In this document: one piece after another, positions 1 through 64,000 of the stretch
How the letters are laid out: each line of letters starts with the position of its first letter
Position numbering within the stretch: the stretch's first letter is position 1
Origin: a virus
Taxonomy: Duplodnaviria > Caudoviricetes
Reading direction: 5' to 3' (one strand)
IMG/VR virus record: IMGVR_UViG_3300031669_000010
Span: 1-64,000 of that record
DNA: 64,000 bases
Notes under the pieces: generated by a model
Databases searched by the model: none
Seen by the model: the letters and a program-made list of their open reading frames with translations, nothing else
Told to the model about the DNA's origin: nothing
Program-made: the position numbers and the translations under genes

Positions 1-50
1 GGTAAAATTAACAATGAAGGAGGTTAAAAATTTAACAGGAGGAAAAGCGT

Positions 51-317
51 ATGATTAAAAAATTGTTAGCAGTATTGGTAATCGCATTGTTCATTGGTGT
101 CAACATTGGGATAGTATCCGCGCAGGATAACACAACCACGGATCAACCGCAGGAAGTTGTATCATCAATACCCAATTTTACTCAGCCCGAAGATGTTGAG
201 GACACCAACGGAAGAGCCGCTCATCTTGATACGGAGAAAGAGGGAGACCAACTCAATCCCGTTGAAAGAACTATAATCATCAGAGACGCAATACGGAGTA
301 ACAATATCTCCAACTGA
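51..317 (+). CDS. Small secreted/periplasmic protein
   Basis: RBS AGGAGG upstream; N-terminal Sec signal (MIKKLLAVLVIALFIGVNIGIVSA|Q) followed by an acidic low-complexity region. Confidence 0.7.
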   Translation: MIKKLLAVLVIALFIGVNIGIVSAQDNTTTDQPQEVVSSIPNFTQPEDVEDTNGRAAHLDTEKEGDQLNPVERTIIIRDAIRSNNISN

Positions 318-402
318 TCGGCATTCTTCTCAGAGTCGTAGTTTTGTCTGGTCGTTAGATTAATTTAACTTTTTATTAACACATATTTGAAAGGATTTAC
401 AA

Positions 403-1404
403 ATGAAAAAATCATTACTCGCGTTAACTTTAAGTGTCGCTCTTATGTTCGGTGTCGGAAATGCAGTTGCAGGTTTTGGTGGAAAACTGAACGTGGACCT
501 TGAAAGCACAGCAGGTCCCATGGTTGATACCGACAGTGCGTTTACCGGCAGTTTGATCCCGACCTGGGGTGCTGAATCCCATGGTGGCGCCATCAGTGGT
601 GCGTTCTCTGAAACGGATGCCAAAGGAAGATTTCTCTTCGGTTCAGGCTACATCAATTCTGCCCAGGATCCTGCAGACGCCAATGCAGCAGCGGGTGCCG
701 AAACCAACTCCAGCTCCTATCGTGATGGATTTCTGTTCTTCGGTGCGAATGGTGGAGTGGCAACAGATGCCAGTGCATTTGGTTCAACTGACAATGATCT
801 TAAACTCGGAATGAAGGCACTTGGTTATGTTGCTGGAGATTTCCACGCCATCACAGGTGAAGCAACTGCAGCAGAAGCCGGAGCCATTAATCTGGGACCG
901 GCCACTTTCGGAACTACCAATGTTAAGGGTGTTCAGGGTGGTATTGGTGGATATGAAGCTAATCTTGGAGTTATTGCTCTTGGTACCGCCGAAGCCACAG
1001 TCAATCTGTTTATCGCTGGCGAAACTAATGTCAGATCAGATCGCACCGGCTCCATAGTCAACACCCAAGGTCTTGGCAAAGGCGTGCGAGAAGGTCTTTC
1101 CAGTGCCGGATATGTCGCAACAACTGTTGAATCCAATGTCGTTACGGATCGAAGCGGTTTTGGCATTGTATGTGTAGACGGTGGATTTATTGCCGCTGGC
1201 TCCCTTGAACTGAATGCCAACCAGGTTGGATACATTCATCCTTCTTCGGCCAATGCTTCAGCCTCCGGTTCTTATGCCGGATCCAAGGACATCGGTAAAG
1301 ACTACCAGGGTATTGCCCAAGGTGGAACCGCCACGCAGATCACCCAGTATGAAAATGCTGTGGTCGTGCAGTCTTCCGGTTATATGTCCGTAACCAGCAA
1401 GTAA
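403..1404 (+). CDS. Secreted Gly/Ala/Ser/Thr-rich protein (surface/adhesin-like)
   Basis: 333-aa ORF with signal peptide MKKSLLALTLSVALMFGVGNAVA|G; small-residue-rich; visibly more GC-rich than the rest of the window. Confidence 0.7.
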   Translation: MKKSLLALTLSVALMFGVGNAVAGFGGKLNVDLESTAGPMVDTDSAFTGSLIPTWGAESHGGAISGAFSETDAKGRFLFGSGYINSAQDPADANAAAGAETNSSSYRDGFLFFGANGGVATDASAFGSTDNDLKLGMKALGYVAGDFHAITGEATAAEAGAINLGPATFGTTNVKGVQGGIGGYEANLGVIALGTAEATVNLFIAGETNVRSDRTGSIVNTQGLGKGVREGLSSAGYVATTVESNVVTDRSGFGIVCVDGGFIAAGSLELNANQVGYIHPSSANASASGSYAGSKDIGKDYQGIAQGGTATQITQYENAVVVQSSGYMSVTSK

Positions 1405-1436
1405 TCATTTACCTCATGATTCCTACCTAGTTTGAA

Positions 1437-1472
1437 AAGTCTATGATATTCATCCTTGGATATCATAGACTT
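1437..1472 (+). terminator. Inverted repeat, probable intrinsic terminator
   Basis: Perfect 13-bp stem AAGTCTATGATAT / ATATCATAGACTT just after the stop at 1404. Confidence 0.55.
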
Positions 1473-1536
1473 AGTTTAATTATCAAGATTCACACATACA
1501 CATAAACCTATAAATTTGAAATAAGGAGAATCCGTT

Positions 1537-2445
1537 ATGCGTAAAGCACTAACAATCATTCTTGCAGTAGCAACAATTTGTTTCTTTACCATCCCGGCAA
1601 TGGCTGATATCTCTGCCGATGCAGCTGCCGATGCCGCTGCCAATGCCAACAATAACCAGGGTCAATCTCAGGACATCAAGTTTGATGATCATTCAACCAA
1701 TACCAGTGAAGCCATGGATCGCGGCTTCCCGATTCCGGGTCAGGTTCAGTATGGCCCCGTCATCAATTATTACGGCAAACCGTTGCCCACCTCCCAGTTC
1801 CGCCCAGTCGAGACATTGCTGCAGTATGGTAATGTGTTCAGCGAGGGTGCACTGGAGCAAATCGTCGCCAAGGGAACGGACATCATTCATGAGCTGGAAG
1901 TCGTTCGTGGACCAGATCAGCAAGTCCGTGCTTCCTACGAAAAGAAAGAAGTTCGCTGGATCAAAATCATCGCCACCACCGCCGTTCAGGCCGATCATGG
2001 ACTGATTGGTTATGCCACCTCCGAAGCAGATGATCGCAAGACCTCCATGTTGGAAGTCGTTGCCAGAGCTGCTCTGGATGCTATCCGTGATGGTGCGGAT
2101 GTTCTTCAGATTACCGCACAGGGCGCCGCCCGTGATACCGAGACCTCCGGTTGGGGAATTGGTTTCAATACAACCATGGCCTCTAATTTAGGAAATGGTC
2201 AAGGAACGATGGGTATTGCCACAGGTGGAACAGGATACTCAACTGCCTGGGCCGGCATGAGAGACAAACCTTGGATTCAGGCCAATGTTCTGAAATCCCC
2301 GACCAAGATCGTCGGCAAGCTTATCGAAAAGAAAGCCGAGCCGAAAGCCGAAGTAAAACCGGCCGCTGCGACTACCACAGTTGTGAAAAAGGCCGAGCCG
2401 ATTCAAACCGGCAATCACACATCAGCAGGAAGTACCCAAGACTAA
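1537..2445 (+). CDS. Secreted protein of unknown function with Ala/Lys/Pro-rich C-terminal linker
   Basis: RBS AAGGAG; signal peptide MRKALTIILAVATICFFTIPAMA|D; 302 aa. Confidence 0.7.
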   Translation: MRKALTIILAVATICFFTIPAMADISADAAADAAANANNNQGQSQDIKFDDHSTNTSEAMDRGFPIPGQVQYGPVINYYGKPLPTSQFRPVETLLQYGNVFSEGALEQIVAKGTDIIHELEVVRGPDQQVRASYEKKEVRWIKIIATTAVQADHGLIGYATSEADDRKTSMLEVVARAALDAIRDGADVLQITAQGAARDTETSGWGIGFNTTMASNLGNGQGTMGIATGGTGYSTAWAGMRDKPWIQANVLKSPTKIVGKLIEKKAEPKAEVKPAAATTTVVKKAEPIQTGNHTSAGSTQD

Positions 2446-2471
2446 TCCGGGTTGCTTCATTCCTGAAGTTA

Positions 2472-2489
2472 GAACAAAATAAAAAGGAG
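2472..2489 (+). promoter_or_regulatory. GAAC-A-tract motif, copy 1 (candidate late promoter)
   Basis: GAACAAAATAAAAAGGAG; similar motifs at 5456, 55961 and 57451, all intergenic and just upstream of genes. Confidence 0.4.
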
Positions 2490-2508
2490 CAGAGTATCGC
2501 TCCTTTTT
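2481..2508 (+). terminator. Hairpin with flanking A/T tracts
   Basis: AAAAAGGAGC / GCTCCTTTTT stem with 8-nt loop, followed by a T run. Confidence 0.6.
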
Positions 2509-2539
2509 TTGCCATAAAAATTTTGAAAGGCGGAATTAT

Positions 2540-3451
2540 ATGAAACAATTAGAGTATGTGAAAGTGTTGGTTGTTGGTGATATTATGCTAGATAAATATG
2601 TAGTTGGAAACGCAACAAGGATATCACCGGAAGCACCAGTACCCATTGTACATGTTAATGAGGAATACCATACATTGGGTGGCTGTGGAAATGTTGTGAG
2701 AAACCTTAGGGAACTTGGGGCGCAAGTTGATTGTTTAGCATCAATTGGGATTGATTCAAACGGAACCAGGATTCAAACGGAACTTGATAGAATCGGTGCT
2801 GGGAATTTACTTGTTTACGGTTCAAATCAAACAACAGTGAAGGAAAGAATAATAGCTGATGAACGTCAAGTTCAAATGTTAAGAATTGATAGAGAAACTG
2901 TTGAAAAAGTTCACGGAGACAAACTTATTGAAAAATTTAAAGAAAGGTGTAGAGATAATTATGATAGCGTAATTGTTTCTGATTATGCAAAAGGCGTAGT
3001 TGGTAAAGGCATTATGGATTTTTTGAAGGACCATCAAAATGCTGACATTATAGTTGATCCAAAACCAATCAATGGTTTCTTATATAATGATGCATTTATG
3101 ATTACACCAAATGAAAAAGAATGGGAGGTTATGCAACTTTCATCACAATACTCCTTAAGAAATGTGAAGTTCATTTTAGAGACAAAGGGTAGTGCTGGAA
3201 TGACCTTATATGACAGAACCACTAATCAAACATGGCCAATTGAATCAACCCCAGTTGAAGTATATAATGTTTCAGGGGCTGGTGATACAGTTATTGCTGT
3301 AGCGTCAATATGTTTGTCAATGGGATTTCATCCTGTGCAAGCAGCAATGATTGCAAATGTTTGTGCTGCTCATGTAGTTACACAACCAGGTACAACAACT
3401 GTTCCGAAAGAAGTATTTAAAAATGCCCTTGATATGTTTAAAGGAACTTGA
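2540..3451 (+). CDS. rfaE1: D-glycero-D-manno-heptose-7-phosphate kinase (HldE/RfaE domain I, PfkB family)
   Basis: VLVVGDIMLDKY, RISPEAPVP, GGCGNV, SDYAKG, VDPK, TPNEKE and VSGAGDTV motifs typical of the HldE kinase domain. Confidence 0.9.
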   Translation: MKQLEYVKVLVVGDIMLDKYVVGNATRISPEAPVPIVHVNEEYHTLGGCGNVVRNLRELGAQVDCLASIGIDSNGTRIQTELDRIGAGNLLVYGSNQTTVKERIIADERQVQMLRIDRETVEKVHGDKLIEKFKERCRDNYDSVIVSDYAKGVVGKGIMDFLKDHQNADIIVDPKPINGFLYNDAFMITPNEKEWEVMQLSSQYSLRNVKFILETKGSAGMTLYDRTTNQTWPIESTPVEVYNVSGAGDTVIAVASICLSMGFHPVQAAMIANVCAAHVVTQPGTTTVPKEVFKNALDMFKGT

Positions 3452-3454
3452 TAT

Positions 3455-3751
3455 ATGGCTTGCTGTCAAAAGAGACGAAAAGAACAAGTTAAACAACTCA
3501 TGAAACGGAGATTATTTGAAATTGAAGGTTTCAGTACTCTCAAACTTTTAAAGAAGAACCCACCGAGATTGTTACATGATAAATTGATATTAGATTATCA
3601 TCGTAAGACCCACATGCTTTATAAAAATGCAATTAAACACAAACCACTTAATAGAGTGTTCATTAATCAAATAGTAGAACTGCATGACGAGTTTGTCAAA
3701 GAAATGTTGACAAGAGACATCGAACATAAAAATCCAATTCAAAGAATTTAA
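3455..3751 (+). CDS. Hypothetical basic protein
   Basis: 98-aa ORF starting 3 nt after the previous stop. Confidence 0.6.
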   Translation: MACCQKRRKEQVKQLMKRRLFEIEGFSTLKLLKKNPPRLLHDKLILDYHRKTHMLYKNAIKHKPLNRVFINQIVELHDEFVKEMLTRDIEHKNPIQRI

Positions 3752-3765
3752 CTATATATATTAAT
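3752..3765 (+). promoter_or_regulatory. CTATATATATTAAT motif, copy 1 (candidate early promoter)
   Basis: Identical 14-mer at 3752, 13974 and on the minus strand at 57414-57427, each at the start of an intergenic/leader region. Confidence 0.5.
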
Positions 3766-3816
3766 TACTAATACATGGTAAGAGTGTTTTCGTTGAATAT
3801 TTTATTTTTTATCAGT

Positions 3817-3901
3817 TTGAGTCTCTATCCTGGCAACCCCCATAGAGACTCAACCGGAAGCAGTCCATTGATAGTAACCGCTCACTATCTTTGGACTGCT
3901 T
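3817..3901 (+). other. Tandem double hairpin in a long leader
   Basis: TTGAGTCTCTAT/ATAGAGACTCAA perfect 12-bp stem (3817-3853), then AAGCAGTCCA/TGGACTGCTT stem with inner GATAGT/ACTATC (3858-3901). Confidence 0.55.
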
Positions 3902-3928
3902 TCAAACATCCAAAGGAGGTCACTTATT

Positions 3929-5371
3929 TTGTTACGAATTGAACAGAATGGACCGAAAGAATGGTCAGTTATTGCTGAGGATCATGAACCAATCAAAATT
4001 TTTCTCTCACCTTCTTCCGTCACCAATAAATATTTTATTGTGACTAAATTTATCGAGAGAGTTGCTGAACATGCAGGAGAAGGATTCAGCAACTGGTTTG
4101 TGAAATTTCTGACTGACTGTCAAGACGAAACCCTAAGATCGAAGGCTGTACTTGATAGTATCCCTCAAATCAGAGAGTATGTTGATAAGTATCTTGATTC
4201 CACGGAGTTTGATTATAGTCAATTTGTTGACTTAACAAAGGTAAAGAAAAACTCCATACTTTTTGAACCACACGAAATTGAGCATATTATAAGATTATCA
4301 AGCTATCTTAAGATTTATTCAGTTATCTCAAACAATGAATTTTTAAAATTGGGGCAACAGCTTCACCGAGATGTCTATAATCAATTTGCAACAATAGTTG
4401 TGGAAACGGAGATCATAAGAAAAATTTACGATGTTATCAAAACCAAAACATTCAGATATAATCTAACAGATAGATTTATGTGGGAGTATATCAAAAATGT
4501 TCAAGGAAAAGATATTGGAATACACATAGTTGAAATTTTTAATTTCATTATGAATAATATCTTGATCCTTTGTGAACAGGATAAAAACCCAATCACCTAT
4601 TTTGTTGGTGTTATTGATGAATCAGTTAAATGGTTTTTACGTTCAGTATATAAGGGATCTATCGTTTATGATGATAGTATCTCAACAGAAGACATACAAG
4701 GGATTAATACCGATAACTTAAAGACGTATAGTTATAATGATACCCTTGGGCGATTGAAAAGTATCGCATATGAAAAAATATATGAGTTGCTTCAAAGACA
4801 AACCACAATGACAACGGAGAAAACTGAAAGCGATGAATTTATAGTTGCGTTCCATGAGCGGGCATCTGAGATCAATTTCATTTCTCCATTATCTGAAACA
4901 TTGGTATATCCTGTATTATCGCAAATGACTCAAATTCCTTATCATCATTTCAAGACACTTTCACCTGAGCACGCTGCGGTAATTTCAGTTTATATACAAG
5001 TATTATTTAGAAAGGTATTTGGGGCTGATTACAAAGATCTGTTTTCATTGTTGAATTTCTTTCCAATGAAAAGCCCATCAATGAGTACAACATATAAGAT
5101 CAAAGCAGTTCATGATTATCTTAAAGCCCAAGACGATACACAAAATTTCTTTGGCTTTACCACAAAGATACTGCCTCATACATTACTTTGCCATTTCATT
5201 GGAAGGGTATCTCGAGTTGATTTCTGTGATATTCTTACAGGAAAAAGATTAGGCGGAATTCCTCTTTCAAAGATCGAAAGTGGCATGATAAAGTTCTATA
5301 CGTCTTATTTTTCTAATGGTATGAAGGCTGAAATTGACGAAATGACAAAATACATGAACGCTGACTTTTAA
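3929..5371 (+). CDS. Hypothetical 480-aa protein; possible sigma-like promoter-specificity subunit
   Basis: TTG start with AAGGAGGT RBS; segment PITYFVGVIDESVKWFLRS loosely resembles sigma region 2.3-2.4 (by eye only). Confidence 0.6.
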   Translation: MLRIEQNGPKEWSVIAEDHEPIKIFLSPSSVTNKYFIVTKFIERVAEHAGEGFSNWFVKFLTDCQDETLRSKAVLDSIPQIREYVDKYLDSTEFDYSQFVDLTKVKKNSILFEPHEIEHIIRLSSYLKIYSVISNNEFLKLGQQLHRDVYNQFATIVVETEIIRKIYDVIKTKTFRYNLTDRFMWEYIKNVQGKDIGIHIVEIFNFIMNNILILCEQDKNPITYFVGVIDESVKWFLRSVYKGSIVYDDSISTEDIQGINTDNLKTYSYNDTLGRLKSIAYEKIYELLQRQTTMTTEKTESDEFIVAFHERASEINFISPLSETLVYPVLSQMTQIPYHHFKTLSPEHAAVISVYIQVLFRKVFGADYKDLFSLLNFFPMKSPSMSTTYKIKAVHDYLKAQDDTQNFFGFTTKILPHTLLCHFIGRVSRVDFCDILTGKRLGGIPLSKIESGMIKFYTSYFSNGMKAEIDEMTKYMNADF

Positions 5372-5376
5372 AATGT

Positions 5377-5440
5377 GCGGGGGACTCCTTAGGAATACTA
5401 GTTAACCGAAGGAACACATACTCCCCCGCTCCATTTTTTT
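5377..5440 (+). terminator. Extended hairpin followed by T tract
   Basis: GCGGGGGA / TCCCCCGC stem with inner TCCTT/AAGGA pairing, then CCATTTTTTT. Confidence 0.5.
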
Positions 5441-5455
5441 ATCACTATATTTTGA

Positions 5456-5469
5456 GAACAAATATAAAA
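5456..5469 (+). promoter_or_regulatory. GAAC-A-tract motif, copy 2
   Basis: GAACAAATATAAAA upstream of the 5508-13955 RNAP gene cluster. Confidence 0.35.
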
Positions 5470-5507
5470 TAGTATGCCATACCCATTTCGTCGGAGGTTT
5501 TTAACAA

Positions 5508-5969
5508 ATGGATAAATTAAAAGAAGAATTTAAACAACTATCAGAATTAATTAGAACAGCAAACAACTTAGTTAACCCAGAAAACAGTCTATCTTACTTA
5601 ATGAAAAAAGATCTGAGAGATAGACTTGCTGGTGAAAAACCAAAATGCTTTCTAAAGTTACTCCCAATCGGACGGGATACTTCACCGTACCTTCTGCCTA
5701 TTTGCAATAGGGCTGGCATGGAAGATCCTAAAGTAATTGCTGTATCTTTAAAGGTTGTGCAGAAATTTATGGATGATGACTCTGGAAAGTTTGATATAAA
5801 CACACTACAATCAGTTTTGAATCAACTAAACCATAGACATAGTACTCTTATAAAAACCGTGCCAAAACCAGCCTCTGCGGCAGCAAGAAAAGCAAAGGTA
5901 ACAAGGATGTTCAAAAATATCAAATCGTATCTTGATATTAACAAAACAGATGCTTTCGGCGATAGGTAA
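5508..5969 (+). CDS. Hypothetical protein, first gene of RNAP cluster 1
   Basis: 153 aa; RBS GGAGG; ends 3 nt before the beta' start. Confidence 0.65.
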   Translation: MDKLKEEFKQLSELIRTANNLVNPENSLSYLMKKDLRDRLAGEKPKCFLKLLPIGRDTSPYLLPICNRAGMEDPKVIAVSLKVVQKFMDDDSGKFDINTLQSVLNQLNHRHSTLIKTVPKPASAAARKAKVTRMFKNIKSYLDINKTDAFGDR

Positions 5970-5972
5970 TCC

Positions 5973-8900
5973 ATGATTAATTTTCTGAATCTTAATAATT
6001 TCAAGAAGGGGTTGAAATCCGTCACCACAACAGAGATTTTTTCTAAACCTGGTGAGTTTCACCCTGATGGTCTTTTTTCTGAACTAATCTTTGGTCCTGA
6101 GGAATCTCCTGAAAGAAAGAAAACATTTTCATATGTTGAATTGAACGCATTTGTGATACATCCAACTGCTTATATGCTTTTAATACAACTTGACAGAAAA
6201 CTCGAAATGTTTATTTCTGCTCAAGAAACATTCTCAGTAACTTCAAAGGGAGAGATGATACCAGATCCTGATGGAGTAACTGGAATATCAGAATTTATGA
6301 AGTTATTCCCAAAGATAAAATTTAGAGGGGGCACTGATTCTCGGGATAAGTTCGTTATAAAGTTAAAAGAAGCATATAAAAACGATACGTTATTCCTTAA
6401 TGTACTCCCAATAATTCCCCCAATTCAACGTGATGCTTATCAAGATGAGAAAGGTATGTGGGTCGTAGATCCTTTGAATGATTATTATGTTACTATTATA
6501 CGAAGAGCATATCAAATCAAAAGCGCTGCAGGCTCCGGTCCACTATTTGACTTGTTAAATTTTGAACTACAGAAAGCGGTTATCAACCATGATACATTTA
6601 TCAGAAAGTTAATTCAAAAGAAGCGTGGACTTATTCGTAATCAACTGCTTGGAAAACGTACTGACTTTTCAGGGCGTGCTGTCGTTACACCAGGACCAGA
6701 TTTAAAAGTAAATGAGATTGGTATACCGATGAGAATGGCAGTCAGTTTATTCGAACCATTTATAATTCATCGTTTGTTCAATTCAGGTAGAGTGGATCCG
6801 GGTCCGCTGAGTATTGAAGTTAAAAAGTTTACAGGTTTTGAATTATCAATTGATAGCATTAAACAGGTGTTTAAAGCTATTAAAGGTGGAGATAAACTCC
6901 CACAAAAATTATATGATATTATATTTGCAGCAACTGAAGTTTCTATGATGAATCGCCTTGTATTAGCAAAACGAGATCCAGCACTTCATGCTGAATCCGT
7001 AAGAGCATTTCACCCAATACTGATCGGAGGCAATACAGTTCAAATATGCACATTACAGGTAGCTGGATTCAATGCTGACTTTGATGGTGATACGATGGCA
7101 ATATATCATCCTATTACAAATGAGTCACAAAATGAAGTAAGAAGTCGTATGTTGAGATCTGAGGGTGGAGAAAACGATACAGCAGTAAACTTTGAACTTT
7201 CAAAAGAAATGTGTGTTGGTTTATTCACAATGACAAAAAATGTACAGAAATCTACTTCGCCAATTGCAGTATCTCAAAAAGATTTAGATTCTGCGGTTGA
7301 TCCTTATATACCAGTTGTTTACAGAAAGAAAAATACAACTATGGGAAAAGCAATTTATAATAGTGCATATCCAACAGATTTTCCATTTTTTGAAGGAGTG
7401 GTCACAAAGAAAATTGTTAATAGTATGATTCCTATTATACTTAAAAAATATGGTCAAGATCAGGCAATTAAAACATTTTCAAAATTAAAAGATACAGCAT
7501 TCAAATTTGCAACAATTGTAGCTCCAAGTGTTTCATTAGATGATATTCAATTGCCGTCTGAAATTTTACAGCTCAAACAAAAACTAACCAATGCTTCAAC
7601 AGAAGAAGCAGACTTATTAATAAAACAAATGCAGAAACTATTGATACAACATCTAAAGGAAACAGGGTTATATGATCTAATTGAATCAGGTGCTGGAAAA
7701 GGTTGGAGACAGCCCATGCAATTACTAGTAGCAAAAGGAATAATTGCTGATACAACTGGTAAAGTATTACCCCCAATCAAAGGATCATTCGCTGATGGAT
7801 TAACAAATAAAGAATATTTTTCATCAGCAGCAGGAGCAAGAAAAGGTATCATCGACCGTGTTCTAAATACATCAGAGACTGGTTACATGGCCAGAAAATT
7901 AGCATACGTTTTAAATAGTGTTGAGGTTGATAGACAATTAAAAGATTGTAAAACAAAACGAACTCTTGATTTAAGACTGACAAAGGAATTAGCTCCAAGA
8001 TTAAAAGGTCGTTGGGTACTCGAAGGCGGGACTCCACAATTATTTGATGTTAAGAATTACAAAATCGGAAATCAAATTTATCTAAGAACTCCTGTATTCT
8101 GTGAATCCACAAGATTGTGCCATACATGCTATGGAAAATTATTAGAGCGTCACAAAAGTCCTTATGTTGGAGTTATGGCAGCACAACTTGTAGGAGAGGC
8201 TGGTACACAAACAATCATGAAGACCTTCCATACAGGTGGCGCCGTTGATGTTGTTATAAGGGATGTTATTTCAGATATAGTTGGCAATGATCCTCTTGCA
8301 AATGAAGGAATCGTAAGAAAATTATTGAAACAGAATGAAAATCAACTATCATGCACTGAAGATTGTACTATAACTCTTACAACATCTGACTATCCAGTAT
8401 CAGGAGATTTAACATTCAACCAAGAAAAAACATTACTTCGTGCCAGAGCCATCGTATGTAAAGTTGAATTTGAAACTGCATTGTTTAATATCATTCTTGA
8501 TTATCCAGTTGAACTTCAAGTCTATGAATATGAACTTGTGGGGAAAGAGTTTATAAAATTAGAATATAAAAAGAATAGTACAATCTTAGAAATTCCAATG
8601 GAGACAGGCGAAACAAAAGCCCAAATTCAATATGTTGAAAGGCTACTTGGTGGGCGTGAAATCTATAAAGATGCAAATCATTTATACTTAAAGTTATTTA
8701 AAATATATGCTCCTCTTAGGGATATGGACAGTGTCCACCTTGAGGTTTTACTATCACAAGCATTAAGAGACAAAACAAATCCAAGTATTCCAGCAAGACT
8801 TGGAAAAACATGGAATCCGATAATGATTAATATTAAACAGATCGTATTCAAGACAAGTTTTATTCAAGGGTTGGCGTTTGAAAACATCAATGAAGCTATC

Positions 8901-8990
8901 AGAACTGGTTTAATTACAGAAGAAGGCGGAGATCCAAGCATTCTTGAAAAAGTATTAACTGGTACATTGGTAGAAGGGAAAAAGAAATAA
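5973..8990 (+). CDS. rpoC: Multi-subunit RNA polymerase beta'-like subunit (pair 1, probable virion RNAP)
   Basis: GLFSELIFGP, KRTDFSGRAV, catalytic NADFDGD, bridge helix GARKGIIDRVLNTSETGYMARKL, trigger loop GEAGTQTIMKTFHTGG. Confidence 0.93.
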   Translation: MINFLNLNNFKKGLKSVTTTEIFSKPGEFHPDGLFSELIFGPEESPERKKTFSYVELNAFVIHPTAYMLLIQLDRKLEMFISAQETFSVTSKGEMIPDPDGVTGISEFMKLFPKIKFRGGTDSRDKFVIKLKEAYKNDTLFLNVLPIIPPIQRDAYQDEKGMWVVDPLNDYYVTIIRRAYQIKSAAGSGPLFDLLNFELQKAVINHDTFIRKLIQKKRGLIRNQLLGKRTDFSGRAVVTPGPDLKVNEIGIPMRMAVSLFEPFIIHRLFNSGRVDPGPLSIEVKKFTGFELSIDSIKQVFKAIKGGDKLPQKLYDIIFAATEVSMMNRLVLAKRDPALHAESVRAFHPILIGGNTVQICTLQVAGFNADFDGDTMAIYHPITNESQNEVRSRMLRSEGGENDTAVNFELSKEMCVGLFTMTKNVQKSTSPIAVSQKDLDSAVDPYIPVVYRKKNTTMGKAIYNSAYPTDFPFFEGVVTKKIVNSMIPIILKKYGQDQAIKTFSKLKDTAFKFATIVAPSVSLDDIQLPSEILQLKQKLTNASTEEADLLIKQMQKLLIQHLKETGLYDLIESGAGKGWRQPMQLLVAKGIIADTTGKVLPPIKGSFADGLTNKEYFSSAAGARKGIIDRVLNTSETGYMARKLAYVLNSVEVDRQLKDCKTKRTLDLRLTKELAPRLKGRWVLEGGTPQLFDVKNYKIGNQIYLRTPVFCESTRLCHTCYGKLLERHKSPYVGVMAAQLVGEAGTQTIMKTFHTGGAVDVVIRDVISDIVGNDPLANEGIVRKLLKQNENQLSCTEDCTITLTTSDYPVSGDLTFNQEKTLLRARAIVCKVEFETALFNIILDYPVELQVYEYELVGKEFIKLEYKKNSTILEIPMETGETKAQIQYVERLLGGREIYKDANHLYLKLFKIYAPLRDMDSVHLEVLLSQALRDKTNPSIPARLGKTWNPIMINIKQIVFKTSFIQGLAFENINEAIRTGLITEEGGDPSILEKVLTGTLVEGKKK

Positions 8991-11900
8991 TGATTCAATT
9001 TAAATCATGGAAACAATATACACATCTAACTGATAGTGTAAGATTTCCGCAAAATGCAAAAGAGCCATTCATTTTATTCTACTTTTCCGAAAATTCAAAT
9101 TTTATAAATGACTATCCAAAATTGAATTTGAAAATACCTGATATGCGAATTGTGGCTGTCCCAGTAACTAAAATACCACGTACAAGATTAACAGCGGACT
9201 TGAGGAAAATATATAGATCTCTTGGACTTATTCCTTATACAATGCAACAAAAAGTACCGCCTGGTAGGAATTTAATTATTGATTTGTCTCAATATACAAA
9301 TGCAATTGATTTAGTTTACAAACCAGCTTCATATAGACAGAGAGCTGGTTTCTTTATTACCAATATACTAAATCAAATGGCAAATGCTTTCCCAGATAAT
9401 TATCAAAAAGTATTGTTCTATTCAGTTGATTTATCGAAAGATGTAAATTCATTTATCAATAAAAAAATATTTCCTGTATTAAGAGGAATGAAAGACGGCA
9501 CATTCGATTTTGATCATATGTTAATAAACTATTTGGATACAGGATCAACAAGATATCGTTTGCTTGTTAAAGATGGAGAGTATAAGTTTCCAAGGGTATC
9601 TCATTATATAAGAAATATTAAGGGTGTGTCTGGAGAAGAAGAACTTGAAGATGAAACAAAGAAAGCTGCAAGAATTGTTTCAAAGGCTGTTTCCAAAGAC
9701 ATCGATCCAGAAAATTCAGATAAGGTAGCAGGTGCGGTTGAAGATTATCTTGAAACCAATCCTGATGAAGTTGTTAAAATTTCGTCCGGAGATGCAACAC
9801 CTGAAGATGTAAGGGATGTGGCAACGACTTCAATTTTATACGGAGTTAGCGGTGATTTAGATAAAGCAATGTCTATATCAAGGAATATACCAAAGGATAG
9901 AAAGAAACTTGCATTAAAAGCTGTTGACAAAAACTTTTCAAATGAATTGTTAAAGCCAGTCAAAACAGTCAATTTAAGTACTGATATAAGAGTTCAGGTA
10001 TACTCACCTGAGAAAATGGTTGGGGGGAAATCTCCTGAGCATGTATATGAAAAGAGACAGGTTGACTTTAAGATAAATCTGAAAAAAGATTTAACAAATT
10101 CATTTAAAGTTTTAGAGTCAAAAGAGATTCCGTTGAAGTTTAAAAGTATTACATTTGCTGATAAACCTCAAAGACAAGGCGAACTAATGAAGTCAGACTT
10201 GTCAATTGCTACTATAAAAATGACAGACGAGTTTGGTAATGAACACGATGTTCAAATAGAACTTCCTCGTATTGATCCGAATACAGGAGTTTTCAGATTG
10301 AATGGAAAACAAAAATGCCTGGTAAATCAAATCGTACAAAATCCAATTACATTTCCAGCGCCAGGCGAGTCAAGATTTGAAAGCTCGTATTCTATTTTCA
10401 GAATCTATACAAAGGATTTGAGAAGTGAAAAATATTTAGAAGCCTTTATGTCATATAAAATGCCTCTTATAGTTCTACTTTCTTTCAGTTTTGGATTTGA
10501 TGAAACATTGAAAAAATATAAAATCAAATACGAAATAGTTGATGCGAAACCATCTGGACAACCTTTCGCAGCTAAACTTCAGGATGGACGCTATATTGTA
10601 TTTAAAGAAGTACAAAGTGACCTACAAAAACAACTTTGCCAGGGATTCATCCATGGTAAACTTTATCAATATAATGTTGATGCTGAATTTGGTACACATG
10701 TATATTTTGAAAATCTGATTATTAAAATGACAGGACGTCTTAACTCAACATTCTTAATCAACTCAAATCTTCAAAATATTGTTGATCCTGTAGCTAAACA
10801 AGTATTGATGAATAAACAATTACCAACTGAACTTGAAATGATCATGAAGTATATGGCAGAAAAGGTTGTTGATAGATTTACGATTAGCAGAAATGATATT
10901 AGCAATCAACGAATTAGAAACTCTGAGGTATTAGTTCATTTAGCACAAAAACAAATTCTTGCTGCATATACTGTCTACAAAGAGCAGGTGTTATCAGGTA
11001 ATGAAGAAGCTGTATTTAGTATTTCTCCAACCAAGGTATTAAGCGACTTCCTTATGACAGAATTAGTTGTTGATATGGAGTATGCAAATCCAGTTGAAGA
11101 AATGTCAACTATGACAAGAATATCTCCAGTTGGTAAAAAGGTTGGTGGTATTCCTGATAAAGGTGCCATTCATAACGACTCCAGAAATATACATGATTCT
11201 TATTTTGGGAATATTGATCCTCTTGATACACCTGAGAGTGGCAACGTTGGTATTGTTCAACAGTTAACAATTGATGCTCTCATTTCGTCCTCACGAGGTT
11301 TATTCGCAACAAAGAATATCACAAATAAGGAAGGTTCAGGAATGCTATCAACGACGACTGCAATGATTCCATTCCTTGAAAATACGGATGGTGCAAGAGT
11401 TATAATGCTTTCAAATCAAGCTAAACAGATGTTACCATTAAGAAACCCACAACCTCCCGTAGTTCAATCTGGATACGAATCAATTTTAACAGGAGTTCTA
11501 TCTGATAACTTTATAAAGAGAGCCCCATGTGCAGGTAAAATTCTTAGTGTTACTCGGGAGGTAATATCATTACAATGTGGAACTGGAAAAACAAAAAAGG
11601 TTGTTGATATTTCTCCTATTCATTTAAGATCAGGATCAGGAAAGAACACCCTAAGTGTTTTTAATTCACTTGTTAAACCTGGAGATTCGGTCAAGGAGGG
11701 TGAAGTAATTGCAGAGGGTGCATGTATGTCACAAGGATCTATCTCACTCGGAAGACCGTTATTAGCGGCTCTGATGCCATATGATGGTTATAACTTTGAG
11801 GATGGTGCTGTCATTAGCGAATCAGTTGCAAATAAAGATATGCTGACCTCCCTTCATGGTATTGAAGAAGAAGTATTAATTTCTCCTGAGGATAGGGTAC

Positions 11901-13075
11901 TTTTCATGGCAGAAAATGGAACAGATGTTTTAAAAGGTCACCCTCTATTAAGAAAAACAATGGGAGAAATTGAACAGATTATTGGCTACGAAGAAGATGA
12001 ATCAAGTGATTTATTCCAAGGACAGTTCATTAAAAAGAGTCCAGGCGGAAGAATAGTTGGCATTGAAGTTTATTCAAATGTTGGTGAAGATGCATTTCCA
12101 TCGCTGACTGCGCTTATTAAAAAGACTAATCTAAAAAACAAAAAGCTTCCAAGGGAATCATTCACAGTAAAGGGAGAAACTATCAAGGGTGCATTAATTA
12201 AATTCAAAATTGAACAAGAACTAAGAGTTGGTCTTGGAGATAAATTGTGTAATAGATATGGAAATAAAGGTATTATTTCATTGATTGAAAAGGATGAATT
12301 AATGCCAAGACTTCCATCTGGTGAAAAGGTAGACATTATATTAAATCCTCTTGGACTTATTGGTAGAATGAATATAGGTCAGTTATACGAAATGTATTGT
12401 GGTTTAATGGCAAGAGAAATGGGAATCCGTATACCTAGTCTATCAAAACCAAAAGCAATAGAACTTATTAAAATGGTGTTTGAGCAACTTGATACAACAG
12501 TAAATAAAAAGTCAACTGATCAACTTATAAAAAATCTTACAAGATTGTCTGCACCTCAGTATGCCAAAATGGTCGATCAGATTAAGAAGACAGGGTTTTA
12601 TCCGATTGTCATACCTCCATTTCAGGCACCAAAACACGACGCTATTAAAAGAGCTTTGAAATTGTTAGGACTAAAGACAGCATATAAATTAAAGCTTCCT
12701 AAATATAATACAACAACACAACATGAAGTTCCAGTTGGTTATATGTATATATCTAAGCTTGAGCATCTTGGAGCAGAGAAGATATATGCTAGAAGCACCG
12801 GACCCGTAACAGGCAAGACAGCACAACCAACATCAGGAAAGAAAAGAGAGGGTGGACAAAGATTGGGAGAGCTTGATACATATTCATTCATCTCATACAA
12901 CTGTCCAGGCGTCTTAGCCGAGTTCATGGGGCCACTTTCTGATGATTATATAACCAGAGAAGAAATAATGGCAGAGATTGTAGCAAAAGGTAATGCCGGT
13001 TACAAAGAACCAAAGATATCACCTGCAAGAGATTTATTAAATTCATATTTTATTTCATTAATGTTGACGAGGTAA
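8990..13075 (+). CDS. rpoB: Multi-subunit RNA polymerase beta-like subunit with long N-terminal extension (pair 1)
   Basis: DPLDTPESGNVG, SNQAKQMLPL, GYNFEDG, GDKLCNRYGNKG, NPLGLIGRMNIGQ, GGQRLGELD; starts overlapping the beta' stop. Confidence 0.93.
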   Translation: MIQFKSWKQYTHLTDSVRFPQNAKEPFILFYFSENSNFINDYPKLNLKIPDMRIVAVPVTKIPRTRLTADLRKIYRSLGLIPYTMQQKVPPGRNLIIDLSQYTNAIDLVYKPASYRQRAGFFITNILNQMANAFPDNYQKVLFYSVDLSKDVNSFINKKIFPVLRGMKDGTFDFDHMLINYLDTGSTRYRLLVKDGEYKFPRVSHYIRNIKGVSGEEELEDETKKAARIVSKAVSKDIDPENSDKVAGAVEDYLETNPDEVVKISSGDATPEDVRDVATTSILYGVSGDLDKAMSISRNIPKDRKKLALKAVDKNFSNELLKPVKTVNLSTDIRVQVYSPEKMVGGKSPEHVYEKRQVDFKINLKKDLTNSFKVLESKEIPLKFKSITFADKPQRQGELMKSDLSIATIKMTDEFGNEHDVQIELPRIDPNTGVFRLNGKQKCLVNQIVQNPITFPAPGESRFESSYSIFRIYTKDLRSEKYLEAFMSYKMPLIVLLSFSFGFDETLKKYKIKYEIVDAKPSGQPFAAKLQDGRYIVFKEVQSDLQKQLCQGFIHGKLYQYNVDAEFGTHVYFENLIIKMTGRLNSTFLINSNLQNIVDPVAKQVLMNKQLPTELEMIMKYMAEKVVDRFTISRNDISNQRIRNSEVLVHLAQKQILAAYTVYKEQVLSGNEEAVFSISPTKVLSDFLMTELVVDMEYANPVEEMSTMTRISPVGKKVGGIPDKGAIHNDSRNIHDSYFGNIDPLDTPESGNVGIVQQLTIDALISSSRGLFATKNITNKEGSGMLSTTTAMIPFLENTDGARVIMLSNQAKQMLPLRNPQPPVVQSGYESILTGVLSDNFIKRAPCAGKILSVTREVISLQCGTGKTKKVVDISPIHLRSGSGKNTLSVFNSLVKPGDSVKEGEVIAEGACMSQGSISLGRPLLAALMPYDGYNFEDGAVISESVANKDMLTSLHGIEEEVLISPEDRVLFMAENGTDVLKGHPLLRKTMGEIEQIIGYEEDESSDLFQGQFIKKSPGGRIVGIEVYSNVGEDAFPSLTALIKKTNLKNKKLPRESFTVKGETIKGALIKFKIEQELRVGLGDKLCNRYGNKGIISLIEKDELMPRLPSGEKVDIILNPLGLIGRMNIGQLYEMYCGLMAREMGIRIPSLSKPKAIELIKMVFEQLDTTVNKKSTDQLIKNLTRLSAPQYAKMVDQIKKTGFYPIVIPPFQAPKHDAIKRALKLLGLKTAYKLKLPKYNTTTQHEVPVGYMYISKLEHLGAEKIYARSTGPVTGKTAQPTSGKKREGGQRLGELDTYSFISYNCPGVLAEFMGPLSDDYITREEIMAEIVAKGNAGYKEPKISPARDLLNSYFISLMLTR

Positions 13076-13078
13076 GCA

Positions 13079-13693
13079 ATGTTTGAAAATCATGATCTGA
13101 AAGTCCTTCTTGGTAATTCAATAAGAGAACCAGAAGTGGATTACGACGATGCAGAAGTTGCAAGTGAATTGGGCATTCCCGTTAGAGAGGAAGCATTAAA
13201 AGAATATTTTTATGTGACTATTGTGGATAACATCGGCAAGAAGGATTTTCGTGAAGAATATCTATCTGTTTATCCAGACACTGTTTCGTACTCAACTAAA
13301 CATAAACAAATTTTAGCTGAAGCAATAATGAAACAAATAAAACAAGTATATGATTTTATCCCATCTGTAACTGTTGACACAAACAGTGAAAAAGATATTG
13401 CAGATGTATTGAAATTTCTCGAGTTCATTGAATATGACAATGAAGATTTTATAATTGAAGTATGGACATTTCTAAAGCCAGAAACAAACCCATTCCAAGT
13501 TGAAAAATATTGTGAACAAAATAAAATGAAAATTGTTTCCGAAATTGAGGAGCAATTAAGCTCACGAGATTTTCCTTGGATGATTGCCGATTTTTTAAGA
13601 ACATATAATAAAGAAGATATTACGGCTTGGTTTTGTGAAAAGTCTAAGAATTTAAGAAGTGCTATACTTCTGAAACTAATCGAAGGAGATTAA
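13079..13693 (+). CDS. Hypothetical acidic protein in RNAP cluster 1
   Basis: 204-aa ORF closely following the beta subunit gene. Confidence 0.65.
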   Translation: MFENHDLKVLLGNSIREPEVDYDDAEVASELGIPVREEALKEYFYVTIVDNIGKKDFREEYLSVYPDTVSYSTKHKQILAEAIMKQIKQVYDFIPSVTVDTNSEKDIADVLKFLEFIEYDNEDFIIEVWTFLKPETNPFQVEKYCEQNKMKIVSEIEEQLSSRDFPWMIADFLRTYNKEDITAWFCEKSKNLRSAILLKLIEGD

Positions 13694-13694
13694 A

Positions 13695-13955
13695 ATGGCT
13701 GATACGAAAAAGGTTATAATCAAAAAAGGTAGTATGCTATTAGAAGCTAATCGTAGTGATTTAGTCGAAGTAAGTGAAACACATGATGGAATTGCTTTTA
13801 ATTTCAAAGGTGGGATACAATTATATTATACAAACGATTTCATGCCAGTGGGAATGAAAGAAGTCATCAGAAATACTTCAAATCATTTTGATAATCAAAA
13901 AATTATTTTTGATCTGGATAATGAAAGACAACCTGCAAGGGTTGATGCTACCTAA
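13695..13955 (+). CDS. Hypothetical protein
   Basis: 86 aa, RBS GGAG, last gene of the cluster. Confidence 0.6.
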   Translation: MADTKKVIIKKGSMLLEANRSDLVEVSETHDGIAFNFKGGIQLYYTNDFMPVGMKEVIRNTSNHFDNQKIIFDLDNERQPARVDAT

Positions 13956-13973
13956 TCATTTAATAAATTATAT

Positions 13974-13987
13974 CTATATATATTAAT
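13974..13987 (+). promoter_or_regulatory. CTATATATATTAAT motif, copy 2, upstream of the ncRNA array
   Basis: Exact match to 3752-3765; about 30 nt before the first structured unit. Confidence 0.5.
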
Positions 13988-14016
13988 ATCTGAAGATAAA
14001 CATTTCTTACAATTAT

Positions 14017-14077
14017 ATGGAGACTTGGTGTGATTTCAGATTATTGGAAATCAACGCAATCACATTTACAACTCCAT
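14017..14077 (+). ncRNA. Y-RNA-like unit E1
   Basis: ATGGAG/CTCCAT outer stem, ACTTG internal loop, GTGTGATT/AATCACAT inner stem. Confidence 0.6.
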
Positions 14078-14086
14078 TATATTTTT

Positions 14087-14182
14087 GCCGAGAAGACTTG
14101 GTGTAATTTCTGATCGCGGTTCAAGACCGTGTTGGCGTTATTGTATGTCAATACAAATAAAATTACATATATTACTTCTGGC
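14087..14182 (+). ncRNA. Y-RNA-like unit E2 with a T-arm-like hairpin
   Basis: GCC-G-AGAAG/CTTCT-GGC outer stem, ACTTG loop, GTGTAATTT/AAATTACAT inner stem; internal CGCGG-TTCAAGA-CCGTG (T-psi-C-like) and TTGTAT-GTCA-ATACAA hairpins. Confidence 0.65.
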
Positions 14183-14191
14183 ATTATTTTA

Positions 14192-14253
14192 TGGGGTGTA
14201 CCACTAACATAATAAACCATTCGGGGTTCATTGTTTTTGTGGCTCGCACCCCA
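14192..14253 (+). ncRNA. Variant stem-closed unit E3
   Basis: TGGGGTGT/GCACCCCA stem; shares GGGTGTACCA with E4. Confidence 0.45.
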
Positions 14254-14262
14254 CCATTTTAA

Positions 14263-14320
14263 CGGGTGTACCAAGGATGGATACAGTTAATAGCTGGTAG
14301 TCTGAGGATAAATACACCCG
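14263..14320 (+). ncRNA. Variant stem-closed unit E4
   Basis: Perfect CGGGTGTA/TACACCCG stem; shares GGGTGTACCA with E3. Confidence 0.45.
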
Positions 14321-14371
14321 ATCAGTTTATGCCGGGTGATACACATGTTTATCCATGTGCCGGCTCCATCG

Positions 14372-14504
14372 TTGGTAGAGACTTTGTATAGATTCAGAAA
14401 ATTACGTGTATAACGTAAGGCCCTTAATCGACAGGGATAAATGTCGATTGCCAGGTTTGGCAGAACCACAAAAACTGCCACGACTATACCTATCACTCTA
14501 CCAA
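14372..14504 (+). ncRNA. Y-RNA-like unit E5 (multibranched)
   Basis: TTGGTAGAG/CTCTACCAA outer stem, ACTTT loop, GTATAG/CTATAC inner stem; internal hairpins TTACG/CGTAA, AATCGACA/TGTCGATT, TGGCAG/CTGCCA. Confidence 0.6.
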
Positions 14505-14518
14505 ACCTTTTATACAGT

Positions 14519-14653
14519 TTCCTGAAAGACTCTAGTGTAATTTCTGATATAAAGATCCAATGGCGGATCATTTGCATATGGAGCAAAAGACGGCAAGTTC
14601 GATTCTTGCTGTATCAACCAAGTAGTACCAATTACATTTTCTACTTTCAGGAA
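14519..14653 (+). ncRNA. Y-RNA-like unit E6 enclosing a tRNA-like cloverleaf
   Basis: Perfect TTCCTGAAAG/CTTTCAGGAA outer stem, ACTCTA loop, GTGTAATT/AATTACAT inner stem. Confidence 0.7.
14545..14620 (+). tRNA. Atypical tRNA-like element, anticodon ATG (His-like), encoded CCA
   Basis: 76 nt: acceptor TGATATA/TGTATCA, D stem GATC/GATC with GG in the loop, anticodon stem TTTGC/GCAAA with loop ATATGGA, T arm GCAAG-TTCGATT-CTTGC, discriminator A + CCA; lacks U8 and A14. Confidence 0.6.
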
Positions 14654-14660
14654 TTTTTTC

Positions 14661-14720
14661 GGGGTGACTTAGTGTGACTTTAGATTCCAAGCGGCCGAAA
14701 AGTCACACTTAATTCACCCC
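14661..14720 (+). ncRNA. Y-RNA-like unit E7
   Basis: GGGGTGA/TCACCCC outer stem and AGTGTGACTT/AAGTCACACT inner stem with the same GACTTnGTGTGAYTT core. Confidence 0.6.
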
Positions 14721-14826
14721 AAACCCACAACTAAAAAAGGGAAATGAATGGTTTTATTTTTCATCCTAAAAAATTGGATATGAATATCCCACGTTGGAAT
14801 TAACTAATTAAGGAGGAATCAGAGAA

Positions 14827-16356
14827 ATGACAGAAAAATCGCTTAAAATTGATTCTGGAATGTTACAGTTTGCTCCGAAAGGTGCGTTCTATGAAGAAGC
14901 TGATCAACAGTTTCAACGAGTATTCCAGATGTGGACAGAGCTATTTTCATTTGACCGAACCCTATTTTGTCTAACCACACTTTTGGGTGGTACCGGTTTT
15001 GCCAAAGGTTCTATGAACCACATGTTACTCGCCAATCCTCAAAGTGTAACAGGTCGTGAACTTGTGCCTGAGGGAATGGCATTCGATTATGAAAGTAAAG
15101 TTATTAGGTACAATCTCTCAAAGGAAAGAATTCCAAGAGCATTGAAAAACTTGCTGATGTTAACTGGGGCCGAAGGATGCACTAAAGTCAACAATTCCCG
15201 GACCAGAAAAATCATCCTTGAGTTTATCTTCAATCGCTCAATTTCAGAACTTGAAGGTCTGGCAATCAATTATAAATCCAAATTGAAGAAATTAGTCAGA
15301 CATGCCCTTGGAAAACAAGAAGTCTATAATATCCTTAATGGGGATGCGCTGTTGTTTAAAAAACGTATCGGTCGTTATAAAATGCAAGCTCTTCCAGTGA
15401 TTTTTCATATCTTTGATAAAAGACCTCCGGCAGGCACTGCCCACACAAGATATACAAAAATTGAAAACTATTGGGATCTTCGTGAAGCTGCAGAATCCGG
15501 TAACGTCGAACAATTCAGAAAGCTCATGGATGGGATGCCGAATCGAACTGTCATGGGATTCAGAAACACTTATAAAGTGCCAATTGAAAAATCTGAAATC
15601 TATGAAGTAGCAAAGATGGGCAACAAGGAATCCCTTCAAATGGAAGCCGCTGTTAAACGAAGTGGTGCTACCAAAGCAAAAGAGATCAACTACAAAAATC
15701 AAGACATCTATGATCTCTGGAAAGCATTCTATTTTAAACTCCTAAATAACGATCCGGACAACATGGACAAGATCATCGAAGCGATCGACTATCAAGCATG
15801 CAAAATGGATCGGATGGATATAGGAGATTGTGTCGTTATCATTGATGCATCAAGATCAATGGTAGGAAGTAATGAAAGAAAGCTACACCCATTCTTGACT
15901 TCTCTCTCAATTCTTTCAGCACTGGAAAATGTGAAGGATGTTATTTACGTTGGAGGAAAAAGAGTGGCAACCCCAACCATAGATCCGATCAGTGTTATCA
16001 TTCCTGATAATCATACGGATCTTTGGCGAGGTCTCACAGAAGCTGTGATTGCCGGTACCCCGAACATTGTTGTTATTTCGGACGGTTATGAAAATACAAT
16101 AAAAGGTATGTTTGAGCATACCTACAATCATTTTAAGAGTTCAGGTTATGAATTTAATCTGATACATTTAAATCCTGTATTTTCTGCTGATGCAAAAACC
16201 GGTTCATCGAGAAGGCTGACGGCTGACACAAAACCGTTGCCTGTATCGAGTTACAAGTTTCTTGAGACAGAATTGATCTTTGACCGCATGATCGAGAACA
16301 GAGAAGTGGTCAAGAATCTGCTCGTCAGCAAGTATCACAAACTATTAAAAGAATAA
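14827..16356 (+). CDS. vWA-domain protein, putative divergent TROVE/Ro60-like RNA-binding protein
   Basis: 509 aa; C-terminal MIDAS VIIDASRSM and IVVISDGYEN after a long basic helical region, matching Ro60 size and architecture; adjacent structured RNAs. Confidence 0.55.
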   Translation: MTEKSLKIDSGMLQFAPKGAFYEEADQQFQRVFQMWTELFSFDRTLFCLTTLLGGTGFAKGSMNHMLLANPQSVTGRELVPEGMAFDYESKVIRYNLSKERIPRALKNLLMLTGAEGCTKVNNSRTRKIILEFIFNRSISELEGLAINYKSKLKKLVRHALGKQEVYNILNGDALLFKKRIGRYKMQALPVIFHIFDKRPPAGTAHTRYTKIENYWDLREAAESGNVEQFRKLMDGMPNRTVMGFRNTYKVPIEKSEIYEVAKMGNKESLQMEAAVKRSGATKAKEINYKNQDIYDLWKAFYFKLLNNDPDNMDKIIEAIDYQACKMDRMDIGDCVVIIDASRSMVGSNERKLHPFLTSLSILSALENVKDVIYVGGKRVATPTIDPISVIIPDNHTDLWRGLTEAVIAGTPNIVVISDGYENTIKGMFEHTYNHFKSSGYEFNLIHLNPVFSADAKTGSSRRLTADTKPLPVSSYKFLETELIFDRMIENREVVKNLLVSKYHKLLKE

Positions 16357-16369
16357 GGAGGTCATCACC

Positions 16370-17332
16370 ATGTCTATATTTAAAACGTTGAAGTTCGAAG
16401 ACATCGAGATCGGCGATCTACAGTCCGTCGATGAGATGACCATTGTTCCAATATTGGGTGGTGAAAGGGGTGACGTAGCAAAACCTTCAAGTCTGAGTTT
16501 CAGACGCACAACTTCATATGGAACAATGGTATTTGAAAATACCGACCCTGCTAAGGAAGCAATTGTCCCTGCCAATATAATGGTTCGAAGTCGAGCTGGT
16601 CAGGATCATGCGATGAGTGGTTCAGGAATCGTAATGAAAAATCAATCTCGTTCATTTGATAATGCATGCTGTATCGAACAAACTCAAGGTGGATATTTGG
16701 ATGAGTCAGGTGATCAAGATGTCCTTCCAATCAATTTGAGAAAAGCATTACTCGACCCAGAAATAAGATCTCTTCATAGTTATGATAAGTTGTGGGGGAA
16801 GATTAGTGCGTGGATGAAAGGAGTTAACATGTCCAGCAGGGGGTCAGCACATCTGAGGTATTTCTACGATACTCCAGATATCAAACAAGCATTGGAGGAT
16901 TTCGCAGCAGAGTTTGAGCCAGTTGAAAATCAAATTGGTGCGATCGTGATGTTCTCCGGTATTCCAGTCGGTATTGAAATTATGCCTTCTTCTGACCATT
17001 GGGAGGCATACTGGAAGCTATTGATCCGTGGATGTTATGGAGCAGAAATGATTCGATTAAAAATGTTGGGAAAGCTGAAATCCTCAACATTAATCCTACC
17101 GGACATTCCAAAAGAAGCAGGACCAAAAGAAGTCCAAAAGATTCTTACAGATTTCACTCAACACTTAAGAGAAGAAGTCCTGCCAATACTGGAAAATATT
17201 AAAATTAAAACCCAAAGAGTCGTGAACACAGATGGTACATTACAGACAACACTTCTGCATACATCATCCGGAGGTGGGGGTGATATTATCCAGCAGGGTG
17301 ATATGCCTGTGTATCTGTCATTGGTACTTTAG
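16370..17332 (+). CDS. ARPP-1/DUF6569-like domain protein
   Basis: N-terminal MTIVPILG, GQDHAM and ACCIEQTQGG resemble the LtifPl...QDR...CVEqGRW pattern recalled for this family; not verified by search. Confidence 0.45.
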   Translation: MSIFKTLKFEDIEIGDLQSVDEMTIVPILGGERGDVAKPSSLSFRRTTSYGTMVFENTDPAKEAIVPANIMVRSRAGQDHAMSGSGIVMKNQSRSFDNACCIEQTQGGYLDESGDQDVLPINLRKALLDPEIRSLHSYDKLWGKISAWMKGVNMSSRGSAHLRYFYDTPDIKQALEDFAAEFEPVENQIGAIVMFSGIPVGIEIMPSSDHWEAYWKLLIRGCYGAEMIRLKMLGKLKSSTLILPDIPKEAGPKEVQKILTDFTQHLREEVLPILENIKIKTQRVVNTDGTLQTTLLHTSSGGGGDIIQQGDMPVYLSLVL

Positions 17333-17343
17333 GAGAATTGGAT

Positions 17344-17511
17344 GTGAATGAAATAGCTGAGAATCAACTCCGAAAACTACGAAGGCGCGTGGAGGAATTT
17401 TTGCGCAATACGACTCCTGAGATGCTCATTAAAATTGCAGACGTTTGTAATATCAAAGTTCCTGACAACCTTAGACAACGATATATGCCAAAGGAGGGTG
17501 ACTCTAAATAG
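17344..17511 (+). CDS. Small hypothetical protein (55 aa, not in ORF track)
   Basis: GTG start 8 nt after GGAG; VNEIAENQLRKLRRRVEEFLRNTTPEMLIKIADVCNIKVPDNLRQRYMPKEGDSK. Confidence 0.5.
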   Translation: MNEIAENQLRKLRRRVEEFLRNTTPEMLIKIADVCNIKVPDNLRQRYMPKEGDSK

Positions 17512-17554
17512 TCACCCTTCAAGGGTATATAACGAACTTTTCAATGCAAATAAC

Positions 17555-17647
17555 AAGCACCGTCCTTCCACATAGTGGTTGTTGATAAAGCTTTTATTTC
17601 CTTCTTAGGTCATAAAGCTATGTCAGCAACTTCCGTGTGGCGTGCTT
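17555..17647 (+). ncRNA. Long imperfect hairpin, candidate small RNA or regulatory leader
   Basis: Nested pairings AAGCAC/GTGCTT, CACAT/GTGTG, GTTGTTGAT/GTCAGCAAC, AGCTTT/AAAGCT in an ORF-free gap. Confidence 0.4.
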
Positions 17648-17697
17648 TTGACCATTGCCGGTTTTTTGTTCTGATTTTTAAATAAAGGAGTTAATTA

Positions 17698-18273
17698 ATG
17701 AAACAAGTTTCAGTTGAAAAGTTCATTGAAAAATTGGGTGCAGATGTTTACCCGATTACTATTGTTAAGTTTCTATTAAACAAAAGGCGGATACTATCAT
17801 ACTTTTCTAAAGCTGCGGATGAAGATTTTGAAATAAGAGTGAAATATACAGTTGATCATACTGACTGCCCAATCTGCGAAGAAAAGAAAGCAGAAGGCAT
17901 TTTATGTAGACAACATACTTCAATCCAACGCGTACTTACCGCCAGAAATGTTGCGTACGACCTAGACACAAATACATTCTTATATAAAAATGAGATATTC
18001 AGAATGGTGGGCAAAAGACTGGTCGTTGTTTACTGTCCACATCCGAAGTTGATTACGGGTGAAATTACAGATTCTAAGGTAAGGAAAATCAATCCGATCA
18101 CAATTGAAGATCCGGAGTTACTTGAACTTCCTGAATATTCAAAGTTATGTGATTTCATATCAAGCGATTTATTGGATCAATATATAAGATGCTGGTTTAA
18201 CAATGAGTTCTCTCTTGTTACAATACCAGATGACCGAAACGGTCAAAATTGGTGTCTCGTACCAAATAGGTAA
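17698..18273 (+). CDS. Hypothetical protein with putative Zn-binding motif
   Basis: 191 aa; CPICEE...CRQH; RBS AAGGAG. Confidence 0.65.
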   Translation: MKQVSVEKFIEKLGADVYPITIVKFLLNKRRILSYFSKAADEDFEIRVKYTVDHTDCPICEEKKAEGILCRQHTSIQRVLTARNVAYDLDTNTFLYKNEIFRMVGKRLVVVYCPHPKLITGEITDSKVRKINPITIEDPELLELPEYSKLCDFISSDLLDQYIRCWFNNEFSLVTIPDDRNGQNWCLVPNR

Positions 18274-18301
18274 AAATATCATTTTTAGGAGGAATTACAT
18301 T

Positions 18302-19270
18302 ATGAGTTTTGAGGAATATCAAGATCTCCAAGGTACAGGTTTTACAGGTGGTAGCTCGGAGCCAACACCACCGGAAGACGAGTTTTTTCACAGTGTTTAT
18401 ATCTCTGGAAAAACCAGAAAGAATCATCTGAACATCGAAGAGAAAATCGAGCAGTTTCAAGTGAGAGGCGTTCAGTACAATTTGGATAAGGTACATATGG
18501 TTATTACACACACGAAGGAGATACTCGCAAAGATCGAGACCGAACGTGGACGTGATACCATTAAGTGTTTCTCATTCAAAGAAGGAGCACCACCTTGGAA
18601 TGGAACAACCAAACTGCAAGATGGAAGAAATAGGGAATGTCCCATGACATCTGCAGAAAGAGCAAACGTTGACTTCTGTAATCTATGTAGATCTCAATTG
18701 CTGGTTGCAGGTATTTACTGCAACGAAAATGGAAGTCCCATCCTCACAGAAGACAAGAAACCTATCTTTGTCTTTATTAGAGGAAAGGGTATGAGATATT
18801 CAAATGTTTCTGAATATCTCAACAATCTATATAATGAAGATCTGTCTCCAATCTTCGAACCTGTTACCGAACAGACTAAGATGTTTGAAAAATCTGTTGT
18901 GAATCAAAAGAGATTCGTAACGAAAATTACCAGGACCACATCAATGTCCTCATACAACAACGAAGTAAACGTCTTCGCACTTGATAAGGGGATTGAACTT
19001 CCGAAGGATGCTGTACTAAAGATATTGAAGTTATCGAAAGATACAGTCGGCAAGTTCAATACGAAATTCGATTGGTCCAAGAGCAAGCAAGCCTCACAGA
19101 CAACAGGATATGGTGCAAAACCTGAAGGCGTATTATCAACTGAGGCAGAAACAAAACCTGATACAGGCGGTGGACCGGCGGTAGATGACAAAGTTGCTCC
19201 AGAACCTTCAAAAGAGGAAGCAGCGCCGGCTGATGGTAAAGTGTTCAGTTTTGACGACATAGAATTTTAA
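18302..19270 (+). CDS. Probable single-stranded DNA-binding protein
   Basis: Start moved to ATG 18302 (AGGAGG RBS); flexible acidic C-terminal tail ending FSFDDIEF, typical of phage SSBs. Confidence 0.5.
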   Translation: MSFEEYQDLQGTGFTGGSSEPTPPEDEFFHSVYISGKTRKNHLNIEEKIEQFQVRGVQYNLDKVHMVITHTKEILAKIETERGRDTIKCFSFKEGAPPWNGTTKLQDGRNRECPMTSAERANVDFCNLCRSQLLVAGIYCNENGSPILTEDKKPIFVFIRGKGMRYSNVSEYLNNLYNEDLSPIFEPVTEQTKMFEKSVVNQKRFVTKITRTTSMSSYNNEVNVFALDKGIELPKDAVLKILKLSKDTVGKFNTKFDWSKSKQASQTTGYGAKPEGVLSTEAETKPDTGGGPAVDDKVAPEPSKEEAAPADGKVFSFDDIEF

Positions 19271-19298
19271 TTAACCAATAACTACAAGGAGTTTCGCA

Positions 19299-20543
19299 AT
19301 GCCAGATGAAAGTAAGCAAGAACAAGAATTGAAATACCACGAGCGTCTGAACATTTCAGTGCTCTCTATTGCGAGGATCAAGACATTAATTAAAGAGGAT
19401 ATAAAAGATACTATAGCTGCTTGGCAAGCTGGTCGAAATGTTGACAAACAATGTTTTCATATCATTGGTCCAGCGGGTGTCGGTAAAACACAAATATGCT
19501 ATCAGATTGCCGAAGAATTATCAAAAGATTTATTTGGCAATGACGAGGATATGGAGTTTGGAATTCTTATGGTCAAAGCTCCTGTTCTATCAAGGGATGA
19601 TTTTATTATTCCCTTTCCGGTTGGAGCAGAGACTGGAGATCCAACATTCAAAATGTTATATTCAGACTTCGTCCCCAAGGAAAAGAACTCATTTGGTTTA
19701 TTCGTGATTGATGAATTTTCACGCGGAGACCATCAGTTGCAGCAATTGTTATGGCAAATTCAAAATGAGTATTCTGTTCACCGTCATCTATTTCCAAAGG
19801 GATGGTTCGTTATATCAATTGATAATCCAGACGATTCCGAATACTCGATGGATAACCTTGAAGATGCTGCTGGGCTTAGAAGACAGCTTCATCTTTATAC
19901 AGAAGTGCTTGCAACAGATTTCTTGAACTATGCTATTGAGCACGACTTCCATCCATATGTTGTTGAGTTTATTCAAACCCATCCAGAGTATCTTTATGAC
20001 TTTCAAGCTCAAAAGATTGGGTCGGTTTATGCAAATCCAGCAAGTTATGAAAAATTATCTGATCATCTATGGAAGATGCAACTGCGTCGGAAGAACATAG
20101 ACTTCGATGAGATTGAATACAAGGCTTCTGGACTTCTCAACACACACATGACCAGGTTATTCATTGAGTTCGCTCGGGATAAGAAAGACATCAATCCCAA
20201 GGAAGTCTTCTATAATCTCAATAAGGTCAAACCTCAAATCACCGCTTTATTGAAAGATAACAACAATGCTAAGTTGGGTGAATTGATGGTCGGATTCTGT
20301 ACATTCATGACAACCTCGATGCCAGAATATGATGAAGCGAAGTTGAAGAATGTACTTGACTTTCTATTAATGATGCCCATTGATACTGCGGCATTGTTTA
20401 TATCGCAAATTGATTCATTTGAAAGATCTTCAAGGGCTTTCAAATTTATGACAAAGATTCACTTGTCACTTCTGAAAGGGTCGAAAGCTTATAAGAGCAA
20501 TTTCTATGATCCAATAGTGAAGGCAGGTGAGGGGAATCTCTAA
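19299..20543 (+). CDS. MoxR-like AAA+ ATPase
   Basis: Walker A GPAGVGKT, Walker B FVIDEF, IDNP, DAAGLRRQ; paired with the downstream vWA gene. Confidence 0.8.
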   Translation: MPDESKQEQELKYHERLNISVLSIARIKTLIKEDIKDTIAAWQAGRNVDKQCFHIIGPAGVGKTQICYQIAEELSKDLFGNDEDMEFGILMVKAPVLSRDDFIIPFPVGAETGDPTFKMLYSDFVPKEKNSFGLFVIDEFSRGDHQLQQLLWQIQNEYSVHRHLFPKGWFVISIDNPDDSEYSMDNLEDAAGLRRQLHLYTEVLATDFLNYAIEHDFHPYVVEFIQTHPEYLYDFQAQKIGSVYANPASYEKLSDHLWKMQLRRKNIDFDEIEYKASGLLNTHMTRLFIEFARDKKDINPKEVFYNLNKVKPQITALLKDNNNAKLGELMVGFCTFMTTSMPEYDEAKLKNVLDFLLMMPIDTAALFISQIDSFERSSRAFKFMTKIHLSLLKGSKAYKSNFYDPIVKAGEGNL

Positions 20544-21802
20544 TGGAAAATCAAGGAGACCGCCTCAAGGAACTAGTTGCTCGGTTTGTATTGAAGTATA
20601 ACTACTGGGGTTATCTGTTCTCTCGCATTAGAAGAAAGCCAACATCGGCTGCACAACTCGGCTCAGTTATGGGTGTGGGTCCTGAGAAAGATGGGACTCT
20701 CACATTATATTATGCACCTGAATTATTAGGCAATACCGCTGATAGGGAAGTGTTAAAAATAGTTGAGCATGAGGGTATGCATGTGCTAAATAAACATATT
20801 CCGAGATATCTACGCATCATGGCAAATGAAACATCCGAGCAAAGAAAAACTATAAAACATGATGTTTGGAATGTGGCTGCTGACTGTACAGTTAATGTAC
20901 AGGCAAAGATTAGAGAACCCATTATCATTGATGGAAAACCTTGGGCACCATGTCTTCCAGGTAAGTACGGCTTGGAAGAAGGTAAGGTGACAGAATATTA
21001 TTTCTATGAACTATTAAAGAGCGCCAAGACAGTTTCACTACCAATGAGTGCAGCATTTAATGGGCATGGAAAGTGGAAAAGTGGAGCACAAGGTGTAGCT
21101 GATCTTAGTGCACTATCAAGAAAAGTAGATCAACATGTTCAAAACATCATTAAGGAATCTGTCAAAAGTTTCAATAAAGACAGAGGTACAATTCCTGGTC
21201 ACATAGCAGAACTGATTGAAGGTGCACTTGCTCCACCGAAAGCTCCGTATTATCAAATCATCAGAAAGTTGATAAGGGGTTCAAGGTTCAGTAAGTTTGT
21301 TAGAAGTCCAACGAAGATCAATCGTAAACGCACATACGTTTTTACATTAGGAGATAATAAATGTGTACCACAGATATCTCCATTTCCAGGTAAGACAAGA
21401 GACATGACATTTGACATTGCCGTGATGATTGATACATCTGGAAGTATGAGCGAAGATGATATTCGAGAAGGTCTATCAGGTGTTAAGAACATAATTGAAA
21501 AAGATCGTCATTGTTTTACAACTGTACTTGAAGTTGATACCGTAGTTGAGAAAGAATATGAAGTCAAACGAATCCGAGATATTCAGTTTAATGTTAAAGG
21601 TAGGGGTGGTACAACATTACTCCCAGGCCTTACAAGAGCAAGACAATTAGGAGTTGATGTTTGTCTGGCTTTTACGGATGGATATGTTGACGACATTAAT
21701 AGTGTTCCAAGGAAATTTCTACCTAAGAGATTGATCTGGGTTATCAACGAAGGAGGTACAGCAAAAAGCATTAACCAAACTGGGTATGTGGTACATATAT
21801 GA
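20543..21802 (+). CDS. HExxH metallopeptidase-like plus vWA domain protein (DUF2201-like)
   Basis: HEGMH, WNVAAD, MIDAS IDTSGSM, GRGGT, FTDGY. Confidence 0.8.
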   Translation: MENQGDRLKELVARFVLKYNYWGYLFSRIRRKPTSAAQLGSVMGVGPEKDGTLTLYYAPELLGNTADREVLKIVEHEGMHVLNKHIPRYLRIMANETSEQRKTIKHDVWNVAADCTVNVQAKIREPIIIDGKPWAPCLPGKYGLEEGKVTEYYFYELLKSAKTVSLPMSAAFNGHGKWKSGAQGVADLSALSRKVDQHVQNIIKESVKSFNKDRGTIPGHIAELIEGALAPPKAPYYQIIRKLIRGSRFSKFVRSPTKINRKRTYVFTLGDNKCVPQISPFPGKTRDMTFDIAVMIDTSGSMSEDDIREGLSGVKNIIEKDRHCFTTVLEVDTVVEKEYEVKRIRDIQFNVKGRGGTTLLPGLTRARQLGVDVCLAFTDGYVDDINSVPRKFLPKRLIWVINEGGTAKSINQTGYVVHI

Positions 21803-21969
21803 GTTCCTCTATTTGGCGAATGCTATTTTATCTATTTATTGGTGATACCCTTGCTTCCGCAATAAGAGGTGGTAGCAAGGGTTTACTATTCATTGCAATA
21901 GCGGGTGCTTTCATTGGACTTATGTGGCTGTACCCATTATTTAAACCGGAGGAAAAACGTGACATATAG
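21799..21969 (+). CDS. Small membrane protein (56 aa, not in ORF track)
   Basis: ATGA overlap with the previous stop; MSSSIWRMLFYLFIGDTLASAIRGGSKGLLFIAIAGAFIGLMWLYPLFKPEEKRDI. Confidence 0.5.
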   Translation: MSSSIWRMLFYLFIGDTLASAIRGGSKGLLFIAIAGAFIGLMWLYPLFKPEEKRDI

Positions 21970-23749
21970 TGCTAAAGACGTAAGAGTTTTAGATGAGGTT
22001 GAACATATTAGGTTGAATCCAGGGATGTATATTGGTGAAACATCTAACCCTGTTCATCTTGTTGAAGAAGCTCTTGACAATGCTCTTGACGAAGCGTTAG
22101 CCGGATATGCTAAGATAGTTGCGGTAATTATTAATACAAAGCTCAATACCGTCTCCGTATTGGATGATGGCAGGGGTATTCCTTTAGAGGATAATACCCC
22201 TGTCACCATATCATCAAAGTTATTCTCAGGTGCAAAATTTCAAGATAAAAAATCAGCATATCAGATTAGCTCCGGTCTTCATGGGGTTGGTCTTGTAGCT
22301 GTTAATGCCCTGAGTTCAGAATATATTGTAGAAGTATATCGCAACAATCAACATGCAATATTTCGCTTTGAGGATAGTAAGTTGAAATTGTCAAAGATTG
22401 ATCCTCATAAAGGAGATAAACCCTTCTCAACAAAAATCATGTTCAAACCAAATAAGAAATTCTTTGAAAGTGTGAAACCTGATTTAAAAAGATTAAGAAG
22501 AAGGTTGACAACCGCATCAGCAGAAATGCCGGACGATACAAGTTTCGTCTTAAATATTGATGAAAAACAAGAAATATTTAATCTAAGTGTTGAAGAACAT
22601 TTTCTGGAGTCTACAATTACGAGTCCAACTGATAACATCTCGCTCACAAAGTTAATATCAGAAAAGAAACCCGAGAAGTTTGAGGTTTTATTCACATACG
22701 AACCAGTTGGTGCAGTTGGTTATAAAGTTTTGTCTTCGGTAAATTTACTACCAGTTGATAATGGTGGGAATCACGTTGGATGGTTTTGTGATATGCTCAG
22801 AGATTTTTTCATGGTGAAAGCAAAAAAGCATGGAATGACCTTTCAAGCGAGTGATATGCTTTTCAGATTACGAGCATATCTTATATTAAGCTTGATGGAA
22901 CCAAAATTCGCCGGTCAGACAAAAGATAGACTGATCAATCCTAAAACAGACTTTAAACGATTCGAACCTGAATTTAAAAGACAACTAGAAACTTTTGCTA
23001 CAGAGCAGGAACAAACACTTATTGATTACCTGGAGAGATTTCAGGAATATAGGAGAAAGCTAGACGCTAACAAATTAAAGTCAAATGGAACCGGAGGGCG
23101 AAGAGCTTCCACACAATTTACAAAACTGCGAGACTGTACAGGTCGAACAGGAGGAGAACTATACATTGTGGAAGGCGAATCAGCCGGAGGTTCTATTATT
23201 CAATCACGAGATCCCCGCATACATGCAATCTTGCCATTGAAAGGAAAATCAATACCAAACATAACAACCAAAAAGAATATCCTTGATAATAAGGAAGTTG
23301 GCGAGTTAGTTAAAGCAATCGGCACAGGTATTGATCCACAATTTGATATGTCAAAAATGAGATATGATAAAATCATATGTGCTACAGATGCAGATCATGA
23401 TGGTAACCATATCGCATGTCTTGTAACAATGGTAATTGGTATATTGCTTCCTGAGATAATAAGAGCAGGAAGATATTACATTGCTCAAACTCCATTGTTT
23501 GCTATCAATGAAAAGAAAATATTTATTCCATTGTGGGATGAAAAGATGTTGAATGCTGCAAGGGATAAGGGAAGAAGCATTACTCGATTTAAGGGATTGG
23601 GTGAATTGTCTCCACCCCAACTGAAAATTTGTTTGTTGGATCCTGGTACAAGGAATCATAATGTAATCTCTTACACTGAGAATATAAATGAACTTGTGAA
23701 ACTATTTTCAAGCGCCCAAGAGAAAAGAAAGCTTGTAGTAGGAGAATAA
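21959..23749 (+). CDS. gyrB: Type II topoisomerase subunit B (GyrB/ParE-like)
   Basis: HIRLNPGMYIG, EEALDNALDE, DDGRGIP, GLHGVG (GHKL ATPase); VEGESAGG, PLKGK, DADHDG (TOPRIM); GTG start after GGAGG. Confidence 0.92.
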   Translation: MTYSAKDVRVLDEVEHIRLNPGMYIGETSNPVHLVEEALDNALDEALAGYAKIVAVIINTKLNTVSVLDDGRGIPLEDNTPVTISSKLFSGAKFQDKKSAYQISSGLHGVGLVAVNALSSEYIVEVYRNNQHAIFRFEDSKLKLSKIDPHKGDKPFSTKIMFKPNKKFFESVKPDLKRLRRRLTTASAEMPDDTSFVLNIDEKQEIFNLSVEEHFLESTITSPTDNISLTKLISEKKPEKFEVLFTYEPVGAVGYKVLSSVNLLPVDNGGNHVGWFCDMLRDFFMVKAKKHGMTFQASDMLFRLRAYLILSLMEPKFAGQTKDRLINPKTDFKRFEPEFKRQLETFATEQEQTLIDYLERFQEYRRKLDANKLKSNGTGGRRASTQFTKLRDCTGRTGGELYIVEGESAGGSIIQSRDPRIHAILPLKGKSIPNITTKKNILDNKEVGELVKAIGTGIDPQFDMSKMRYDKIICATDADHDGNHIACLVTMVIGILLPEIIRAGRYYIAQTPLFAINEKKIFIPLWDEKMLNAARDKGRSITRFKGLGELSPPQLKICLLDPGTRNHNVISYTENINELVKLFSSAQEKRKLVVGE

Positions 23750-23753
23750 AACT

Positions 23754-24134
23754 ATGTCTCTATGGACAAAATTACAGAGAAACTATGTTAAAGATATTGA
23801 GGATAATTTGAAAGTTACGTTTGATGGGAAACCAACAAGAATTGATGCTGATATATTTATAAAAAAGCACGCCGAAGCTAACAGAGAAGTTAGGCAGAGT
23901 CAAAATAAACAGACTCGTCCAACTGGAAAACAGTTAAGATGGATAAAAGACATTGAAGAAATTCTTGATGTGGAGTTTAAAGGTCGAACTGTTAAAACAG
24001 CATCAAAGTTCATTCAGAAATACATTACAGAATATAATGCTAGGATGGGCACAGAGAAAAAAATCAAACGATATTACAATGGAGTTGCAGATAAAATAGA
24101 GGCTAATCAGCGGAGAAGGAGAACTAGTTTATGA
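23754..24134 (+). CDS. Hypothetical protein with internal duplication
   Basis: KDIEDNLKVTFDGK and KDIEEILDVEFKGR repeats. Confidence 0.6.
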   Translation: MSLWTKLQRNYVKDIEDNLKVTFDGKPTRIDADIFIKKHAEANREVRQSQNKQTRPTGKQLRWIKDIEEILDVEFKGRTVKTASKFIQKYITEYNARMGTEKKIKRYYNGVADKIEANQRRRRTSL

Positions 24135-24283
24135 GAAGAAAAGCAGTAACAACCGCATGTGCAGCATGTGATGATATGAAAGTTAATGATAAAAGTCAGA
24201 TGGTCTGCAATTGGGGTAAAGGTGGTAAGATACTTGAGCCACAAAAGGGTAAGAAACCCCTAACATGTAATTTAAAGAGGTAA
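24131..24283 (+). CDS. Small Cys-containing protein (50 aa, not in ORF track)
   Basis: ATGA-type overlap with the previous gene; MRRKAVTTACAACDDM...VCNW...TCNLKR. Confidence 0.45.
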   Translation: MRRKAVTTACAACDDMKVNDKSQMVCNWGKGGKILEPQKGKKPLTCNLKR

Positions 24284-24287
24284 GAGA

Positions 24288-24557
24288 ATGCCGTATATTA
24301 TGAAACAAATGAGGCCTGCGTTTGATCCACATTTAAAAGCGATCGGGCCTCACACAACAGATCCAGGCGATTTAAATTATTGTATAACAGTTTTAGTTCA
24401 TGAGTATGTTAGAGCTCATGGTCAATCATATGCTGTTATGAATGATTGCATAGGAGTACTTGATGCTGCGAAAGCCGAATTTTATAGACGCGTTGTTGCA
24501 CCTTATGAGGATGTTAAAATCCAAGAAAACGGAGACATTGAGATCCTCAGAAAGTAA
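24288..24557 (+). CDS. Conserved phage hypothetical protein (DUF6899-like)
   Basis: GDLNYCIT...NDCIGVLDAAKAEFYRRVVAPYEDVKIQENGD pattern recalled from phage proteins. Confidence 0.65.
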   Translation: MPYIMKQMRPAFDPHLKAIGPHTTDPGDLNYCITVLVHEYVRAHGQSYAVMNDCIGVLDAAKAEFYRRVVAPYEDVKIQENGDIEILRK

Positions 24558-24571
24558 GGAGAAAGAGAAAA

Positions 24572-25051
24572 ATGGGAACGAGAGCTGATTTTTATTTGGA
24601 GAGAGACGATAAGAGACTGATGTGGATTGGAAGTTTGTATAAAGATGGTCATCCAGTGAACATTCCGATTGAAATATTAATTCAAGTAAATCCTGTGCTG
24701 TTTGAAGAACTCACAGTGACTTATTTAGAATTAAAGGATTCCGCCATAAGACAAAATGGCGATAAATGGCCTTGGCCTTGGGCGGATAGTAGAATGTCTG
24801 ATTATTCATATATCTTTATGATGAATAGAGTTATGGCATATTCACCTGATATAAAACGTCTATATGATCCGATTAAAATACTTCAAGGTGAAGATCTGAA
24901 TTATGCAGCTCTCCCGTTTGATATAAAATTCCCTATCATGTTGAAACAATCTCTAGACATGACAGAGGAACTATTGGATAAATATTCGTTGCAACCCATC
25001 TCAGAGGAGATATTAAAACAATATGGACTACAACCTTCCAAAACTGTATAA
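24572..25051 (+). CDS. Hypothetical protein
   Basis: 159 aa, MGTRADFY start; RBS AAGGAG. Confidence 0.65.
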   Translation: MGTRADFYLERDDKRLMWIGSLYKDGHPVNIPIEILIQVNPVLFEELTVTYLELKDSAIRQNGDKWPWPWADSRMSDYSYIFMMNRVMAYSPDIKRLYDPIKILQGEDLNYAALPFDIKFPIMLKQSLDMTEELLDKYSLQPISEEILKQYGLQPSKTV

Positions 25052-26324
25052 GGACTATGGACAGTATTCTAATTATAGAAACTTTCCATTAGATATTGAT
25101 GGGTTTAAACCTGTTGAAAGGCGTGTGCTTTTATCAGCATATAAAATTGCTAAAGTTAAGTTTGTAAAATCAAGACAGGTTGACGCTTACACAATTGGTC
25201 ACTATCATCCACACGGTGAGTGTTATGGAACTGTAGTTCAAATGGTTCGTCAAGGATTTTTGATTGGTCAAGGAAATTTCGGTACAAATGTTGGAGTTGA
25301 GCCGGTTGGACCTGCCGCTCCTCGTTATACTGAATGTAAAATGGATCCAAGAACTTTAGATTTGGCATTTAAATACGTTGATCATGTTCCATGGATTGAC
25401 AGTGAGATGGGTGATAAAGAACCAGTCTATTTACCAATGATGTATCCCGGTTGTTTACTGGGTAGCGATTATACACAAGGAATTGGATTTGGTTTCAAAA
25501 CATTTATTCCATGTTATAACATAAAGGATCTTCAACAAAGACTATTATGGCTTCTCGGCATACGAAAGAGAAAGCCAATTATTGCACCCATAACCAATTG
25601 TAATATTGTAGCTTCTCCAGAAGAAGTTGACTCATTATTGACAACTGGTAAAGCAAAGATAGCTGTTGAAGGTATTATCATAGAAGAGCCAAGATTAAAT
25701 ACGGTCACATTAAAATCATGGCCACCAGGTAAGAAGTTTGAGTCTCTCCTTAATAAGTTTTCAAAAGAACTCAACGATGGAATGATTGGTTTTACAGATG
25801 TTTCAGTTACTGAGACAGAAATCAAATTTCAGGTTTTAAGAGAGAGGAACAGAGATAAAATTTATAAAGATTTTGTTAAGTCGTTAAAAGATGCTATCAG
25901 AGGGCAAATTTCATTTGAGATAAACCTTACGAATTTAGACCAAAAGGTAATTGTTAAATCGGTAGACAATATGCTGATGGACACATATAAAATGTTTTCT
26001 TCTATGAATGAAAACATGCTGAAGCATGGGATTCAACAATTGACGGAGAAAATTTCGGAGTATAAAGCACTTGAAATTATCCGTGAGCCTCTTGGGGTCT
26101 ATATAAGTAAGAATCATAATATTGAAGATGCCCTTATTCAAATTGAGAAGTCAACAGTTGTATCTGCTGAAACCGCAAAGACGTTGATAAAGAAATACAT
26201 GATTCATAAAATGTTCACATTGAATACGGACACAACTGAAATAGATAAGGAAATAAAAATATTAACAGAGCATCTGAATAATTTAGATGCATTTGTACTG
26301 GAGCAATATAATGGACTATCGTGA
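25023..26324 (+). CDS. gyrA: Type II topoisomerase subunit A (GyrA/ParC-like, no C-terminal pinwheel)
   Basis: DGFKPVERRVL, YHPHG, GQGNFG, catalytic AAPRYTE; only 433 aa. Confidence 0.9.
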   Translation: MDYNLPKLYKDYGQYSNYRNFPLDIDGFKPVERRVLLSAYKIAKVKFVKSRQVDAYTIGHYHPHGECYGTVVQMVRQGFLIGQGNFGTNVGVEPVGPAAPRYTECKMDPRTLDLAFKYVDHVPWIDSEMGDKEPVYLPMMYPGCLLGSDYTQGIGFGFKTFIPCYNIKDLQQRLLWLLGIRKRKPIIAPITNCNIVASPEEVDSLLTTGKAKIAVEGIIIEEPRLNTVTLKSWPPGKKFESLLNKFSKELNDGMIGFTDVSVTETEIKFQVLRERNRDKIYKDFVKSLKDAIRGQISFEINLTNLDQKVIVKSVDNMLMDTYKMFSSMNENMLKHGIQQLTEKISEYKALEIIREPLGVYISKNHNIEDALIQIEKSTVVSAETAKTLIKKYMIHKMFTLNTDTTEIDKEIKILTEHLNNLDAFVLEQYNGLS

Positions 26325-26670
26325 TGAAGATAGGCATACATGTAGAGTGTGTCATGGAAGAAAAGTCATACCAGGCAGTTTTACGATTCGTGATGTATGT
26401 CCAAATTGTAATGGTATAGGAGAAATTGATTGGGTCTGCAACGCTATGGGTGGGGAAGGGAGAAATCCCCATCCAGACCATCAATTTTTATATAATATCG
26501 CACAACGAAACATTCAAGAAATGATTCAGGAAATAAAGCGTCAAGGAGGTATGTTGGGCATGGTGGTAAACATAGAGGTTCATTTTGAAAGAGAACCTTC
26601 ATTTGAACAAATGTATCTAACAAATCCACGCCCAATGTTGTTTCCTAAAAATACAAAATTTCCAGAATAG
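26311..26670 (+). CDS. Protein with DnaJ-type Cys-rich zinc finger
   Basis: CRVCHGRK...CPNCNGIG; start moved to ATG 26311 (GGAG RBS). Confidence 0.6.
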   Translation: MDYRDEDRHTCRVCHGRKVIPGSFTIRDVCPNCNGIGEIDWVCNAMGGEGRNPHPDHQFLYNIAQRNIQEMIQEIKRQGGMLGMVVNIEVHFEREPSFEQMYLTNPRPMLFPKNTKFPE

Positions 26671-26681
26671 GAGACTATAAT

Positions 26682-27119
26682 ATGTACAGATTATCAAAAG
26701 AGTTTAGTTTCGCCATGGGTCACAGACTCAGTTATCACGAAGGATTATGTAAAAACTTTCACGGTCACAATTACACAGTTATCGTTGGTGTAAAAAGTGA
26801 ATTTCTCAATGCAAATGGAATGGTTATTGATTTCTCAGATCTTAAAGCTGTTGTTGTTGGATATTTGGATGAGATGGATCATGCTCTAATGGTCAATACT
26901 ATGGATTGGAAGTTCGTCAAAACGATGAAAGACCATTTTCCAGATATGAAAATAATTGAGACTCCTTATGAGCCAACAGCAGAAAATATGGCCAGGGATA
27001 TATTTCTCAATACAAGAAAGGTGCTAACCGCAAATCTTGGAGTTAAACTAGGAATTGAAGTCGACTTTGTAACTGTTTATGAAACAGATACATCGCAGGC
27101 AACTTATTCAGATGATTAA
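26682..27119 (+). CDS. queD: 6-carboxy-5,6,7,8-tetrahydropterin synthase
   Basis: FSFAMGHRL, CKNFHGHNY, GMVIDFSDLK, MDHA, PTAENMA, VYET. Confidence 0.9.
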   Translation: MYRLSKEFSFAMGHRLSYHEGLCKNFHGHNYTVIVGVKSEFLNANGMVIDFSDLKAVVVGYLDEMDHALMVNTMDWKFVKTMKDHFPDMKIIETPYEPTAENMARDIFLNTRKVLTANLGVKLGIEVDFVTVYETDTSQATYSDD

Positions 27120-28512
27120 TATTATTAAAAGATCTGGGTTGCTAATTTCAAAGGAACATCAGTACGAAGATTGGTATATCAAAGTCAAAGAATTTTTGGA
27201 ACGGCGAATGAAGTCTTATAATTCATCCGCATCTGTAGTCCATGTATTTTATATTGAATCGGAGAAGTTTCTCTTGATACCGAGGAACTTCCCGATTCAA
27301 CAATACATTTTTGATTATGATATAAAAGATGTAAGGCATGAAGGCCAACCAATTGAAATTGAACATAACATTAAACCCAGAAGTGAAGCACAAGAAAAGG
27401 CCATTAATTATATAATGACCAATGAAAATGCAACACTACAATTAGCACCTGGAGTTGGTAAAACAGTCATATCAATCTATATGATTGCTGAGAGAAAAAA
27501 GAAAGCTCTTATATTTGTTCATAGAGACCCACTGGCTAAACAATGGCGAAACAGATTAAAAGAATTTACAAATCTTGAGGATGATGATATTGCTTATCTC
27601 AGATCGGCAACATTTGAAACAGATTTGGATAAGCCAGTAATCATTTCAACAGTTCAAACATTCTTGTCCCTATTAAAAAGAAATCGTAAAGATTTCTTAG
27701 TTAAATTAAATGAGGCGGGTGTGGGTGTATGCGTGGCTGATGAGGTACATACTTCAGTTGGAGCACCAACATTTTCAGAATGTTCGATACACGTTCCTTC
27801 AAAATATACATATGGATTAAGTGCAACTCCATATCGTTATGACGGGAATGGAGATATCATTGAATTTCATCTTGGTGATATATATTCCGATACCGATTTA
27901 GAAGGAACGATGGACGCAAAGGTTGTGGTTTTGATGTTAGATTATCAAATAGATACACCCAACAGATACAAGTATATACGTTGGGGTGGCGATTTCCAAA
28001 GAGCACGGTATCTTAATCTAATGAAGAAATCAAAACCGTTCACAGAAGCAATGAGGGGTGTGTTGACCCGATTTAAAAATAGGGATCTGATATGTATAGC
28101 TGAAAGAATCAAGTTGATCGAACAGTTATATGATTGGATGCCGAGTAAAAGTAAAGCTAAATTTTGTGGTTCTGGTGGACTCGAAACTCTTAATTCTAAA
28201 ATCACATTCGCAACACCTGGTAAATGTAGAGATGGAATTGATGCAACATGGAAAGATTCAATAATCATGACATCTCCAATCTCAAACATTGAACAATTAA
28301 CCGGAAGAGTTCTTAGGGATAGTGAAGGCAAACAAACTCCTATAATAGTTGATATGGTTGATTACGGGTGTAACGATATTGCCAGGACATTTCATAAGCG
28401 TCAACAGTTTTATGATGATAAGAAATGGCCTGTTCAATATTTGATATTTTCAAATGATGGTTTAAAATCAATTGATCGAGAAATTACACACAGAATCCTA
28501 AGAGGTGAATAA
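27112..28512 (+). CDS. Superfamily 2 helicase (UvsW/DEAD-like)
   Basis: LAPGVGKT (motif I), ADEVH (II), GLSATP (III), EQLTGRVLR (VI). Confidence 0.88.
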   Translation: MINIIKRSGLLISKEHQYEDWYIKVKEFLERRMKSYNSSASVVHVFYIESEKFLLIPRNFPIQQYIFDYDIKDVRHEGQPIEIEHNIKPRSEAQEKAINYIMTNENATLQLAPGVGKTVISIYMIAERKKKALIFVHRDPLAKQWRNRLKEFTNLEDDDIAYLRSATFETDLDKPVIISTVQTFLSLLKRNRKDFLVKLNEAGVGVCVADEVHTSVGAPTFSECSIHVPSKYTYGLSATPYRYDGNGDIIEFHLGDIYSDTDLEGTMDAKVVVLMLDYQIDTPNRYKYIRWGGDFQRARYLNLMKKSKPFTEAMRGVLTRFKNRDLICIAERIKLIEQLYDWMPSKSKAKFCGSGGLETLNSKITFATPGKCRDGIDATWKDSIIMTSPISNIEQLTGRVLRDSEGKQTPIIVDMVDYGCNDIARTFHKRQQFYDDKKWPVQYLIFSNDGLKSIDREITHRILRGE

Positions 28513-28880
28513 TGAAAATAAAGACAGACTTTGTAACAAACAGTAGCTCATCCTCATTTGTCGTTATAGGATCCCATATTGATGCAGTGAATATTCCGAT
28601 TGAAGTATTTCAAAAAATCAAGGCCAAAGTTCAGGTGACGATTGAAAATATACTTGAAGATCCGTATGAGTATATTGATCCCCTTTTAAGAGGAACGGAT
28701 TTACAATGGTCTGCCGGATGTGAATATGACGATGGACTTATGATTGGAATTCCATATACCAGTATGGGTGAGGATGAGACTCTTAAACAATTTAGACAAA
28801 GAGTACAAGAAGGAATTAAACAATATCTTGGGATAGATACCACACCTGGGCATATCGAAGAATGCTGGATGGACAACTAA
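28512..28880 (+). CDS. MKxKxDFVTNSS-family protein 1
   Basis: Starts MKIKTDFVTNSSSSSFVV. Confidence 0.75.
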   Translation: MKIKTDFVTNSSSSSFVVIGSHIDAVNIPIEVFQKIKAKVQVTIENILEDPYEYIDPLLRGTDLQWSAGCEYDDGLMIGIPYTSMGEDETLKQFRQRVQEGIKQYLGIDTTPGHIEECWMDN

Positions 28881-29227
28881 TGAAAGTAAAAGCAGACTTC
28901 GTAACCAACAGCAGTTCGACTGCATATATAATTACAAATACCAGTGATAAACATTTAGATCTAGTTGCTTTTGTGAAAGAGAATCCCCAAATAATTGATC
29001 AATTTTTAGATGAGTACGATTGGTATAAAGGGGAAAAAAGGTTTTCACAAAAACATATGATTGAGTCCGCAAAGCAAAACAATAAAACATTTAAACCAGA
29101 ATATTCTCATTATATTGTCTTCGGAGATGAAAGTGGGACACTGATCGGTCAGGTGTTTGATTACATGTTAAGAGGCGGAGGGTCATCAAAAAATTTCACA
29201 TGGAGATTTTGTGAGTATCTGAGGTAA
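28880..29227 (+). CDS. MKxKxDFVTNSS-family protein 2
   Basis: Start moved to ATG 28880; MKVKADFVTNSSSTAYII. Confidence 0.75.
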   Translation: MKVKADFVTNSSSTAYIITNTSDKHLDLVAFVKENPQIIDQFLDEYDWYKGEKRFSQKHMIESAKQNNKTFKPEYSHYIVFGDESGTLIGQVFDYMLRGGGSSKNFTWRFCEYLR

Positions 29228-29232
29228 TTGCT

Positions 29233-29526
29233 ATGAAAATGAAAACAGATTTTGTTACTAATAGTTCATGTGCAAGCTTTGTTATTGAAAAGAAGCATCT
29301 AACCAACCTTCAAATAGATTTAATTTATGAACATCATGAATTTGCTAAACAGTATCACTCACATGCTATTGAATACACACCAGAAAAGAGTGGGTGGGAC
29401 ATCTGCGGAGTTGGAGATACTATTAAAGGTACTACGTCTATGGACAACTTTGATATGTTGTGGTTACTTCTTGAGATTGGTATTGATGAAGATCACATAG
29501 AATATGAAGGATGTTACGGAGAATGA
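29233..29526 (+). CDS. MKxKxDFVTNSS-family protein 3
   Basis: Starts MKMKTDFVTNSSCASFVI. Confidence 0.75.
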   Translation: MKMKTDFVTNSSCASFVIEKKHLTNLQIDLIYEHHEFAKQYHSHAIEYTPEKSGWDICGVGDTIKGTTSMDNFDMLWLLLEIGIDEDHIEYEGCYGE

Positions 29527-29954
29527 AAATAAAAGCTGATTTTGTCACTAATAGTTCATCTACTGCATATGTTGTTTTTGTACCAAACAATTTCTATGCT
29601 GATGAAGAAGAAATTAAAAAACTATATAATGATGAATACAAAGAATATGAGACCTTAACAGATGAACAATTATTTAAAAATTTGCCTGACTGTATAGAAC
29701 TTTTAAAAGAGGGTGACAATGTTTGGAGTTATGGCTCAGAAGGAATCACTACAAATATATGGAATATGACAGTAGACATCTGCAGACACCACGATTTAGT
29801 ACTATCGAGCCTTGAAATGAATGGTGAAGGCAATAATATCATTCAAGGAGTAAAAGAAGAACAGATTGAAAAAATATTTATGACCAACATTGATATAATG
29901 TCAACGTTCAACATGATACAAAGGAGTCAAAATGTTACTACAAAAACTGAATAA
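29523..29954 (+). CDS. MKxKxDFVTNSS-family protein 4
   Basis: Start moved to ATG 29523; MKIKADFVTNSSSTAYVV. Confidence 0.75.
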   Translation: MKIKADFVTNSSSTAYVVFVPNNFYADEEEIKKLYNDEYKEYETLTDEQLFKNLPDCIELLKEGDNVWSYGSEGITTNIWNMTVDICRHHDLVLSSLEMNGEGNNIIQGVKEEQIEKIFMTNIDIMSTFNMIQRSQNVTTKTE

Positions 29955-30180
29955 TCGAAAAGGATTTACATTGATTGAAGTAATAGTCGTGATAGTTATC
30001 CTTGCTATCTTGGCTATGGTTGTGGTTCCAATGCTTGCTGTAATATATTCCGATTCAGATAGTGAACCGGTTCAAATCATGACACAGAATGAGGAAAAGG
30101 CATTAGAGGATAAAGACGAAACTCCAAAGCTTCAAGAGCCTGAAGTAGAAAAATCAAAAGGAGATATGAATAAATTATGA
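29932..30180 (+). CDS. Short prepilin-type N-terminal cleavage/methylation domain protein
   Basis: Class III signal NRKG|FTLIEVIVVIVILAILAMVVVP followed by a short acidic tail. Confidence 0.85.
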   Translation: MLLQKLNNRKGFTLIEVIVVIVILAILAMVVVPMLAVIYSDSDSEPVQIMTQNEEKALEDKDETPKLQEPEVEKSKGDMNKL

Positions 30181-31202
30181 AGTTTGCATTTATGGCCGAC
30201 ATTCATCTTTCAAAATATGCGCAAGATAAACTCGAAGATGAATCAAATCTTCCTGAGCGATTACACAGTATTAAAATGGCTTTACACGAAGTAGCAGAGT
30301 ATTGTATTGGCCATGATATTCCAACCATCATCATTGGTGGTGATATCCTTCATGGTAAGTCAATCATACATGCAATCGCTCAGGATATAATGCTGGAGTA
30401 TTTTCAAACATTTGGAAAGAAAATCAGCTTTGTGGTTATCGATGGAAATCATGATCTGTCTGGCAAGGGAGAAGATGTTGTTTCAGCATTGAGATCTCTT
30501 TCGACAGTGCCCGGTGTATCTTGGGTTCCCCATAATCGAGTAGAGAGGACCAAAGAAGATATATTGTTGGTTCCGTATTCACATAGTGTATCAAAGATTG
30601 TAAAAGAAAACAAAGCAAGGATTCTGATTTCACACTTCGGCCTTACCGAAGCAATGTTAAGTTCAGGTATGAGTATCGTATCTGATATTAGCGTTTCAGA
30701 TTTGGTCGGAAAATATGAATTAGTGTTACTCGGTCATTATCACAAACCTCAAGAAATTATCAAAGAGAACTTCAGGTTGTATTACTCAGGATCATTGATT
30801 CAATTAGACTGGGGTGAGAAGGGCGAGATTAAAAGGTTTCTGGTTGTCGATACAGATTCAATGCAAGTCGATGAAATTCCAATAACTCATTATCGAAAAC
30901 ACATTGAAATTGAATTAACTGACTTAAATAAAGATGAAGCATTTAAGGCTGCTAAGGAAGCTACAGATGCAGGACACCATGTTAAAGTTCTTATGAAAGA
31001 GAAGGTCGATTTATCAAGAGTCAAGGGAAACTTTAACATCGTAGACAAAACAGAAACCGATATAACAGACAGGGGTATCACAAGTTCAATGTCTCAGAAG
31101 GATCGAATTGATCGCTATATTGAAATAAAAGAAATTCCTGAACATCTAAGGGATGAATATTCAAAAGAGGCATTAGATATTATTGAAAATTGCGAGGTAT
31201 GA
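30177..31202 (+). CDS. sbcD: SbcD/Mre11-like metallophosphoesterase nuclease
   Basis: ADIHL, GGDILH, GNHD, LGHYH, YSGS; upstream of an SMC-like ATPase. Confidence 0.88.
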   Translation: MKFAFMADIHLSKYAQDKLEDESNLPERLHSIKMALHEVAEYCIGHDIPTIIIGGDILHGKSIIHAIAQDIMLEYFQTFGKKISFVVIDGNHDLSGKGEDVVSALRSLSTVPGVSWVPHNRVERTKEDILLVPYSHSVSKIVKENKARILISHFGLTEAMLSSGMSIVSDISVSDLVGKYELVLLGHYHKPQEIIKENFRLYYSGSLIQLDWGEKGEIKRFLVVDTDSMQVDEIPITHYRKHIEIELTDLNKDEAFKAAKEATDAGHHVKVLMKEKVDLSRVKGNFNIVDKTETDITDRGITSSMSQKDRIDRYIEIKEIPEHLRDEYSKEALDIIENCEV

Positions 31203-31203
31203 T

Positions 31204-33393
31204 ATGAGGCGAATTGATATTCAAGAAGTGGGGATGGAGAATTTTGGTCCGTATATCGACCCCATGATTTTAGAATTTAAACCTGACTCCATGGTTTTAA
31301 TGACTGGTCCAAATGGTATCGGTAAGACAATGTCCCTTGACGCAATTCCATTTACATTCTATGGTGTTACGAGCAAAGGTGCAAAGGGCGATGATGTGGT
31401 AAATAACGTTATCGGCAAAAATTGTAAAACATGGGTCAAGTTTGATATTGATAATGACAGATATCTTATTACCCGGTATCAGAAATATACAAAAGCAGGA
31501 ACCACAGTCATTCTCAACAAAAACGATGTTGATATTAAAAAGGGTCATAAAGAAGTATTGCCTGAAATTGAAAAATTGATATGTTCAAAGAAATCATTTA
31601 TGAACACATTGATGTTTGGTCAGAAGGTAAAAGACTTCTTTACAGATCTACTTGATTCTGATAAAAAGACAATCTTTCGAGAAATATTGGCACTCGAACT
31701 TTATCAGGTATATTACAAGAAGGCTGATGAACGATTGAAAGCTGTCAAGGCTGAACTTGAGGAAATTGAAAAACAGCAAGGAATCAATCATGGGTTGAAT
31801 GAAGATGCCAATGCTCAAATTGAGTTGCTACGAGGTCTCCAGAAAAAATGGGAGCAGGAAAAGAAAGAAGCCCTAATCGAACTCAAGAAGTCAATTGATA
31901 CAAACAAACGTCTATTAGAAACTTGGAAAGAGGCATTGAAAGCTCTTAAAAAGGAAGATGTTGATATTGGCGACACATTGAAGGCCTTAGATTATGTTAG
32001 ATCTGAGTTGAGTACAATCCAAGAAAGATTTGATGCTGAATTGCAATCAATTGAACAGAGAAAAACTACCAAACTTCTCGAGATACAAAACAAAGCAAAT
32101 GAAGTATCTAATGAAATTAAGGCAAGATACAGGATAGAGTATGATCGAATTGATAAAGAGGTAGCGGAGTTAAAAGAATCATCAAACGATCTTGTTAATA
32201 CAGCTCAGACGAGAAGGCATAAGGTCGAACTCAAAATTGAAAACATTGAATCTAACATAAGAAATTGGCAGGAACGGGCAAAGGAGATACAAGATAATGT
32301 CTTCGAGGCCGGTATTACAGAGTGCCCCTTATGTCAGCAGGAAGTGTCAGATAAAACTATTGAGTTGTTGGGTGAAAAAGTTGCAGGTTATGATAATGAT
32401 GTGAGTGAAGCTCTTAAGTTAGTAATCAAGCAGCAAGAACAGATCAAAGAGATCAACGCCAAAATGATTGCAGGATCAAAGAAACTGACAGGATTCATTG
32501 AAGCTCTTCAAGGTACTAAGCAATTATTAATAAGTAAAGAAATGATAGAAGTGAAAGAACTTGATCTTCGATTAATCCAAGCAACTGAAAAAGTTAATGA
32601 TTTGGCGGGGAATGAAGCTGGACTAAAAGAGATTGCAGTTCAAAAAGCTAAAGATGAACTTGAATCTACAGAGCTGACATTACAGGCGACATATGAGCTT
32701 CAGGAAAAAGCTATTGAAAGTAGAAATGAAGTGCAGGAAAGAGTCGAGAGTTTGAAGCAGGAAATAAGTCGAATGGAAAGTCAGATCAAGGACAAAGAAG
32801 AATCCAAGCATGACAAAACCCAATTGAACTCTTATACGAAACGCTTAATTGATCTTGATAAAGTCCTTCAAGACCTTGAAACAAAGTGGGATGTACTTGA
32901 TGGTAAGGCACAAAGACTTGAATTTTGGAAGTCGGCGTTTTCACCATCAGGAATTCCATCTATGTTGATTGATGAAGCAATTCCATTTATGAATGAGAAG
33001 GTTTCATACTATCTCGAAAAATTCACAAATGGTCGATATATCGTATCATTTGATACACTAGCAGCAACAAAGGCCGGAGAGTTCAGAGATAAAATTTCGG
33101 TCAATGTTGTTGATACATATACACGAGCAAATTCAAGGGTTCAATTGTCCGGTGGGCAAACACGAATCATTGATATTGCTACAATCCTAACGCTTGGGGA
33201 TTTACAATCAAGCATTCAAGAAGTATCAATAAACATCTTGTTATTTGATGAAATATTTGATAGTCTTGACGAAGAAAACATCGGCTACGTATCTAAAGTA
33301 TTGTCCCAATTGAAGTTTGGAAAATCTATTTATTTAATTTCACACAGACATGAGGATCAATTAGAAGTCGATGAAACTCTGACATTGCATTAA
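31204..33393 (+). CDS. sbcC: SbcC/Rad50-like ABC ATPase
   Basis: GPNGIGKT, long coiled coil with CPLC zinc hook, LSGGQ signature, LLFDE Walker B, SH switch. Confidence 0.92.
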   Translation: MRRIDIQEVGMENFGPYIDPMILEFKPDSMVLMTGPNGIGKTMSLDAIPFTFYGVTSKGAKGDDVVNNVIGKNCKTWVKFDIDNDRYLITRYQKYTKAGTTVILNKNDVDIKKGHKEVLPEIEKLICSKKSFMNTLMFGQKVKDFFTDLLDSDKKTIFREILALELYQVYYKKADERLKAVKAELEEIEKQQGINHGLNEDANAQIELLRGLQKKWEQEKKEALIELKKSIDTNKRLLETWKEALKALKKEDVDIGDTLKALDYVRSELSTIQERFDAELQSIEQRKTTKLLEIQNKANEVSNEIKARYRIEYDRIDKEVAELKESSNDLVNTAQTRRHKVELKIENIESNIRNWQERAKEIQDNVFEAGITECPLCQQEVSDKTIELLGEKVAGYDNDVSEALKLVIKQQEQIKEINAKMIAGSKKLTGFIEALQGTKQLLISKEMIEVKELDLRLIQATEKVNDLAGNEAGLKEIAVQKAKDELESTELTLQATYELQEKAIESRNEVQERVESLKQEISRMESQIKDKEESKHDKTQLNSYTKRLIDLDKVLQDLETKWDVLDGKAQRLEFWKSAFSPSGIPSMLIDEAIPFMNEKVSYYLEKFTNGRYIVSFDTLAATKAGEFRDKISVNVVDTYTRANSRVQLSGGQTRIIDIATILTLGDLQSSIQEVSINILLFDEIFDSLDEENIGYVSKVLSQLKFGKSIYLISHRHEDQLEVDETLTLH

Positions 33394-33402
33394 GGTGTCG
33401 CT

Positions 33403-33783
33403 ATGAAAATAAAAAATGATTTCGTTACAAATAGTTCTTCCTCATCATTTGTATTTGAAGCATCGGAAAAGATTTTGCGAAAAGATATCGAGAAACATAT
33501 GAGATTCTATTACGCTGAATGCTTCCGGTGCTTCACTAACAAAAAGAGTTTAACAGAGTTTACAGAAGCAGGCTACGGAGACTGGGTTTCAAAGGCAAGG
33601 GGTGAACCTGCTACATTTTGGAATATGGATCCATCCTGTTACAGAGAAGCATGTAAGATTTTAAATTGTGGTATGTTTGTCATCTATGCTTCTGTTGACA
33701 GGAACGATATGGACAGAGTTGAGAAGTTCCAGGATCTTGTGGAAGATCGTGGTGGAAGAATAAGAACCAGGAGTGGAGATTAA
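33403..33783 (+). CDS. MKxKxDFVTNSS-family protein 5
   Basis: Starts MKIKNDFVTNSSSSSFVF. Confidence 0.75.
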   Translation: MKIKNDFVTNSSSSSFVFEASEKILRKDIEKHMRFYYAECFRCFTNKKSLTEFTEAGYGDWVSKARGEPATFWNMDPSCYREACKILNCGMFVIYASVDRNDMDRVEKFQDLVEDRGGRIRTRSGD

Positions 33784-33784
33784 T

Positions 33785-34831
33785 ATGAGTCAAGTTCGAA
33801 TCGTAAATTGGCTGCTCACAAGAAGGTGTAATCTAAAATGTGAGTATTGTGCCATTGTTAAAAACTATAAGGGTAAACCGTCTAGTTATCCGGATATGAG
33901 ACATTATATCAAACATGAAATGCCAACCAATGTAGTCATTAATGCATTAAAGGGATTCAAGATTCATAATCCGAATGTATTTCATATATTCTATGGTGGC
34001 GAGCCATTGCTAAGACCTGATCTTGCAGACATCATAAATTATTGTAATGAAAATGAAATCTACTATACAGTAATCAGCAACAATACTTCAGGCATTCAAG
34101 ATCGTATAAGAATGCTATTTGACAAAGTTGAATACATTGAGGGGTTCACAAGTTCTGTTGATCCAATCTTCAATGAAATTGGTGCTAAAGAAGACAGAGT
34201 CAAAAAGAGTATTGAAGGTCTGAGGCGATTAAAAGAAATTCAAGCTGCTGGAAAAGTGAAAGATGTTGTTGCTGAAATAACAGTTATGAAACACAATCAA
34301 GATCTTTTATACAGACTCATCCGAGAGTTGAGTGATGAGGAAATATATAGTGATATTACATTCGTTGATATTGCAAAAACTAAGTATTATGATTTTTCAA
34401 ATGTCTTGGATGAAACATTTTTAGTTAGACCAACATTTGAACTAGCAGAAGAGTTGATCGACATTATAACTGATAATCGTTTATTGGTTCATATGAAGGA
34501 CATTCTAATACCTAAGATGTTCGATACACTTCCATCGAATTTTGACTGTGAGATTGAAAAGGGTTTGCATAACTTGACAATTGATGCTGATGGTTCAATC
34601 AGATTGTGTTTAAGAATTAGGGGTATTGCATCTCCTTCATACAATGTGACTGAACTATTTGATCCAACATATCCTGAACTTATTTCTGCGGATGTGTATA
34701 GTGCAATAAAAGGTGATAAGAAGCACTACTGTTCGTTGTGTAACCATTCCTGTTTAATGATGAGTCAGTATTTTGATACAACTAATGAGGAAGTGGATAC
34801 ACTAATACATTCCGATAAACGGAGGGAGTAA
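33785..34831 (+). CDS. Radical SAM enzyme with C-terminal Cys cluster (SPASM/twitch-like)
   Basis: CNLKCEYC (CxxxCxxC), GGEPLL; C-terminal C...CLRI...CSLCNHSC. Confidence 0.88.
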   Translation: MSQVRIVNWLLTRRCNLKCEYCAIVKNYKGKPSSYPDMRHYIKHEMPTNVVINALKGFKIHNPNVFHIFYGGEPLLRPDLADIINYCNENEIYYTVISNNTSGIQDRIRMLFDKVEYIEGFTSSVDPIFNEIGAKEDRVKKSIEGLRRLKEIQAAGKVKDVVAEITVMKHNQDLLYRLIRELSDEEIYSDITFVDIAKTKYYDFSNVLDETFLVRPTFELAEELIDIITDNRLLVHMKDILIPKMFDTLPSNFDCEIEKGLHNLTIDADGSIRLCLRIRGIASPSYNVTELFDPTYPELISADVYSAIKGDKKHYCSLCNHSCLMMSQYFDTTNEEVDTLIHSDKRRE

Positions 34832-34834
34832 ACT

Positions 34835-35176
34835 ATGGCAGACGAACCTACAAAAGATTCTGTAGATAGTGACATAATTGTTAGCGCAATAATGTTCTGG
34901 AAAAAGGTATACGAAGAGAAAGAAGTCATTATCAAATTTATAAAAAAAGATAAGACTAATCGAATCATGAGATGTACCTTAGATTTCAAAAAGATTCCTG
35001 TGAAAGATCAACCCAAAAGTGTCAACATTGAAGTCATTCTAAGATTAATTCAGAAAAACAAAATCATGCATGTTTATGATCTTGATAAAAAAGCATGGCG
35101 TTCGGTTCCGTTCGATAGGGTTGAATATATGGATACAAAGAATCGACGATATTTCACAAAGAAACAACCAGTATAA
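34835..35176 (+). CDS. SH3/WYL_2-like small beta-barrel protein
   Basis: FIKKDKTNRIMRCTL...VYDLDKKAWRSVPFDRV pattern typical of this phage family (recognised by eye). Confidence 0.55.
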   Translation: MADEPTKDSVDSDIIVSAIMFWKKVYEEKEVIIKFIKKDKTNRIMRCTLDFKKIPVKDQPKSVNIEVILRLIQKNKIMHVYDLDKKAWRSVPFDRVEYMDTKNRRYFTKKQPV

Positions 35177-35188
35177 AGGAGAATACAA

Positions 35189-35569
35189 GTGGGAATCTTA
35201 AGAGAAATTCTCAAGGAAATCAAGTCCGACGATAACCTTGAGAAAGTAAGAATACTATGTGATCAAATAATCAAAGAGGAAAAAGATAATGTTGTACATT
35301 ATCAAATACTTCCGAAAGGTCCAAATCTATTTCTTGTATTAGAAGTTCCTGGAAGAATTAAAGATGAGATTGCCTTTCTTGCGCTTGAACGTGAGAGCGA
35401 AGATCTTTGGTTATGTGTATTATTTATTACAACTATGAAGGAGTATGCATTAAGAGAAAAGAATCCTCCTTCAATAAAGAGGCAAAGGGTCTGGGAGATC
35501 AATGATCATAGACCAGAAAAGGTCTTAACTGAATATGCAAAACGTTACAAATTTCTACGAGGTGAATAA
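35189..35569 (+). CDS. Hypothetical protein
   Basis: GTG start with AAGGAG RBS; abuts the next gene. Confidence 0.6.
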   Translation: MGILREILKEIKSDDNLEKVRILCDQIIKEEKDNVVHYQILPKGPNLFLVLEVPGRIKDEIAFLALERESEDLWLCVLFITTMKEYALREKNPPSIKRQRVWEINDHRPEKVLTEYAKRYKFLRGE

Positions 35570-38167
35570 ATGTTAAATGGGTATCTAACAGATGAAATCC
35601 GAATTAATTCTAAATATGCACATGTATATAGATCTGAATATCCCGATAACCTTGAATCAGATTCTATTCCAATTGTTCATAGACATTCTTTGTTGACAGA
35701 AGATTATCTGCGACGCATGACAAGTGGAATTTCTGGAAATGGAATGAGTATTCTTCCTCCAAATTGCAGATACATTGAAAATGTAAAACAAGGTAATATT
35801 GTGATAATTGAAGAACCTCCTGCATTTAGAACAATTTCAATCTATATGAGCTTTACTAAGGAAGTTGAAAGATTGAAGGCGGAAGGAAAACTTGCTGAGT
35901 ATGGTTTTGATGAAGATTTTGCAAGAGAGTCAATGGCCAAAAGATTCACTCTAGCATTTCCATATGTCATATTTATTTTATACTTCACAAGATACAATGA
36001 ATTGTCCTGTGGCCAAGCATATCTGAGAGTAGCTAGACTTTCAGGCCTATCTGATTACCTTCTAAAAATACCACTCACAAACATTGCAGAGAGTCAGTAT
36101 ATCTGTTTTGGTTCTAAGGCTGGTGGTTCGGCAGAAACATTAAATGCAGGTGTTGAAAAAGTAATCGACGTATTTTGGGGAGCTGAGTTTAACACCGACT
36201 ATACATATAACTATACTGCATATAGAGATATTGCCGGCGTAAATTCTTATATGGAATGGCAAGCATTGTCAGCAAGTAATCCCATGTTCATTTATAATGT
36301 TGATTGGATGAAGATTCCAATGAATATTGGGCAGGCCCTTGATGAAGTAAAACGCCATTATAAACTGTCAAGTTCGTCTGATATACAATATAAAAATCTT
36401 TCCAGTATGTTTTCAGTACCTCTGGATTCAGGAAAGGATGAGGCTCCAACTAAGAGATCTCGAAAGAAATATAGATTGTTTTATGATGTTGCCCAAGGTA
36501 TATTTCTTGATGAGAATTACTATGTCCATGTGGGTGATTCGTTCCAAAACAAAAGTGGGACGATGTTTTTCATCAACTCCTTTATTAGTTTTGCAGACAG
36601 TGGTGATGTTAAATATGTCCGCGTTGAAAGAGAAGACGGAAGACTTATCGTATTAAAATTTACCAAATCAGTCTCACACTATTTAAAAGAGCGAACTAAA
36701 GCTCTTCGTTATGAAGCAGAAGGAATTCTGAAAAATGGTGTTGTCGTTAAAGAGAATGATATTATCAAACTGACAAATGCAATTGGAGATGCGGTATATA
36801 AGAAAGTCACTTTCATTCGTAAATCCCAAGAGGGATTCCACGAAGGACGGTTTGGTGATGGATTTTACATTCTAGAAAACACCGAAGGTGAAGTATATGA
36901 TGTTACAAATCCAGAATATCGAGGTATTAAACTGAAGAAAAATACAGATTATCTGTACATGAAAACTGAAAATGAGGTACCATTCAACCAAGGGTGTATT
37001 GTAAATTTCACAGGCATAGAAGCAGATAATCGTGGAAGATTAAATATCGACATGACTCACAAAGACAATGATTTTAGAGGGAGTCCGTACAAAATTCCAT
37101 TGAATCAGTCAAACTCAAACATACGACTGTATGAAATGGATCAAGTTAAACCTCTACCACCTGTTTTCAGACTTGGTCGAAAGTTATTAGTCAACAGAAA
37201 GAATGATAGAAATCTGTATGAAAATTCTGTCTTCGGAACTCCGTATGGTATTATATACGATTCTGGATATGGTAATATGGATAAAGCGAATCCCGATGAA
37301 ATAAAGAAATACATGCTTGGGGAAGATAAATTCCAAGTTAAAAGTTTCGATTTAGACATTGAGTTTAATATAGGAGATAAGGTTGTCGTGGCTGATTTTG
37401 AAAATCCGATCAATATGCTTTCAGTGAAAACCATTCAGGGGTTTAAGTTCACAGAAGGAGTTGGAGATATTCATTTCATATTAGCAGATAAACAGGGCAA
37501 CCTACAACAAGAAGAATATGTGAAAGGAAGATATGGAACAATTCATACCGGCAGAATTAGAAAGATTTCAAATGTTTTTGGTGAACTGACAGCTGGAACA
37601 AAGATCAAATCTAATATAGCTGGATTCCCACACTTCGCAAAAAAAGACACAAATATTATCATTGGTTTTCTGACTGATACAGGAGGACCAGATCCATTGG
37701 TTCTATGCTCCAATTGCTGTACAATGTGGTATAGAGATGTGGTGGAATGCTTTAAACATATTCCAATAAAGTCAGCTGAATGGGCGAAAACAGCACATTC
37801 TCCAATTGATGTAGCTAAGATTAAATATCAACCAGGTGACATTCTTATAGGAACTGGTAGTAGCGATTATAGATCCAATACCGGATGGTTGTTATTTAAG
37901 GTCACTGGCTCAAACAGTATTAAAGCGATGGATTTTAATTACTATAATGCATGGCCAGATTATTTCACTCTGGATAGATATATTACGACTAATTCAAAAT
38001 TTGATTGTATCCCTAACCCACGAATCGGTCCCAAGGCTCAAAGTGAGATGGAAATAATTCGATCATGGCCGAATATGCATGGTTATTATTTTTCATGTGA
38101 TAAAGCCAAATTCCGATTCCTAAACGATGAGAGGAGTATGGTGAATGTTCAAAGTAGTTCTGAATGA
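35570..38167 (+). CDS. Large protein with N-terminal prokaryotic E2-like (Prok-E2 family D-like) domain
   Basis: IIEEPPAFRTI, LAFPYVIF, PLTNIAESQYICFG, FWGAEFN resemble PRTRC-B/Prok-E2_D; directly upstream of JAB, E1 and Ubl genes. Confidence 0.6.
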   Translation: MLNGYLTDEIRINSKYAHVYRSEYPDNLESDSIPIVHRHSLLTEDYLRRMTSGISGNGMSILPPNCRYIENVKQGNIVIIEEPPAFRTISIYMSFTKEVERLKAEGKLAEYGFDEDFARESMAKRFTLAFPYVIFILYFTRYNELSCGQAYLRVARLSGLSDYLLKIPLTNIAESQYICFGSKAGGSAETLNAGVEKVIDVFWGAEFNTDYTYNYTAYRDIAGVNSYMEWQALSASNPMFIYNVDWMKIPMNIGQALDEVKRHYKLSSSSDIQYKNLSSMFSVPLDSGKDEAPTKRSRKKYRLFYDVAQGIFLDENYYVHVGDSFQNKSGTMFFINSFISFADSGDVKYVRVEREDGRLIVLKFTKSVSHYLKERTKALRYEAEGILKNGVVVKENDIIKLTNAIGDAVYKKVTFIRKSQEGFHEGRFGDGFYILENTEGEVYDVTNPEYRGIKLKKNTDYLYMKTENEVPFNQGCIVNFTGIEADNRGRLNIDMTHKDNDFRGSPYKIPLNQSNSNIRLYEMDQVKPLPPVFRLGRKLLVNRKNDRNLYENSVFGTPYGIIYDSGYGNMDKANPDEIKKYMLGEDKFQVKSFDLDIEFNIGDKVVVADFENPINMLSVKTIQGFKFTEGVGDIHFILADKQGNLQQEEYVKGRYGTIHTGRIRKISNVFGELTAGTKIKSNIAGFPHFAKKDTNIIIGFLTDTGGPDPLVLCSNCCTMWYRDVVECFKHIPIKSAEWAKTAHSPIDVAKIKYQPGDILIGTGSSDYRSNTGWLLFKVTGSNSIKAMDFNYYNAWPDYFTLDRYITTNSKFDCIPNPRIGPKAQSEMEIIRSWPNMHGYYFSCDKAKFRFLNDERSMVNVQSSSE

Positions 38168-39731
38168 TGGGCAGAATGAAATGCCCGAAGACGATATTTA
38201 TTATATTATTGGAAAGGAGGGTGTGTACCTCAAGAAGAAACTTGGGGTGATGGATAGTCTTGCACCTGTAAAAAATATCTCCATTTTGCAAAGTGTAATT
38301 TCATCTGCACAAATGCATATAACACCCATACCAGGCATGTGGATTGCCAAAGTTATGAACTTCTTCCGCGAAGTTTATAAAGAGTATAGATCCGAAGCCA
38401 TTGTTCTGTTGTTTTACAATGAGGAAACAGGACATCATAAAATTGTTCCCCCTCATCAAAAAGTTGCAGGAGCATCATGTGACTATGATAAAGGGATCAC
38501 TATAGAAGGTTATACAATGATCGGAACCATTCATAGTCACGGAAATATGTCAGCATTTCATTCCGGTACTGATGATAAAGACGAAGAACATTTTGATGGT
38601 CTTCATATGACATTTGGTGATTTGGACGAAGACTATCCAAGTATATCAGCATCAATTGTGTCAAATGGTTTCCGGCAAATGATTGAACCAGAACAATATA
38701 TTAAAGATTTGGTTTGTATGGCCGAGACAAATTCTGTTGATAATAAAGCTGTTAGAACGGTTTATAAATGGGTTGACGGGGTGCTTACTGAAGATGAAGA
38801 AGCTGCTCCAAAATATACCTATCAATGGAAAAAGTTTGACAGGCGATATGATGTTACGTGCTCAGACCGTGAGAGAATCTTTAACAAGAAGTGGATGCGC
38901 ATGGTCGAAAAGGGTACCTATACTTACAAGAGTTACAATGCTGGTTCCGGTTACAGAAGTCTATATGGATGGACTGGTCATGGATGGGGTCAAAATTATG
39001 ATCGTGGTGCATGGTCCCAAGCTGGTCGACTCCTACCACCCGGAGCACAAACACAAACGAAAGGTGTACCTCCTCAGAACGTTGGCGTTACAGTTAAACC
39101 TCTTGAATTTCCCCCGCATACACAAGATGGAGACTTTATGCCTTGCGTGACATGTACTCATAGAATGTGCAAACTTACCTCTGAAATTGAAGAGGATGAT
39201 TTTGAAGAAATGTATTATTGTGAGAAGTGTGGAGAGATTGTTAAGGAGGACGCAGATTTGGTCATTATATGTTCAACATGTAAAACCGATGATCATCTTA
39301 TTCTCTTAGATAAAGATGATCTATTGACCAATCAATATATACCAGGTGATGAATACGACCACATGTTTGACAGGGATTCTGCTGGAGTTATCAGACAAGA
39401 AGAAACCCTTTATGTTAAATGCAAAGAATGTGGTAATGGTTTCCATATGTTTGAGGACGATTCTATATGTCCTTTCTGTTATGCCCAAGTAAACGAGAGT
39501 TATTCCTCGGAAGATGCCTTAGAGGTTCAAACCGAAAACGATTCAGGGGCCTTTCTCAATCAAGAAACAGAAGACGCAAACAATGCAGCATTATTGGAAG
39601 CGGCGAATCGAGAAGATGAAACGCTCGAAAGAATACCCGAACCAGGATCAAATGTAATACCGATACCTGAAAAGAAAGACACCGGTTTAGCAGCAATGTT
39701 CCGGAAAGTCTTCTCAAAGGAAAGAATATAA
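38145..39731 (+). CDS. JAB/JAMM (MPN+) metallopeptidase with C-terminal zinc ribbons
   Basis: E...IGTIHSHGNMSAFHSGTD fits H-S-H-x7-S-x2-D; CxxC pairs CEKC/CSTC and CKEC/CPFC. Confidence 0.85.
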   Translation: MFKVVLNDGQNEMPEDDIYYIIGKEGVYLKKKLGVMDSLAPVKNISILQSVISSAQMHITPIPGMWIAKVMNFFREVYKEYRSEAIVLLFYNEETGHHKIVPPHQKVAGASCDYDKGITIEGYTMIGTIHSHGNMSAFHSGTDDKDEEHFDGLHMTFGDLDEDYPSISASIVSNGFRQMIEPEQYIKDLVCMAETNSVDNKAVRTVYKWVDGVLTEDEEAAPKYTYQWKKFDRRYDVTCSDRERIFNKKWMRMVEKGTYTYKSYNAGSGYRSLYGWTGHGWGQNYDRGAWSQAGRLLPPGAQTQTKGVPPQNVGVTVKPLEFPPHTQDGDFMPCVTCTHRMCKLTSEIEEDDFEEMYYCEKCGEIVKEDADLVIICSTCKTDDHLILLDKDDLLTNQYIPGDEYDHMFDRDSAGVIRQEETLYVKCKECGNGFHMFEDDSICPFCYAQVNESYSSEDALEVQTENDSGAFLNQETEDANNAALLEAANREDETLERIPEPGSNVIPIPEKKDTGLAAMFRKVFSKERI

Positions 39732-40423
39732 TGAGCGATACTACTGAGCTTTATATTTCTGTTATTGGTCTTGGTGGGGTTGGAACTATTTTAATCGAAA
39801 GATTATGTAGATTCCTAAACTATTCAAAAGATCTTACCGCAGAATTCCTTCTGGTGGACGGAGATGAGTATGAGCAGAAGAATTATGAAAGGCAGGAGTT
39901 TTCAAGAATTGGAAACAAAGCCGATATAAAAGCCACCGAGTTGGAAATGAAGTTTAAAGATTTGCGGTTCGATACGCTCGAAGCCTTCATAGACGAATCA
40001 AATATTGAGAACGTTATTAAAGAAGGTGATATTGTTTTTCTATGTGTTGATAATCACAAATCCAGAATGATTGTTTCAAATTACTGTAAAAAATTACAAG
40101 ATGTTATTTTAATTTCTGGCGGGAATGATTTCACAGATGGTAATGTACAGATTTACGTCCGGAAGGCGGGGGCCGATTTAACTCCGGATCTATGTGCATA
40201 TCATCCTGAAATTGCAAATCCCGATGATAGGTTACCGCAAGAAATGAGCTGTCAAGAGCTCGCAAACTCAGATCCTCAGCTATACTTTGCTAATTTGGGG
40301 GTCGCTACTCTTATGTGTTGGGCTTTCTACAACGCTGTTGTTAGAGGGCAATATGAACGGTCTGAGGTTTACTTCGATCTTACAAGTATGACCACAGATG
40401 CAAAAATCCGAATGGTGAAATAA
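39731..40423 (+). CDS. ThiF/E1-like adenylating enzyme
   Basis: GLGGVG, VDGDEYEQKNYERQ, CVDNHKSR, GGN, C-terminal SCQE...PQLYFAN. Confidence 0.88.
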   Translation: MSDTTELYISVIGLGGVGTILIERLCRFLNYSKDLTAEFLLVDGDEYEQKNYERQEFSRIGNKADIKATELEMKFKDLRFDTLEAFIDESNIENVIKEGDIVFLCVDNHKSRMIVSNYCKKLQDVILISGGNDFTDGNVQIYVRKAGADLTPDLCAYHPEIANPDDRLPQEMSCQELANSDPQLYFANLGVATLMCWAFYNAVVRGQYERSEVYFDLTSMTTDAKIRMVK

Positions 40424-40449
40424 AATAGAGAAGTAAGGAGATTAAAATC

Positions 40450-40914
40450 ATGGCTAGAAGTTTTTCGAGAGAAGCACTGGAAGAAAAGACGTCCAAGGAA
40501 CTTAAAAGAATGTGTGTTGATGAGCTCAATATCGTCGGCGTCACCAAGAAACCCAAGGACGATGTTATCAACGCCATTATGGCACAGTACGGCGCGGCAT
40601 CTAAACCCGCTGCAATCGCCAAAGATACGAAGCTGACCGGTATCAAATTCACGGGTCAAAGTACCCTGACGAAACCGGATTCTCCGTTTGGCTCCCGTAC
40701 AACCACAACCATTCATGTTTCCTGTGGTGCATCCTCAGGTAACTTCCCAGTAGCCGGCAAAACAGTGAAAGACGTTGGGGACTTCCTTCGTGAGGTTCTG
40801 AACGTGGATCGTCTGTCCACCGGACTGGTCAATGGTAAAGAAGTCGGCGCAGACTATATTCTGAGCTCCGGCGACAACCTGGAATTCCTGAAACCAGCAG
40901 GAAAAAAGGGTTAA
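40450..40914 (+). CDS. Ubiquitin-like (beta-grasp) protein with N-terminal Rho-N/HeH-like domain
   Basis: C-terminal GKTVKDV...LNV...LVNGKEV...YILSSGDNLEFLKPAGKKG* ends in Gly; N-terminal LEEKTSKELKRMC.ELNIVGVTKKPKDDVINAI. Confidence 0.75.
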   Translation: MARSFSREALEEKTSKELKRMCVDELNIVGVTKKPKDDVINAIMAQYGAASKPAAIAKDTKLTGIKFTGQSTLTKPDSPFGSRTTTTIHVSCGASSGNFPVAGKTVKDVGDFLREVLNVDRLSTGLVNGKEVGADYILSSGDNLEFLKPAGKKG

Positions 40915-40923
40915 AATAAATGC

Positions 40924-40947
40924 GGAGGGAGCCTTCGGGTTCCCTCC
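40924..40947 (+). terminator. cUUCGg hairpin after the Ubl gene
   Basis: GGAGGGAGCC-TTCG-GGTTCCCTCC. Confidence 0.6.
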
Positions 40948-40967
40948 CATACAAAGGACTGAAAAAT

Positions 40968-41567
40968 ATGAATCCAAATACACAAAGAATTCTTGCTGAG
41001 AATAGCATTGATAAAATTTCTTTTTATTTCATCAATAGCCCCATTGTAAATAATGCATTTACAGTGTGTATTCTCATAAACTCTTTTGAGAAGAGAATCG
41101 AAGCAAGAGGAGTTTCTATTTGTTCTCTCATGGATACTTTTTCCAAATCCGAAGGTAAGAATAAAGCGTTTGGACGTGCAGTTAAAGCTATCGCAAGGAG
41201 AGAAAATAACTGGAAGATTAATGGGTCCGGTCGAGATGATGAATTTGTTCCACGGTCGTTCAAAGTGAAAACAGAAAAAGATGATGATGGTTTTAGGGGC
41301 GGAGTTGCACCCGAACTTCAACGAATAAATCCACACCTGCCAATCAGAGTTCAAGATAGTGGTAGGTTTAAAAAATATTCATTTGAAATTCCTGCAAGTT
41401 ATCCCATGAGACTGGCAAACTCTTTATTCAAATATAAGTCACACTACCGACCTGTTCCAGTTGGAGATGAAGAGAACGAGCTTCTTAAGAGGCTAACTAT
41501 ATTTACAGAACCAATCGAAAATGAAAGTTCCAATTTACTTGTTTCAACATTTGGAATCGAAGATTAA
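40968..41567 (+). CDS. Hypothetical phage protein
   Basis: Start moved to ATG 40968; GVSICS..DTFSKSEGKNKAFGRA motif recalled from small phage proteins. Confidence 0.65.
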   Translation: MNPNTQRILAENSIDKISFYFINSPIVNNAFTVCILINSFEKRIEARGVSICSLMDTFSKSEGKNKAFGRAVKAIARRENNWKINGSGRDDEFVPRSFKVKTEKDDDGFRGGVAPELQRINPHLPIRVQDSGRFKKYSFEIPASYPMRLANSLFKYKSHYRPVPVGDEENELLKRLTIFTEPIENESSNLLVSTFGIED

Positions 41568-41581
41568 GGTTCTTAGTTCGA

Positions 41582-41616
41582 GGGGGGTTTCTAACAACCC
41601 CCCACATTTATTTTTT
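41582..41616 (+). terminator. Intrinsic terminator
   Basis: GGGGGGTT / AACCCCCC stem followed by a T-rich tract. Confidence 0.65.
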
Positions 41617-41634
41617 AAAAGGAGACTATAAAAC

Positions 41635-42495
41635 GTGGTGTACAAAAATGTAGTAATAATTGGTCTCGGTACACTTGGTGGGTATATCGCAGAGGCTGTA
41701 ACCAATTTAGACAGCACCGAAAAAATAGTAATAATAGACCACGATATAGTTGAACAGAAGAATTTGAAAAATTCCATATACAGGCAAATTGATATAGGAA
41801 GTCCTAAGGTAGAAGCTTTGAAAGATATTCTTCAACATGAACAACCAGATGTTGAAGTATGGGCGTTTCATGCAAAGTATGAAGAAGGCAAGACAAAAAT
41901 TCCAAAAGAAGATTTGGTTATTGATTGCAGGGACTTTACCTATAATAGACAAAGTGAAATTGATGCAAGATTCTATATATCATCAAGATATTTAATGGCT
42001 GATTTTAGAAAGAATATTAAATACAAACAGCAGCAAGTAGGAAAATACATTTTACAATTATCAAGAAATGATTTGAGACATGCTGCGTCAATTGGTTCTA
42101 TGTTAATTCATAGTAATACAATTGAATCTCTAATAAAAAGCCAATCTGTTCAAAAATATGAACTCGATTATGTCAAACACACGGACAATTGTAGATATGA
42201 CGTTGTGTATGAAAATGTAGTGGGGGAAGAAAAGTTTGTTAATCTCCCCGATAAGATCGTCCCAATTATGGAGATGAATCAAAAAGGGGATTTAACCATC
42301 TTTCTCGGAAGTAGAGTATATCCAATTTCTGAATCAGTGATACCAATTAAAAGTTTGGTAAACAGTTCTGATGTGATCTCGAGTCTTGCATCTGTAGTTG
42401 CTTGCCAAACAGATTTCAATAATTTTGTGATATCTATATTCAAGGAAAATAGTAATGTTTTTATTGAACTTATACCTGATACTGGAGCTGCGTGA
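41635..42495 (+). CDS. Second ThiF/E1-like protein (divergent)
   Basis: IIGLGTLGG, IIDHDIVEQKNL, PKVEALK, VIDCRD. Confidence 0.75.
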   Translation: MVYKNVVIIGLGTLGGYIAEAVTNLDSTEKIVIIDHDIVEQKNLKNSIYRQIDIGSPKVEALKDILQHEQPDVEVWAFHAKYEEGKTKIPKEDLVIDCRDFTYNRQSEIDARFYISSRYLMADFRKNIKYKQQQVGKYILQLSRNDLRHAASIGSMLIHSNTIESLIKSQSVQKYELDYVKHTDNCRYDVVYENVVGEEKFVNLPDKIVPIMEMNQKGDLTIFLGSRVYPISESVIPIKSLVNSSDVISSLASVVACQTDFNNFVISIFKENSNVFIELIPDTGAA

Positions 42496-42869
42496 TGGAG
42501 ATAATTAATCATGAGATAACAGACTATATCAGACCAAGGAAGTTGATTTTTAAAAATGAGATATTTACAATCACCAAATTAGCACAGAAGTTTGAAATTG
42601 CTAGTTATGTGATAAAAACTGTCAATGAAAAAATTGACATGGTTATATTAAACAATCCACATCCAAATGCAATACCAAGGAGTGGTGAGTTTTGTATACC
42701 AAATAACTTACGAAAATATGAGTTGACTCAAAACTCTAAAAATATGATTACTAGCATGTTATCATGCTTCAACTTAGACGATTGTTACTTCACACCTTGG
42801 GATGAAATAGAATATGAAAAACAAGAGGTGATAGGAGCATATGGAAGAAAATCAGAAGATAACCAATGA
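42495..42869 (+). CDS. E2 (UBC-fold)-like small protein
   Basis: HPNAIPRSGEFC matches the E2 HPN-x7/8-C active-site pattern; overlaps the ThiF-like gene. Confidence 0.55.
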   Translation: MEIINHEITDYIRPRKLIFKNEIFTITKLAQKFEIASYVIKTVNEKIDMVILNNPHPNAIPRSGEFCIPNNLRKYELTQNSKNMITSMLSCFNLDDCYFTPWDEIEYEKQEVIGAYGRKSEDNQ

Positions 42870-43062
42870 ACAAATAACAGGTCAGGTCGGATCTATTATT
42901 GATGAACTTGCTTCAGCTGGTAAAAAAGCGATTAGATCGTTCTTTAATTTGATGGTTGAAAGAACGGCTGATACAGCAGGTGATCTAGCTGACAAAGGTG
43001 TTGATAAACTGAAACAGACTATTGACAAAAAGGTGTCAAATGACAAGATCAAGAAGCATTAG
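42841..43062 (+). CDS. Hypothetical small protein
   Basis: RBS AGGAG; 73 aa. Confidence 0.55.
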   Translation: MEENQKITNEQITGQVGSIIDELASAGKKAIRSFFNLMVERTADTAGDLADKGVDKLKQTIDKKVSNDKIKKH

Positions 43063-43273
43063 TATTGAACAACCATCATTATTGGAGCAAGAAATAGTCC
43101 GAATAGTTGATAAAGCTATGAAAGACTCAAAGGTTCAATTAACAGCAGAAGATATAAGAATAATAGCGCAAGATATTATGCCCGATTTGGACAGAATAAT
43201 TGCAGATAAGGTTAGTCTACATTTTCTTGCTATCGGACAATTTCTAATTGAAAAATTCAGTATGGGAGATTAA
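43040..43273 (+). CDS. Hypothetical small protein
   Basis: Start moved to ATG 43040; ends 2 nt before beta'. Confidence 0.5.
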   Translation: MTRSRSISIEQPSLLEQEIVRIVDKAMKDSKVQLTAEDIRIIAQDIMPDLDRIIADKVSLHFLAIGQFLIEKFSMGD

Positions 43274-43275
43274 GA

Positions 43276-45987
43276 ATGCCTAAAATACTAAATTATGCAG
43301 ATTTCTGTGAAAACTTAGACGAAGTGACGTCTCTAAAAACATTTGGTAAGAAAAAGTTTCACCCAGCAGGATTATTCTCTGAGCAAATATTTGGCCCAGT
43401 GAGAAATTATACATGTCAGTGTGGAATTTATCATGGGGTATCAAAGTCCGGTGGTAAATGTGCTGAATGCGGAGTCGCGGTTATCAACAGCGATTCGAGA
43501 AGAAAAACATTTGCAAAAATTGTAATTCCAATCCAAGTTGTGAATCCTCTATTCTACGACTTGCTGGTAGATCTAGCCGGAAGGGGTTTTAAGAAAGCAC
43601 TTGACGATCTCATGAGGAATGACAAAAGTGTTCTATACATAGATAGTGACGAATTTGTTACCACGGATGAAGGTAGTGTTCCACAAGGGGTCCAAAAATG
43701 GGAACGAGCTGAAGCGATCAAAGTTCTTGTTGAAGGATATGCAAATGATATGGTCGAATACGGGGCGCCTGAATGGCAACTCGTATTAGATAACATTAGC
43801 AATCTTCTTATAGATACAATTATTGTATTGCCCCCTGATCTAAGACCTACATCAAAGAGTTCAGGGGAAACAAAACAATTGATGGACAAAATCAATCGTT
43901 ACTATGTCCAAATACTCACTAAGAAGGAGATAATGAGAGAAACAGTTGTAGATGTTCAAAGAGATAAAGCTCTCTATTATACCTACTTCAAACAATTACA
44001 AAAAGACGTAAGTGAGTTATACACACGAATACTGGAAAAGATGGCAAAAAAAGAGGGGTTGATTAGAGGGAATATTCTCGGTAAGAGAATTGACTTTTCA
44101 GGTCGCGCAGTCATCATACCAGATCCAACGCTTTCATTAACTGAATGTAAGCTTCCATATTTAATGGTACTTGAAATATTCAAACTACCGATCGCCAAAC
44201 GAATCATTCAACTTGGAAAATTCAAGTTACTCAATAAGGCAATTGATTATGTTAATAAGTGTATTGAAGACAGATCTCCAGTTTTATTGAGAGTTTGTGA
44301 AGAGGTAACAAACGATCAGTATTGTATACTGAACAGACAACCATCTCTTCATAAACTGGGTATGCTTGGTTTTAAGATACTGATTACATTAGATCAAGTA
44401 ATCAAAATACATCCACTTGCATGTCCTCCATTCAATGCAGATTTTGATGGGGATCAAATGGCGGTATATATACCAATTTCAAATGAGGCCAAAGAGGAGA
44501 TCATCGCTAAGATATTGATATCCAAAAATCTTAGTAGTCCTGCAAATGAAAGTCTGACAACAACACCAAGTCAAGATATAATTCTTGGAATTTACTATTT
44601 AACATCAATGGAATTCTCAGACAGGACAGTTAAATACAAAGGGAAGACAATCCCAATTGGTCAGGCTGAGTTCAATCGACAACTTCCAGAGAATTATCCT
44701 TTGGTTGAAGGAACAATTTCAGAGAAAGAACTCCTATTTGTGCTGAATAATATTAAGAATAGATACACAGAAGATGAAACAGTTGAAGTTCTTGATAATA
44801 TAAAAAAGACTGGATTCAAATTTGCAACTTTGTACGGATCAACTCTGTCACTGAAAGATTTTCCAATTGAGGGAGCGGAAGCGATAAGGGATGATATTTA
44901 CTCACGTACCGAGTTACGAGATCAACTTATTGCATTTTCAGATCCAAGTCTTATTTCAGAGTTGAAAGAAAAATTCAAATACTCATATATGATTGAGTCT
45001 GGCGCAAGAGGTAGCTGGGATCAGGTAAAACAACTTATTCTATCGAGAGGATTCATTTCAAATTTCGATGGAGAGATTTTACCTCATCCAATTAAAAACT
45101 CTTTGGTTGATGGTTTGACACAAAAAGAGTTTTTCTATTCAACATATGGTTGCCGAAAGGGACTTCTTGATGTTGCATTGAATACAGGAACGTCTGGGTA
45201 TCTATCAAGAAAGTTAATTTTCACATGCGCCAATTTACAAATTGACGAAGATGTTGATGACTGTGGTACAGAAGATTTATTAGAGGTTGATGTTAAAACA
45301 AAACGAAAGGCCAGAATGTTACTTAACAGATGGACTCTCAATGAAGAAGACAACACCCTTTATAAAATTACACATGAAAACTATAAGGACATCATTGGTA
45401 AGATGATTTATATACGAAGCCCAATTTTATGTAAAGATCCAAAAATCTGTAAAAAGTGCTACGGTGATTTATATAAAAATTTAAATAGCCGCTTCATTGG
45501 TATTCTCGCAGCTCAAACATTGGGTGAGCGTGGAACCCAATTGGTTTTAAGAACTTTCCATACTTCAGGATCAGCAGTTATTAAGGGGCAGAATAGCGAA
45601 GATAATGCTAGTTCATCCATGAAACAGAGAGATATTATTGGAGATCTTGCATCCGTTGCTGAACTTTTGCACAAATTTAAAGGCAAGACATATACAATGA
45701 TAGTCGATGAATTATTTGATGTGTATGATAAAGAAATCCATCATGTTCATTTTGAATGTGTTGTCGCTCAATTGATGTGGAAGGACCATATGAAATGGCG
45801 TCTATTAGAAGATCGTGAAAAGATAGAACCGAATTATTATAGTATTCAATCTGTACCGAATCAAGAGAGTTGGATACTGGCAATGGCATTCTCTAATCCA
45901 AAGAGATCAATATTACAAGGTATTCTGTATGAAGGTAGATATTCGGGCGTCATGGATAAAATCCTTAAAGGAGAAAAAATCACATGA
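43276..45987 (+). CDS. rpoC: Multi-subunit RNA polymerase beta'-like subunit (pair 2, probable non-virion RNAP)
   Basis: GLFSEQIFGP, Zn site CQCG...CAECG, KRIDFSGRAV, NRQPSLH, NADFDGD, GCRKGLLDVALNTGTSGYLSRKL, GERGTQLVLRTFHTSG. Confidence 0.95.
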   Translation: MPKILNYADFCENLDEVTSLKTFGKKKFHPAGLFSEQIFGPVRNYTCQCGIYHGVSKSGGKCAECGVAVINSDSRRKTFAKIVIPIQVVNPLFYDLLVDLAGRGFKKALDDLMRNDKSVLYIDSDEFVTTDEGSVPQGVQKWERAEAIKVLVEGYANDMVEYGAPEWQLVLDNISNLLIDTIIVLPPDLRPTSKSSGETKQLMDKINRYYVQILTKKEIMRETVVDVQRDKALYYTYFKQLQKDVSELYTRILEKMAKKEGLIRGNILGKRIDFSGRAVIIPDPTLSLTECKLPYLMVLEIFKLPIAKRIIQLGKFKLLNKAIDYVNKCIEDRSPVLLRVCEEVTNDQYCILNRQPSLHKLGMLGFKILITLDQVIKIHPLACPPFNADFDGDQMAVYIPISNEAKEEIIAKILISKNLSSPANESLTTTPSQDIILGIYYLTSMEFSDRTVKYKGKTIPIGQAEFNRQLPENYPLVEGTISEKELLFVLNNIKNRYTEDETVEVLDNIKKTGFKFATLYGSTLSLKDFPIEGAEAIRDDIYSRTELRDQLIAFSDPSLISELKEKFKYSYMIESGARGSWDQVKQLILSRGFISNFDGEILPHPIKNSLVDGLTQKEFFYSTYGCRKGLLDVALNTGTSGYLSRKLIFTCANLQIDEDVDDCGTEDLLEVDVKTKRKARMLLNRWTLNEEDNTLYKITHENYKDIIGKMIYIRSPILCKDPKICKKCYGDLYKNLNSRFIGILAAQTLGERGTQLVLRTFHTSGSAVIKGQNSEDNASSSMKQRDIIGDLASVAELLHKFKGKTYTMIVDELFDVYDKEIHHVHFECVVAQLMWKDHMKWRLLEDREKIEPNYYSIQSVPNQESWILAMAFSNPKRSILQGILYEGRYSGVMDKILKGEKIT

Positions 45988-46169
45988 GAGACCCAGCCCG
46001 AATTGAACGAATACTGGGTTTAATCAGGAAGGTCTGGTATGATGCTCCAGACCTTCGCCTGACCCAACTTATTATGAATGAACTGAGAATGCATAGCGAT
46101 CCTTATTATATTGAGGATGACGTTCTCGAAAAAGCATTGAAAGCATACTGCAAAGATAGGAGGATTTAA
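45984..46169 (+). CDS. Small conserved protein (MRDPARI..., YihD-like)
   Basis: MRDPARIERILGLIRKVW...PDLRLTQL...YYIEDD pattern. Confidence 0.6.
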   Translation: MRDPARIERILGLIRKVWYDAPDLRLTQLIMNELRMHSDPYYIEDDVLEKALKAYCKDRRI

Positions 46170-46172
46170 AAC

Positions 46173-49100
46173 TTGAAAATAATTAATCCAATAGCTGCAA
46201 TACAAGACGAAGATAATAACATCTTCACAATCAGACAAAGAGACTATGACAATATTTTACCTATCGTGCAAGAAATAGTTAAACCTGTTGAGGAAATTGG
46301 TTTCACAATCAATGATATTAGTTTGAAAGATTCACGTTTTTCATCGGGAGAGCTTGCCAAGACTCTTAAACAAACATTGGCTATAAAATTACAAAAAGGA
46401 ACTTCTGAAATTGATCTTAGTATTTTCATTCCCAAGCTTGTTGATGGAAACTATATTTATATCAACGGACGAAGAAAAATTCCTTTACTACAGCTTTTTG
46501 ACATTCCGATTGTAACAAGAGGAGAAAGCATAAAGCTTCGCACAAATGTAGCAACCATAATGGTATTTTCAGATAAAGAAGCCCCATTCATTCGGATTAG
46601 CTTCTTGGGTAAAAAGATACCACTTTCTTTGATACTGCTTGCGTATCATGGAATAGAACTTTGTAAAATCAAATATGATTTAGATGGTGATATTGACGAA
46701 GAGAGCGAAAACCTTTTTGAAATACTCAGATATGATTTGAGAAGTTATATTGAAGAATCAGTTGGATATGCTCCTGATGATTTTTTATTAGAACTCGGAA
46801 GGATGTATTCAAGATATAATGCAAAATCAAAGGGGGAAGATGTACTATATGCACTTGATTTAATTCCAAAAGTTGATATAATCACAGCACGATTTATGAC
46901 TTACCCAACAATCTTGGAAGAGATTTGTGAAATATTAAAGACAGGTGAAGTCGATGATATGGAGTACACAAACAAACGGGTGAGATGTTTTGAGTATATG
47001 GTAATTGCAAGAATTTCAAAGATCATATTCGATTTGTGTTTTTCAAATCGAACTGCAAGACAACCGAAGTTCAATATCAACTCAACACAAATCTTATCAG
47101 ATTGTAATGTTTCAGATATTGTTCAATTTGATTTCTCAATCAACCCAATTGAGGAATTGACAAAACTATCAAGAATAAGTCTTCTTGGTCCCGGCGGATT
47201 TAAAAGGGAAAACATTCCCAAGCATTTGAGAGATATTTGCCCAAGTATGTTTGGCCGTCTATGTCCTGTTGATACTCCAGATAGAGATAACTGTGGGGTT
47301 CTTCAAAATGTTGTCCCGAATGTACATCTTGATCAAAATTTGAAATTTGAAGCAGAGGTTCAGGATAAATTTCCTCTCTCAATTCCTGTTTCAATGACTC
47401 CATTCTTAAAGCATGACGACCAAACAAGATTACAAATGGCTGCATCCCAAATGAGGCAGGCGATCATGCTGAGAGAATTTGATGTTCCTCTTATCAGTTC
47501 AGGGTCAGAAGGACTATATACACCACACACTCAATTTGTCAAGATGGCTAAAAAACCTGGAGAGGTTGTTCATATTGACAAAGAGTATATTATAGTGGTA
47601 TATGATGATAAAGATGCTGACATATTTGATATTCGTTATAGAAAAATTTATGTTGAACACATGGATTTCATGAATATCTATGTTAAACCAGGAGACCGGT
47701 TTAGTGCAGGAGACATTTTAGCAGAAAGTAATTTCTGTAAAAATGGAAAAATTAACATTGGCAAAAATCTTCTGACTGGTGTTATGGTTTATTATGGTAA
47801 CAACTATGAGGATGGAATCGTTATTTCAGATAGACTTGTCAATGAGGACACCCTAACGTCAGTACACTATAAGGATTTATCATTCACAGTAACCCCAGAT
47901 AAAGTTCTTCTATCATTAAAGGATGGTGAATATAAACCACTACCAGATGAACTTGAAACAATTGAAAAGGGTGATACATATGCCATTTTGCAAAAGCTTA
48001 ACTCTGACGAACAATATTCGGTATTTGCCGAGAAGGTACTGTTAGAAACCCGGAAAAAGTATATCGTTTCCGAAGTTAATTTATATGGTAACTCTTGGAA
48101 CGAAGAGGTGCCTGAATATAAAGAGTGGCTTGAATCCAAACTCTCGAAGCAACAAGACAAAGAGAAGTATCTTCAAAAAGTCCTGAAAGATGTTATGTCG
48201 AAAGACGAAGCAATGAAACTTATCAGGGAAAAGAGTCTTGACAAATTCTCATTCACCGGTAAGTATAAAGAGAAGCGTGAGAGAATTAACGGATTATATG
48301 TTGAAATGTATGGAGTTCATTTCAGGAGAGTTCAGGTTGGTGATAAATTAGCTAATAGGCATGGCAATAAAGGAGTCATATCTAGAATTGTTCCTCATGA
48401 TAAAATGCCACAGCTACCTGATGGACGCCACATGGATATTTGCATCAATCCACTTGGTATCATATCGAGAATGAATATTGGTCAATTATATGAAATGCAT
48501 TTGGCCATGGCGGTTGATGCATTGAAGCAAAACATATTAAAGATGTTAGATAAAGATGTTGAGCAGAGCGAGATAAAAGAATACCTGCTGGGGTTCATAA
48601 AGATTGTTGATCGGACAGAGGACAATTGGTATTATACACAATTCTCCGAACAGATGCCGGAACAACTATCATTGGACTTCATCAAAAATCTTACAATCAT
48701 CCAAGCTCCATTTCAATCTTGCAAATTACAGCAGGTTGATGAAGCAATGCAATATGTTGGAAGCGATTTTAAATTTCCAATATATGATCCATTGTCAAAA
48801 GTTAAATTGGCAAATCCTGTTGCAGCTGGTTTCATTTACTTCTTCAGGATGGTTCATATTGCAGAGGAAAAACTTGCTGCAAGAGGGATTGGTGCATATG
48901 CAAGACGAACCCTCCAACCATTAGGTGGTCGAAAGAATAAGGGTGGTCAGAGATGTGGTGAAATGGAAACTGCGTGTTTGATTGGGCATGATGCTCCAAT
49001 TAATCTACATGAGTTTCTTACAACCAAGTCCGATTGTATTGATTTGAAAAATAATTACATTCGCAATTTCATCGATCCAAATTTAACAGATGAAAGCAAA

Positions 49101-49175
49101 GAATTAGATACAACACCCGAGTCAGTTAAACTGCTTAATTCATATCTAATAGTGATAGGAGTTGATCAAAGATGA
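46173..49175 (+). CDS. rpoB: Multi-subunit RNA polymerase beta-like subunit (pair 2)
   Basis: CPVDTPDRDNCG, ASQMRQA, GNNYEDG, GDKLANRHGNKG, NPLGIISRMNIGQ, GGQRCGEME. Confidence 0.95.
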   Translation: MKIINPIAAIQDEDNNIFTIRQRDYDNILPIVQEIVKPVEEIGFTINDISLKDSRFSSGELAKTLKQTLAIKLQKGTSEIDLSIFIPKLVDGNYIYINGRRKIPLLQLFDIPIVTRGESIKLRTNVATIMVFSDKEAPFIRISFLGKKIPLSLILLAYHGIELCKIKYDLDGDIDEESENLFEILRYDLRSYIEESVGYAPDDFLLELGRMYSRYNAKSKGEDVLYALDLIPKVDIITARFMTYPTILEEICEILKTGEVDDMEYTNKRVRCFEYMVIARISKIIFDLCFSNRTARQPKFNINSTQILSDCNVSDIVQFDFSINPIEELTKLSRISLLGPGGFKRENIPKHLRDICPSMFGRLCPVDTPDRDNCGVLQNVVPNVHLDQNLKFEAEVQDKFPLSIPVSMTPFLKHDDQTRLQMAASQMRQAIMLREFDVPLISSGSEGLYTPHTQFVKMAKKPGEVVHIDKEYIIVVYDDKDADIFDIRYRKIYVEHMDFMNIYVKPGDRFSAGDILAESNFCKNGKINIGKNLLTGVMVYYGNNYEDGIVISDRLVNEDTLTSVHYKDLSFTVTPDKVLLSLKDGEYKPLPDELETIEKGDTYAILQKLNSDEQYSVFAEKVLLETRKKYIVSEVNLYGNSWNEEVPEYKEWLESKLSKQQDKEKYLQKVLKDVMSKDEAMKLIREKSLDKFSFTGKYKEKRERINGLYVEMYGVHFRRVQVGDKLANRHGNKGVISRIVPHDKMPQLPDGRHMDICINPLGIISRMNIGQLYEMHLAMAVDALKQNILKMLDKDVEQSEIKEYLLGFIKIVDRTEDNWYYTQFSEQMPEQLSLDFIKNLTIIQAPFQSCKLQQVDEAMQYVGSDFKFPIYDPLSKVKLANPVAAGFIYFFRMVHIAEEKLAARGIGAYARRTLQPLGGRKNKGGQRCGEMETACLIGHDAPINLHEFLTTKSDCIDLKNNYIRNFIDPNLTDESKELDTTPESVKLLNSYLIVIGVDQR

Positions 49176-49366
49176 ATGAAGAGGATTATATGATGGGTTC
49201 ATGGACTTATACTAATTACACCTCTTCCACTGACAGTACTTCTGGTTATTGGATGAAACCCCAAAAAGTTTCTCTTAGAGATGTTATCGAAGAGGTCAGT
49301 AAGGAGCAGGAAGAAGATATAGAAAAACACTTACCCATATTCGACCCAAAGGATTTAGACATATGA
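49172..49366 (+). CDS. Small acidic protein ending FDPKDLDI
   Basis: 64 aa; overlaps its neighbours by 4 nt. Confidence 0.55.
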   Translation: MNEEDYMMGSWTYTNYTSSTDSTSGYWMKPQKVSLRDVIEEVSKEQEEDIEKHLPIFDPKDLDI

Positions 49367-49557
49367 GTAGAGCAGACAGTGGACCGGAGGTCATAGTTAC
49401 ACATCCCGATCCCGATGATCTATGGGATATTGATGTTGATTTTGGTGAAGAAGGGCACACCCATGAAGATGAGTATTATAATAGTGAAGTAAAAGCTGCC
49501 TATAAAGAAAAGTCAGTAAAACAACAACTCTTCGACATCAAGGATCTGGACTTATGA
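49363..49557 (+). CDS. Small acidic protein ending FDIKDLDL
   Basis: 64 aa; C-terminus nearly identical to the previous ORF's. Confidence 0.55.
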   Translation: MSRADSGPEVIVTHPDPDDLWDIDVDFGEEGHTHEDEYYNSEVKAAYKEKSVKQQLFDIKDLDL

Positions 49558-49829
49558 AAAAAATGTATTGTTCAGAATGTGGTGGCGAAATTATCGTCAC
49601 CCGAGAAGTTCCGTCCCACTCCTTTGAAATTAACATTGATTCATTGAAGTGTATTGACAATTTTGGTTTCTTGGGAGGGGATCCGGAACTTATATTTCAT
49701 TGTAGTAATGATAGAGAGCACAACATTGAACCAAAACCAGATTATGGTAACGTCTCACCCATTGACTTTGAAAAATGGAAGGATGAAGTTGAGGAATTTA
49801 TCAGTGTTAATGTGCTACCAAATTTATAG
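49554..49829 (+). CDS. Small Zn-ribbon protein
   Basis: CSECGG...CSNDREH. Confidence 0.55.
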   Translation: MKKMYCSECGGEIIVTREVPSHSFEINIDSLKCIDNFGFLGGDPELIFHCSNDREHNIEPKPDYGNVSPIDFEKWKDEVEEFISVNVLPNL

Positions 49830-49840
49830 GAGGAAAGTTT

Positions 49841-50746
49841 ATGACAAAAGATTGCTTACCAGACGTTCAATGTACACCACCAAACATTAATATCCCAATT
49901 ATGCAAGTAGGGGTTGAGAATGTTGAAGTACCATTTAAACTTGAGACAAGGGGACATACAGGATTTCATCAAATGATTGCAAATGTTGCTATCAGAACAA
50001 GCCTTGACTCTGACACAAAAGGTATTTCGATGTCTCGACTCTTACTTACATTGAAACCATATTTGGATCTACCTTTAAAGAGTACGTTAATTAAAGAGAT
50101 CCTTGAAAAGATTATTAAAAATGTTGGCCCGAGTGAGACTTTCGGAAATAGTGCTGCATATATAACATTCGATTTCAGAATGCCAATTACCAGGCAATCA
50201 GTTGTATCCGATAATCAATTTCCAATTTATTACAAATGCAGATTTGAAGGGCAGATCTATGATATTCAAATGACTAAACCCGATGGCAAGAAAGAAAGGC
50301 AGTGGCATTTCAGATTCTTTCAAGGTGCAAAAATTCAATATGCATCTTATTGCCCATGCTCTGCTGAATTGTGTAGTGTTCTCGACAGTCGGGGATTCCC
50401 ACATAATCAAAGATCGTTTGCTGATGTAATGGTTGAGGTTGACGCATATAGCAGTAAGTATGTTTGGTTGGAAGACATTATCGAGTCTGTTGAAAATGTT
50501 ATTCCTACCCTACCATATCCGATCATCAAAAGGGTTGATGAACAGGAGATTGCCAGAATTGCTGGAGAGAATCCAATGTTTGTTGAAGATGCAATTAGAT
50601 CAATATCTAATTCTTTGATGAATCTAGATGGAATTGTTGATTGGATAGTTAAGTGTAGACATGAAGAATCAATACATACATCTGAAGCAATTGCAGTCAA
50701 TTGGAAGGGAGTTCACGGAGGGTTTGACGAAAGGCGATATTTATGA
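49841..50746 (+). CDS. folE2: GTP cyclohydrolase FolE2 (type IB)
   Basis: IMQVGVENV, KGISMSRL, SYCPCSAE, PHNQRS, ENPMFVEDA, HEESIH. Confidence 0.9.
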   Translation: MTKDCLPDVQCTPPNINIPIMQVGVENVEVPFKLETRGHTGFHQMIANVAIRTSLDSDTKGISMSRLLLTLKPYLDLPLKSTLIKEILEKIIKNVGPSETFGNSAAYITFDFRMPITRQSVVSDNQFPIYYKCRFEGQIYDIQMTKPDGKKERQWHFRFFQGAKIQYASYCPCSAELCSVLDSRGFPHNQRSFADVMVEVDAYSSKYVWLEDIIESVENVIPTLPYPIIKRVDEQEIARIAGENPMFVEDAIRSISNSLMNLDGIVDWIVKCRHEESIHTSEAIAVNWKGVHGGFDERRYL

Positions 50747-51465
50747 TTGAAGTTGCAATTTCATATGGATTCGGTGCAGACAATAGATATAATCTTGAAG
50801 AGATTCCACCGAAAATACAACTAGCAAGTTATAAGTTTGATCCATTGATAGAGAATCAAGATAAAATTATTGACACATTAGAAAAAGCAGGAACTAACTT
50901 GTTGGTTGTTCACCTACCTCTTGATGTACTTCACCAAGACAAAGATGAAATACTTGATGTAATATTTACATTCAATCAGACATTTGCCTGCAATCATTTT
51001 GTAATACACCCTAACAAGGGAATTGAGGATTTTCTTGATTACTATTTGGAAAATAAATTGATGAAGCTTCCAGTCAAATATGACTATAGCTTATGTATCG
51101 AGACTTTTCAATGGAGAAAGAAAAAGAAAATACGAAGTCCTCTGGATATTATGGAGTATTGTATTAAGAATCCAGAATTTAGCATGTGTATTGATACTAG
51201 TCATATTGAATCTATATGGTTCGATCATAAAATCATGCGCACTCTTTTGAAATACACAAGCGTTATTCATCTTTCAAATCGTGCAAAGGGGCACGGTTCT
51301 CATATGCCATTCAATTCACCACATGGAGATTTAAATCTTGTTGGATTTATTAAAGATTTGAAACATATATATAAGTGGAATGGTATTATTGTTCTTGAAT
51401 ACATGCCAGAACATCAAGATAAATTACTTAAAAATTACTATTACGCAAAGAGGTTATTGGAATAA
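50743..51465 (+). CDS. Xylose isomerase/AP endonuclease 2-like TIM-barrel metalloprotein
   Basis: VVHLP, VIHP, CIET, CIDTSH, IHLSN, HMP, VLEY metal-ligand pattern. Confidence 0.7.
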   Translation: MIEVAISYGFGADNRYNLEEIPPKIQLASYKFDPLIENQDKIIDTLEKAGTNLLVVHLPLDVLHQDKDEILDVIFTFNQTFACNHFVIHPNKGIEDFLDYYLENKLMKLPVKYDYSLCIETFQWRKKKKIRSPLDIMEYCIKNPEFSMCIDTSHIESIWFDHKIMRTLLKYTSVIHLSNRAKGHGSHMPFNSPHGDLNLVGFIKDLKHIYKWNGIIVLEYMPEHQDKLLKNYYYAKRLLE

Positions 51466-52085
51466 TGGAACCTTGGGAACATGAAGCATTTAATGATCAC
51501 TATAATGGACAATGTTATCGCAATGGGAAATTTTACCAATCAAATCACCCAACTCGATATGAAACAGTTCCTGACTCACAAAGATTGGCATCAAGAAAAG
51601 GCGATATTATTAAATTCGGTTCTGGTTATTATAAAACTAAATTAGGAGATTGGAGAGATTGGTTTCCTGAGAAGAAAGACATGTATAAATTTTGGAGAAG
51701 AAACAGAACAATTCCAAATTATGCTATGGACGAATATGCTTTTATTGCCAATCGTTATAGATGGATCAAATATAAGTGGAAAGATTATAAAGATTATGGT
51801 GCTATCGCAATGATGGCAACGGGTCCCAAACCTTGCCGAATAAGAAAGTATTATACCACTCGACCATTTCATATAGTATCTGCATTTCCACACAAGAAAT
51901 TTAGAAGTGGGAATATATATGTGAAAATGAAAAAACCATTTTCCATTCGTAGTTGTGTATGGTTTTTATTTGATTTCAATCTATCAGAGTTTATTGAAGG
52001 ACTGTTAAACAAATACGGAGATGGAGAAAACTCCAGAGATATGTTTCTCAAGAAAATAAAACAAGTTTGGGAGACCAATTTATGA
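51465..52085 (+). CDS. Hypothetical basic, aromatic-rich protein
   Basis: 206-aa ORF coupled to neighbours. Confidence 0.55.
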   Translation: MEPWEHEAFNDHYNGQCYRNGKFYQSNHPTRYETVPDSQRLASRKGDIIKFGSGYYKTKLGDWRDWFPEKKDMYKFWRRNRTIPNYAMDEYAFIANRYRWIKYKWKDYKDYGAIAMMATGPKPCRIRKYYTTRPFHIVSAFPHKKFRSGNIYVKMKKPFSIRSCVWFLFDFNLSEFIEGLLNKYGDGENSRDMFLKKIKQVWETNL

Positions 52086-52477
52086 GCAATTCAAAAGAAG
52101 TTGACATTATGAAACTCTACTTCAAAGAACGTGACTATGAAGTCAATGTATTTGGAGAGTATTCAGATGACAAATCGCTAAGCTTTCCCAGTTTTCTACT
52201 ATTTTTAAAAACGTATGTTGATAAAGCTATTGCAGCATACACAGGAAAATGGGAAAGAGAATTACCTCCATGGTTAATATCGTGCAAAGAGCATGAGAAT
52301 CATGGAGTAGCACCAATAAAGGCATACGAAGAAGTTATTAAAATTCTGGCCCTTTCAGGAGCCGCGCTTGAAACATATACAAAAATTAATGCCGATAAGT
52401 GGAGAGAGAATTCCGAAGAGGATTCTAAAAAATGGAAAGATCCAGAAGACTATGTACAAAACTGGATAGATCGCTAA
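52082..52477 (+). CDS. Hypothetical protein
   Basis: Start moved to ATG 52082 (GGAG RBS). Confidence 0.6.
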   Translation: MSNSKEVDIMKLYFKERDYEVNVFGEYSDDKSLSFPSFLLFLKTYVDKAIAAYTGKWERELPPWLISCKEHENHGVAPIKAYEEVIKILALSGAALETYTKINADKWRENSEEDSKKWKDPEDYVQNWIDR

Positions 52478-52498
52478 TTTAAAGGAGAAGTAACTAAC

Positions 52499-53251
52499 AT
52501 GAATGAAAATTTATCCCAAATGGTAAGAGAAGGGCAAGGAGAAGAGGCAGTCGTATTTTCAGAGGATCAACTTGACCTTCCGGTACAGGAAGAGACCCCG
52601 GCAGCAGAAACCGGTGTGGTAGAAGCACAAACAAATGTGATTGCTATTACATCTTTATCGAATTGGTTTGAAGCGAACTGCTCATCCTTCGATAACATCA
52701 ATCAGGTGAAAGTGGCGATTCGTGGTGTCAATGGAGAACAGACACTTATCATGGCAGTGAAGGATGCTGACGGCGAGCAAGATACCGAAGGTAATGCCAA
52801 GAGAAGTCTTCGCGTATTTGAAAACGCCGATGTGCATCCAGTACTGAACATTCCCGGAGCTTCAATGGAAGTTTATAACAACGGTTTTCAGATTGTTTAT
52901 GGAATCGAGAATAATATTTTCATCAAATGTTACGGAGTGCGAACAGGCCTCATAGCTGTTTTCTGTAACAACATTGATGGAAAACTGATCCCATATGCAA
53001 CAACCCGCATCAAGAAAAAAGACACCGAGCTGGAGATTGAAACAAGTGATCCAGCAGCGGTATCGGCAAAACTATTGGCCGGTGCAGATCTAGAAGCCTT
53101 ACAGCTTCTTTATAAGCAAAGTGCCAAAGCAATTGAGGAACTAACATCCAATCAGGATGTTGTGAATTGGTTGCTTGACAGACAAGCTGAGGTCACGGAC
53201 ATTAACCATCATCTTCAAATTGATGGTGTTCTTATTGACATCTTAGCGTAA
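52499..53251 (+). CDS. Hypothetical acidic protein
   Basis: 250 aa, AAGGAG RBS. Confidence 0.7.
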   Translation: MNENLSQMVREGQGEEAVVFSEDQLDLPVQEETPAAETGVVEAQTNVIAITSLSNWFEANCSSFDNINQVKVAIRGVNGEQTLIMAVKDADGEQDTEGNAKRSLRVFENADVHPVLNIPGASMEVYNNGFQIVYGIENNIFIKCYGVRTGLIAVFCNNIDGKLIPYATTRIKKKDTELEIETSDPAAVSAKLLAGADLEALQLLYKQSAKAIEELTSNQDVVNWLLDRQAEVTDINHHLQIDGVLIDILA

Positions 53252-53257
53252 GGAGTG

Positions 53258-53315
53258 TGGGGGACAGGATGTATGCTTCGGACCTAGATGGGACAAGCGA
53301 GTGCCTAGTCCCCCA
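53258..53315 (+). other. Intergenic stem-loop
   Basis: TGGGGGAC/GTCCCCCA stem with a large structured loop; 5' arm resembles the 5375-5429 element. Confidence 0.4.
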
Positions 53316-53326
53316 TTCACTTAATT

Positions 53327-54058
53327 ATGAATATTAATGAAAATGTAAAACTCGTTTTAAGAGATGTTTATTTATATGATATTGAAGCGTGTCATTATAC
53401 AATCATGACAAAACTCGGAATGGATTTAGCAGGTGTTGATAGAGATAACAAATCAGAAAGAAATATTCACATTGGTAAAATGATGAGAAAGAATCCGAAG
53501 CTAACATCTATTCTACGAAACACAACCCGATCAATAATTGATGAATATATATCACGCAATAACATCAAAGAGAGTGACATTATCCTTAGACAGTACGATG
53601 GTATTATTACAACCAAAACTTTAAGAGAAACCAACATACAGCATATACCATTAAACATAAGGCAACATTTTCAAATATTCATTTGTTCTTTTGATCGAAA
53701 AAAGTACATCGCATTTGATAGTCAAAATGAAACAACCATAAAAGGTATTGCATTTAGATATGATGCCATGGACAAAATATACGAACAGATTTGTAGAATC
53801 AATTACGCCAATAAAGATTCTATATTCAGAAATCTACAAAGAATAAAAGATAAATTCATGACAACACAAAATGCTAGAATGTTTGCTATTCCATTGAAGA
53901 ATGGAAAGGTAAATATCTTTCTGAGAGATTATGGTGAGATGGAGATTTCACCGCAGACATTAAAAATCATAGACACAGACGATATTGATAAGGAAAGGTA
54001 TTTCAAGTTTTATATTGAACCATTCACTAAAAGTATTGTCACAGAATTTGTGAGGTAA
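53327..54058 (+). CDS. Putative stand-alone DNA polymerase palm-like protein
   Basis: YDIEACHYTI and RQYDGIIT resemble the two acidic palm motifs; assignment by eye only. Confidence 0.4.
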   Translation: MNINENVKLVLRDVYLYDIEACHYTIMTKLGMDLAGVDRDNKSERNIHIGKMMRKNPKLTSILRNTTRSIIDEYISRNNIKESDIILRQYDGIITTKTLRETNIQHIPLNIRQHFQIFICSFDRKKYIAFDSQNETTIKGIAFRYDAMDKIYEQICRINYANKDSIFRNLQRIKDKFMTTQNARMFAIPLKNGKVNIFLRDYGEMEISPQTLKIIDTDDIDKERYFKFYIEPFTKSIVTEFVR

Positions 54059-54062
54059 AAAC

Positions 54063-54665
54063 ATGCTTATATTAAACTTAGCAGCAGGAAAAATCAAGCC
54101 TTTAATTGAAGGCAAAACTCCGGGTCCACATGTTCTGTTAAATCTGGATACTTCATATTATTCATATATGGATCCGGATGTTATTGAAGAAACCATTAAC
54201 CTGGTTCAAGAAAGAGGACACACAAAAGACTTTGAATACTTTACCAATGAGGATGCTTTTACATTCATGGAAAGAACAACTCTGATATTTGATAGAGTTT
54301 GTATCTATAGATTCCTTGAACATATTCCATTTGAAAAAGTTCCCTATTTCATATATCTTCTATCAACTATTACAACGCCAGGTGATGATATAGTTGACGT
54401 AATTGTGCCGAACTATGAAATCTTGGCAAAAATGATTTTGGGTGAGAGTCCTTTGAGTGACTTAGTAAACTTTGAGGCACATAACATTCTATTGACAACA
54501 GAACTTTTGAATGAGCCAGGATGCCCACATGCTTCAATCTGGACCGAAGCAAGAGCAGAATACTTTTTCAATTTAGAAGGTAGATTTGAAATAATTGAAA
54601 CTGATCCGAATTACTCATTTGACGGTCGTAATATCTATCTAAGATTTAAGGCACGACGAATATGA
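54063..54665 (+). CDS. Class I SAM-dependent methyltransferase-like protein
   Basis: LNLAAGK at the N-terminus, RFLEHIP, TTPGDDIVDVIVP. Confidence 0.6.
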   Translation: MLILNLAAGKIKPLIEGKTPGPHVLLNLDTSYYSYMDPDVIEETINLVQERGHTKDFEYFTNEDAFTFMERTTLIFDRVCIYRFLEHIPFEKVPYFIYLLSTITTPGDDIVDVIVPNYEILAKMILGESPLSDLVNFEAHNILLTTELLNEPGCPHASIWTEARAEYFFNLEGRFEIIETDPNYSFDGRNIYLRFKARRI

Positions 54666-54964
54666 TACTTCAGTCAAAATCATCAGGAGATGGAGGTGGT
54701 GGTTGTGGATATAGTATCAAACAACCAACCCATCGTGAAACCCTTTATCGTTCAACTTTAGCATTATATGTTGATTATCAAAACGGAGTCCAGATTCACA
54801 AAAATAAATACAGTAATATTACTGGAAAACCTACCACAGAACAGTTGGTTGATATTATGTGTCGTGTATTTGTGGAACACGCCTTCGACGGTAGAATGAA
54901 ACTATTTCAGGCAGGAATGGAAGAAAAATTGAAACGGGCGGTTAATGAAATAATAAAGGAGTAG
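54662..54964 (+). CDS. Hypothetical protein
   Basis: 100 aa; coupled to neighbours. Confidence 0.5.
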   Translation: MILQSKSSGDGGGGCGYSIKQPTHRETLYRSTLALYVDYQNGVQIHKNKYSNITGKPTTEQLVDIMCRVFVEHAFDGRMKLFQAGMEEKLKRAVNEIIKE

Positions 54965-54966
54965 GT

Positions 54967-55893
54967 ATGACACCATTTAATGAACGAGCAGCAGTAATGG
55001 GTCTTGATTCATCTCTCGCATATAAAGGTATGTTTTCATATAGCGATAGATACGGCGAAGTCGTTTACCGCCAACTTTCAACACAGTTTGTAGACATTCA
55101 AGATCCAAATGGACATCCAACAGACGGCCTTCCAATTTCAAAGTATGGAATATATACGAAGGGCCCTGATTGGCAAGACTATTTGTATGCAGGGAACGTT
55201 TCCGATATGTACAAGTTCATCGGAAATGATGTTTTGAATCAAAGGATAAGGGATGCTATTACTTCTATTGGTATGCCAATTATGACAGAGAATGCAGTAC
55301 CAAGTTTGCTTCTGACTAAACTCAGGAATGAAATTATCATTCAAAGTTCTCAGCAAGCTCCTGATGTTGGTGATATCTTACCGGTTATGATTGTCAATAA
55401 CAGTTATGATGGAACAAGAGCAGCATCAGTTGCTTTTGGTATTGCCACAAGCTATCGTGGTGACAGAGTTATCTTTGGTTTTAGTCTCGGTGAAATGCGA
55501 CAAGTTCATATCGAGAGTTCAACCACAAGCATGTCATCTGCAATCGCATCATATATGCAAGTGTTTTCGGACAACATTCTCGACATGATAACGGGAAGTT
55601 TTAATAGCACCTTAACCGAAGATGAAATGATGGCAACTCTAGATGTTATTGAAGGAATGGGCAAAAAGAGAAGGGAAGGAGTTTCAAACCTTCTTCAAGA
55701 AATGATGCCTGCTCCTATTGAAGGACAACCACCACCATTACCAACAGCGTGGTTGGTCTTCTTGGCAATTGTACGATATAGCAGTTTTGAACCCAACCTG
55801 AATATGAAAAGGTTGATGGAGAATGCTGCAGAATCCGTACTTGTCATTCCCGCACGGATGTATGAAGTCCTTGAAAGACTTCCTGTATCATAA
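54967..55893 (+). CDS. DUF932-like protein
   Basis: ILPVMIVNNSYDGTRAASVAFG resembles the DUF932 NSxDG motif. Confidence 0.5.
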   Translation: MTPFNERAAVMGLDSSLAYKGMFSYSDRYGEVVYRQLSTQFVDIQDPNGHPTDGLPISKYGIYTKGPDWQDYLYAGNVSDMYKFIGNDVLNQRIRDAITSIGMPIMTENAVPSLLLTKLRNEIIIQSSQQAPDVGDILPVMIVNNSYDGTRAASVAFGIATSYRGDRVIFGFSLGEMRQVHIESSTTSMSSAIASYMQVFSDNILDMITGSFNSTLTEDEMMATLDVIEGMGKKRREGVSNLLQEMMPAPIEGQPPPLPTAWLVFLAIVRYSSFEPNLNMKRLMENAAESVLVIPARMYEVLERLPVS

Positions 55894-55901
55894 GAATTAG
55901 A

Positions 55902-55932
55902 ATAGAGCGATACTGACCGGGTATCGCTCTAT
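55902..55932 (+). terminator. Inverted repeat, probable terminator
   Basis: Perfect ATAGAGCGATAC / GTATCGCTCTAT stem at the boundary between replication and structural genes. Confidence 0.6.
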
Positions 55933-55960
55933 CCTACAACTTTTATGTCTATTTTTTTTG

Positions 55961-55979
55961 GAACAAAAAAATAAAGGAG
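55961..55979 (+). promoter_or_regulatory. GAAC-A-tract motif, copy 3
   Basis: GAACAAAAAAATAAAGGAG directly before the 55985 start. Confidence 0.4.
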
Positions 55980-55984
55980 CTAGA

Positions 55985-57262
55985 ATGCCAGAGGAAAAAA
56001 GAGTATATACCCCAAGTAGATCGTATGATATCCAGGTTAAGATAAAGAATCTGGATTATACAAATGATATGATCCGTGTGGTGTTCGCCTCATCGCTATC
56101 AACTGCATATCAAGTTGTAACATTGCAGATGAATATCGATCCAAACGATGTTATATTAGAGGACATATTCGGAGGCCAACCCATTAAATTGAGTATTACT
56201 CTGCATAGAGAGCAAGTATATCCTGGCCCAAGAATTGATGTTGAATTGATGTATGTTTCTTCGGATTTTCAATTAACTGAAAAAAGTGAGATGTCAACTG
56301 GGTCTCAAAAAGACAGAACTACTTTGAATATAGTTACAGTTGTAAGAAATTCATATAAAATTATGAACTCTCTTGTTAATAGAGTATTCATAGGAACAAA
56401 TCTTTCATCTATAATATCGGCCTTAGCTAGTGATGTTGGAGCAACATTACAGTATGATTCTAACGGAAGAAATAATGCATCAATTGATCAAGTTTGTATT
56501 CCTCCAACAACATTCTATAATATAATTAAGGAGCATACAAGAAATTCTGCTGATGTATTTGATGGATATTTAGATCAACGATTTGGTTTGTTCAATGGAG
56601 TACCTGGGGTGTTCTGTCAACATGATAGTAAAGTTTATATTATGAATTTAACTGCAAAACTAAGTAAAGATCAAACATTCACAGTATATGAACTTTCAGC
56701 TTTAAAAGACAAAAAAGAACTAGAAAGAATCGCAAGTGAAACACTGAACGGTAACGTCTTTTATACATACAACACAGTAGATACAGATTACTCTGGCAAT
56801 GCAAAATTTGCAAAGTTAGCAACTACATTGAATCATCTTGTACGACCAAATGATACACTAACTGCCACTATATCTCAGGAATTAAGAAGTGTTGCGAAAG
56901 ATTATTCACTTGTTTATTTGACTCAATCGACAACTCCAAATTTACATATAGATTCAGCAGTTGATAGAATAAGATACTACAATGAAGACACTGGCTTCAA
57001 TACAGAAACAGCTATCTTTAATTCCAGATTTTCAAGAACAATTGCTGATTTATCGACAATATCATTAGACATTGAAAGAAATCTTCCAGTGTTGAATTTA
57101 ATTCAGGTGGGTGAGTGTGTGAAGTTTAAACCTAAGACTGTGGAATATGCTGATTTAGAAGGAAAGTATATTTTATGGAGTTCAGTAATAGAATTTTCAA
57201 GAAACGTTGATTGGGAAACTACAGCAAGAATAAATTTAGTTAGAACAAATAAGAAGAATTAG
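55985..57262 (+). CDS. Probable virion structural protein (baseplate hub/tail-like)
   Basis: Beta-rich; adjacent to terminase; start moved to ATG 55985. Function inferred from context. Confidence 0.45.
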   Translation: MPEEKRVYTPSRSYDIQVKIKNLDYTNDMIRVVFASSLSTAYQVVTLQMNIDPNDVILEDIFGGQPIKLSITLHREQVYPGPRIDVELMYVSSDFQLTEKSEMSTGSQKDRTTLNIVTVVRNSYKIMNSLVNRVFIGTNLSSIISALASDVGATLQYDSNGRNNASIDQVCIPPTTFYNIIKEHTRNSADVFDGYLDQRFGLFNGVPGVFCQHDSKVYIMNLTAKLSKDQTFTVYELSALKDKKELERIASETLNGNVFYTYNTVDTDYSGNAKFAKLATTLNHLVRPNDTLTATISQELRSVAKDYSLVYLTQSTTPNLHIDSAVDRIRYYNEDTGFNTETAIFNSRFSRTIADLSTISLDIERNLPVLNLIQVGECVKFKPKTVEYADLEGKYILWSSVIEFSRNVDWETTARINLVRTNKKN

Positions 57263-57274
57263 GGGCAAAGCCCC
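57262..57274. terminator. Short GC hairpin between convergent ORFs
   Basis: GGGGC-AAA-GCCCC. Confidence 0.4.
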
Positions 57275-57293
57275 CACTCTTATTATTACCACG

Positions 57294-57359
57294 TCAGCAA
57301 AGAATTGAAATAAAAAATAATTTAACACTACTTGAAACTCCTAATCCGCTCTTCTTCAT
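57294..57359 (-). CDS. Putative 21-aa minus-strand peptide MKKSGLGVSSSVKLFFISILC
   Basis: AAGGAG RBS 5 nt upstream, CTATATATATTAAT motif upstream on the same strand, hairpin downstream. Confidence 0.4.
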   Translation of the reverse strand: MKKSGLGVSSSVKLFFISILC

Positions 57360-57413
57360 TTTTTCTCCTTTTCAAAGTTGATTGTTAAAAAATTCACAAT
57401 TTCTCTTTCATTA

Positions 57414-57427
57414 ATTAATATATATAG
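57414..57427 (-). promoter_or_regulatory. CTATATATATTAAT motif, copy 3 (minus strand)
   Basis: Plus strand reads ATTAATATATATAG. Confidence 0.5.
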
Positions 57428-57450
57428 ACCGAGATGCCTATCTAAAATTA

Positions 57451-57468
57451 GAACAAAAATAAAAGGAG
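57451..57468 (+). promoter_or_regulatory. GAAC-A-tract motif, copy 4, before terminase
   Basis: GAACAAAAATAAAAGGAG. Confidence 0.4.
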
Positions 57469-57474
57469 CATAGT

Positions 57475-59133
57475 ATGCCAAAACTTGAAGTCAGTGAAAT
57501 GCATGATATGGCAGATGAGTATATAACAGAATATCTCAAATGCAAAGCGGATTTTGACTACTTCTGCCGTAAGTATATATACATTGAAATTCCTGGCAAG
57601 GACGTTCTCCTACAACCATACAAGAAACAGGTTGAACTTGTTAACCTTGTGGAAAAGAAACATTATGTGCTCGTACTCAAGAGTCGACAGATAGGAATCT
57701 CTACAATCATCCAGGCATATTCTGCTTGGTTAACGATTTTCTTTGATAATGCAGTTATTGGTATTATTTCAAAGGATGGAAAAGAAGCTACCGACTTTGC
57801 TCGTGCAATTAGAGGTATGGTCGAAAAACTTCCGGAATGGATGAAGCCACCGAGAGGCCCCTTGGGAAGAGGTTTCGCAAAGAGAACAGAGCAATCATTT
57901 ATTCTTACAAATGGAAGTAAAGTATTTGCTTCACCTGTTAATCCCAATGCTCCTGATAAGACGCTTCGTGGTAAGGCCATTACTTTCTTGGTTATTGATG
58001 AGGCGGCATTCGTTCATCATATTGATACAGCATGGACTTCACTTGTACCAGCTTTATCAACTAACCAGATGCAAGCTAAAAAAGCACAAGTACCATACGG
58101 AACTGTTGTTCTTTCAACTCCAAACAAAACAAATGGAGTTGGTGAATGGTATTTCAGACGATATAGTAAAGCAGTTTCAAGAGATGATATTTTCGAACCA
58201 TTTGTAATTCATTGGAAAATGATTCCTGAATTAGCAGACGATCCAGAATGGTATGACACCCAATGTAGACTATTTGACCATGATCAACGAAAAATCGCTC
58301 AGGAGTTGGAGTTAAAATTCTTACCAACAGAAGGTTCATTTTTTGAAACAGATACTGTTGAACAACTTCAAAATTCTGTTAAAGAACCAACTGAAAGATT
58401 AAGACTGTTCAATGGTGAAATGTGGAGATTTAGTAGTCCAGTTCCTCAAAGATATTATATAATGGGAGTTGATACAGCACCAGAACATGGAGAGGATAAA
58501 TCAGCTGTAACAGTTTGGGATTATGAAACTCTTGAACAGGTCGCTGAATATCAAGGTAAGTGTAAAGTACTTGATTTTGTGAAAGTTGTCAAAGTACTTG
58601 CAATACAATACCCAGGAACAATTGTCATAGAATCGAACTCATATGGTAACCAGGTTGTTGAACAATTAAACAACAGTGAATTTTCATATATGGTGTATCA
58701 AGAAAGGCGAGGTAAACAAACAGTTCTTCCGGGATTATCGACTAATTCAAAAACAAGACCTTTAATGATTGATGCTTTATATTCATATGTAACACAATAC
58801 CCAGAATGTATTAAATCTGAAAGATTAGCACTTGAACTAACTGGTCTTGTTACAAAATCAAATGGTAAAGTTGAAGCAGATCATGGATGTCATGACGATT
58901 TAGCCTTGGCTACTTCATGTGTTCATTATGTACGAAAATACGATCCACCATTGTTAATTGATACTAAAGAATATTCTTCATTCTCAAATGAAATGGCCGG
59001 AATAATAGCCGGAAACTCAGAGCTTTCAAATAATTTCACTAACGAAGGTGTTATGAAACATGTAAAAGAGCGTGTTGGTAGTGGTGAACTGAGTGGATTT
59101 GTTGATATACTAAGTTTGTATGACCAACGATAA
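57475..59133 (+). CDS. terL: Terminase large subunit
   Basis: LKSRQIGIST (Walker A), LVIDEAAF (Walker B), STP coupling motif, nuclease GVDTA...DKSA and HDDLALA. Confidence 0.92.
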   Translation: MPKLEVSEMHDMADEYITEYLKCKADFDYFCRKYIYIEIPGKDVLLQPYKKQVELVNLVEKKHYVLVLKSRQIGISTIIQAYSAWLTIFFDNAVIGIISKDGKEATDFARAIRGMVEKLPEWMKPPRGPLGRGFAKRTEQSFILTNGSKVFASPVNPNAPDKTLRGKAITFLVIDEAAFVHHIDTAWTSLVPALSTNQMQAKKAQVPYGTVVLSTPNKTNGVGEWYFRRYSKAVSRDDIFEPFVIHWKMIPELADDPEWYDTQCRLFDHDQRKIAQELELKFLPTEGSFFETDTVEQLQNSVKEPTERLRLFNGEMWRFSSPVPQRYYIMGVDTAPEHGEDKSAVTVWDYETLEQVAEYQGKCKVLDFVKVVKVLAIQYPGTIVIESNSYGNQVVEQLNNSEFSYMVYQERRGKQTVLPGLSTNSKTRPLMIDALYSYVTQYPECIKSERLALELTGLVTKSNGKVEADHGCHDDLALATSCVHYVRKYDPPLLIDTKEYSSFSNEMAGIIAGNSELSNNFTNEGVMKHVKERVGSGELSGFVDILSLYDQR

Positions 59134-59146
59134 GGAGATGTTAAAT

Positions 59147-60058
59147 ATGGATGACCAAACCACGCAGATTTCCGAATTATTTGCTGCACCAAGAGGAGAT
59201 CTCAAAATAGCAGCGAATTTTGGTGGAGTCAAAATATATACATCCACAGTATTACAACAGAATTTTATAAAAGCAATGGTAAAGACTTCAAGAGTTTCTC
59301 CTATCGTACCAACATTAATAAAGCTAATGCAGAAAGGGGAATTTATTCCTTGTTACTTAACTGATAAAATTCTAAAAACAATTCTTAAAAGACAACCTCC
59401 TGAGTTTAAAGGATATGCAGGATTAACTCTCGGAAAGTTTATATTAACATTTGTTGACAATGAAACTAACATATTTGGATTTACTTCAAACAACGAACTA
59501 TCTGTAACAACTTTACACGAACTTATACACAAAGCATCTAATAAAAATCCAAAGTTATTTTATCAAACATTTAAAACAGAATTTACTTTGTTTTATAATT
59601 TTTATTGGTCACGAGTTTTTTCGGTTGAAAGAAGTGGGTTGGGTGTTAAAGAAACACAAAATCTAGTAGAATTTATTTATTTTACAACTGAATCAGGAGA
59701 CCGATCAAACAAAGCATTATCAACTTATTACAGAAAGTTGTTAGAAACTTTCCAGGATATAACAACATTAAATAAAGAAGAGTTAGATAAACTGGTTACC
59801 CAATATATCATTCTCATAAAAATTATATGGAAAGCGATGTCTTCAAGTGCTCCAACATTAATTGAAAAAGCAGTTTTCGCAAATCGTTCTATTATTGTTC
59901 CTTTATACACAGCTTATAAAACTGCGTTTGGAATAAATGTAAAGAGCATTAAAGAATTATGTTATCAAGAACTTTATGCACCATCTGAAGTTATTTCGCT
60001 TCCCGCATTAGTAAAACGTCCAAGTGCAAAAGTATATAAAATGGTTAACACACTGTAA
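59147..60058 (+). CDS. Hypothetical virion-region protein with HExxH motif
   Basis: TTLHELIHK; start moved to ATG 59147. Confidence 0.6.
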   Translation: MDDQTTQISELFAAPRGDLKIAANFGGVKIYTSTVLQQNFIKAMVKTSRVSPIVPTLIKLMQKGEFIPCYLTDKILKTILKRQPPEFKGYAGLTLGKFILTFVDNETNIFGFTSNNELSVTTLHELIHKASNKNPKLFYQTFKTEFTLFYNFYWSRVFSVERSGLGVKETQNLVEFIYFTTESGDRSNKALSTYYRKLLETFQDITTLNKEELDKLVTQYIILIKIIWKAMSSSAPTLIEKAVFANRSIIVPLYTAYKTAFGINVKSIKELCYQELYAPSEVISLPALVKRPSAKVYKMVNTL

Positions 60059-60071
60059 GGAGATACACTAG

Positions 60072-63000
60072 ATGGCAGACAATGAAAACATTAGACCAAG
60101 TGCAGATCTGCTAAATGATACAAGTATAAACATGGCAAGCGATAGAGCCCGCCGTATCAGTAGTTTACACAGAACATCTGAAGATCTCGTTCGACAGTCA
60201 AATACTAAAAGACTGCAAGTATCAAGTGAGATCAGTGCGATTACGAAGCAACAACAAAAAATGAAGGCAACACTTGAACTTGAACGTGGAGAAATGACAA
60301 CCGATATAGCTAGTGGCTATAGTGAAGTATTAAAAGGTTTAGGACGTACAATTAATTCTCTTGCAACCGGTGTGAAGAATATAACTATAGACACAGGTAA
60401 AGCAACATCTGATGCAATCAGCCAATATGGTAAGGCTGTTGGTGAAGATATAAGTATTAACAAAACCAACACTATAGCAATGGCCCTGTCAAGATCAACC
60501 CCTTTGTTTGGATACTTTGCGGCAAAATTCATGGAGACAGATGTCTTCAAAAATGCAGCCACTGGAATAAAAGATAGAGTTACTGATGCAATGAAAGAGG
60601 GTGTGTCAAGAGCTGGAAGTGGTATTGCTAACGTATTCAGACGTGGTAAAGAAAAACTAGATGAAAGCAAGGAAGTACATCCAGCCACAGTGTCCGATTT
60701 GGCACAACTCAAAAGAGATATGGCAGGTGAAATGCCAAAGCTTCAAGAGGGTGGTTATGTTAAACAAGGCGGTGTGGTTGAAGTTCATGCTGCTGAAGTT
60801 GTAACTCCAATTGATAAACTTCTTAAACAAATTGATGAAGCAAAATCTTCTGATATATCAAGAAAATTAGACAAGACATTGTCTATGATGTCTCAAAGTC
60901 TAACAAGATTAGAAACTGTAGTTGTACAACGAGAAGATAGTCAAAAGGGACTTGTACAAACATTCATTCAGGAGTTTATGAATGCTAAAAATACAAGAGA
61001 ATCAGCATATCAAGAAAGATTGTTAAAAGCTATTCTTGAGTTGAAAGTTGGTCTTATTGGTATGACGTCTAGAATTAGAATTGCATGGCAGAGAACATTG
61101 CTTCAGCATCCACTGTTTAGAAATATTTTATTCTTTTCTGATTTAGTTCAAACCGCTATGTTAAGTCCTATTAAATTTCTTTTTGGAGTTAGAGGCGGAT
61201 ATGCTGGAGATGTTAGGGGTGCAACCAGAACAAATAATGTATTCTTAAAAATATCAAATCTGCTGGCAATGACATATACAACTTTAATGCCAAAGCTTGA
61301 TGATATTGCTTTATATACAAAGGCTACCGCCGAGGGAATTGTTGGTGGGCCTGTTGAAGGAGCAACACAACAAGGATACACAATGTTCGGCAAAATAAAA
61401 GAGATGCTAACCACAAGATCAATTCAATCGCCCGGTGAAAAAATATTTGATATGCTGATTGATAGGCTTGGTCTTGACCGTGGTGCAATGGAAGAAGCTG
61501 GAATTACAGGAATTGGTGGGTTTGCTCATCCTGGTCGTATTATGAGAAACATGGGAGCATCAGGAGAGAATCTTAGAGCAACTGCGTTTGGTGAAAGTAG
61601 GGATAGAAGACCTGAAGATAATCCTATTTATAAAGTATACGCTTATTCAAGAGATAAAGCTGAAAACGTTTGGCATTATATGTCAAACAAACTTAGTGAA
61701 TTGTCAAACATGAAAAGGGATCAAGAAGACAGAGAGGGTCCTCATTCGCCAAGTATGGCAGAGAACATTGCAAAGACAGCAGGGCTTACTGAAGATAGAT
61801 TAGAGGATGCTAAAAATTCTGATGAGCAGGCAAACAAAATTCGTAAATCCCAACTTGGTTTAACCAAAAGAATGGGAAAACGATTAAGAAAAATGGGAAG
61901 TCAGATTTGGGATTGGCTCCTATTTGGTTTTACTTTTCTTAAAGACATGTTCTTTAAAGGAATAGGAACATTAAAAACATTCTTACAACCATTGATTACA
62001 GCAGCTCTAACTGCTGGTGGAGCAGCCTTATCTAAAATAGGCGGAGTCGGAGGATTGGCAGGAGGTATGAGTCTCGCTGCTGGTGTTGCGATGGGTGTTT
62101 ATGATGGTATGCGGGCTGTTGCATTATCAGATGAATGGAAAACCAGTAAAGCTTCAGCAGCAGTAGGAGGATTCCTCGGAGGTACTGATAAGGGAGTATC
62201 TGGTGCTGCTAAAGGTGCTTTAAAAGGTGGACTGATTGGAGCAGGTATTGGTTCATTCTTCCCAGTTGTCGGTACAGCAATTGGTGGCGCAATCGGTGCA
62301 ATTGCTGGTGGTATTCTTGGATTTATTGGTGGTGAGAATATTGCTTCAGGAATTGATGCTTTAGCAGGATATCTTAAAAAGTTTATCATGGCAGCTTGGG
62401 GTATTATCAAGTGGCCGTTTGAAATGATAGGAAAAGGATTCACTTGGTTGAAAGAGAATCTAACTTGGGAAAATATTAAAGCCTGGGCAATTACAGGATG
62501 GGATACGTATTGGTCATTCATTACATGGCCATACAAAAAAGCAAAGGAAGGAATTGACTGGGTTTATAAGAAAGCCAAAGAATTCCTTACAACGGGATGG
62601 TTGGGTGAAAATTTAGATACAATAACTTCATTCATTACATGGCCATATAGAAAAATTAAAGAATTGTGGACATCAGTAAAAGAGTTTTTTACATCTGATG
62701 AGCCTCTTTCGGTTAAAGCACAAAAAGTAATTGATTTTGTTACATGGCCAGTAAGAAAGATATTGGAAGTTAAAGATTGGGTTATGGAAAAAATCTCATC
62801 GCTATTATCAGATACTTGGTTAGGTCAAAAGGTACAGAAAGTGATTGATTTTGTTACATGGCCATATAGAAAAATTAAAGAATTAAGTCAATCAGTAAAA
62901 GACTTTTTTACATCTGATGAACCTCTTTCGGTTAAAGTACAGAAAATAACTGATTTTATTACATGGCCAATGCGAAAAATAATGGAACTAAAAGATTGGG

Positions 63001-63776
63001 CAAAAAATAAAATTAAATCATTCTTTTCAGGTAAATGGTTAGATGGGGAATCATCAAAAATTTCTTCGTTTATTTCATGGCCAATGAGAAAGATAACAGA
63101 ATTAAAAGATGCCGCAATGGACTGGATTGATAAAAAATTTGGTGCTGGTACTAGTGAAAAAGCAATGAAAACAGTAACAGATATACTTACAGCTCCATAT
63201 GATTCTTTAATGAATGTATTTAGCTGGTTCGGAAATCTCTTTGATAAGATTAAAGAATGGGCAGCAAATAAAATCAAAAAATCATGGCTTGGGAGATTCT
63301 TCAGTGATGATGAAATTGATGAAAAACCGAAACCAGTATCATCAGCGTCAAATGCAATTCCATTTGAAGTATACGGTACCCATAGTGGAAAGAAAGAGTC
63401 GATGGCAAAAGCTATATCAACACTATCTGAAACTGATATAATTCCATCCGAAGTATATGGTACACATGCTCCAAAAGAAGCTGCTACTAAAAAGTCAGAC
63501 GCTGCAATGAAAAAAATGACAGCAGAAGCACAAGCCAGAGCAATTGAAAATGAAAAAGAAATGGCAGCAGTAGAAGCATTTGAGAAAATAGGAAATAAAC
63601 TTCAATCATCTCATAATCAAACAACAGCTGCTGTAATACAAAATACAAATGTAATATCTTCATCAAACAAGAACAGTATAGTTAATGGTGGAGGCGGAAG
63701 CGGAAGCGGAGGAAGAAAATCATTTTCTTCTGGTCCTAATTTTGCAGGTGATGTAGTAGCATGCAACATCAAGTAA
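60072..63776 (+). CDS. Tape-measure-like protein
   Basis: 1234 aa, helical; LQEGGYV...VHAAEVVTP motif; Gly/Ala-rich hydrophobic stretch (GAAKGALKGGLIGAGIGS...); Trp-spaced amphipathic repeats. Confidence 0.75.
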   Translation: MADNENIRPSADLLNDTSINMASDRARRISSLHRTSEDLVRQSNTKRLQVSSEISAITKQQQKMKATLELERGEMTTDIASGYSEVLKGLGRTINSLATGVKNITIDTGKATSDAISQYGKAVGEDISINKTNTIAMALSRSTPLFGYFAAKFMETDVFKNAATGIKDRVTDAMKEGVSRAGSGIANVFRRGKEKLDESKEVHPATVSDLAQLKRDMAGEMPKLQEGGYVKQGGVVEVHAAEVVTPIDKLLKQIDEAKSSDISRKLDKTLSMMSQSLTRLETVVVQREDSQKGLVQTFIQEFMNAKNTRESAYQERLLKAILELKVGLIGMTSRIRIAWQRTLLQHPLFRNILFFSDLVQTAMLSPIKFLFGVRGGYAGDVRGATRTNNVFLKISNLLAMTYTTLMPKLDDIALYTKATAEGIVGGPVEGATQQGYTMFGKIKEMLTTRSIQSPGEKIFDMLIDRLGLDRGAMEEAGITGIGGFAHPGRIMRNMGASGENLRATAFGESRDRRPEDNPIYKVYAYSRDKAENVWHYMSNKLSELSNMKRDQEDREGPHSPSMAENIAKTAGLTEDRLEDAKNSDEQANKIRKSQLGLTKRMGKRLRKMGSQIWDWLLFGFTFLKDMFFKGIGTLKTFLQPLITAALTAGGAALSKIGGVGGLAGGMSLAAGVAMGVYDGMRAVALSDEWKTSKASAAVGGFLGGTDKGVSGAAKGALKGGLIGAGIGSFFPVVGTAIGGAIGAIAGGILGFIGGENIASGIDALAGYLKKFIMAAWGIIKWPFEMIGKGFTWLKENLTWENIKAWAITGWDTYWSFITWPYKKAKEGIDWVYKKAKEFLTTGWLGENLDTITSFITWPYRKIKELWTSVKEFFTSDEPLSVKAQKVIDFVTWPVRKILEVKDWVMEKISSLLSDTWLGQKVQKVIDFVTWPYRKIKELSQSVKDFFTSDEPLSVKVQKITDFITWPMRKIMELKDWAKNKIKSFFSGKWLDGESSKISSFISWPMRKITELKDAAMDWIDKKFGAGTSEKAMKTVTDILTAPYDSLMNVFSWFGNLFDKIKEWAANKIKKSWLGRFFSDDEIDEKPKPVSSASNAIPFEVYGTHSGKKESMAKAISTLSETDIIPSEVYGTHAPKEAATKKSDAAMKKMTAEAQARAIENEKEMAAVEAFEKIGNKLQSSHNQTTAAVIQNTNVISSSNKNSIVNGGGGSGSGGRKSFSSGPNFAGDVVACNIK
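62510..63110 (+). repeat. Six F[IV][TS]WPxxK repeats, alternating 38/35-aa spacing
   Basis: Near-identical DNA blocks starting ACATGGCCATATAG at 62637 and 62856 (219-nt period). Confidence 0.85.
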
Positions 63777-63787
63777 GGAGATAAAAA

Positions 63788-64000
63788 ATGGCACAAAAAA
63801 TAAACCTAGATCCCTTTATGGGGGTGTATGGGTTACCTCCGTCTACATGGCTAAGCGATGATATGATTGTTAATAGTATGCCAGTGTTTGACATTATACC
63901 TGCTAAACCCGAGTTTTCAGAAGGCTTGAACTTATTTAGAGTAGAAGATGATTCAGAAAGGTATTTAAAAATTCTTGCTACTCATGGTTATACAACAGCA
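63788..64000 (+). CDS. Partial ORF (runs off the window), probably structural
   Basis: AAGGAG RBS; MAQKINLDPFMGVYGLPPSTW... open to the window end. Confidence 0.6.
   Translation, partial: MAQKINLDPFMGVYGLPPSTWLSDDMIVNSMPVFDIIPAKPEFSEGLNLFRVEDDSERYLKILATHGYTTA

What the first reader, a model, noticed from the sequence alone, without database searches (positions are those of the whole stretch)
13974..17332. Candidate phage Ro60/Y-RNA-like system: tandem array of structured RNAs feeding a TROVE-like vWA gene and an ARPP-1-like gene
Seen: a roughly 700-nt stretch with no credible ORF holds at least five units (14017-14077, 14087-14182, 14372-14504, 14519-14653, 14661-14720) with the same architecture. 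Each has a unit-specific outer stem, an ACT(T/C)n internal loop, a conserved inner helix and variable cargo in the loop. The 5' arms read GAGACTTGGTGTGATTTCAGAT, AAGACTTGGTGTAATTTCTGAT, GAGACTTTGTATAGATTCAGAA, AAGACTCTAGTGTAATTTCTGAT and GTGACTTAGTGTGACTTTAGAT, and the 3' arms covary (AATCACAT, AAATTACAT, CTATAC, AATTACAT, AAGTCACACT). Two further GGGTGTACCA stems lie between them. The array starts just after a repeated promoter-like 14-mer and ends before a 509-aa protein with a C-terminal MIDAS vWA domain. Known: Ro60/Rsr is TROVE+vWA, binds a bulged 5'/3' helix of Y RNAs, and bacterial Y RNA genes flank rsr and often mimic tRNA. Inference: this is a divergent phage Ro-like RNP with a multi-RNA repertoire transcribed as one precursor. 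It could act in RNA repair or decay, or as a decoy against host anticodon nucleases.
Basis: partly seen in the sequence, partly recalled or inferred. Interest (0 to 1): 0.92.

Follow-up and report, generated by a model that had tools for sequence, protein, structure and literature searches.

The report
Phage Ro60-like particle with RNA array
A large uncultured phage encodes a very diverged cousin of the Ro60 RNA-binding ring protein, an always-coupled enzyme-like partner (ARPP-1), and just upstream a row of small RNAs that share one conserved "handle" but display different tRNA look-alikes: a new branch of the known Ro60/Y-RNA machines.

Summary
The 870-nt gap at 13956-14826 has no conserved ORF and folds far better than shuffles (z -7.2). 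Four of the five claimed units match a covariance model built from relatives. The fifth has a degenerate handle. Three more hairpins lie between them, and two of these end in NCCA like tRNA acceptor arms. Unit 4 carries a whole tRNA-like cloverleaf.

The 509-aa protein has no Pfam TROVE match. Its confident model (pLDDT 92.5) has Ro60 structures as best matches, over ring plus vWA (Z 13-15; Foldseek E about 1e-5).

Ten related phage loci carry 2-8 handle units upstream on the same strand. The two helices covary: 94.7% of cells are paired and 12 of 14 pairs show compensatory changes.

An ARPP-1 gene follows in 80 of 80 loci. A complex model places ARPP-1 on the MIDAS face (score 0.63, best control 0.00).

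No Rfam Y RNA or YrlA match was found, and the YrlA GNCGAA motif is absent from the handle.

Verdict: a new variant of a known kind (phage Ro60 with Y-like RNAs). RNA binding, processing and function are inferred, not shown. Earlier notes of this scan report the same module on other DNA. I found no paper describing it.

The parts
13971..13988 (+). AT-rich motif TATCTATATATATTAATA, a possible phage promoter ahead of the array (weak)
   Evidence: 4 copies within 3 mismatches in the window against 0.23 expected. The copy at 3749 lies in a gap before a + strand ORF. The sigma-70 scan is not enriched.
14017..14077 (+). Handle unit 1 with a short hairpin as cargo
   Evidence: R1 64.7 bits, E 9e-14; fold z -3.2.
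14090..14180 (+). Handle unit 2. The cargo is a T-arm-like hairpin (5-bp stem, loop UUCAAGA) plus a 10-bp hairpin.
   Evidence: R1 38.6 bits, not in the training set; fold z -3.7.
14192..14256 (+). Element A: hairpin without a handle, with an acceptor-like stem GGGGUGU/GCACCCC followed by ACCA
   Evidence: Fold -26.2 kcal/mol, z -3.6. Homologues in L008 and L003, with a U-A to C-G compensatory change.
14263..14320 (+). Element B: hairpin opening with GGGUGUACC. No relative was found.
   Evidence: Fold; nhmmer finds only itself.
14331..14368 (+). Element C: two-step hairpin GCCGG...CCGGC followed by UCCA, with very high sequence conservation
   Evidence: Identical over about 45 nt in L003 and L008. 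A variant with one compensatory pair lies directly 5' of a tRNA in L034.
14373..14503 (+). Handle unit 3, with a degenerate handle (inner helix GUAUAG/CUAUAC). The cargo is three hairpins in a multiloop.
   Evidence: Fold z -5.3. Not significant for R1. The 5' arm matches the motif.
14519..14653 (+). Handle unit 4 with a 10-bp outer stem. The cargo is a complete tRNA-like cloverleaf at 14545-14620, with anticodon AUG and an encoded CCA.
   Evidence: R1 30.7 bits, not in the training set. ARAGORN calls tRNA-His(atg). Rfam tRNA 30.5 bits against a gathering score of 29. The L001 orthologue differs at 6 of 7 anticodon-loop positions.
14661..14720 (+). Handle unit 5 with a short loop as cargo
   Evidence: R1 61.8 bits; fold z -6.2.
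14827..16356 (+). Ro60-like protein of 509 aa: helical ring (about residues 1-330) plus a vWA domain with MIDAS residues D340, S342, S344 and D419
   Evidence: AF2 pLDDT 92.5. Ro60 structures are the top hits. No Pfam TROVE match. Strong Shine-Dalgarno AAGGAGG at 14812-14818.
16370..17332 (+). ARPP-1 protein of 320 aa, the predicted partner on the MIDAS face
   Evidence: PF20208, 74.4 bits. A homologue lies directly downstream in 80 of 80 loci. Complex score 0.63 against best control 0.00. No informative match in the PDB.

Best explanation
This is a phage ribonucleoprotein module of the Ro60/Y-RNA type, in a very diverged form.

The 509-aa protein is a Ro60-like ring: helical repeats closed by a vWA/MIDAS domain. 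The eight structured RNAs upstream are its RNA partners. Five of them share a handle: a variable outer stem, an ACUU internal loop, a sequence-conserved inner helix and a UCAGA box. By analogy with the Ro-binding helix of Y RNAs, the handle is the docking site for the ring.

Each RNA displays a different cargo: a short hairpin, a T-arm hairpin, a three-hairpin fold or a whole tRNA-like cloverleaf. ARPP-1 is an enzyme-like protein with invariant Cys, His and Gln residues. It is predicted to sit on the MIDAS face, so it would be the effector that the ring carries.

The most likely role is tRNA-centred. The particle would present tRNA mimics to, or recruit, tRNA-binding factors. That could mean acting on damaged tRNA or diverting host tRNA-targeting defences.

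Shown here: the fold, the covarying RNA structure, the strict gene linkage and the modular cargo. Inferred: RNA binding, processing of the array into separate RNAs, ARPP-1 docking and chemistry, and the biological role.
For: Protein fold:
- The model is confident (pLDDT 92.5, pTM 0.90).
- Foldseek ranks 1-11 in the PDB are all Ro60 or TROVE entries from Thermus phage phiLo, Xenopus, human and Deinococcus (E 1.4e-5 to 5e-4).
- VIA-align gives 1yvp_A Z 15.0 (412 residues aligned, rmsd 5.4, model 7-483), 9l5y_B Z 14.6 and 2nvo_A Z 13.1. vWA-only hits reach at most 11.8.
- In BFVD the named hits include a Gordonia phage 'Ro-like RNA binding protein' (E 9.6e-7) and TROVE proteins.
- In the Atlas, TROVE clusters appear at score 0.94.
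- The MIDAS residues are invariant or nearly so in 77 relatives.

RNA:
- R1 hits occur only in this gap of the window.
- There are 35 further hits, 34 in L001-L010 upstream of the homologous gene on its strand and one weak hit in L052 (E 0.008). L011-L042 have none.
- 94.7% of cells are paired, against 39-49% when the partner is slid. 12 of 14 pairs have compensatory changes. 0 of 500 shuffles reach the observed value.
- Distant relatives have a tRNA-like gene just upstream. In MFE folds, 10 of 14 are enclosed by a flank-to-flank stem. Eight of those 14 carry a GA(A)CU motif after the outer stem and six a YCAG box before the cargo.

Linkage and partner:
- ARPP-1 lies downstream in 80 of 80 loci.
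- The complex score is 0.63 against a best control of 0.00. This mark was reached by 58 of 80 solved complexes and 2 of 110 mismatched pairs. The runs agree in at least 95% of contacts, and the partner pLDDT is 86.
- The interface holds MIDAS residues 342-344, 394-397 and 419-428, and the invariant ARPP residues Q18, F182 and E183.

Cargo is not the ordinary tRNA supply:
- The closest relative's 223-kb genome has 24 high-scoring tRNAs about 90 kb away. Its handle-borne ones score 47.5 and 29.4 bits.
- The anticodon loop differs at 6 of 7 positions between the orthologous W and L001 units.

Precedent: phage Ro60 with two upstream Y-like RNAs binds them in vitro (PMC12135203). YrlA RNAs carry tRNA-like domains (PMC4201824).
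Against: - No sequence-level link to TROVE: no Pfam hit in any of 77 members at E up to 1, and PDB sequence and profile searches found no Ro60.
- Helical-repeat models can reach Z of about 13-14 by arrangement alone (note).
- No Rfam Y_RNA or YrlA hit, and the handle lacks the GNCGAA motif.
- Alignment A3 was fitted to the model, which inflates pairing counts.
- Unit 3 and the three elements without a handle have no demonstrated link to the protein.
- There is no expression or binding evidence of any kind.
- ARPP-1 has no known chemistry and no informative structural relative.
- The complex result is a model's own confidence, with alignments of my own making.
Confidence: 0.72

Rival explanations
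1. The units are processing stems of tRNA and small-RNA precursors, comparable to the RNase III stems that flank rRNAs or to T7 RNase III sites. The leader and trailer pair, a host or phage nuclease cuts, and the cargo is released. The neighbouring Ro-like gene would be only loosely related to them, or not at all.
For: - Several cargoes are well-formed cloverleaves with an encoded CCA. Some score as good tRNAs, for example L009 Lys(UUU) at 69.5 bits and L002 Ile(GAU) at 67.3 bits.
- A stem with an internal loop resembles known RNase III sites (general knowledge).
- U-rich spacers separate the units.
Against: - Many units carry no tRNA at all, only a short loop: units 1 and 5, and 15 short units in relatives.
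- The inner helix is conserved in sequence, not just in pairing, which suggests specific protein recognition.
- The array is tied to the Ro-like gene in all ten close relatives and occurs nowhere else in 64 kb.
- The relative's ordinary tRNA bank lies elsewhere, and its genes are not reported with handles.
- Anticodons are odd (A34 in the His, Asp and Tyr types) and change fast.
Confidence: 0.12
2. The array is a cis-acting leader of the Ro-like/ARPP-1 operon. The repeated hairpins would be operator or attenuator sites, through which the protein or another factor controls translation or read-through. They would not be free-standing small RNAs.
For: - The array lies directly upstream on the same strand, and no convincing terminator separates it from the gene.
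- The number of units varies from 2 to 8 between relatives.
Against: - Elaborate and diverse cargo (cloverleaf, T arm, CCA minihelices) is not needed for an operator.
- In canonical systems, Y RNA genes also lie next to rsr on the same strand (PMC4201824).
- The last unit ends 106 nt before the start codon and does not cover the Shine-Dalgarno site.
Confidence: 0.08
3. The protein is a generic helical plus vWA co-chaperone, for example a partner of the MoxR ATPase encoded 3 kb downstream and used in virion assembly. Its likeness to Ro60 would be convergent repeat architecture, and the RNAs would be unrelated.
For: - A MoxR-like ATPase (19299-20543) and a DUF2201 vWA-metallopeptidase (20543-21802) lie nearby.
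- The MoxR gene is syntenic in at least four relatives.
- vWA proteins often pair with MoxR (PMC7824862).
Against: - The MoxR gene already has its own vWA partner next to it.
- The best structural matches cover ring plus vWA in the Ro60 arrangement, and the top 11 are all Ro60.
- The constant neighbours across 80 loci are ARPP-1 and, where I looked, tRNA-like RNAs, not MoxR.
Confidence: 0.05

Closest known systems
Thermus phage phiLo Ro60 with Yrl1 and Yrl2 (PDB 9KOP, 9L5Y; PMC12135203)
   Same: - It is phage-encoded.
- It is a ring of helical repeats plus vWA, and is the best or second-best structural match.
- Its Y-like RNA genes lie directly upstream of the protein gene.
- Those RNAs have a 5'/3' stem, an internal loop and a further stem.
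   Different: - phiLo Ro60 is recognised as a Ro60 homologue in sequence databases (PMC12135203). This protein has no Pfam TROVE match.
- phiLo has two RNAs, found by a CGAA motif. Here there are five handle units plus three other hairpins, a different handle sequence and modular tRNA-like cargo.
- No ARPP-1 partner is described for phiLo. Its proposed effector is host PNPase.
Bacterial Ro60 (Rsr) with YrlA/YrlB or Yrn1 (Salmonella, M. smegmatis, D. radiodurans, mycobacteriophages; PMC4201824)
   Same: - The RNA genes lie within 4 kb of the protein gene on the same strand.
- There are several Y RNAs per locus.
- At least one RNA has a tRNA-like domain. M. smegmatis YrlA is even cut by RNase P and receives CCA.
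   Different: - YrlA has a GNCGAAN0-1G motif and a tRNA-like module whose acceptor-like stem is closed by a loop. Here the cloverleaf is complete, with an anticodon arm and an open acceptor stem that continues into the handle.
- There is no Rfam match.
- The partner genes differ: rtcBA or PNPase there, ARPP-1 here.
ARPP of ARG-centred conflict systems (Pfam PF20208; PMC9503650)
   Same: - The 16370-17332 product matches the family over its full length.
- It keeps the conserved Cys and Gln.
- That paper notes vWA proteins as partners in some neighbourhoods.
   Different: - None of the eight ORFs scanned from 13079 to 21802 matches an ADP-ribosylglycohydrolase or a rhodanese-phosphatase.
- The context with a Ro60-like ring and tRNA-like RNAs is not among the ARPP neighbourhoods listed in that paper.
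Phage tRNAs that evade or neutralise tRNA-targeting defences (PMC10264068, PMC11555353, PMC11464382)
   Same: - The molecules are phage-encoded and tRNA-shaped, with unusual and fast-changing anticodon loops.
- The cargo types seen in this clade (Lys, Tyr, His, Asp, Gln) overlap known nuclease targets.
   Different: - Those are free, functional tRNAs.
- Here the tRNA-like part is embedded in a protein-binding handle and linked to a Ro-like/ARPP-1 gene pair.

Membership tests
Ro60 / TROVE proteins | Closed ring of helical (HEAT-like) repeats capped by a C-terminal vWA domain | tested here: met
   AF2 pLDDT 92.5. 1yvp_A Z 15.0 over 412 residues; 9l5y_B Z 14.6; 2nvo_A Z 13.1. Foldseek top 11 are all Ro60. 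BFVD Ro-like and TROVE hits.
Ro60 / TROVE proteins | Sequence match to the TROVE model (PF05731) | tested here: not met
   No hit for the protein, for any of 77 relatives at E up to 1, or in four phage genomes that carry a relative. The PDB profile search found no Ro60.
Ro60 / TROVE proteins | MIDAS motif (DxSxS ... T ... D) in the vWA domain | tested here: met
   D340, S344, D419, G420 and N423 are invariant, and S342 is conserved in at least 90% of 77 sequences.
Ro60 / TROVE proteins | Binds Y RNA on the outer surface and single-stranded RNA in the central hole | not testable with these tools
   This needs EMSA, RIP or a structure.
Y RNA / YrlA (Rfam) | Match to the Rfam covariance models | tested here: not met
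   No Y_RNA or YrlA hit at E up to 1 in the window region, nor at E up to 0.1 in nine related loci.
Y RNA / YrlA (Rfam) | GNCGAAN0-1G motif near the 5' end (PMC4201824) | tested here: not met
   The handle 5' arms read GACUU-GUGURAUUUCAGA. The only GCCGAA lies in the apical loop of unit 5.
Y RNA / YrlA (Rfam) | 5' and 3' ends pair into a stem interrupted by a bulge or internal loop, with a conserved helix | tested here: met
   Two covarying helices separated by an asymmetric internal loop.
Y RNA / YrlA (Rfam) | Encoded within 4 kb of the Ro60 gene on the same strand | tested here: met
   All units lie 106-810 nt upstream on the + strand. The same holds in L001-L010.
Y RNA / YrlA (Rfam) | tRNA-like domain in at least one RNA of the locus | tested here: met
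   Unit 4 cargo. Relatives carry tRNA-like cargo in eight of nine loci. Unlike YrlA, the acceptor stem is open and an anticodon arm is present.
ARPP-1 (PF20208) | Full-length match above the curated cut-off, with conserved Cys and Gln | tested here: met
   74.4 bits against a cut-off of 27, profile positions 2-293 of 297. C101, Q18, Q78 and H80 are invariant in 42 sequences.
ARG-centred ARPP conflict systems (PMC9503650) | Neighbouring ADP-ribosylglycohydrolase and/or rhodanese-phosphatase gene | tested here: not met
   None among the eight ORFs scanned from 13079 to 21802.
tRNA (RF00005), for the unit 4 cargo | Cloverleaf scoring above the gathering threshold, with a usable anticodon | tested here: inconclusive
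   30.5 bits against a gathering score of 29. Anticodon AUG (A34) is unusual for His. The anticodon loop is not conserved in the L001 orthologue, and the CCA is absent there.

The most novel reading that the evidence does not exclude
The module is a phage counter-defence particle with exchangeable bait. One Ro-like ring carries the ARPP-1 enzyme on its MIDAS site. Through a common handle it loads a set of tRNA mimics: whole cloverleaves with fast-evolving anticodon loops, T arms and CCA-ended minihelices. These would trap host tRNA-targeting immune effectors (anticodon nucleases, CCA-tail nucleases, tRNA ADP-ribosyltransferases), or would guide reversal of the damage those effectors cause.
Probability: 0.25. 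Interest if true: 0.88.

Novelty: new variant of a known kind. Interest (0 to 1): 0.72.

Why it matters
- Ro60 is conserved from bacteria to humans, yet the role of its MIDAS site and the purpose of tRNA mimicry by Y RNAs are open questions. In this branch both become testable.
- A fixed protein partner (ARPP-1) is predicted to sit on the MIDAS face, with an invariant glutamate in the predicted interface.
- The RNAs separate cleanly into a constant handle and a swappable tRNA-like cargo.
- The family is widespread in soil and sediment phage metagenomes: at least 120 clusters at 55% identity or more, and every source name given reads 'hypothetical protein'. GenBank phage records hold a single match, an uncultured 462-kb phage.
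- It gives ARPP, a domain with no known function, a concrete RNA context.
- It may add a new way for phages to deal with tRNA-directed immunity.

Tried and rejected
- Sequence searches of the 509-aa protein gave nothing: Pfam, PHROGs, PDB by sequence and PDB by profile. The link to Ro60 rests on fold only.
- Rfam gave only tRNA hits plus chance miRNA and scaRNA rows.
- The ARPP-1 model (pLDDT 92.5) had no informative PDB match. Foldseek best was E 0.018. VIA best was Z 6.5, over one 43-residue beta-meander.
- No RNA holder was listed among the public runs. All 16 holders are DNA metagenomes (soil, marine sediment), so I did not lay reads.
- No whole genome is held for the window.
I therefore did not test the bacterial distribution that earlier notes report.
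- A crude regex and helix detector for handles in distant loci was too strict to be useful. It showed a strong + strand bias but no usable counts.
- The sigma-70 promoter scan is not enriched. The terminator-like hits inside the array are just unit stems.
- ORFs inside the gap (65, 99 and 78 aa) give only short matches on both strands at the same places. That means nucleotide conservation, not protein conservation.
- I considered a CRISPR-like or mobile-element repeat. I rejected it because the units covary as RNA helices and are strand-specific.

Full report
**Setting.** The window comes from a large uncultured phage.
- A 1361-aa ORF at 8990-13075 matches phage RNA polymerase beta-subunit PHROGs.
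- The closest relatives are IMG/VR contigs of up to 223 kb.
- The DNA occurs in soil and marine-sediment metagenomes.
- Gene order is conserved in ten related loci, L001-L010, at 40-76% protein identity. The order is a 204-aa ORF, an 86-aa ORF, a 600-1400 nt gap, the 509-aa gene, a 320-aa gene, then 191-aa and about 320-aa genes.

**The observation.** The gap at 13956-14826 has no conserved ORF. The small ORFs in it give only short matches on both strands at the same places, which indicates nucleotide conservation. As one RNA the gap folds at -252.7 kcal/mol against -197.5 for shuffles (z -7.2). The units form independently in that fold.

Each of the five claimed units folds as described. A variable outer stem closes with a G-C pair. 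A 5' ACUU loop faces a 5-6 nt 3' loop. An inner helix of 8-9 bp follows (GUGURAUU with AAUYACAU), then a UCAGA box, then the cargo.

I aligned 15 short units from the window and relatives (A2). RNAalifold returned the same two helices, with 11 of 14 pairs showing compensatory changes. The covariance model R1 built from this alignment hits only four places in the 64-kb window, all in this gap: units 1, 5, 2 and 4. Units 2 and 4 were not used for training. The + strand scores far better than the - strand. Unit 3 is not significant for R1. It has a shortened helix (GUAUAG/CUAUAC) that differs from the consensus at paired positions, so I call it a degenerate handle.

**Conservation elsewhere.** R1 finds 35 further units. 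Of these, 34 lie in L001-L010, all upstream of the homologous gene on its strand. One weak hit lies in L052, and L011-L042 have none. On that alignment 94.7% of cells are paired, against 39-49% when partners are slid. Twelve of 14 pairs show changes on both sides, and no shuffle reaches the observed values. The alignment is fitted to the model, which favours pairing. The independent MAFFT/RNAalifold result agrees.

Distant relatives (about 25% protein identity) lack this exact handle. Most have a tRNA-like gene ending 230-500 nt before the protein gene, often with an impossible or odd anticodon. In MFE folds, 10 of 14 such genes are enclosed by a long-range stem between their flanks. In 8 of the 14 the 5' flank reads GA(A)CU after the outer stem, and in 6 a YCAG box precedes the cargo. 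The architecture therefore seems common to the whole family, while the helix sequence is clade-specific.

**Cargo.**
- Units 1 and 5 carry short loops.
- Unit 2 carries a T-arm-like hairpin (loop UUCAAGA) and a second hairpin.
- Unit 3 carries three hairpins.
- Unit 4 carries a complete cloverleaf at 14545-14620. It has a GG D loop, a UUCGAUU T loop, anticodon AUG and an encoded CCA. Its acceptor stem starts inside the UCUGAU box.

Relatives carry handle-borne cloverleaves of Lys(UUU), His(GUG), Gln(UUG), Tyr(AUA), Asp(AUC) and Ile types.

The orthologous units of the window and L001 share the outer stem, D arm, anticodon stem and T arm. They differ at 6 of 7 anticodon-loop positions, and L001 lacks the CCA. 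The L001 phage keeps 24 ordinary, high-scoring tRNA genes about 90 kb away. So the handle-borne cloverleaves are not the regular tRNA supply.

**Other RNAs in the gap.**
- Element A (14192-14256) is a hairpin whose base is a 7-bp acceptor-like stem followed by ACCA. It recurs in L008 and L003 with a compensatory U-A to C-G change.
- Element C (14331-14368) ends in UCCA. It is identical over about 45 nt in L003 and L008, although the proteins are only 51-61% identical. A variant with one compensatory pair sits directly 5' of a tRNA in the distant locus L034.
- Element B has no relative.

**The protein.** No sequence method links it to any family. None of 77 full-length relatives hits TROVE even at E up to 1. 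With those relatives as alignment, AlphaFold gives pLDDT 92.5 and pTM 0.90.

Foldseek ranks Ro60 or TROVE structures from four organisms in places 1-11. VIA-align, which does not use Foldseek, puts three Ro60 representatives on top: Z 15.0, 14.6 and 13.1, with about 410 residues aligned across ring and vWA. vWA-only hits reach at most 11.8. BFVD adds phage Ro-like and TROVE proteins, and the Atlas lists TROVE clusters among the neighbours. The MIDAS residues are invariant or nearly so. I therefore accept a Ro60 fold, but membership of the Pfam family is not met.

**The partner.** The next gene is ARPP-1 (74.4 bits). A homologue lies directly downstream in all 80 fetched loci. Its invariant residues include Q18, Q78, H80, C101 and E183. 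This fits the enzyme-like description in PMC9503650, which does not list this context. Its model has no informative structural relative.

The complex model scores 0.63 in three runs, against 0.00 for the best of three controls. This mark was reached by 58 of 80 solved and 2 of 110 mismatched pairs. Contacts agree in at least 95% between runs, and the partner pLDDT is 86. The interface joins the MIDAS face (342-344, 394-397, 419-428) to ARPP residues 16-21, 180-186 and 241-266, which include Q18 and E183. This supports binding but does not show it.

**Comparison with the known.** Phage Ro60 with upstream Y-like RNAs is established. YrlA was reported in 22 phages (PMC4201824), and phiLo Ro60 binds Yrl1 and Yrl2 (PMC12135203). 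Jumbo phages were noted to carry TROVE proteins (PMC7824862). What differs here:
- divergence beyond the reach of Pfam;
- obligate pairing with ARPP-1;
- arrays of up to eight units;
- a different handle;
- cargo that includes complete, open cloverleaves and CCA minihelices.

I found no paper that describes this module. Earlier notes of this scan report it on other DNA, with the same reading. I re-tested the fold, the linkage, the covariation and the MIDAS docking on this window.

**Mechanism, with its status.**
- Shown by computation: the fold, the RNA helices, the gene linkage, the cargo modularity and the separation from the ordinary tRNA bank.
- Inferred: that the ring binds the handle, that the array is cut at its U-rich spacers into separate RNAs, that ARPP-1 rides on the MIDAS site, and that the particle acts on or mimics tRNA.
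- Speculative: the link to tRNA-targeting defences (PMC10264068, PMC11555353, PMC11464382). It rests on cargo identities and on fast-changing anticodon loops.

Noticed in passing
window 19299-20543 and 20543-21802 (+): A MoxR-like AAA+ ATPase (phrog_1297, E 6.5e-29) is followed by a DUF2201 vWA/metallopeptidase protein. This is the chaperone pair described for group 2.2 jumbo phages in PMC7824862. The MoxR gene is syntenic in L001, L002, L003 and L010.
   Followed up: partly
window 8990-13075 (+): A 1361-aa ORF matches phage RNA polymerase beta-subunit PHROGs. This suggests the phage has its own multisubunit RNA polymerase, so sigma-70 promoter scans may not apply.
   Followed up: no
window 14331-14368; L003 2477-2520; L008 2051-2094; L034 5946-5990: A hairpin ending in UCCA is identical over about 45 nt in phages whose Ro-like proteins are only 51-61% identical. 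In a distant locus it sits directly 5' of a tRNA gene. The reason for this extreme sequence constraint is unknown.
   Followed up: partly
window 14186-14192, 14325-14330, 14008-14016: Elements A and C and unit 1 are each preceded by (U)UUAUG. The same UUUUAUG precedes elements A and C in L003 and L008. It could be a phage-polymerase start signal or a nuclease site.
   Followed up: no
window 17333-17697 (+): The 365-nt gap after ARPP-1 is strongly structured (z -4.5). It holds a 25-nt-arm hairpin at 17479-17534 and a second long hairpin. Relatives L005 and L006 have long hairpins at the same place, which Rfam scored as chance miRNA-precursor matches.
   Followed up: partly
window 14692-14697: The apical loop of unit 5 holds GCCGAA, the only match in the array to the GNCGAA motif of YrlA and the CGAA motif used for phiLo Yrl RNAs. 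It is probably a chance match.
   Followed up: no
L015, L019, L020, L018, L035 (tRNA calls upstream or downstream of the Ro-like gene): ARAGORN calls tRNA-like genes with 2-nt or 4-nt anticodons, stop (UUA), SeC (UCA) or Pyl (CUA) anticodons beside distant family members. These could be mimics or suppressor tRNAs.
   Followed up: no

What the first reader, a model, noticed from the sequence alone, without database searches (positions are those of the whole stretch)
14519..14653. Complete tRNA-like cloverleaf with CCA nested inside a Y-like stem
Seen: 14545-14620 folds as a 76-nt tRNA with a 7-bp acceptor, D arm, 5-bp/7-nt anticodon arm with U33 and anticodon AUG, TTCGATT T loop, discriminator and CCA. 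It lacks U8 and A14. Its acceptor stem continues into the conserved array helix. Known: YrlA-type Y RNAs carry a partial tRNA mimic, and native tRNA-His normally has anticodon GUG and a G-1. Inference: a full tRNA held in a Ro-binding stem would be a different topology, possibly a caged or decoy tRNA released by RNase P/Z-type processing.
Basis: partly seen in the sequence, partly recalled or inferred. Interest (0 to 1): 0.8.

Follow-up and report, generated by a model that had tools for sequence, protein, structure and literature searches.

The report
tRNA-shaped cargo in phage Y-like RNA
A huge phage carries, just upstream of a very diverged Ro60-type ring protein gene, a small RNA in which a whole tRNA cloverleaf sits inside a conserved two-part stem; relatives keep the tRNA shape but not the anticodon, so it is a tRNA look-alike of a Ro/Y-RNA-type particle and not a decoding tRNA.

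Summary
ARAGORN calls a 76-nt tRNA at 14545-14620 (anticodon AUG). Rfam's tRNA model scores it 30.5 bits (cut-off 29). It lies inside a two-part stem, 14519-14542 with 14630-14653.

It is not a tRNA-His:
- The gene 207 nt downstream (14827-16356) folds as Ro60: a TROVE ring plus a vWA domain.
- 71 of 77 homologous loci with enough upstream DNA carry the same tRNA-shaped module, same strand, upstream of that gene.
- D, anticodon and T stems covary (94-100% paired). The elbow bases, U33 and R37 are nearly fixed.
- Positions 34-36 take 20 different triplets. A34 occurs in a third of them.
- Related jumbo phages hold 22-27 normal tRNAs elsewhere, including His(GUG).
- The same handle motif (GACU ... 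UUYWGA) heads five units in the window and 3-6 in most relatives.

Best reading: the cargo domain of a phage Y-like RNA. It differs from YrlA in being non-permuted, with a full anticodon arm and often an encoded CCA. Binding by the Ro-like protein, and release by RNase P, are inferred and untested.

This scan had already noted the same kind of array on another genome (e1-5369457). I found no paper describing it. Verdict: new variant of a known kind.

The parts
14519..14528 (+). outer stem, 5' strand (10 nt), unit-specific
   Evidence: Pairs with 14644-14653. In 18 aligned units this helix is 97.6% paired, with compensatory changes at 3 pairs.
14528..14547 (+). conserved handle motif GACU-N-RU-N-UUYWGA; includes the 5' internal loop, the inner-stem 5' strand (14534-14542) and the first 3 nt of the acceptor
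   Evidence: The motif occurs 5 times on the + strand in the array, at 14022, 14095, 14380, 14528 and 14666. Relatives carry 3-6 copies in the 1 kb before the gene in 50 of 67 loci, against 15 copies in 734 kb elsewhere. GACT lies within 45 nt before 64/64 proximal and 41/43 distal tRNA-like modules.
14545..14620 (+). 76-nt tRNA-shaped module: acceptor 14545-14551/14610-14616, D arm 14554-14569, anticodon arm 14571-14587 (triplet AUG 14578-14580), variable 14588-14592, T arm 14593-14609, A73 14617, CCA 14618-14620
   Evidence: ARAGORN. Rfam tRNA 30.5 bits. Own model R1 78.1 bits. Covariation of all four helices in relatives.
14621..14629 (+). single-stranded 3' linker between CCA and the inner stem
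   Evidence: Unpaired in the folds. Relatives have an A-rich linker of variable length here.
14630..14638 (+). inner stem, 3' strand
   Evidence: Pairs with 14534-14542. This helix is 87.5% paired in 18 units, with compensatory changes at 5 pairs.
14639..14653 (+). 3' internal loop (14639-14643) and outer stem 3' strand (14644-14653)
14827..16356 (+). Ro60-like protein gene (TROVE-type helical ring + vWA with MIDAS-type DxSxS), 509 aa; context, presumed protein partner
   Evidence: No Pfam, PHROG or PDB sequence match. The full-length AF2 model best matches Ro60 proteins. The N-terminal 330 aa alone, compared with 48,161 PDB representatives, give only three hits at Z>=8, all Ro60: 1yvp 12.9, 2nvo 11.0, 9l5y 8.8; the next hit is 6.1.
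14087..14182 (+). sister unit of the array that keeps only a T arm; context
   Evidence: It is orthologous to the distal tRNA-like unit of relatives (L080 1875-1948, L001 2462-2535, L016), which has D, anticodon and T arms. The window copy lacks about 35-40 nt.

Best explanation
The 135-nt unit is one member of a transcribed array of phage Y-RNA-like small RNAs. Each unit has its own outer stem, a conserved internal-loop-plus-inner-stem 'handle', and a variable cargo. In this unit the cargo is a complete, non-permuted tRNA-shaped domain.

Shown here:
- The cloverleaf and both flanking helices are kept by compensatory changes.
- The bases that build the tRNA elbow, and the U33/R37 frame of the anticodon loop, are nearly invariant.
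- The 34-36 triplet is unconstrained.
- The module sits at a fixed place, on the same strand, upstream of a Ro60-fold gene that is followed by an ARPP-1 gene, in about 90% of homologous loci.
- Related phages keep their real tRNAs elsewhere.

Inferred:
- The Ro60-like ring binds the handle, as Ro60 binds the conserved bulged stem of Y RNAs.
- The tRNA-shaped cargo stays on the particle. It offers a generic tRNA surface (elbow, anticodon loop, often a CCA) that recruits, gates or sequesters a tRNA-recognising host or phage factor. The model is Y RNA tethering PNPase to Ro60.
- It does not decode.
For: - Cloverleaf: ARAGORN and Rfam tRNA calls.
- 32 ARAGORN-called homologues: 94.5% of cells paired, 20 of 21 pairs with changes on both sides, against 38-48% paired when partners are slid.
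- 105 distinct model hits: D stem 99.8%, anticodon stem 99.2%, T stem 94.5% paired.
- Flanking helices: 97.6% and 87.5% paired, with compensatory pairs. The G.U pairs fit the + strand only.
- Distribution: 120 model hits, all on the + strand and all upstream of the gene. 71 of 77 loci with at least 400 nt upstream have at least one, and 48 have two.
- The same nested unit occurs in a 462-kb phage whose Ro-like protein is only 25% identical and is again followed by ARPP-1.
- Conservation: G18, G19, G53, T54, T55, C56, A58 and C61 are near-invariant. U33 is kept in 61/64 and R37 in 63/64 units.
- Triplet: 20 different triplets among 58 proximal units, with A34 in 19. It is the fastest-changing site among close pairs: 0.37 differences per site, against 0.19 in the variable loop and at most 0.07 in stems.
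- Real tRNA arrays of relatives: 22 and 27 tRNAs scoring 47-76 bits, including His(GUG), with A34 only in Arg(ACG) and U8 in 48/49.
- Ro60 fold of the neighbouring gene.
- Conserved synteny: RNAP beta'/beta, a gap of about 700 nt, then Ro-like, ARPP-1, two unnamed ORFs (about 190 and 315 aa), AAA ATPase and DUF2201.
- Precedent: phage Ro60 proteins bind Y-like RNAs encoded just upstream (PMC12135203). Y RNAs mimic tRNA (PMC4201824).
Against: - There is no evidence on transcription, RNA ends or protein binding for this DNA.
- The Ro60 assignment rests on predicted structure only. No sequence method links the family to TROVE.
- The bacterial Y-RNA motif GNCGAAN0-1G is absent, so the handle is not the known Ro-binding site.
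- Homologues were gathered with tRNA-finding tools, which inflates the percentage paired.
- The conserved U33/R37 frame and the frequent CCA are more than a mere scaffold would need. They would also fit a module that is released and used as a free tRNA-like molecule.
- In the window copy the acceptor is weak (one G-C pair) and competes with a longer T stem.
Confidence: 0.66

Rival explanations
1. Caged precursor. The unit is cut by host RNase P at 14544/14545 and trimmed at the 3' side. This gives a free 76-nt tRNA-like molecule, or one tethered only through the 3' strand. That molecule acts as a decoy for tRNA-targeting host effectors such as anticodon nucleases or tRNA-modifying toxins. The changing anticodon would track those effectors.
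For: - The window copy has the RNase P determinants named in the literature: a 7-bp acceptor, a T arm and RCCA.
- M. smegmatis YrlA, with a 7-bp acceptor, is cut by RNase P and receives CCA in vivo (PMC4201824).
- An NCCA tail is kept in 33/64 proximal and 24/43 distal units, far above chance.
- U33 and R37 are fixed while 34-36 changes about twice as fast as the variable loop.
- The neighbouring ARPP-1 belongs to families discussed in virus-host conflict systems (PMC9503650).
Against: - Only 27 of 64 proximal units combine at least 6 acceptor pairs with NCCA. No distal unit has at least 6 pairs. Release cannot therefore be a general property.
- A decoy for a given anticodon nuclease should keep that anticodon. 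A third of units have A34, which natural targets lack.
- An encoded CCA is an anti-determinant for RNase Z (established knowledge).
- No RNA-end data exist.
Confidence: 0.2
2. A genuine decoding tRNA of the phage, either tRNA-His with A34 edited to inosine or another specificity, whose leader and trailer happen to pair.
For: ARAGORN and Rfam call it a tRNA. The anticodon loop has the canonical U33/R37 frame, and CCA is encoded as in the phage's real tRNAs.
Against: - Orthologous modules carry 20 different triplets, including UUA (9 units) and A34 in a third of units, with nearly unchanged bodies.
- There is no G-1/C73. U8 and A14 are missing.
- Relatives already encode His(GUG) in a separate array of high-scoring tRNAs. 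The Ro-linked copy is isolated and scores lower.
- The same handle flanks non-tRNA cargo in the same array.
Confidence: 0.04
3. A cis-acting leader element of the Ro-like mRNA, acting as a processing signal, attenuator or T-box-like sensor, and not a trans-acting RNA.
For: It lies 207 nt upstream of the start codon on the same strand. No promoter or terminator was detected in between.
Against: - There is no conserved pairing between the module and the mRNA leader: -10.3 against -10.4 kcal/mol for shuffles.
- No covarying complement of the anticodon loop exists in the array.
- In LR756500 the unit is separated from the Ro-like gene by about 1.4 kb that holds other genes.
- It is one of 3-6 units with the same handle.
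Confidence: 0.06
4. A decaying tRNA pseudogene or a tRNA-derived mobile element with terminal inverted repeats, without function.
For: The window copy has lost U8/A14. Its sister unit has lost the D and anticodon arms.
Against: - The position and strand are fixed in 71 of 77 loci, across proteins down to 25% identity.
- Compensatory changes occur in all helices, and G.U pairs fit one strand only.
- The elbow bases are near-invariant.
Confidence: 0.03

Closest known systems
YrlA Y RNAs of bacteria and mycobacteriophages (Chen et al. 2014, PMC4201824; structure 10.1101/312249)
   Same: A small RNA encoded just upstream of a Ro60-type gene on the same strand. A stem formed by the 5' and 3' parts carries a tRNA-like domain with conserved D and T arms and elbow contacts.
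   Different: YrlA is circularly permuted. Its acceptor stem is closed by a loop, the anticodon-stem side joins the Ro-binding stem, and it has no anticodon loop and no free CCA. Here the order is that of a tRNA: the acceptor end faces the handle, and there is a full anticodon arm and often an encoded CCA. The GNCGAAN0-1G motif is absent. No Rfam family matches other than tRNA.
Deinococcus radiodurans Yrn1 (PMC4201824)
   Same: It is modelled with D-like, anticodon-like and T elements in tRNA order, with the stem of the RNA ends binding Rsr. It tethers Ro60 to PNPase.
   Different: The Yrn1 mimic is partial: a doubtful D arm, a 6-nt 'anticodon' loop, no variable region, no CCA. Here every arm is canonical and both ARAGORN and Rfam accept it as a tRNA. 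Homology was not testable.
Mycobacterium smegmatis YrlA processing (PMC4201824)
   Same: It has a 7-bp acceptor. RNase P cuts it and CCA is added, and both halves are recovered with Rsr. This is a precedent for a nicked, tRNA-ended Y RNA.
   Different: There the cut opens a closed acceptor loop of a permuted mimic. Here a cut would detach the 5' handle strand. CCA is already encoded.
Thermus phage phiLo Ro60 with Yrl1/Yrl2 (PMC12135203; PDB 9KOP, 9L5Y)
   Same: A phage Ro60 with Y-like RNAs encoded upstream. It is the best or near-best structural match of the window protein.
   Different: The phiLo protein is recognisable by sequence. Its Yrl RNAs carry the CGAA motif, and no tRNA module was reported for them in the text I read.
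tmRNA and plant-virus 3' tRNA-like structures
   Same: tRNA mimics with a CCA end and an acceptor/T-arm that tRNA enzymes recognise.
   Different: Those have a free 3' CCA and are aminoacylated. They are not nested in a stem and not linked to Ro60.

Membership tests
tRNA (Rfam RF00005), as a structure | Cloverleaf scoring at or above the family's gathering score | tested here: met
   30.5 bits against 29. ARAGORN call. Missed in the whole-window scan with default filters.
tRNA, as a decoding molecule | Anticodon conserved among orthologues and of a kind used in decoding | tested here: not met
   20 triplets in 58 proximal units. A34 in 19 and UUA in 9. The triplet is the fastest-changing site.
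tRNA, as a decoding molecule | Core tertiary pair U8-A14 | tested here: not met
   The window has A8 and C14. U8 occurs in only 25/64 family members, against 48/49 real tRNAs of related phages.
tRNA-His | GUG anticodon, G-1 and C73 (bacterial identity set, established knowledge) | tested here: not met
   AUG anticodon, C at 14544 (-1), A73 at 14617. Relatives encode a separate His(GUG).
Y RNA in the broad sense (Ro60-associated small RNA) | Encoded next to a Ro60 orthologue, same strand | tested here: met
   207 nt upstream of a gene with the Ro60 fold. Holds in 71/77 loci.
Y RNA in the broad sense | Bound by the Ro60 protein through the stem formed by its ends | not testable with these tools
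   Needs RIP, EMSA or a structure. Only synteny and a conserved handle are shown.
YrlA (bacterial Y RNA-like A) | GNCGAAN0-1G motif near the 5' end | tested here: not met
   No match in 13974-14826. The single CGAA lies in the loop of the last hairpin.
YrlA | Permuted tRNA-like domain with a closed acceptor stem-loop between T and D arms | tested here: not met
   The order here is acceptor 5' strand, D, anticodon, T, acceptor 3' strand.
YrlA | Match to a curated Rfam Y RNA model | tested here: not met
   No Y RNA family appears among matches up to E = 10 in 13900-14830.
Ro60/TROVE (for the neighbouring protein) | HEAT-type helical ring followed by a vWA domain with a MIDAS motif | tested here: met
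   In the domain-wise fold search the only Z>=8 hits are Ro60 proteins. vWA hits have Z about 11 at rmsd 2.8-3.4. An invariant DxSxS motif is present.
Ro60/TROVE (for the neighbouring protein) | Sequence match to Pfam TROVE or to solved Ro60 chains | tested here: not met
   No hit for the protein, the 15-member profile, or 10 distant family members.

The most novel reading that the evidence does not exclude
The Ro60-like ring holds a complete tRNA look-alike by a handle. After an RNase P cut, it presents or releases that look-alike as bait for host enzymes that attack or modify tRNA anticodon loops. The free-running 34-36 triplet inside a fixed U33/R37 frame would be the trace of an arms race. 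The retained CCA would be the end that threads into the ring or is recognised by tRNA enzymes.
Probability: 0.15. Interest if true: 0.85.

Novelty: new variant of a known kind. Interest (0 to 1): 0.62.

Why it matters
Ro60/Y-RNA particles are known from animals, bacteria and a few phages. The effector that the bacterial tRNA-like domain recruits is still unknown.

This branch has three useful properties:
- Its Ro60-like proteins form a large family: 417 clusters at 50% identity, none of those checked carrying a Pfam domain.
- It has a new handle.
- Its cargo is as close to a real tRNA as a mimic can be, yet is free of decoding constraint.

That gives a natural experiment on which tRNA features matter to the particle: elbow, anticodon-loop frame and CCA are kept, while the triplet and U8 are not. 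It also gives a cleaner bait for finding the partner.

A practical warning follows. tRNA finders will annotate these modules as odd tRNAs or suppressors (His-AUG, 'Stop-UUA') in huge-phage genomes.

Tried and rejected
- Rfam at gathering thresholds on the whole window found nothing. Only the small-region search recovers tRNA.
- Pfam, PHROGs, PDB sequence search and a 15-sequence profile give no name for the 509-aa protein. Ten distant members from the all-library HMMER search also have no Pfam domain, so no sequence bridge to TROVE was found.
- The YrlA motif GNCGAAN0-1G is absent (the first try failed on pattern syntax).
- No whole genome is held for the window.
- Public runs: no RNA holder is listed. 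The DNA holders are soil and marine-sediment metagenomes. I did not lay reads.
- A complementary partner for the anticodon loop inside the array: own locus no better than other loci.
- Pairing of the module's 5' part with the Ro-like mRNA leader, suggested by inverted repeat I4: no better than shuffles across 64 loci.
- The sigma-70 promoter and terminator scan is uninformative.
- A simple ungapped test of outer-stem pairing was too crude because of a second GACT in some flanks. The alignment-based count replaced it.
- The closest real phage tRNA to the module is only 58-71% identical and of no single identity, so no donor tRNA can be named.
- Two review papers were not held.
- A 2026 preprint on other bacterial tRNA mimics concerns unrelated families.

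Full report
**What is in the sequence**

ARAGORN makes one call in the 64-kb window: a 76-nt tRNA at 14545-14620 on the + strand with anticodon AUG. The drawn cloverleaf has these features:
- a 7-bp acceptor with one G.U pair;
- a 4-bp D stem, a 5-bp anticodon stem and a 7-nt loop with U33 and G37;
- a 5-nt variable region and a 5-bp T stem with loop UUCGAUU;
- A73 and an encoded CCA.

Positions 8 and 14 are A and C. Rfam's tRNA model scores it 30.5 bits against a cut-off of 29 when 931 nt are searched. The whole-window scan with default filters misses it.

The module lies between the arms of an inverted repeat, 14519-14542 and 14630-14653. The repeat folds as an outer 10-bp stem, a 5 x 5 internal loop and a 9-bp inner stem. 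The 135-nt unit folds at z = -4.4 against shuffles.

The acceptor is not continuous with the inner stem. Two nucleotides separate them on the 5' side, and ACCA plus nine nucleotides on the 3' side. In thermodynamic folds the T stem can grow by three pairs at the expense of the acceptor.

**The neighbourhood**

All large ORFs of the window are on the + strand. The gene order is:
- RNA polymerase beta'-like and beta-like genes, then two small ORFs;
- a gap of about 870 nt without a credible ORF (13956-14826);
- a 509-aa ORF (14827-16356);
- an ARPP-1 domain protein;
- two unnamed ORFs;
- an ATPase;
- a DUF2201 vWA-like protein.

The same order recurs on contigs of 42-248 kb. No whole genome is held. 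Relatives are IMG/VR viral contigs of up to 248 kb, and earlier notes on this genome call it a jumbo phage.

**The 509-aa protein**

No Pfam, PHROG or PDB sequence match exists for the protein, even with a profile.

Its AlphaFold model (pLDDT 77) aligns over its full length with Ro60 proteins. These are Thermus phage phiLo, Xenopus, human and Deinococcus Rsr, at Foldseek probability 1.00 and Z up to 13.1.

The vWA domain alone could carry that match, so I modelled the N-terminal 330 residues separately. I compared that model with 48,161 PDB representatives without Foldseek. Only three chains reach Z>=8, and all are Ro60: 1yvp at 12.9, 2nvo at 11.0 and 9l5y at 8.8. The next chain scores 6.1.

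The C-terminal part is a vWA domain with an invariant DxSxS motif. So the protein has the Ro60 architecture, although no sequence method sees it. The family is large: 417 clusters at 50% identity. Ten distant members that I checked have no Pfam domain.

**Comparative evidence for the RNA**

I fetched 91 loci that encode homologues of the protein.
- ARAGORN finds a tRNA upstream, on the same strand, in 38 of them, with at least 13 different anticodons.
- Aligned, 32 of these give a cloverleaf with 94.5% of cells paired and 20 of 21 pairs changed on both sides. Only 38-48% are paired when partners are slid.
- A covariance model built from them finds 120 matches in 547 kb. Every match is on the + strand and upstream of the gene.
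- 71 of 77 loci with at least 400 nt of upstream DNA have one match, and 48 have two. The median distances before the start codon are 271 and 568 nt.
- Over 105 distinct sequences the D, anticodon and T stems are 99.8, 99.2 and 94.5% paired. The acceptor is 71.6% paired.
- In 18 full-length units the outer and inner flanking helices are 97.6 and 87.5% paired, with compensatory changes.
- A 462-kb phage whose protein is only 25% identical, and is again followed by ARPP-1, has the same nested unit.

One caveat applies. Sequences were collected with tRNA-finding tools, which inflates the percentage paired. With about 90% of loci positive, this ascertainment effect is small.

**What is conserved and what is not**

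| Feature | Result |
|---|---|
| Elbow bases G18, G19, G53, T54, T55, C56, A58, C61 | nearly invariant |
| U33 | 61/64 |
| Purine at 37 | 63/64 |
| U8 | 25/64 |
| Triplets at 34-36 | 20 different in 58 proximal units; A34 in 19, UUA in 9 |
| Differences per site at 34-36, 18 close pairs | 0.37 |
| Differences per site, variable loop / stems | 0.19 / at most 0.07 |
| NCCA tail, proximal units | 33/64 |
| NCCA tail, distal units | 24/43 |
| At least 6 of 7 acceptor pairs | 36/64 proximal, 0/43 distal |

The window copy is among the most complete at the acceptor end: 7 of 7 pairs plus ACCA.

The window's own distal unit (14087-14182) has lost about 35-40 nt and keeps only the T arm. Its orthologues in L080, L001 and L016 have D, anticodon and T arms.

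**It is not one of the phage's tRNAs**

Two related contigs of 223 and 248 kb hold tRNA arrays, 26 and 29 Rfam hits in all, at 47-76 bits in a separate region. The Ro-linked modules are isolated and score 47.5 and 53 bits.

By ARAGORN those arrays hold 22 and 27 tRNAs:
- His(GUG) is present.
- A34 occurs only in Arg(ACG).
- U8 occurs in 48/49.
- CCA is encoded in 47/49.

The encoded CCA of the module may therefore be inherited from a phage tRNA ancestor. The window copy also lacks the His identity set: it has C at -1 and A73.

**The handle**

The motif GACU, a few bases, RU, a few bases, UUYWGA occurs five times on the + strand in 700 nt of the window, at 14022, 14095, 14380, 14528 and 14666. 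It occurs four times by loose match in the remaining 127 kb of both strands.

Relatives have 3-6 copies in the 1 kb before the gene in 50 of 67 loci, against 15 copies in 734 kb elsewhere. The bacterial Y-RNA motif GNCGAAN0-1G is absent, so the handle is a different element from the known Ro-binding site.

**Comparison with the known**

- YrlA is a circularly permuted tRNA mimic with a closed acceptor loop, no anticodon loop and no free CCA.
- Deinococcus Yrn1 has tRNA-order elements, but only partial ones.
- M. smegmatis YrlA, with a 7-bp acceptor, is cut by RNase P and gains CCA.
- Phage Ro60 proteins with upstream Y-like RNAs are known: phiLo, and TROVE proteins with a 'tRNA-like partner' noted in jumbo phages. 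A Listeria phage shows highly transcribed candidate Y RNAs upstream of an Rsr-like gene.

The kind of system is therefore known. What is new here:
- the handle;
- the very diverged protein;
- the ARPP-1 partner;
- a complete, non-permuted cloverleaf as cargo, with a canonical anticodon-loop frame but a free triplet.

I found no paper describing this. This scan had already noted the same kind of array with an ARPP partner on another genome (e1-5369457).

**Mechanism**

Most likely (0.66) the unit is a Y-like RNA. The Ro60-like ring would bind the handle. The tRNA-shaped cargo would stay on the particle and recruit, gate or sequester a tRNA-recognising factor. Binding and function are inferred, not shown.

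The main rival (0.2) is that RNase P and 3' trimming free the module as a decoy. The 7-bp acceptor, the RCCA and the fixed U33/R37 frame favour this. The many units with poor acceptors, and the unnatural A34 triplets, count against it as a general rule.

Three further readings are unlikely for the reasons given under rivals: a decoding tRNA, a cis-regulatory leader, and a dead tRNA or mobile element.

No RNA data exist. Transcription, RNA ends and protein binding remain to be tested.

Noticed in passing
window 14087-14182: The second unit of the array is the orthologue of a distal tRNA-like unit present in 48 relatives. In the window it has lost about 35-40 nt (D and anticodon arms) and keeps only the T arm and a 3' hairpin.
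   Followed up: yes
L096 (G002:C1:156000-175999), L097-L098 (G001:C1:53000-83500): The real tRNA arrays of two related jumbo phages (22 and 27 tRNAs) each include a tRNA with anticodon CUA, which ARAGORN labels Pyl. It is a possible amber suppressor, hinting at TAG read-through or recoding in this phage group.
   Followed up: no
window 14183-14371: Between units 2 and 3 lie three further strong hairpins (z = -3.2) without the GACU handle. Two of them start with a repeated motif, GGGTGTACCA (D4, 96). They may be additional small RNAs of another type.
   Followed up: partly
window 14827-16356 and 16370-17332; L095 2372-4983: The Ro60-fold protein is followed by an ARPP-1 domain protein both here and in a 462-kb phage at 25% identity. 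ARPP is a predicted enzyme acting on ribose moieties (PMC9503650). A Ro-like/ARPP pairing is not mentioned in the paper I read.
   Followed up: partly
proximal and distal units of L001-L091 (alignment A5): The NCCA tail is kept in more than half of the distal units even though none has a workable acceptor helix. CCA seems to be selected for a reason other than closing a tRNA acceptor end.
   Followed up: partly
window 14546-14561 with 14773-14788: A 16-nt, 81% complementary match joins the 5' part of the module and the leader of the Ro-like mRNA (I4). It is not conserved in relatives and is no better than shuffles.
   Followed up: yes

Follow-up and report, generated by a model that had tools for sequence, protein, structure and literature searches.

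A likely ubiquitin-like conjugation cassette, distantly similar to PRTRC cassettes, in a jumbo phage genome

The first 64,000 nucleotides of the IMG/VR virus record IMGVR_UViG_3300031669_000010 (the window) contain four adjoining genes whose products resemble the parts of a ubiquitin-like (Ubl) conjugation pathway. Do these genes form such a pathway, does the phage own it, and what might it modify? We consider it reasonably likely that they constitute a phage-encoded Ubl conjugation pathway, distantly like PRTRC, one of the Prok-E2_D/Prok-JAB/ThiF cassettes of bacterial mobile elements.

Gene order and domain content

The original prediction described four tightly spaced genes encoding E2-like, JAB, E1 and Ubl proteins, closed by a UUCG hairpin. 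ORF calls give four consecutive, compact genes, of which the first two overlap by 23 nt and the second and third by 1 nt, while 26 nt separate the third from the fourth; ORF and Pfam scans recovered all of the coordinates, motifs and the Ubl tail, and each of the four domain assignments held under both family-level and fold-level tests. The features of the locus and its neighbors are as follows.

33773–35569, + strand: packed upstream genes (Pfam, NCBIfam, synteny), namely the next three
33773–34831, + strand: radical SAM/SPASM gene (Pfam/NCBIfam)
34835–35176, + strand: gene of a WYL_2-like small protein (Pfam/NCBIfam)
35189–35569, + strand: gene of a 126-aa protein, adjoining the E2L gene
35570–38167, + strand: E2L, 865 aa; E2/UBC-like domain, then barrel domains
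38145–39731, + strand: JAMM/JAB metallopeptidase, 528 aa; Prok-JAB above cut-off
39731–40423, + strand: ThiF-type E1, 230 aa; ThiF 62.4 bits (Pfam)
40450–40914, + strand: Ubl, 154 aa; Rho_N/SAP plus beta-grasp, ending KPAGKKG
40924–40947, + strand: UUCG hairpin, 10-bp stem, G+C-rich (folding energy)
41635–42495, + strand: ThiF2, 286 aa; ThiF 62.6 bits
42492–42869, + strand: p125, HPN-x8-C motif

The E2-family-D-like domain proposed for E2L is borne out by Prok-E2_D family matches, UBC-fold alignments and two invariant residues. Prok-E2_D covers residues 164–235 of the window protein at 15.2 bits (15–17.5 bits overall), under the 25-bit Pfam cut-off, and is the sole recurrent Pfam match of the E2 domain, being found in 27 of 30 family N-domains with a best E-value of 8.2e-7. 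In the AF2 model (pLDDT 90.6), residues 58–250 match nine E2/UEV chains at Z 4.7–5.1 (VIA-wide), with aligned lengths of 99–126 residues in eight and 79 in one; Z values of about 5, here as for the Ubl, are middling. Across 81 sequences N171 and C179 never vary and have the spacing N-I-x5-I-C, such that Asn171 lies eight residues before Cys179 (codon 36104–36106), the candidate catalytic residue, an arrangement shared with the HPN...C motif of canonical E2s. The predicted ∼600 extra residues follow the UBC-like domain (∼58–250) and include a BAH-like region (382–447) and Tudor/KOW/SH3-like barrels at 594–667, 669–740 and 751–818, the barrels having structural matches at Z 5–6.3 (VIA-wide). The E2 domain profile matches 2259 representative proteins, 265 of them at E≤1e-30; nearly all of the best 150 matches have the same architecture of ∼820–985 aa, and the remainder are shorter and probably partial.

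The peptidase scores 27.7 bits against Prok-JAB, and its predicted HSH-x7-S-x2-D motif is present as H130-S-H132-x7-S140-x2-D143, with HxH-x7-S-x2-D intact in 35 of 35 relatives. The JAMM domain spans approximately residues 20–190, and the poorly conserved C-terminal region carries five CxxC pairs arranged as zinc-ribbon repeats, the number of pairs varying from one to nine per relative. The E1 is minimal, having no rhodanese domain, CxxC zinc site or UFD. Its family profile matches MoeB, UBA5, Uba4, ThiF, MccB and BubCD in the PDB, and its adenylation residues align to those of MoeB. The C-terminal SC motif expected of this protein is S173-C174, and C174 is invariant among 31 sequences, as are G13/G15/G18, D43, N51, R54, Q55, K63 and D107.

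The Ubl consists of a Rho_N/SAP-like helical domain (5–51), a low-complexity linker and a ThiS/MoaD-like beta-grasp domain (∼85–154). Pfam matches of the window protein to TGS (17.9 bits), ThiS and Ub-Mut7C are weak and under the cut-offs, with Rho_N matched as well; family-wide, TGS is matched in 28, Rho_N in 22 and ThiS in 19 of 31 members. The Rho N-terminal domain (Z 6.2) and MoaD (Z 5.4) are among its structural matches (VIA-wide), beta-grasp proteins are its best Foldseek matches and make up about 40 of the 50 rows of the fold list (VIA-wide), and these fold lists together with the family-wide Pfam matches identify the C-terminal domain as the beta-grasp that had been predicted. The first two strands of the beta-grasp are modeled at pLDDT <50. 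The terminus is a single Gly after two Lys, not Gly-Gly.

The predicted AGKKG ending is part of a ...KPAG(K/R)KG tail that is invariant among relatives; its codons differ synonymously between them, and therefore selection acts on the Ubl protein. In 12 of 31 relatives the Ubl has an extra Cys after its terminal Gly, and because of these Gly-Cys endings the JAB is probably also the maturase of the Ubl. Directly 3′ of the stop codon, and lacking a U tract, is the hairpin GGAGGGAGCC-UUCG-GGUUCCCUCC, with a folding energy of −24.1 kcal/mol (z −4.15 relative to shuffles). Most related loci have an equivalent G-rich hairpin behind the stop codon of the Ubl gene, and the structure probably serves either as the 3′ boundary of the unit or to stabilize the transcript.

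Both the E2 and Ubl scores in the window fall under Pfam cut-offs, as could be cited in favor of a degenerate remnant that has kept its folds for a structural or regulatory role without covalent Ubl conjugates. We regard this as highly improbable: the E1 ATP site, Cys174, the JAMM motif, Asn171/Cys179 and the terminal Gly are invariant across sequences down to 26–50% identity, which is not the pattern expected of inactive remnants.

Distribution and phage setting

A synteny survey of related phages shows that the four-gene block is found with its gene order unchanged in at least 35 related viral contigs (35 distinct IMG/VR contigs), with E2-like identity down to 26%; since the order recurs in this many distinct contigs, the block is not a chance arrangement. 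Among 185,579 species genomes it was seen in only three MAG contigs. The window derives from a jumbo phage with two multisubunit RNA polymerase sets, TerL, topoisomerase II and SbcCD, and the confinement of the cassette to viral contigs supports the earlier proposal that the phage owns the pathway.

The block is placed between an SbcCD/topoisomerase/helicase block and an RNA polymerase operon. Identities across relatives are 51–81% for the E1 and 41–82% for the Ubl, compared with 56–81% for an RNA polymerase subunit, and conservation of the E1 and Ubl thus equals that of RNA polymerase. Given this placement and equal conservation, a role within the phage replication/transcription program seems more likely than an accessory one.

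The same observations weigh on a possible function in counter-defense, in which the JAB and/or the E1, E2 and Ubl would strip or out-compete host Ubl immunity (Bil, type II CBASS, Bub), or would tag and inactivate defense proteins. Such a function is favored by the role of bacterial Ubl pathways as antiphage systems under JAB peptidase control (PMC11601596; PMC10097602), and by the homology of the cassette JAB, E1 and E2 to those of mobile-element cassettes (Iyer et al. 2006, PMC1779556). However, the block is a syntenic core in every related contig, its neighbors are genes of replication and transcription, and its rate of evolution is as low as that of RNA polymerase. Genes for anti-defense are in most cases accessory, variable and quick to evolve. 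Furthermore, the JAB, E2L and Ubl are not recognized by any PADLOC model for components of Bil or CBASS, and we think counter-defense an unlikely function for this cassette.

The unit may extend beyond the four genes. The three genes 5′ of E2L are syntenic in all loci and are probably co-transcribed with it, in which case the unit starts before 35570. Downstream, ThiF2 and p125 accompany the block in essentially all loci. ThiF2 has NLKNS in place of the NLxRQ of E1s, and its C-terminal ...ETGAA is strictly conserved with tail codons that differ synonymously; we infer that it belongs to the Ubl pathway. The p125 gene overlaps the ThiF2 stop codon, and alignments show H57-P58-N59-x8-C68 to be invariant. 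On this motif evidence only, p125 is a candidate minimal E2, with no supporting match in Pfam, PDB or hhalign searches, and it may form with ThiF2 a second E1/E2-like tier.

Relationships to known systems

Cassettes with homologous JAB, E1 and E2 genes on mobile elements have been reported previously (Iyer et al. 2006, PMC1779556). The PRTRC systems of plasmids and ICEs, which are defined by computation only, likewise have separate E2_D-like, JAB, short ThiF and small Ubl proteins, and the proposed relationship proved to be real but distant: the phage JAB scores 41.6 bits against TIGR03735 PRTRC_A (NCBIfam cut-off 101.8) and the E1 38.6 bits over its full length against TIGR03736 PRTRC_ThiF (cut-off 144.75). 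The phage proteins differ in having ∼600 residues of barrels on the E2, a Rho_N/SAP head on the Ubl and zinc ribbons on the JAB, and they come from a jumbo phage instead of a plasmid. ParB_N was not found in two relatives of 223–248 kb, and our literature search on PRTRC-type cassettes found no functional study.

A homologous, unannotated cassette with the order E2_D, JAB, ThiF is present in three cultured Bacillus jumbo phages, vB_BauM_KLEB27-3 (gp194–gp199, OM634661), Edson (PV796108) and vB_BceM_WH1 (LC597490). In KLEB27-3 these three genes match those of the window pairwise (blastp E 1.3e-4, 6e-12 and 6.5e-19), and a four-fold tandem Prok_Ub (93.9 bits) adjoins the enzyme genes, each repeat ending in KAGVKG, which resembles the KPAGKKG tail; both sets are in jumbo genomes. 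The Bacillus E2 is a stand-alone protein of 255 aa, whereas E2L is an 865-aa fusion, and the poly-Prok_Ub has no SAP head and lies upstream of the enzymes, while the window Ubl lies downstream. Between the poly-Prok_Ub and the enzymes lies a 559-aa protein, of unknown family, in which no similarity to the E2L tail could be detected.

The Bacillus repeats are informative in regard to a sulfur-carrier pathway, in which the ThiF enzyme would adenylate a ThiS/MoaD-like protein to give a thiocarboxylate for thiolation of a nucleic acid or small molecule, the radical SAM/SPASM enzyme possibly taking part and the JAMM peptidase merely trimming the carrier. Head-to-tail poly-Ubl is a hallmark of modifiers, not of sulfur carriers. 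ThiS/MoaD-like proteins with JAMM trimming do occur in sulfur-carrier pathways too, the QbsCDE and CysO/Mec systems trimming carriers with extra C-terminal residues; moreover, the Ubl beta-grasp is nearest to MoaD, ThiS, TGS and SAMP folds, the best NCBIfam/PDB relatives of the E1 include ThiF, MoeB and Uba4, the Ubl gene is preceded, four genes away, by a conserved radical SAM/SPASM gene, and the SAP head could steer a carrier to DNA or RNA. But the E1 has no rhodanese domain by Pfam scan, the genes scanned included no rhodanese, cysteine desulfurase or sulfur-insertion enzyme, and the radical SAM enzyme fits no specific family. The tail is KKG rather than GG, the ending of the sulfur carriers known to us, and in every locus there is an E2-like protein, its Asn and Cys invariant, for which a sulfur relay has no need. 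Sulfur transfer is therefore a doubtful role for the cassette, and protein conjugation remains our preferred reading.

Among conjugation systems, Bil likewise uses four separate proteins (Ubl, E2, JAB and E1) and conjugates Ubl to a protein target (PMC11601596), although BilD is a large E1 with IAD, AAD and CYS domains, the phage E1 is of 230 aa and MoeB/UBA5-like, and the PADLOC BilD model reaches an E-value of 0.041 only. Bil is a host-encoded defense, in contrast to the phage core block described here. Bub (6E) shares a homodimer-type short E1 and JAB processing of a Ubl precursor, and its Ubls carry varied N-terminal domains (PMC11601596), but it employs Ser/oxyester chemistry, the DUF6527 protease BubE and Ubl-E2 or E2-E1 fusions; in the phage, Cys is invariant in E1 and E2, the genes are separate and no BubE-like gene was seen. 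Eukaryotic UBE2O-type E2/E3 hybrids also combine an E2 domain and SH3-like barrels that may bind substrates in one chain, albeit in a different domain order and with no sequence relationship to E2L; this is an analogy only, with the fungal Ube2O structure 9quf a weak match at rank 48 of the Foldseek list (E 1.7e-3, TM <0.1). Lambda/T1 TAPI (Ubl) and TAPK (JAB+NlpC) provide a phage beta-grasp protein with a C-terminal Gly beside a JAB peptidase (PMC1779556), although without E1 or E2 and in a tail-assembly context, whereas the present module has both enzymes and lies with replication and transcription genes.

A proposed conjugation pathway

From these features we infer the following steps. In relatives whose Ubl carries one further residue at the C terminus (Gly-Cys), the JAMM peptidase would trim the Ubl to expose the Gly; in the window phage Gly is already terminal, and the peptidase would therefore mainly undo conjugation. 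The zinc ribbons of this enzyme may be binding sites for the Ubl or for substrates. A dimer of the 230-aa E1 would adenylate Gly154 and probably bind the Ubl through a thioester to Cys174, from where it would be transferred to Cys179 of the E2-like domain. The BAH/Tudor/KOW/SH3-like barrels would pick the target, making E2L an E2/E3 hybrid, and the Ubl would finally be linked to target lysines. Because the Ubl has a nucleic-acid-binding Rho_N/SAP head on a flexible linker, tagging would add a DNA/RNA-binding handle to the target, or would focus tagging on nucleic-acid-bound proteins. The presence of such a complete-looking tagging set in jumbo phages suggests that phages, like bacteria, run ubiquitin-style pathways.

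Distribution and conservation of the four-gene block

The G+C content of the 64-kb window ranges from 33 to 40%, and its long open reading frames lie nearly all on the + strand. Among their products are two sets of large RNA polymerase beta/beta'-like proteins, topoisomerase II subunits, a helicase, a large terminase, and an SbcC-like subunit with an adjoining metallophosphoesterase, the SbcD-like assignment of the latter being by position. The large terminase shares at most 32% identity with that of any GenBank phage and no nucleotide match to the region was found among 50,697 phage records; the window therefore represents a divergent, uncultured jumbo phage. GenBank phages likewise gave no match in nucleotide and tblastn searches with the whole region, E2L and Ubl as queries. 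The closest relatives are contigs of up to 223–248 kb with an estimated completeness of 71–79%. Metagenome DNA runs containing the same DNA come only from soil, marine sediment and aquatic samples, with no RNA run among those listed. Some relatives' contigs are binned in archaeal MAGs (P0034, P0114; loci L042, L044) assigned to Thermoplasmatales (two), Thorarchaeota (a 255-kb contig) and Pacearchaeota, which is probably mis-binning of low-GC phage contigs.

The four genes under study are as follows.

35570–38167, + strand: E2L, an E2/UBC-like protein with additional barrels, 865 residues
38145–39731, + strand: JAB, a JAMM peptidase, 528 residues
39731–40423, + strand: E1, a ThiF-type protein, 230 residues
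40450–40914, + strand: Ubl, a ubiquitin-like protein, 154 residues

The original prediction described four consecutive, tightly spaced genes encoding E2-family-D-like, JAMM, ThiF/E1 and beta-grasp proteins, and this description is borne out. The + strand open reading frames overlap or lie no more than 26 nt apart, and Pfam returns a weak Prok-E2_D match, a Prok-JAB match above the cut-off and a strong ThiF match. The motifs that it named can be read directly from the translations: H130-S-H-x7-S-x2-D143 in the JAMM peptidase, S173-C174 in E1, and an AGKKG end in Ubl.

A synteny survey recovered the block in 35 distinct IMG/VR viral contigs. The gene order is the same in all 35: SbcC, a 126-aa gene, radical SAM, a WYL_2-like gene, a second 126-aa gene, E2-like, JAB, E1, Ubl, a variable gene, a second ThiF gene, p125, small ORFs and RNA polymerase. 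Full-length homologues of E2L number at least 142 in metagenomes, at 34–60% identity, and a profile of its N-terminal 290 residues matches 2259 representative proteins (clusters at 50% identity), 265 of them at E≤1e-30. The best 150 of these 2259 matches are nearly all 820–985 aa long, so that the whole E2L architecture is common to nearly all of those 150; the shorter proteins among them are probably partial.

Across loci, identity of the E2-like protein falls to 26%, while E1 (51–81%) and Ubl (41–82%) are conserved in the same range as the RNA polymerase subunit (56–81%). When each of 185,579 prokaryote species is represented by a single genome, the block appears in just three MAG contigs, all of them short. 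Given its synteny in viral contigs and its near-absence from prokaryote genomes, the cassette belongs to the phage clade as a core block and is not a sporadic island. A role for the cassette in countering host defences, which we consider unlikely, fits poorly with a core block that is syntenic and slowly evolving. E2L, JAB and Ubl have no matches in either PADLOC or PHROGs.

Two features upstream of E2L were also noted. The radical SAM/SPASM enzyme and the WYL_2-like Sm/SH3 small protein (33773–35176) keep their synteny with the Ubl block at every locus; the former belongs to no specific family, its best match being viperin-like/NirJ-like and far below the cut-offs. The 126-aa protein at 35189–35569 is conserved, with an invariant LERE motif, and ends in LRGE or LRG. 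We considered this end as a third Ubl-like tail and rejected it as the likelier reading. The codons concerned (AGA/CGA GGT GAA TAA TG) vary little at synonymous positions and supply both the Shine-Dalgarno sequence and the start overlap of the E2L gene; the tail is probably under constraint at the RNA level.

Components of a proposed conjugation machinery

E1 is a bare adenylation domain of 230 aa that scores 62.4 bits against ThiF (PF00899; cut-off 28.1), and neither a rhodanese domain nor a CxxC zinc site is present when its sequence is read. Its family profile aligns to PDB structures of MoeB, UBA5, Uba4, ThiF, TcdA, MccB and BubCD, and every nucleotide-binding residue is invariant in the family: G13/G15/G18, D43, N51, R54, Q55, K63 and D107, which align to MoeB (1jw9). 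Cys174, within S-C-x-E, is invariant among aligned family members; it presumably corresponds to MoeB C187 or ThiF C184, the PDB alignments of E1 ending at residue 145.

The Ubl protein has two parts separated by a low-complexity linker. Residues 5–51 match the Rho N-terminal/SAP helical fold in a structural search (Z 6.2), and the Pfam family Rho_N is matched by the window protein and by 22 of 31 relatives (best E 7.6e-12). Residues 91–153 align to MoaD (Z 5.4), Fubi, ISG15, Ub, TGS, SAMP1 and ThiS; about 40 of the 50 structures listed for Ubl are beta-grasp proteins, and the Foldseek list agrees. Pfam matches across the family are to TGS (28/31), ThiS (19/31) and Ub-Mut7C (11/31), and are weak in the window protein. 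A PDB sequence-profile search with Ubl gave no informative match. The fold lists and family-wide Pfam matches thus agree that the C-terminal domain of the gene at 40450 is a beta-grasp, a point on which the prediction had been staked beforehand, albeit with a moderate model (pLDDT 70) in which strands 1–2 fall below 50.

The end of Ubl, LEFLKPAG(K/R)KG, is invariant, as is G154 in 31 sequences; 19 of these stop at the Gly and the other 12 carry one extra Cys. Synonymous variation occurs at all of the tail codons, which places the constraint at the protein level. Conjugated modifiers typically have a terminal Gly that is either free or covered by a residue that can be cleaved off. The Gly-Cys end gives JAB a putative maturase role in part of the clade. 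In two related contigs (L020:12083-12388 and L033:6435-6797) the Ubl ORF stops ahead of the conserved tail, the tail sequence of L020 continuing in another frame; a frameshift or an assembly error may be the cause. In a distant relative (L040:11354-12067) Ubl is 237 aa long, with two tandem Rho_N/SAP-like heads before the beta-grasp.

The JAB protein scores 27.7 bits against Prok-JAB (PF14464; cut-off 25), and the full JAMM motif (E...HxH-x7-S-x2-D, from H130 in the window) is kept in 35 of 35 relatives. The domain occupies approximately residues 20–190. The remainder is variable: its length runs from about 110 to 440 residues, and its CxxC pairs number from one to nine; after a first single CxxC these are mostly paired 15–18 residues apart, as in zinc ribbons.

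Evidence on the E2 assignment is of several kinds. Window E2L scores 15.2 bits at full length and 17.5 bits as the N-domain against Prok-E2_D (PF14460), both below the gathering score of 25 bits. Among 30 family N-domains, 27 match Prok-E2_D at E<0.1 (best 8.2e-7), and no other Pfam family recurs there; PF14460 is also assigned in the precomputed annotation of 13 E2L homologues. Across 81 sequences N171 and C179 never vary; they lie in the motif P-x-x-N-I-x5-I-C-F-G, with a spacing that we take to be that of the canonical E2 HPN-x7-C; no His is conserved in the E2-like domain. The same stretch aligns to Bacillus phage gp196. The AF2 model is of high quality (pLDDT 90.6), and in a structural search of the full-length model, independent of Foldseek, residues 58–250 align to nine E2/UEV chains with middling scores (Z 4.7–5.1, rmsd 3.1–5.2 Å, 79–126 residues): Ubc13/Mms2, UbcH7, UBE2E1, E2S, UbcH5c, Ubc8, Pex4p, the Tsg101 UEV and 2a7l. 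In Foldseek the full-length model matched nothing but multi-barrel proteins (Spt5, SETDB1), with very low TM values, and a PDB sequence-profile search with the N-domain gave no informative match. A BFVD search matched a few uncharacterised phage proteins.

The rest of E2L is barrel-rich. In the same structural search residues 382–447 align to BAH domains (Z ∼6) and residues 594–667, 669–740 and 751–818 to Tudor, KOW and SH3-like barrels (Z ∼5), including CarD, the NusG/Spt5 KOW and the UvrD C-terminal domain; these Z values are middling, and a common fold says nothing of function. The SH3-like barrel region (window 37706–38080, residues 713–837) contains an invariant C713-S714-N715, with H743 conserved at 99%, H837 at 97%, and C716/C717/C813 partly conserved. 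These residues could form an additional active site or bind a metal.

Genes downstream of the block

A UUCG hairpin had been proposed to close the unit, and it is found at 40924–40947 with a 10-bp stem, a UUCG loop, a dG of −24.1 kcal/mol and a z of −4.15; it has no U tract and so is not a textbook intrinsic terminator. Together with a second G-rich hairpin at 41582–41603, which has a T-rich tail, it brackets the variable gene (region 40920–41603), found by BLAST in 16 of 41 locus rows, these rows including duplicate views of six contigs. The true start of this gene is probably Met17 at 40968, since the annotated start falls inside the first hairpin. Two further genes follow.

41635–42495, + strand: ThiF2, a second ThiF-like protein, 286 residues, next after the variable gene
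42492–42869, + strand: p125, 125 residues, overlapping the ThiF2 stop codon and translationally coupled, with an invariant H57-P58-N59-x8-C68

ThiF2 keeps GxGxxG, D35, N43, K58 and D97, with NLKNS in place of the NLxRQ of the E1s. Its end, EL(IP/LE)ETGAA, is kept by nearly all of the 33 relatives, with codons (42478–42492) that vary synonymously; such a conserved extreme C-terminus may work as a substrate-like tail, as a degron or in docking. The C-terminal half of ThiF2 was tried as a Ubl, and hhalign against the Ubl profile found nothing. At the level of its motif, p125 may be a minimal E2. There was no Pfam match in 28 members of its family, no informative match in a PDB sequence-profile search, and no link to the E2L domain by hhalign; its Atlas model (pLDDT 0.44) is too poor to use. 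Prediction of a ThiF2–p125 complex, run without controls, had an ipSAE of 0.00 in both runs and carries no weight either way.

Known systems, cultured relatives and a proposed pathway

Comparison with the PRTRC models (NCBIfam TIGR03734–TIGR03741) shows a distant likeness. PRTRC system protein A is the best NCBIfam match of JAB, at 41.6 bits against a cut-off of 101.8, and E1 matches PRTRC_ThiF over its full length at 38.6 bits, below the cut-off of 144.75; the PRTRC models do not match E2L or Ubl. The PRTRC-associated ParB_N (PF02195) was not found in the contigs of two relatives (223 and 248 kb, 71–79% complete). Against the Bil models (PADLOC BilA–D) only E1 matches, to BilD (E 0.041). The nearest precedents include the lambda/T1 TAPI-JAB pair and five bacterial operon types (Iyer et al. 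2006, PMC1779556), E1-like genes in Asgard-archaeal Nidhogg viruses (10.1101/2021.07.29.454249), and the Bil and Bub pathways (PMC11601596). Full-text literature searches found no paper on a complete phage-encoded E1/E2/JAB/Ubl set. To our knowledge, the only cases of prokaryotic Ubl conjugation shown experimentally so far serve the host in antiphage immunity (type II CBASS, Bil, Bub).

Three Bacillus jumbo phages have ThiF genes that match the window E1 in tblastn. In phage vB_BauM_KLEB27-3, gp199 to gp194 encode Prok_Ub (93.9 bits), two unknown proteins, Prok-E2_D, Prok-JAB (annotated PRTRC_A) and ThiF. The E2, JAB and E1 proteins match those of the window by blastp (E 1.3e-4, 6e-12 and 6.5e-19) and by HMM (E 9e-10, 2e-15 and 4e-29), the E2 alignment spanning the N...C stretch. 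The tail of E2L has no similarity to the Bacillus phage gp197 (559 aa). The E2_D gene is also present in phages Edson and vB_BceM_WH1, and the records of these Bacillus phages annotate the cassette genes as hypothetical or by domain. The predicted cassette is widespread among jumbo phages that are uncultured and also occurs in cultured ones.

The KLEB27-3 gp199 (L045:712-1419, OM634661), annotated as hypothetical, consists of four head-to-tail Prok_Ub copies of 57–58 aa, each ending in FEVKAGVKG and then Met, with seven extra residues after the last repeat. By its repeat structure it is a putative polyubiquitin-like precursor in a cultured phage, and its KAGVKG repeat end resembles the KPAGKKG of the window Ubl. 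A sulfur-carrier pathway would suit the MoaD/ThiS-like fold of Ubl and the radical SAM gene nearby, although we judge it improbable: it accounts neither for the poly-Ubl of the Bacillus phages nor for the KKG tail, it leaves a co-conserved E2 with invariant Asn and Cys unexplained, and no sulfurtransferase is among the genes scanned.

The best-supported reading, and one that we regard as reasonably probable, is a phage-owned and distantly PRTRC-like Ubl conjugation pathway with unusual fusions. To this extent the central proposal of the original prediction holds; we infer it, and every step that follows, from conserved residues and homology. JAB would trim Ubl and remove conjugates. E1 would adenylate Gly154 and a thioester would form on Cys174, from which Ubl would be transferred to Cys179 of E2L. 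The target would be chosen by the barrels fused to the E2, and the attached modifier would bring its nucleic-acid-binding head.

The Tudor/KOW/BAH-like barrels of E2L resemble RNA polymerase- and chromatin-binding modules. A more elaborate and rather doubtful proposal is a two-tier eukaryote-like modifier system acting on the phage's own replication and transcription machinery. An E2/E3 hybrid would attach the SAP-headed Ubl to nucleic-acid-bound proteins such as RNA polymerase, reprogramming or localising these targets in infection like a phage SUMO. In this scheme a second E1/E2 tier, or else a heteromeric E1, would be built from ThiF2 (with its degenerate Arg/Gln motif and invariant ETGAA tail) and the HPN-x8-C mini-protein.

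Under the conjugation reading, a large and diverse clade of jumbo phages from soil and sediment keeps a complete E1/E2/peptidase/Ubl set as a conserved core block, and at least 265 clusters at 50% identity have the E2 architecture in common. The predicted set is unusual in three respects: the Ubl carries a nucleic-acid-binding head, reader-like barrels are fused to the E2, and the peptidase bears zinc ribbons. Because a homologous cassette exists in three cultured Bacillus jumbo phages, one of which also encodes the putative four-repeat precursor, the question can be addressed experimentally. If the pathway is active, protein tagging would be a viral tool in the bacterial world also, as it is for eukaryotic viruses.
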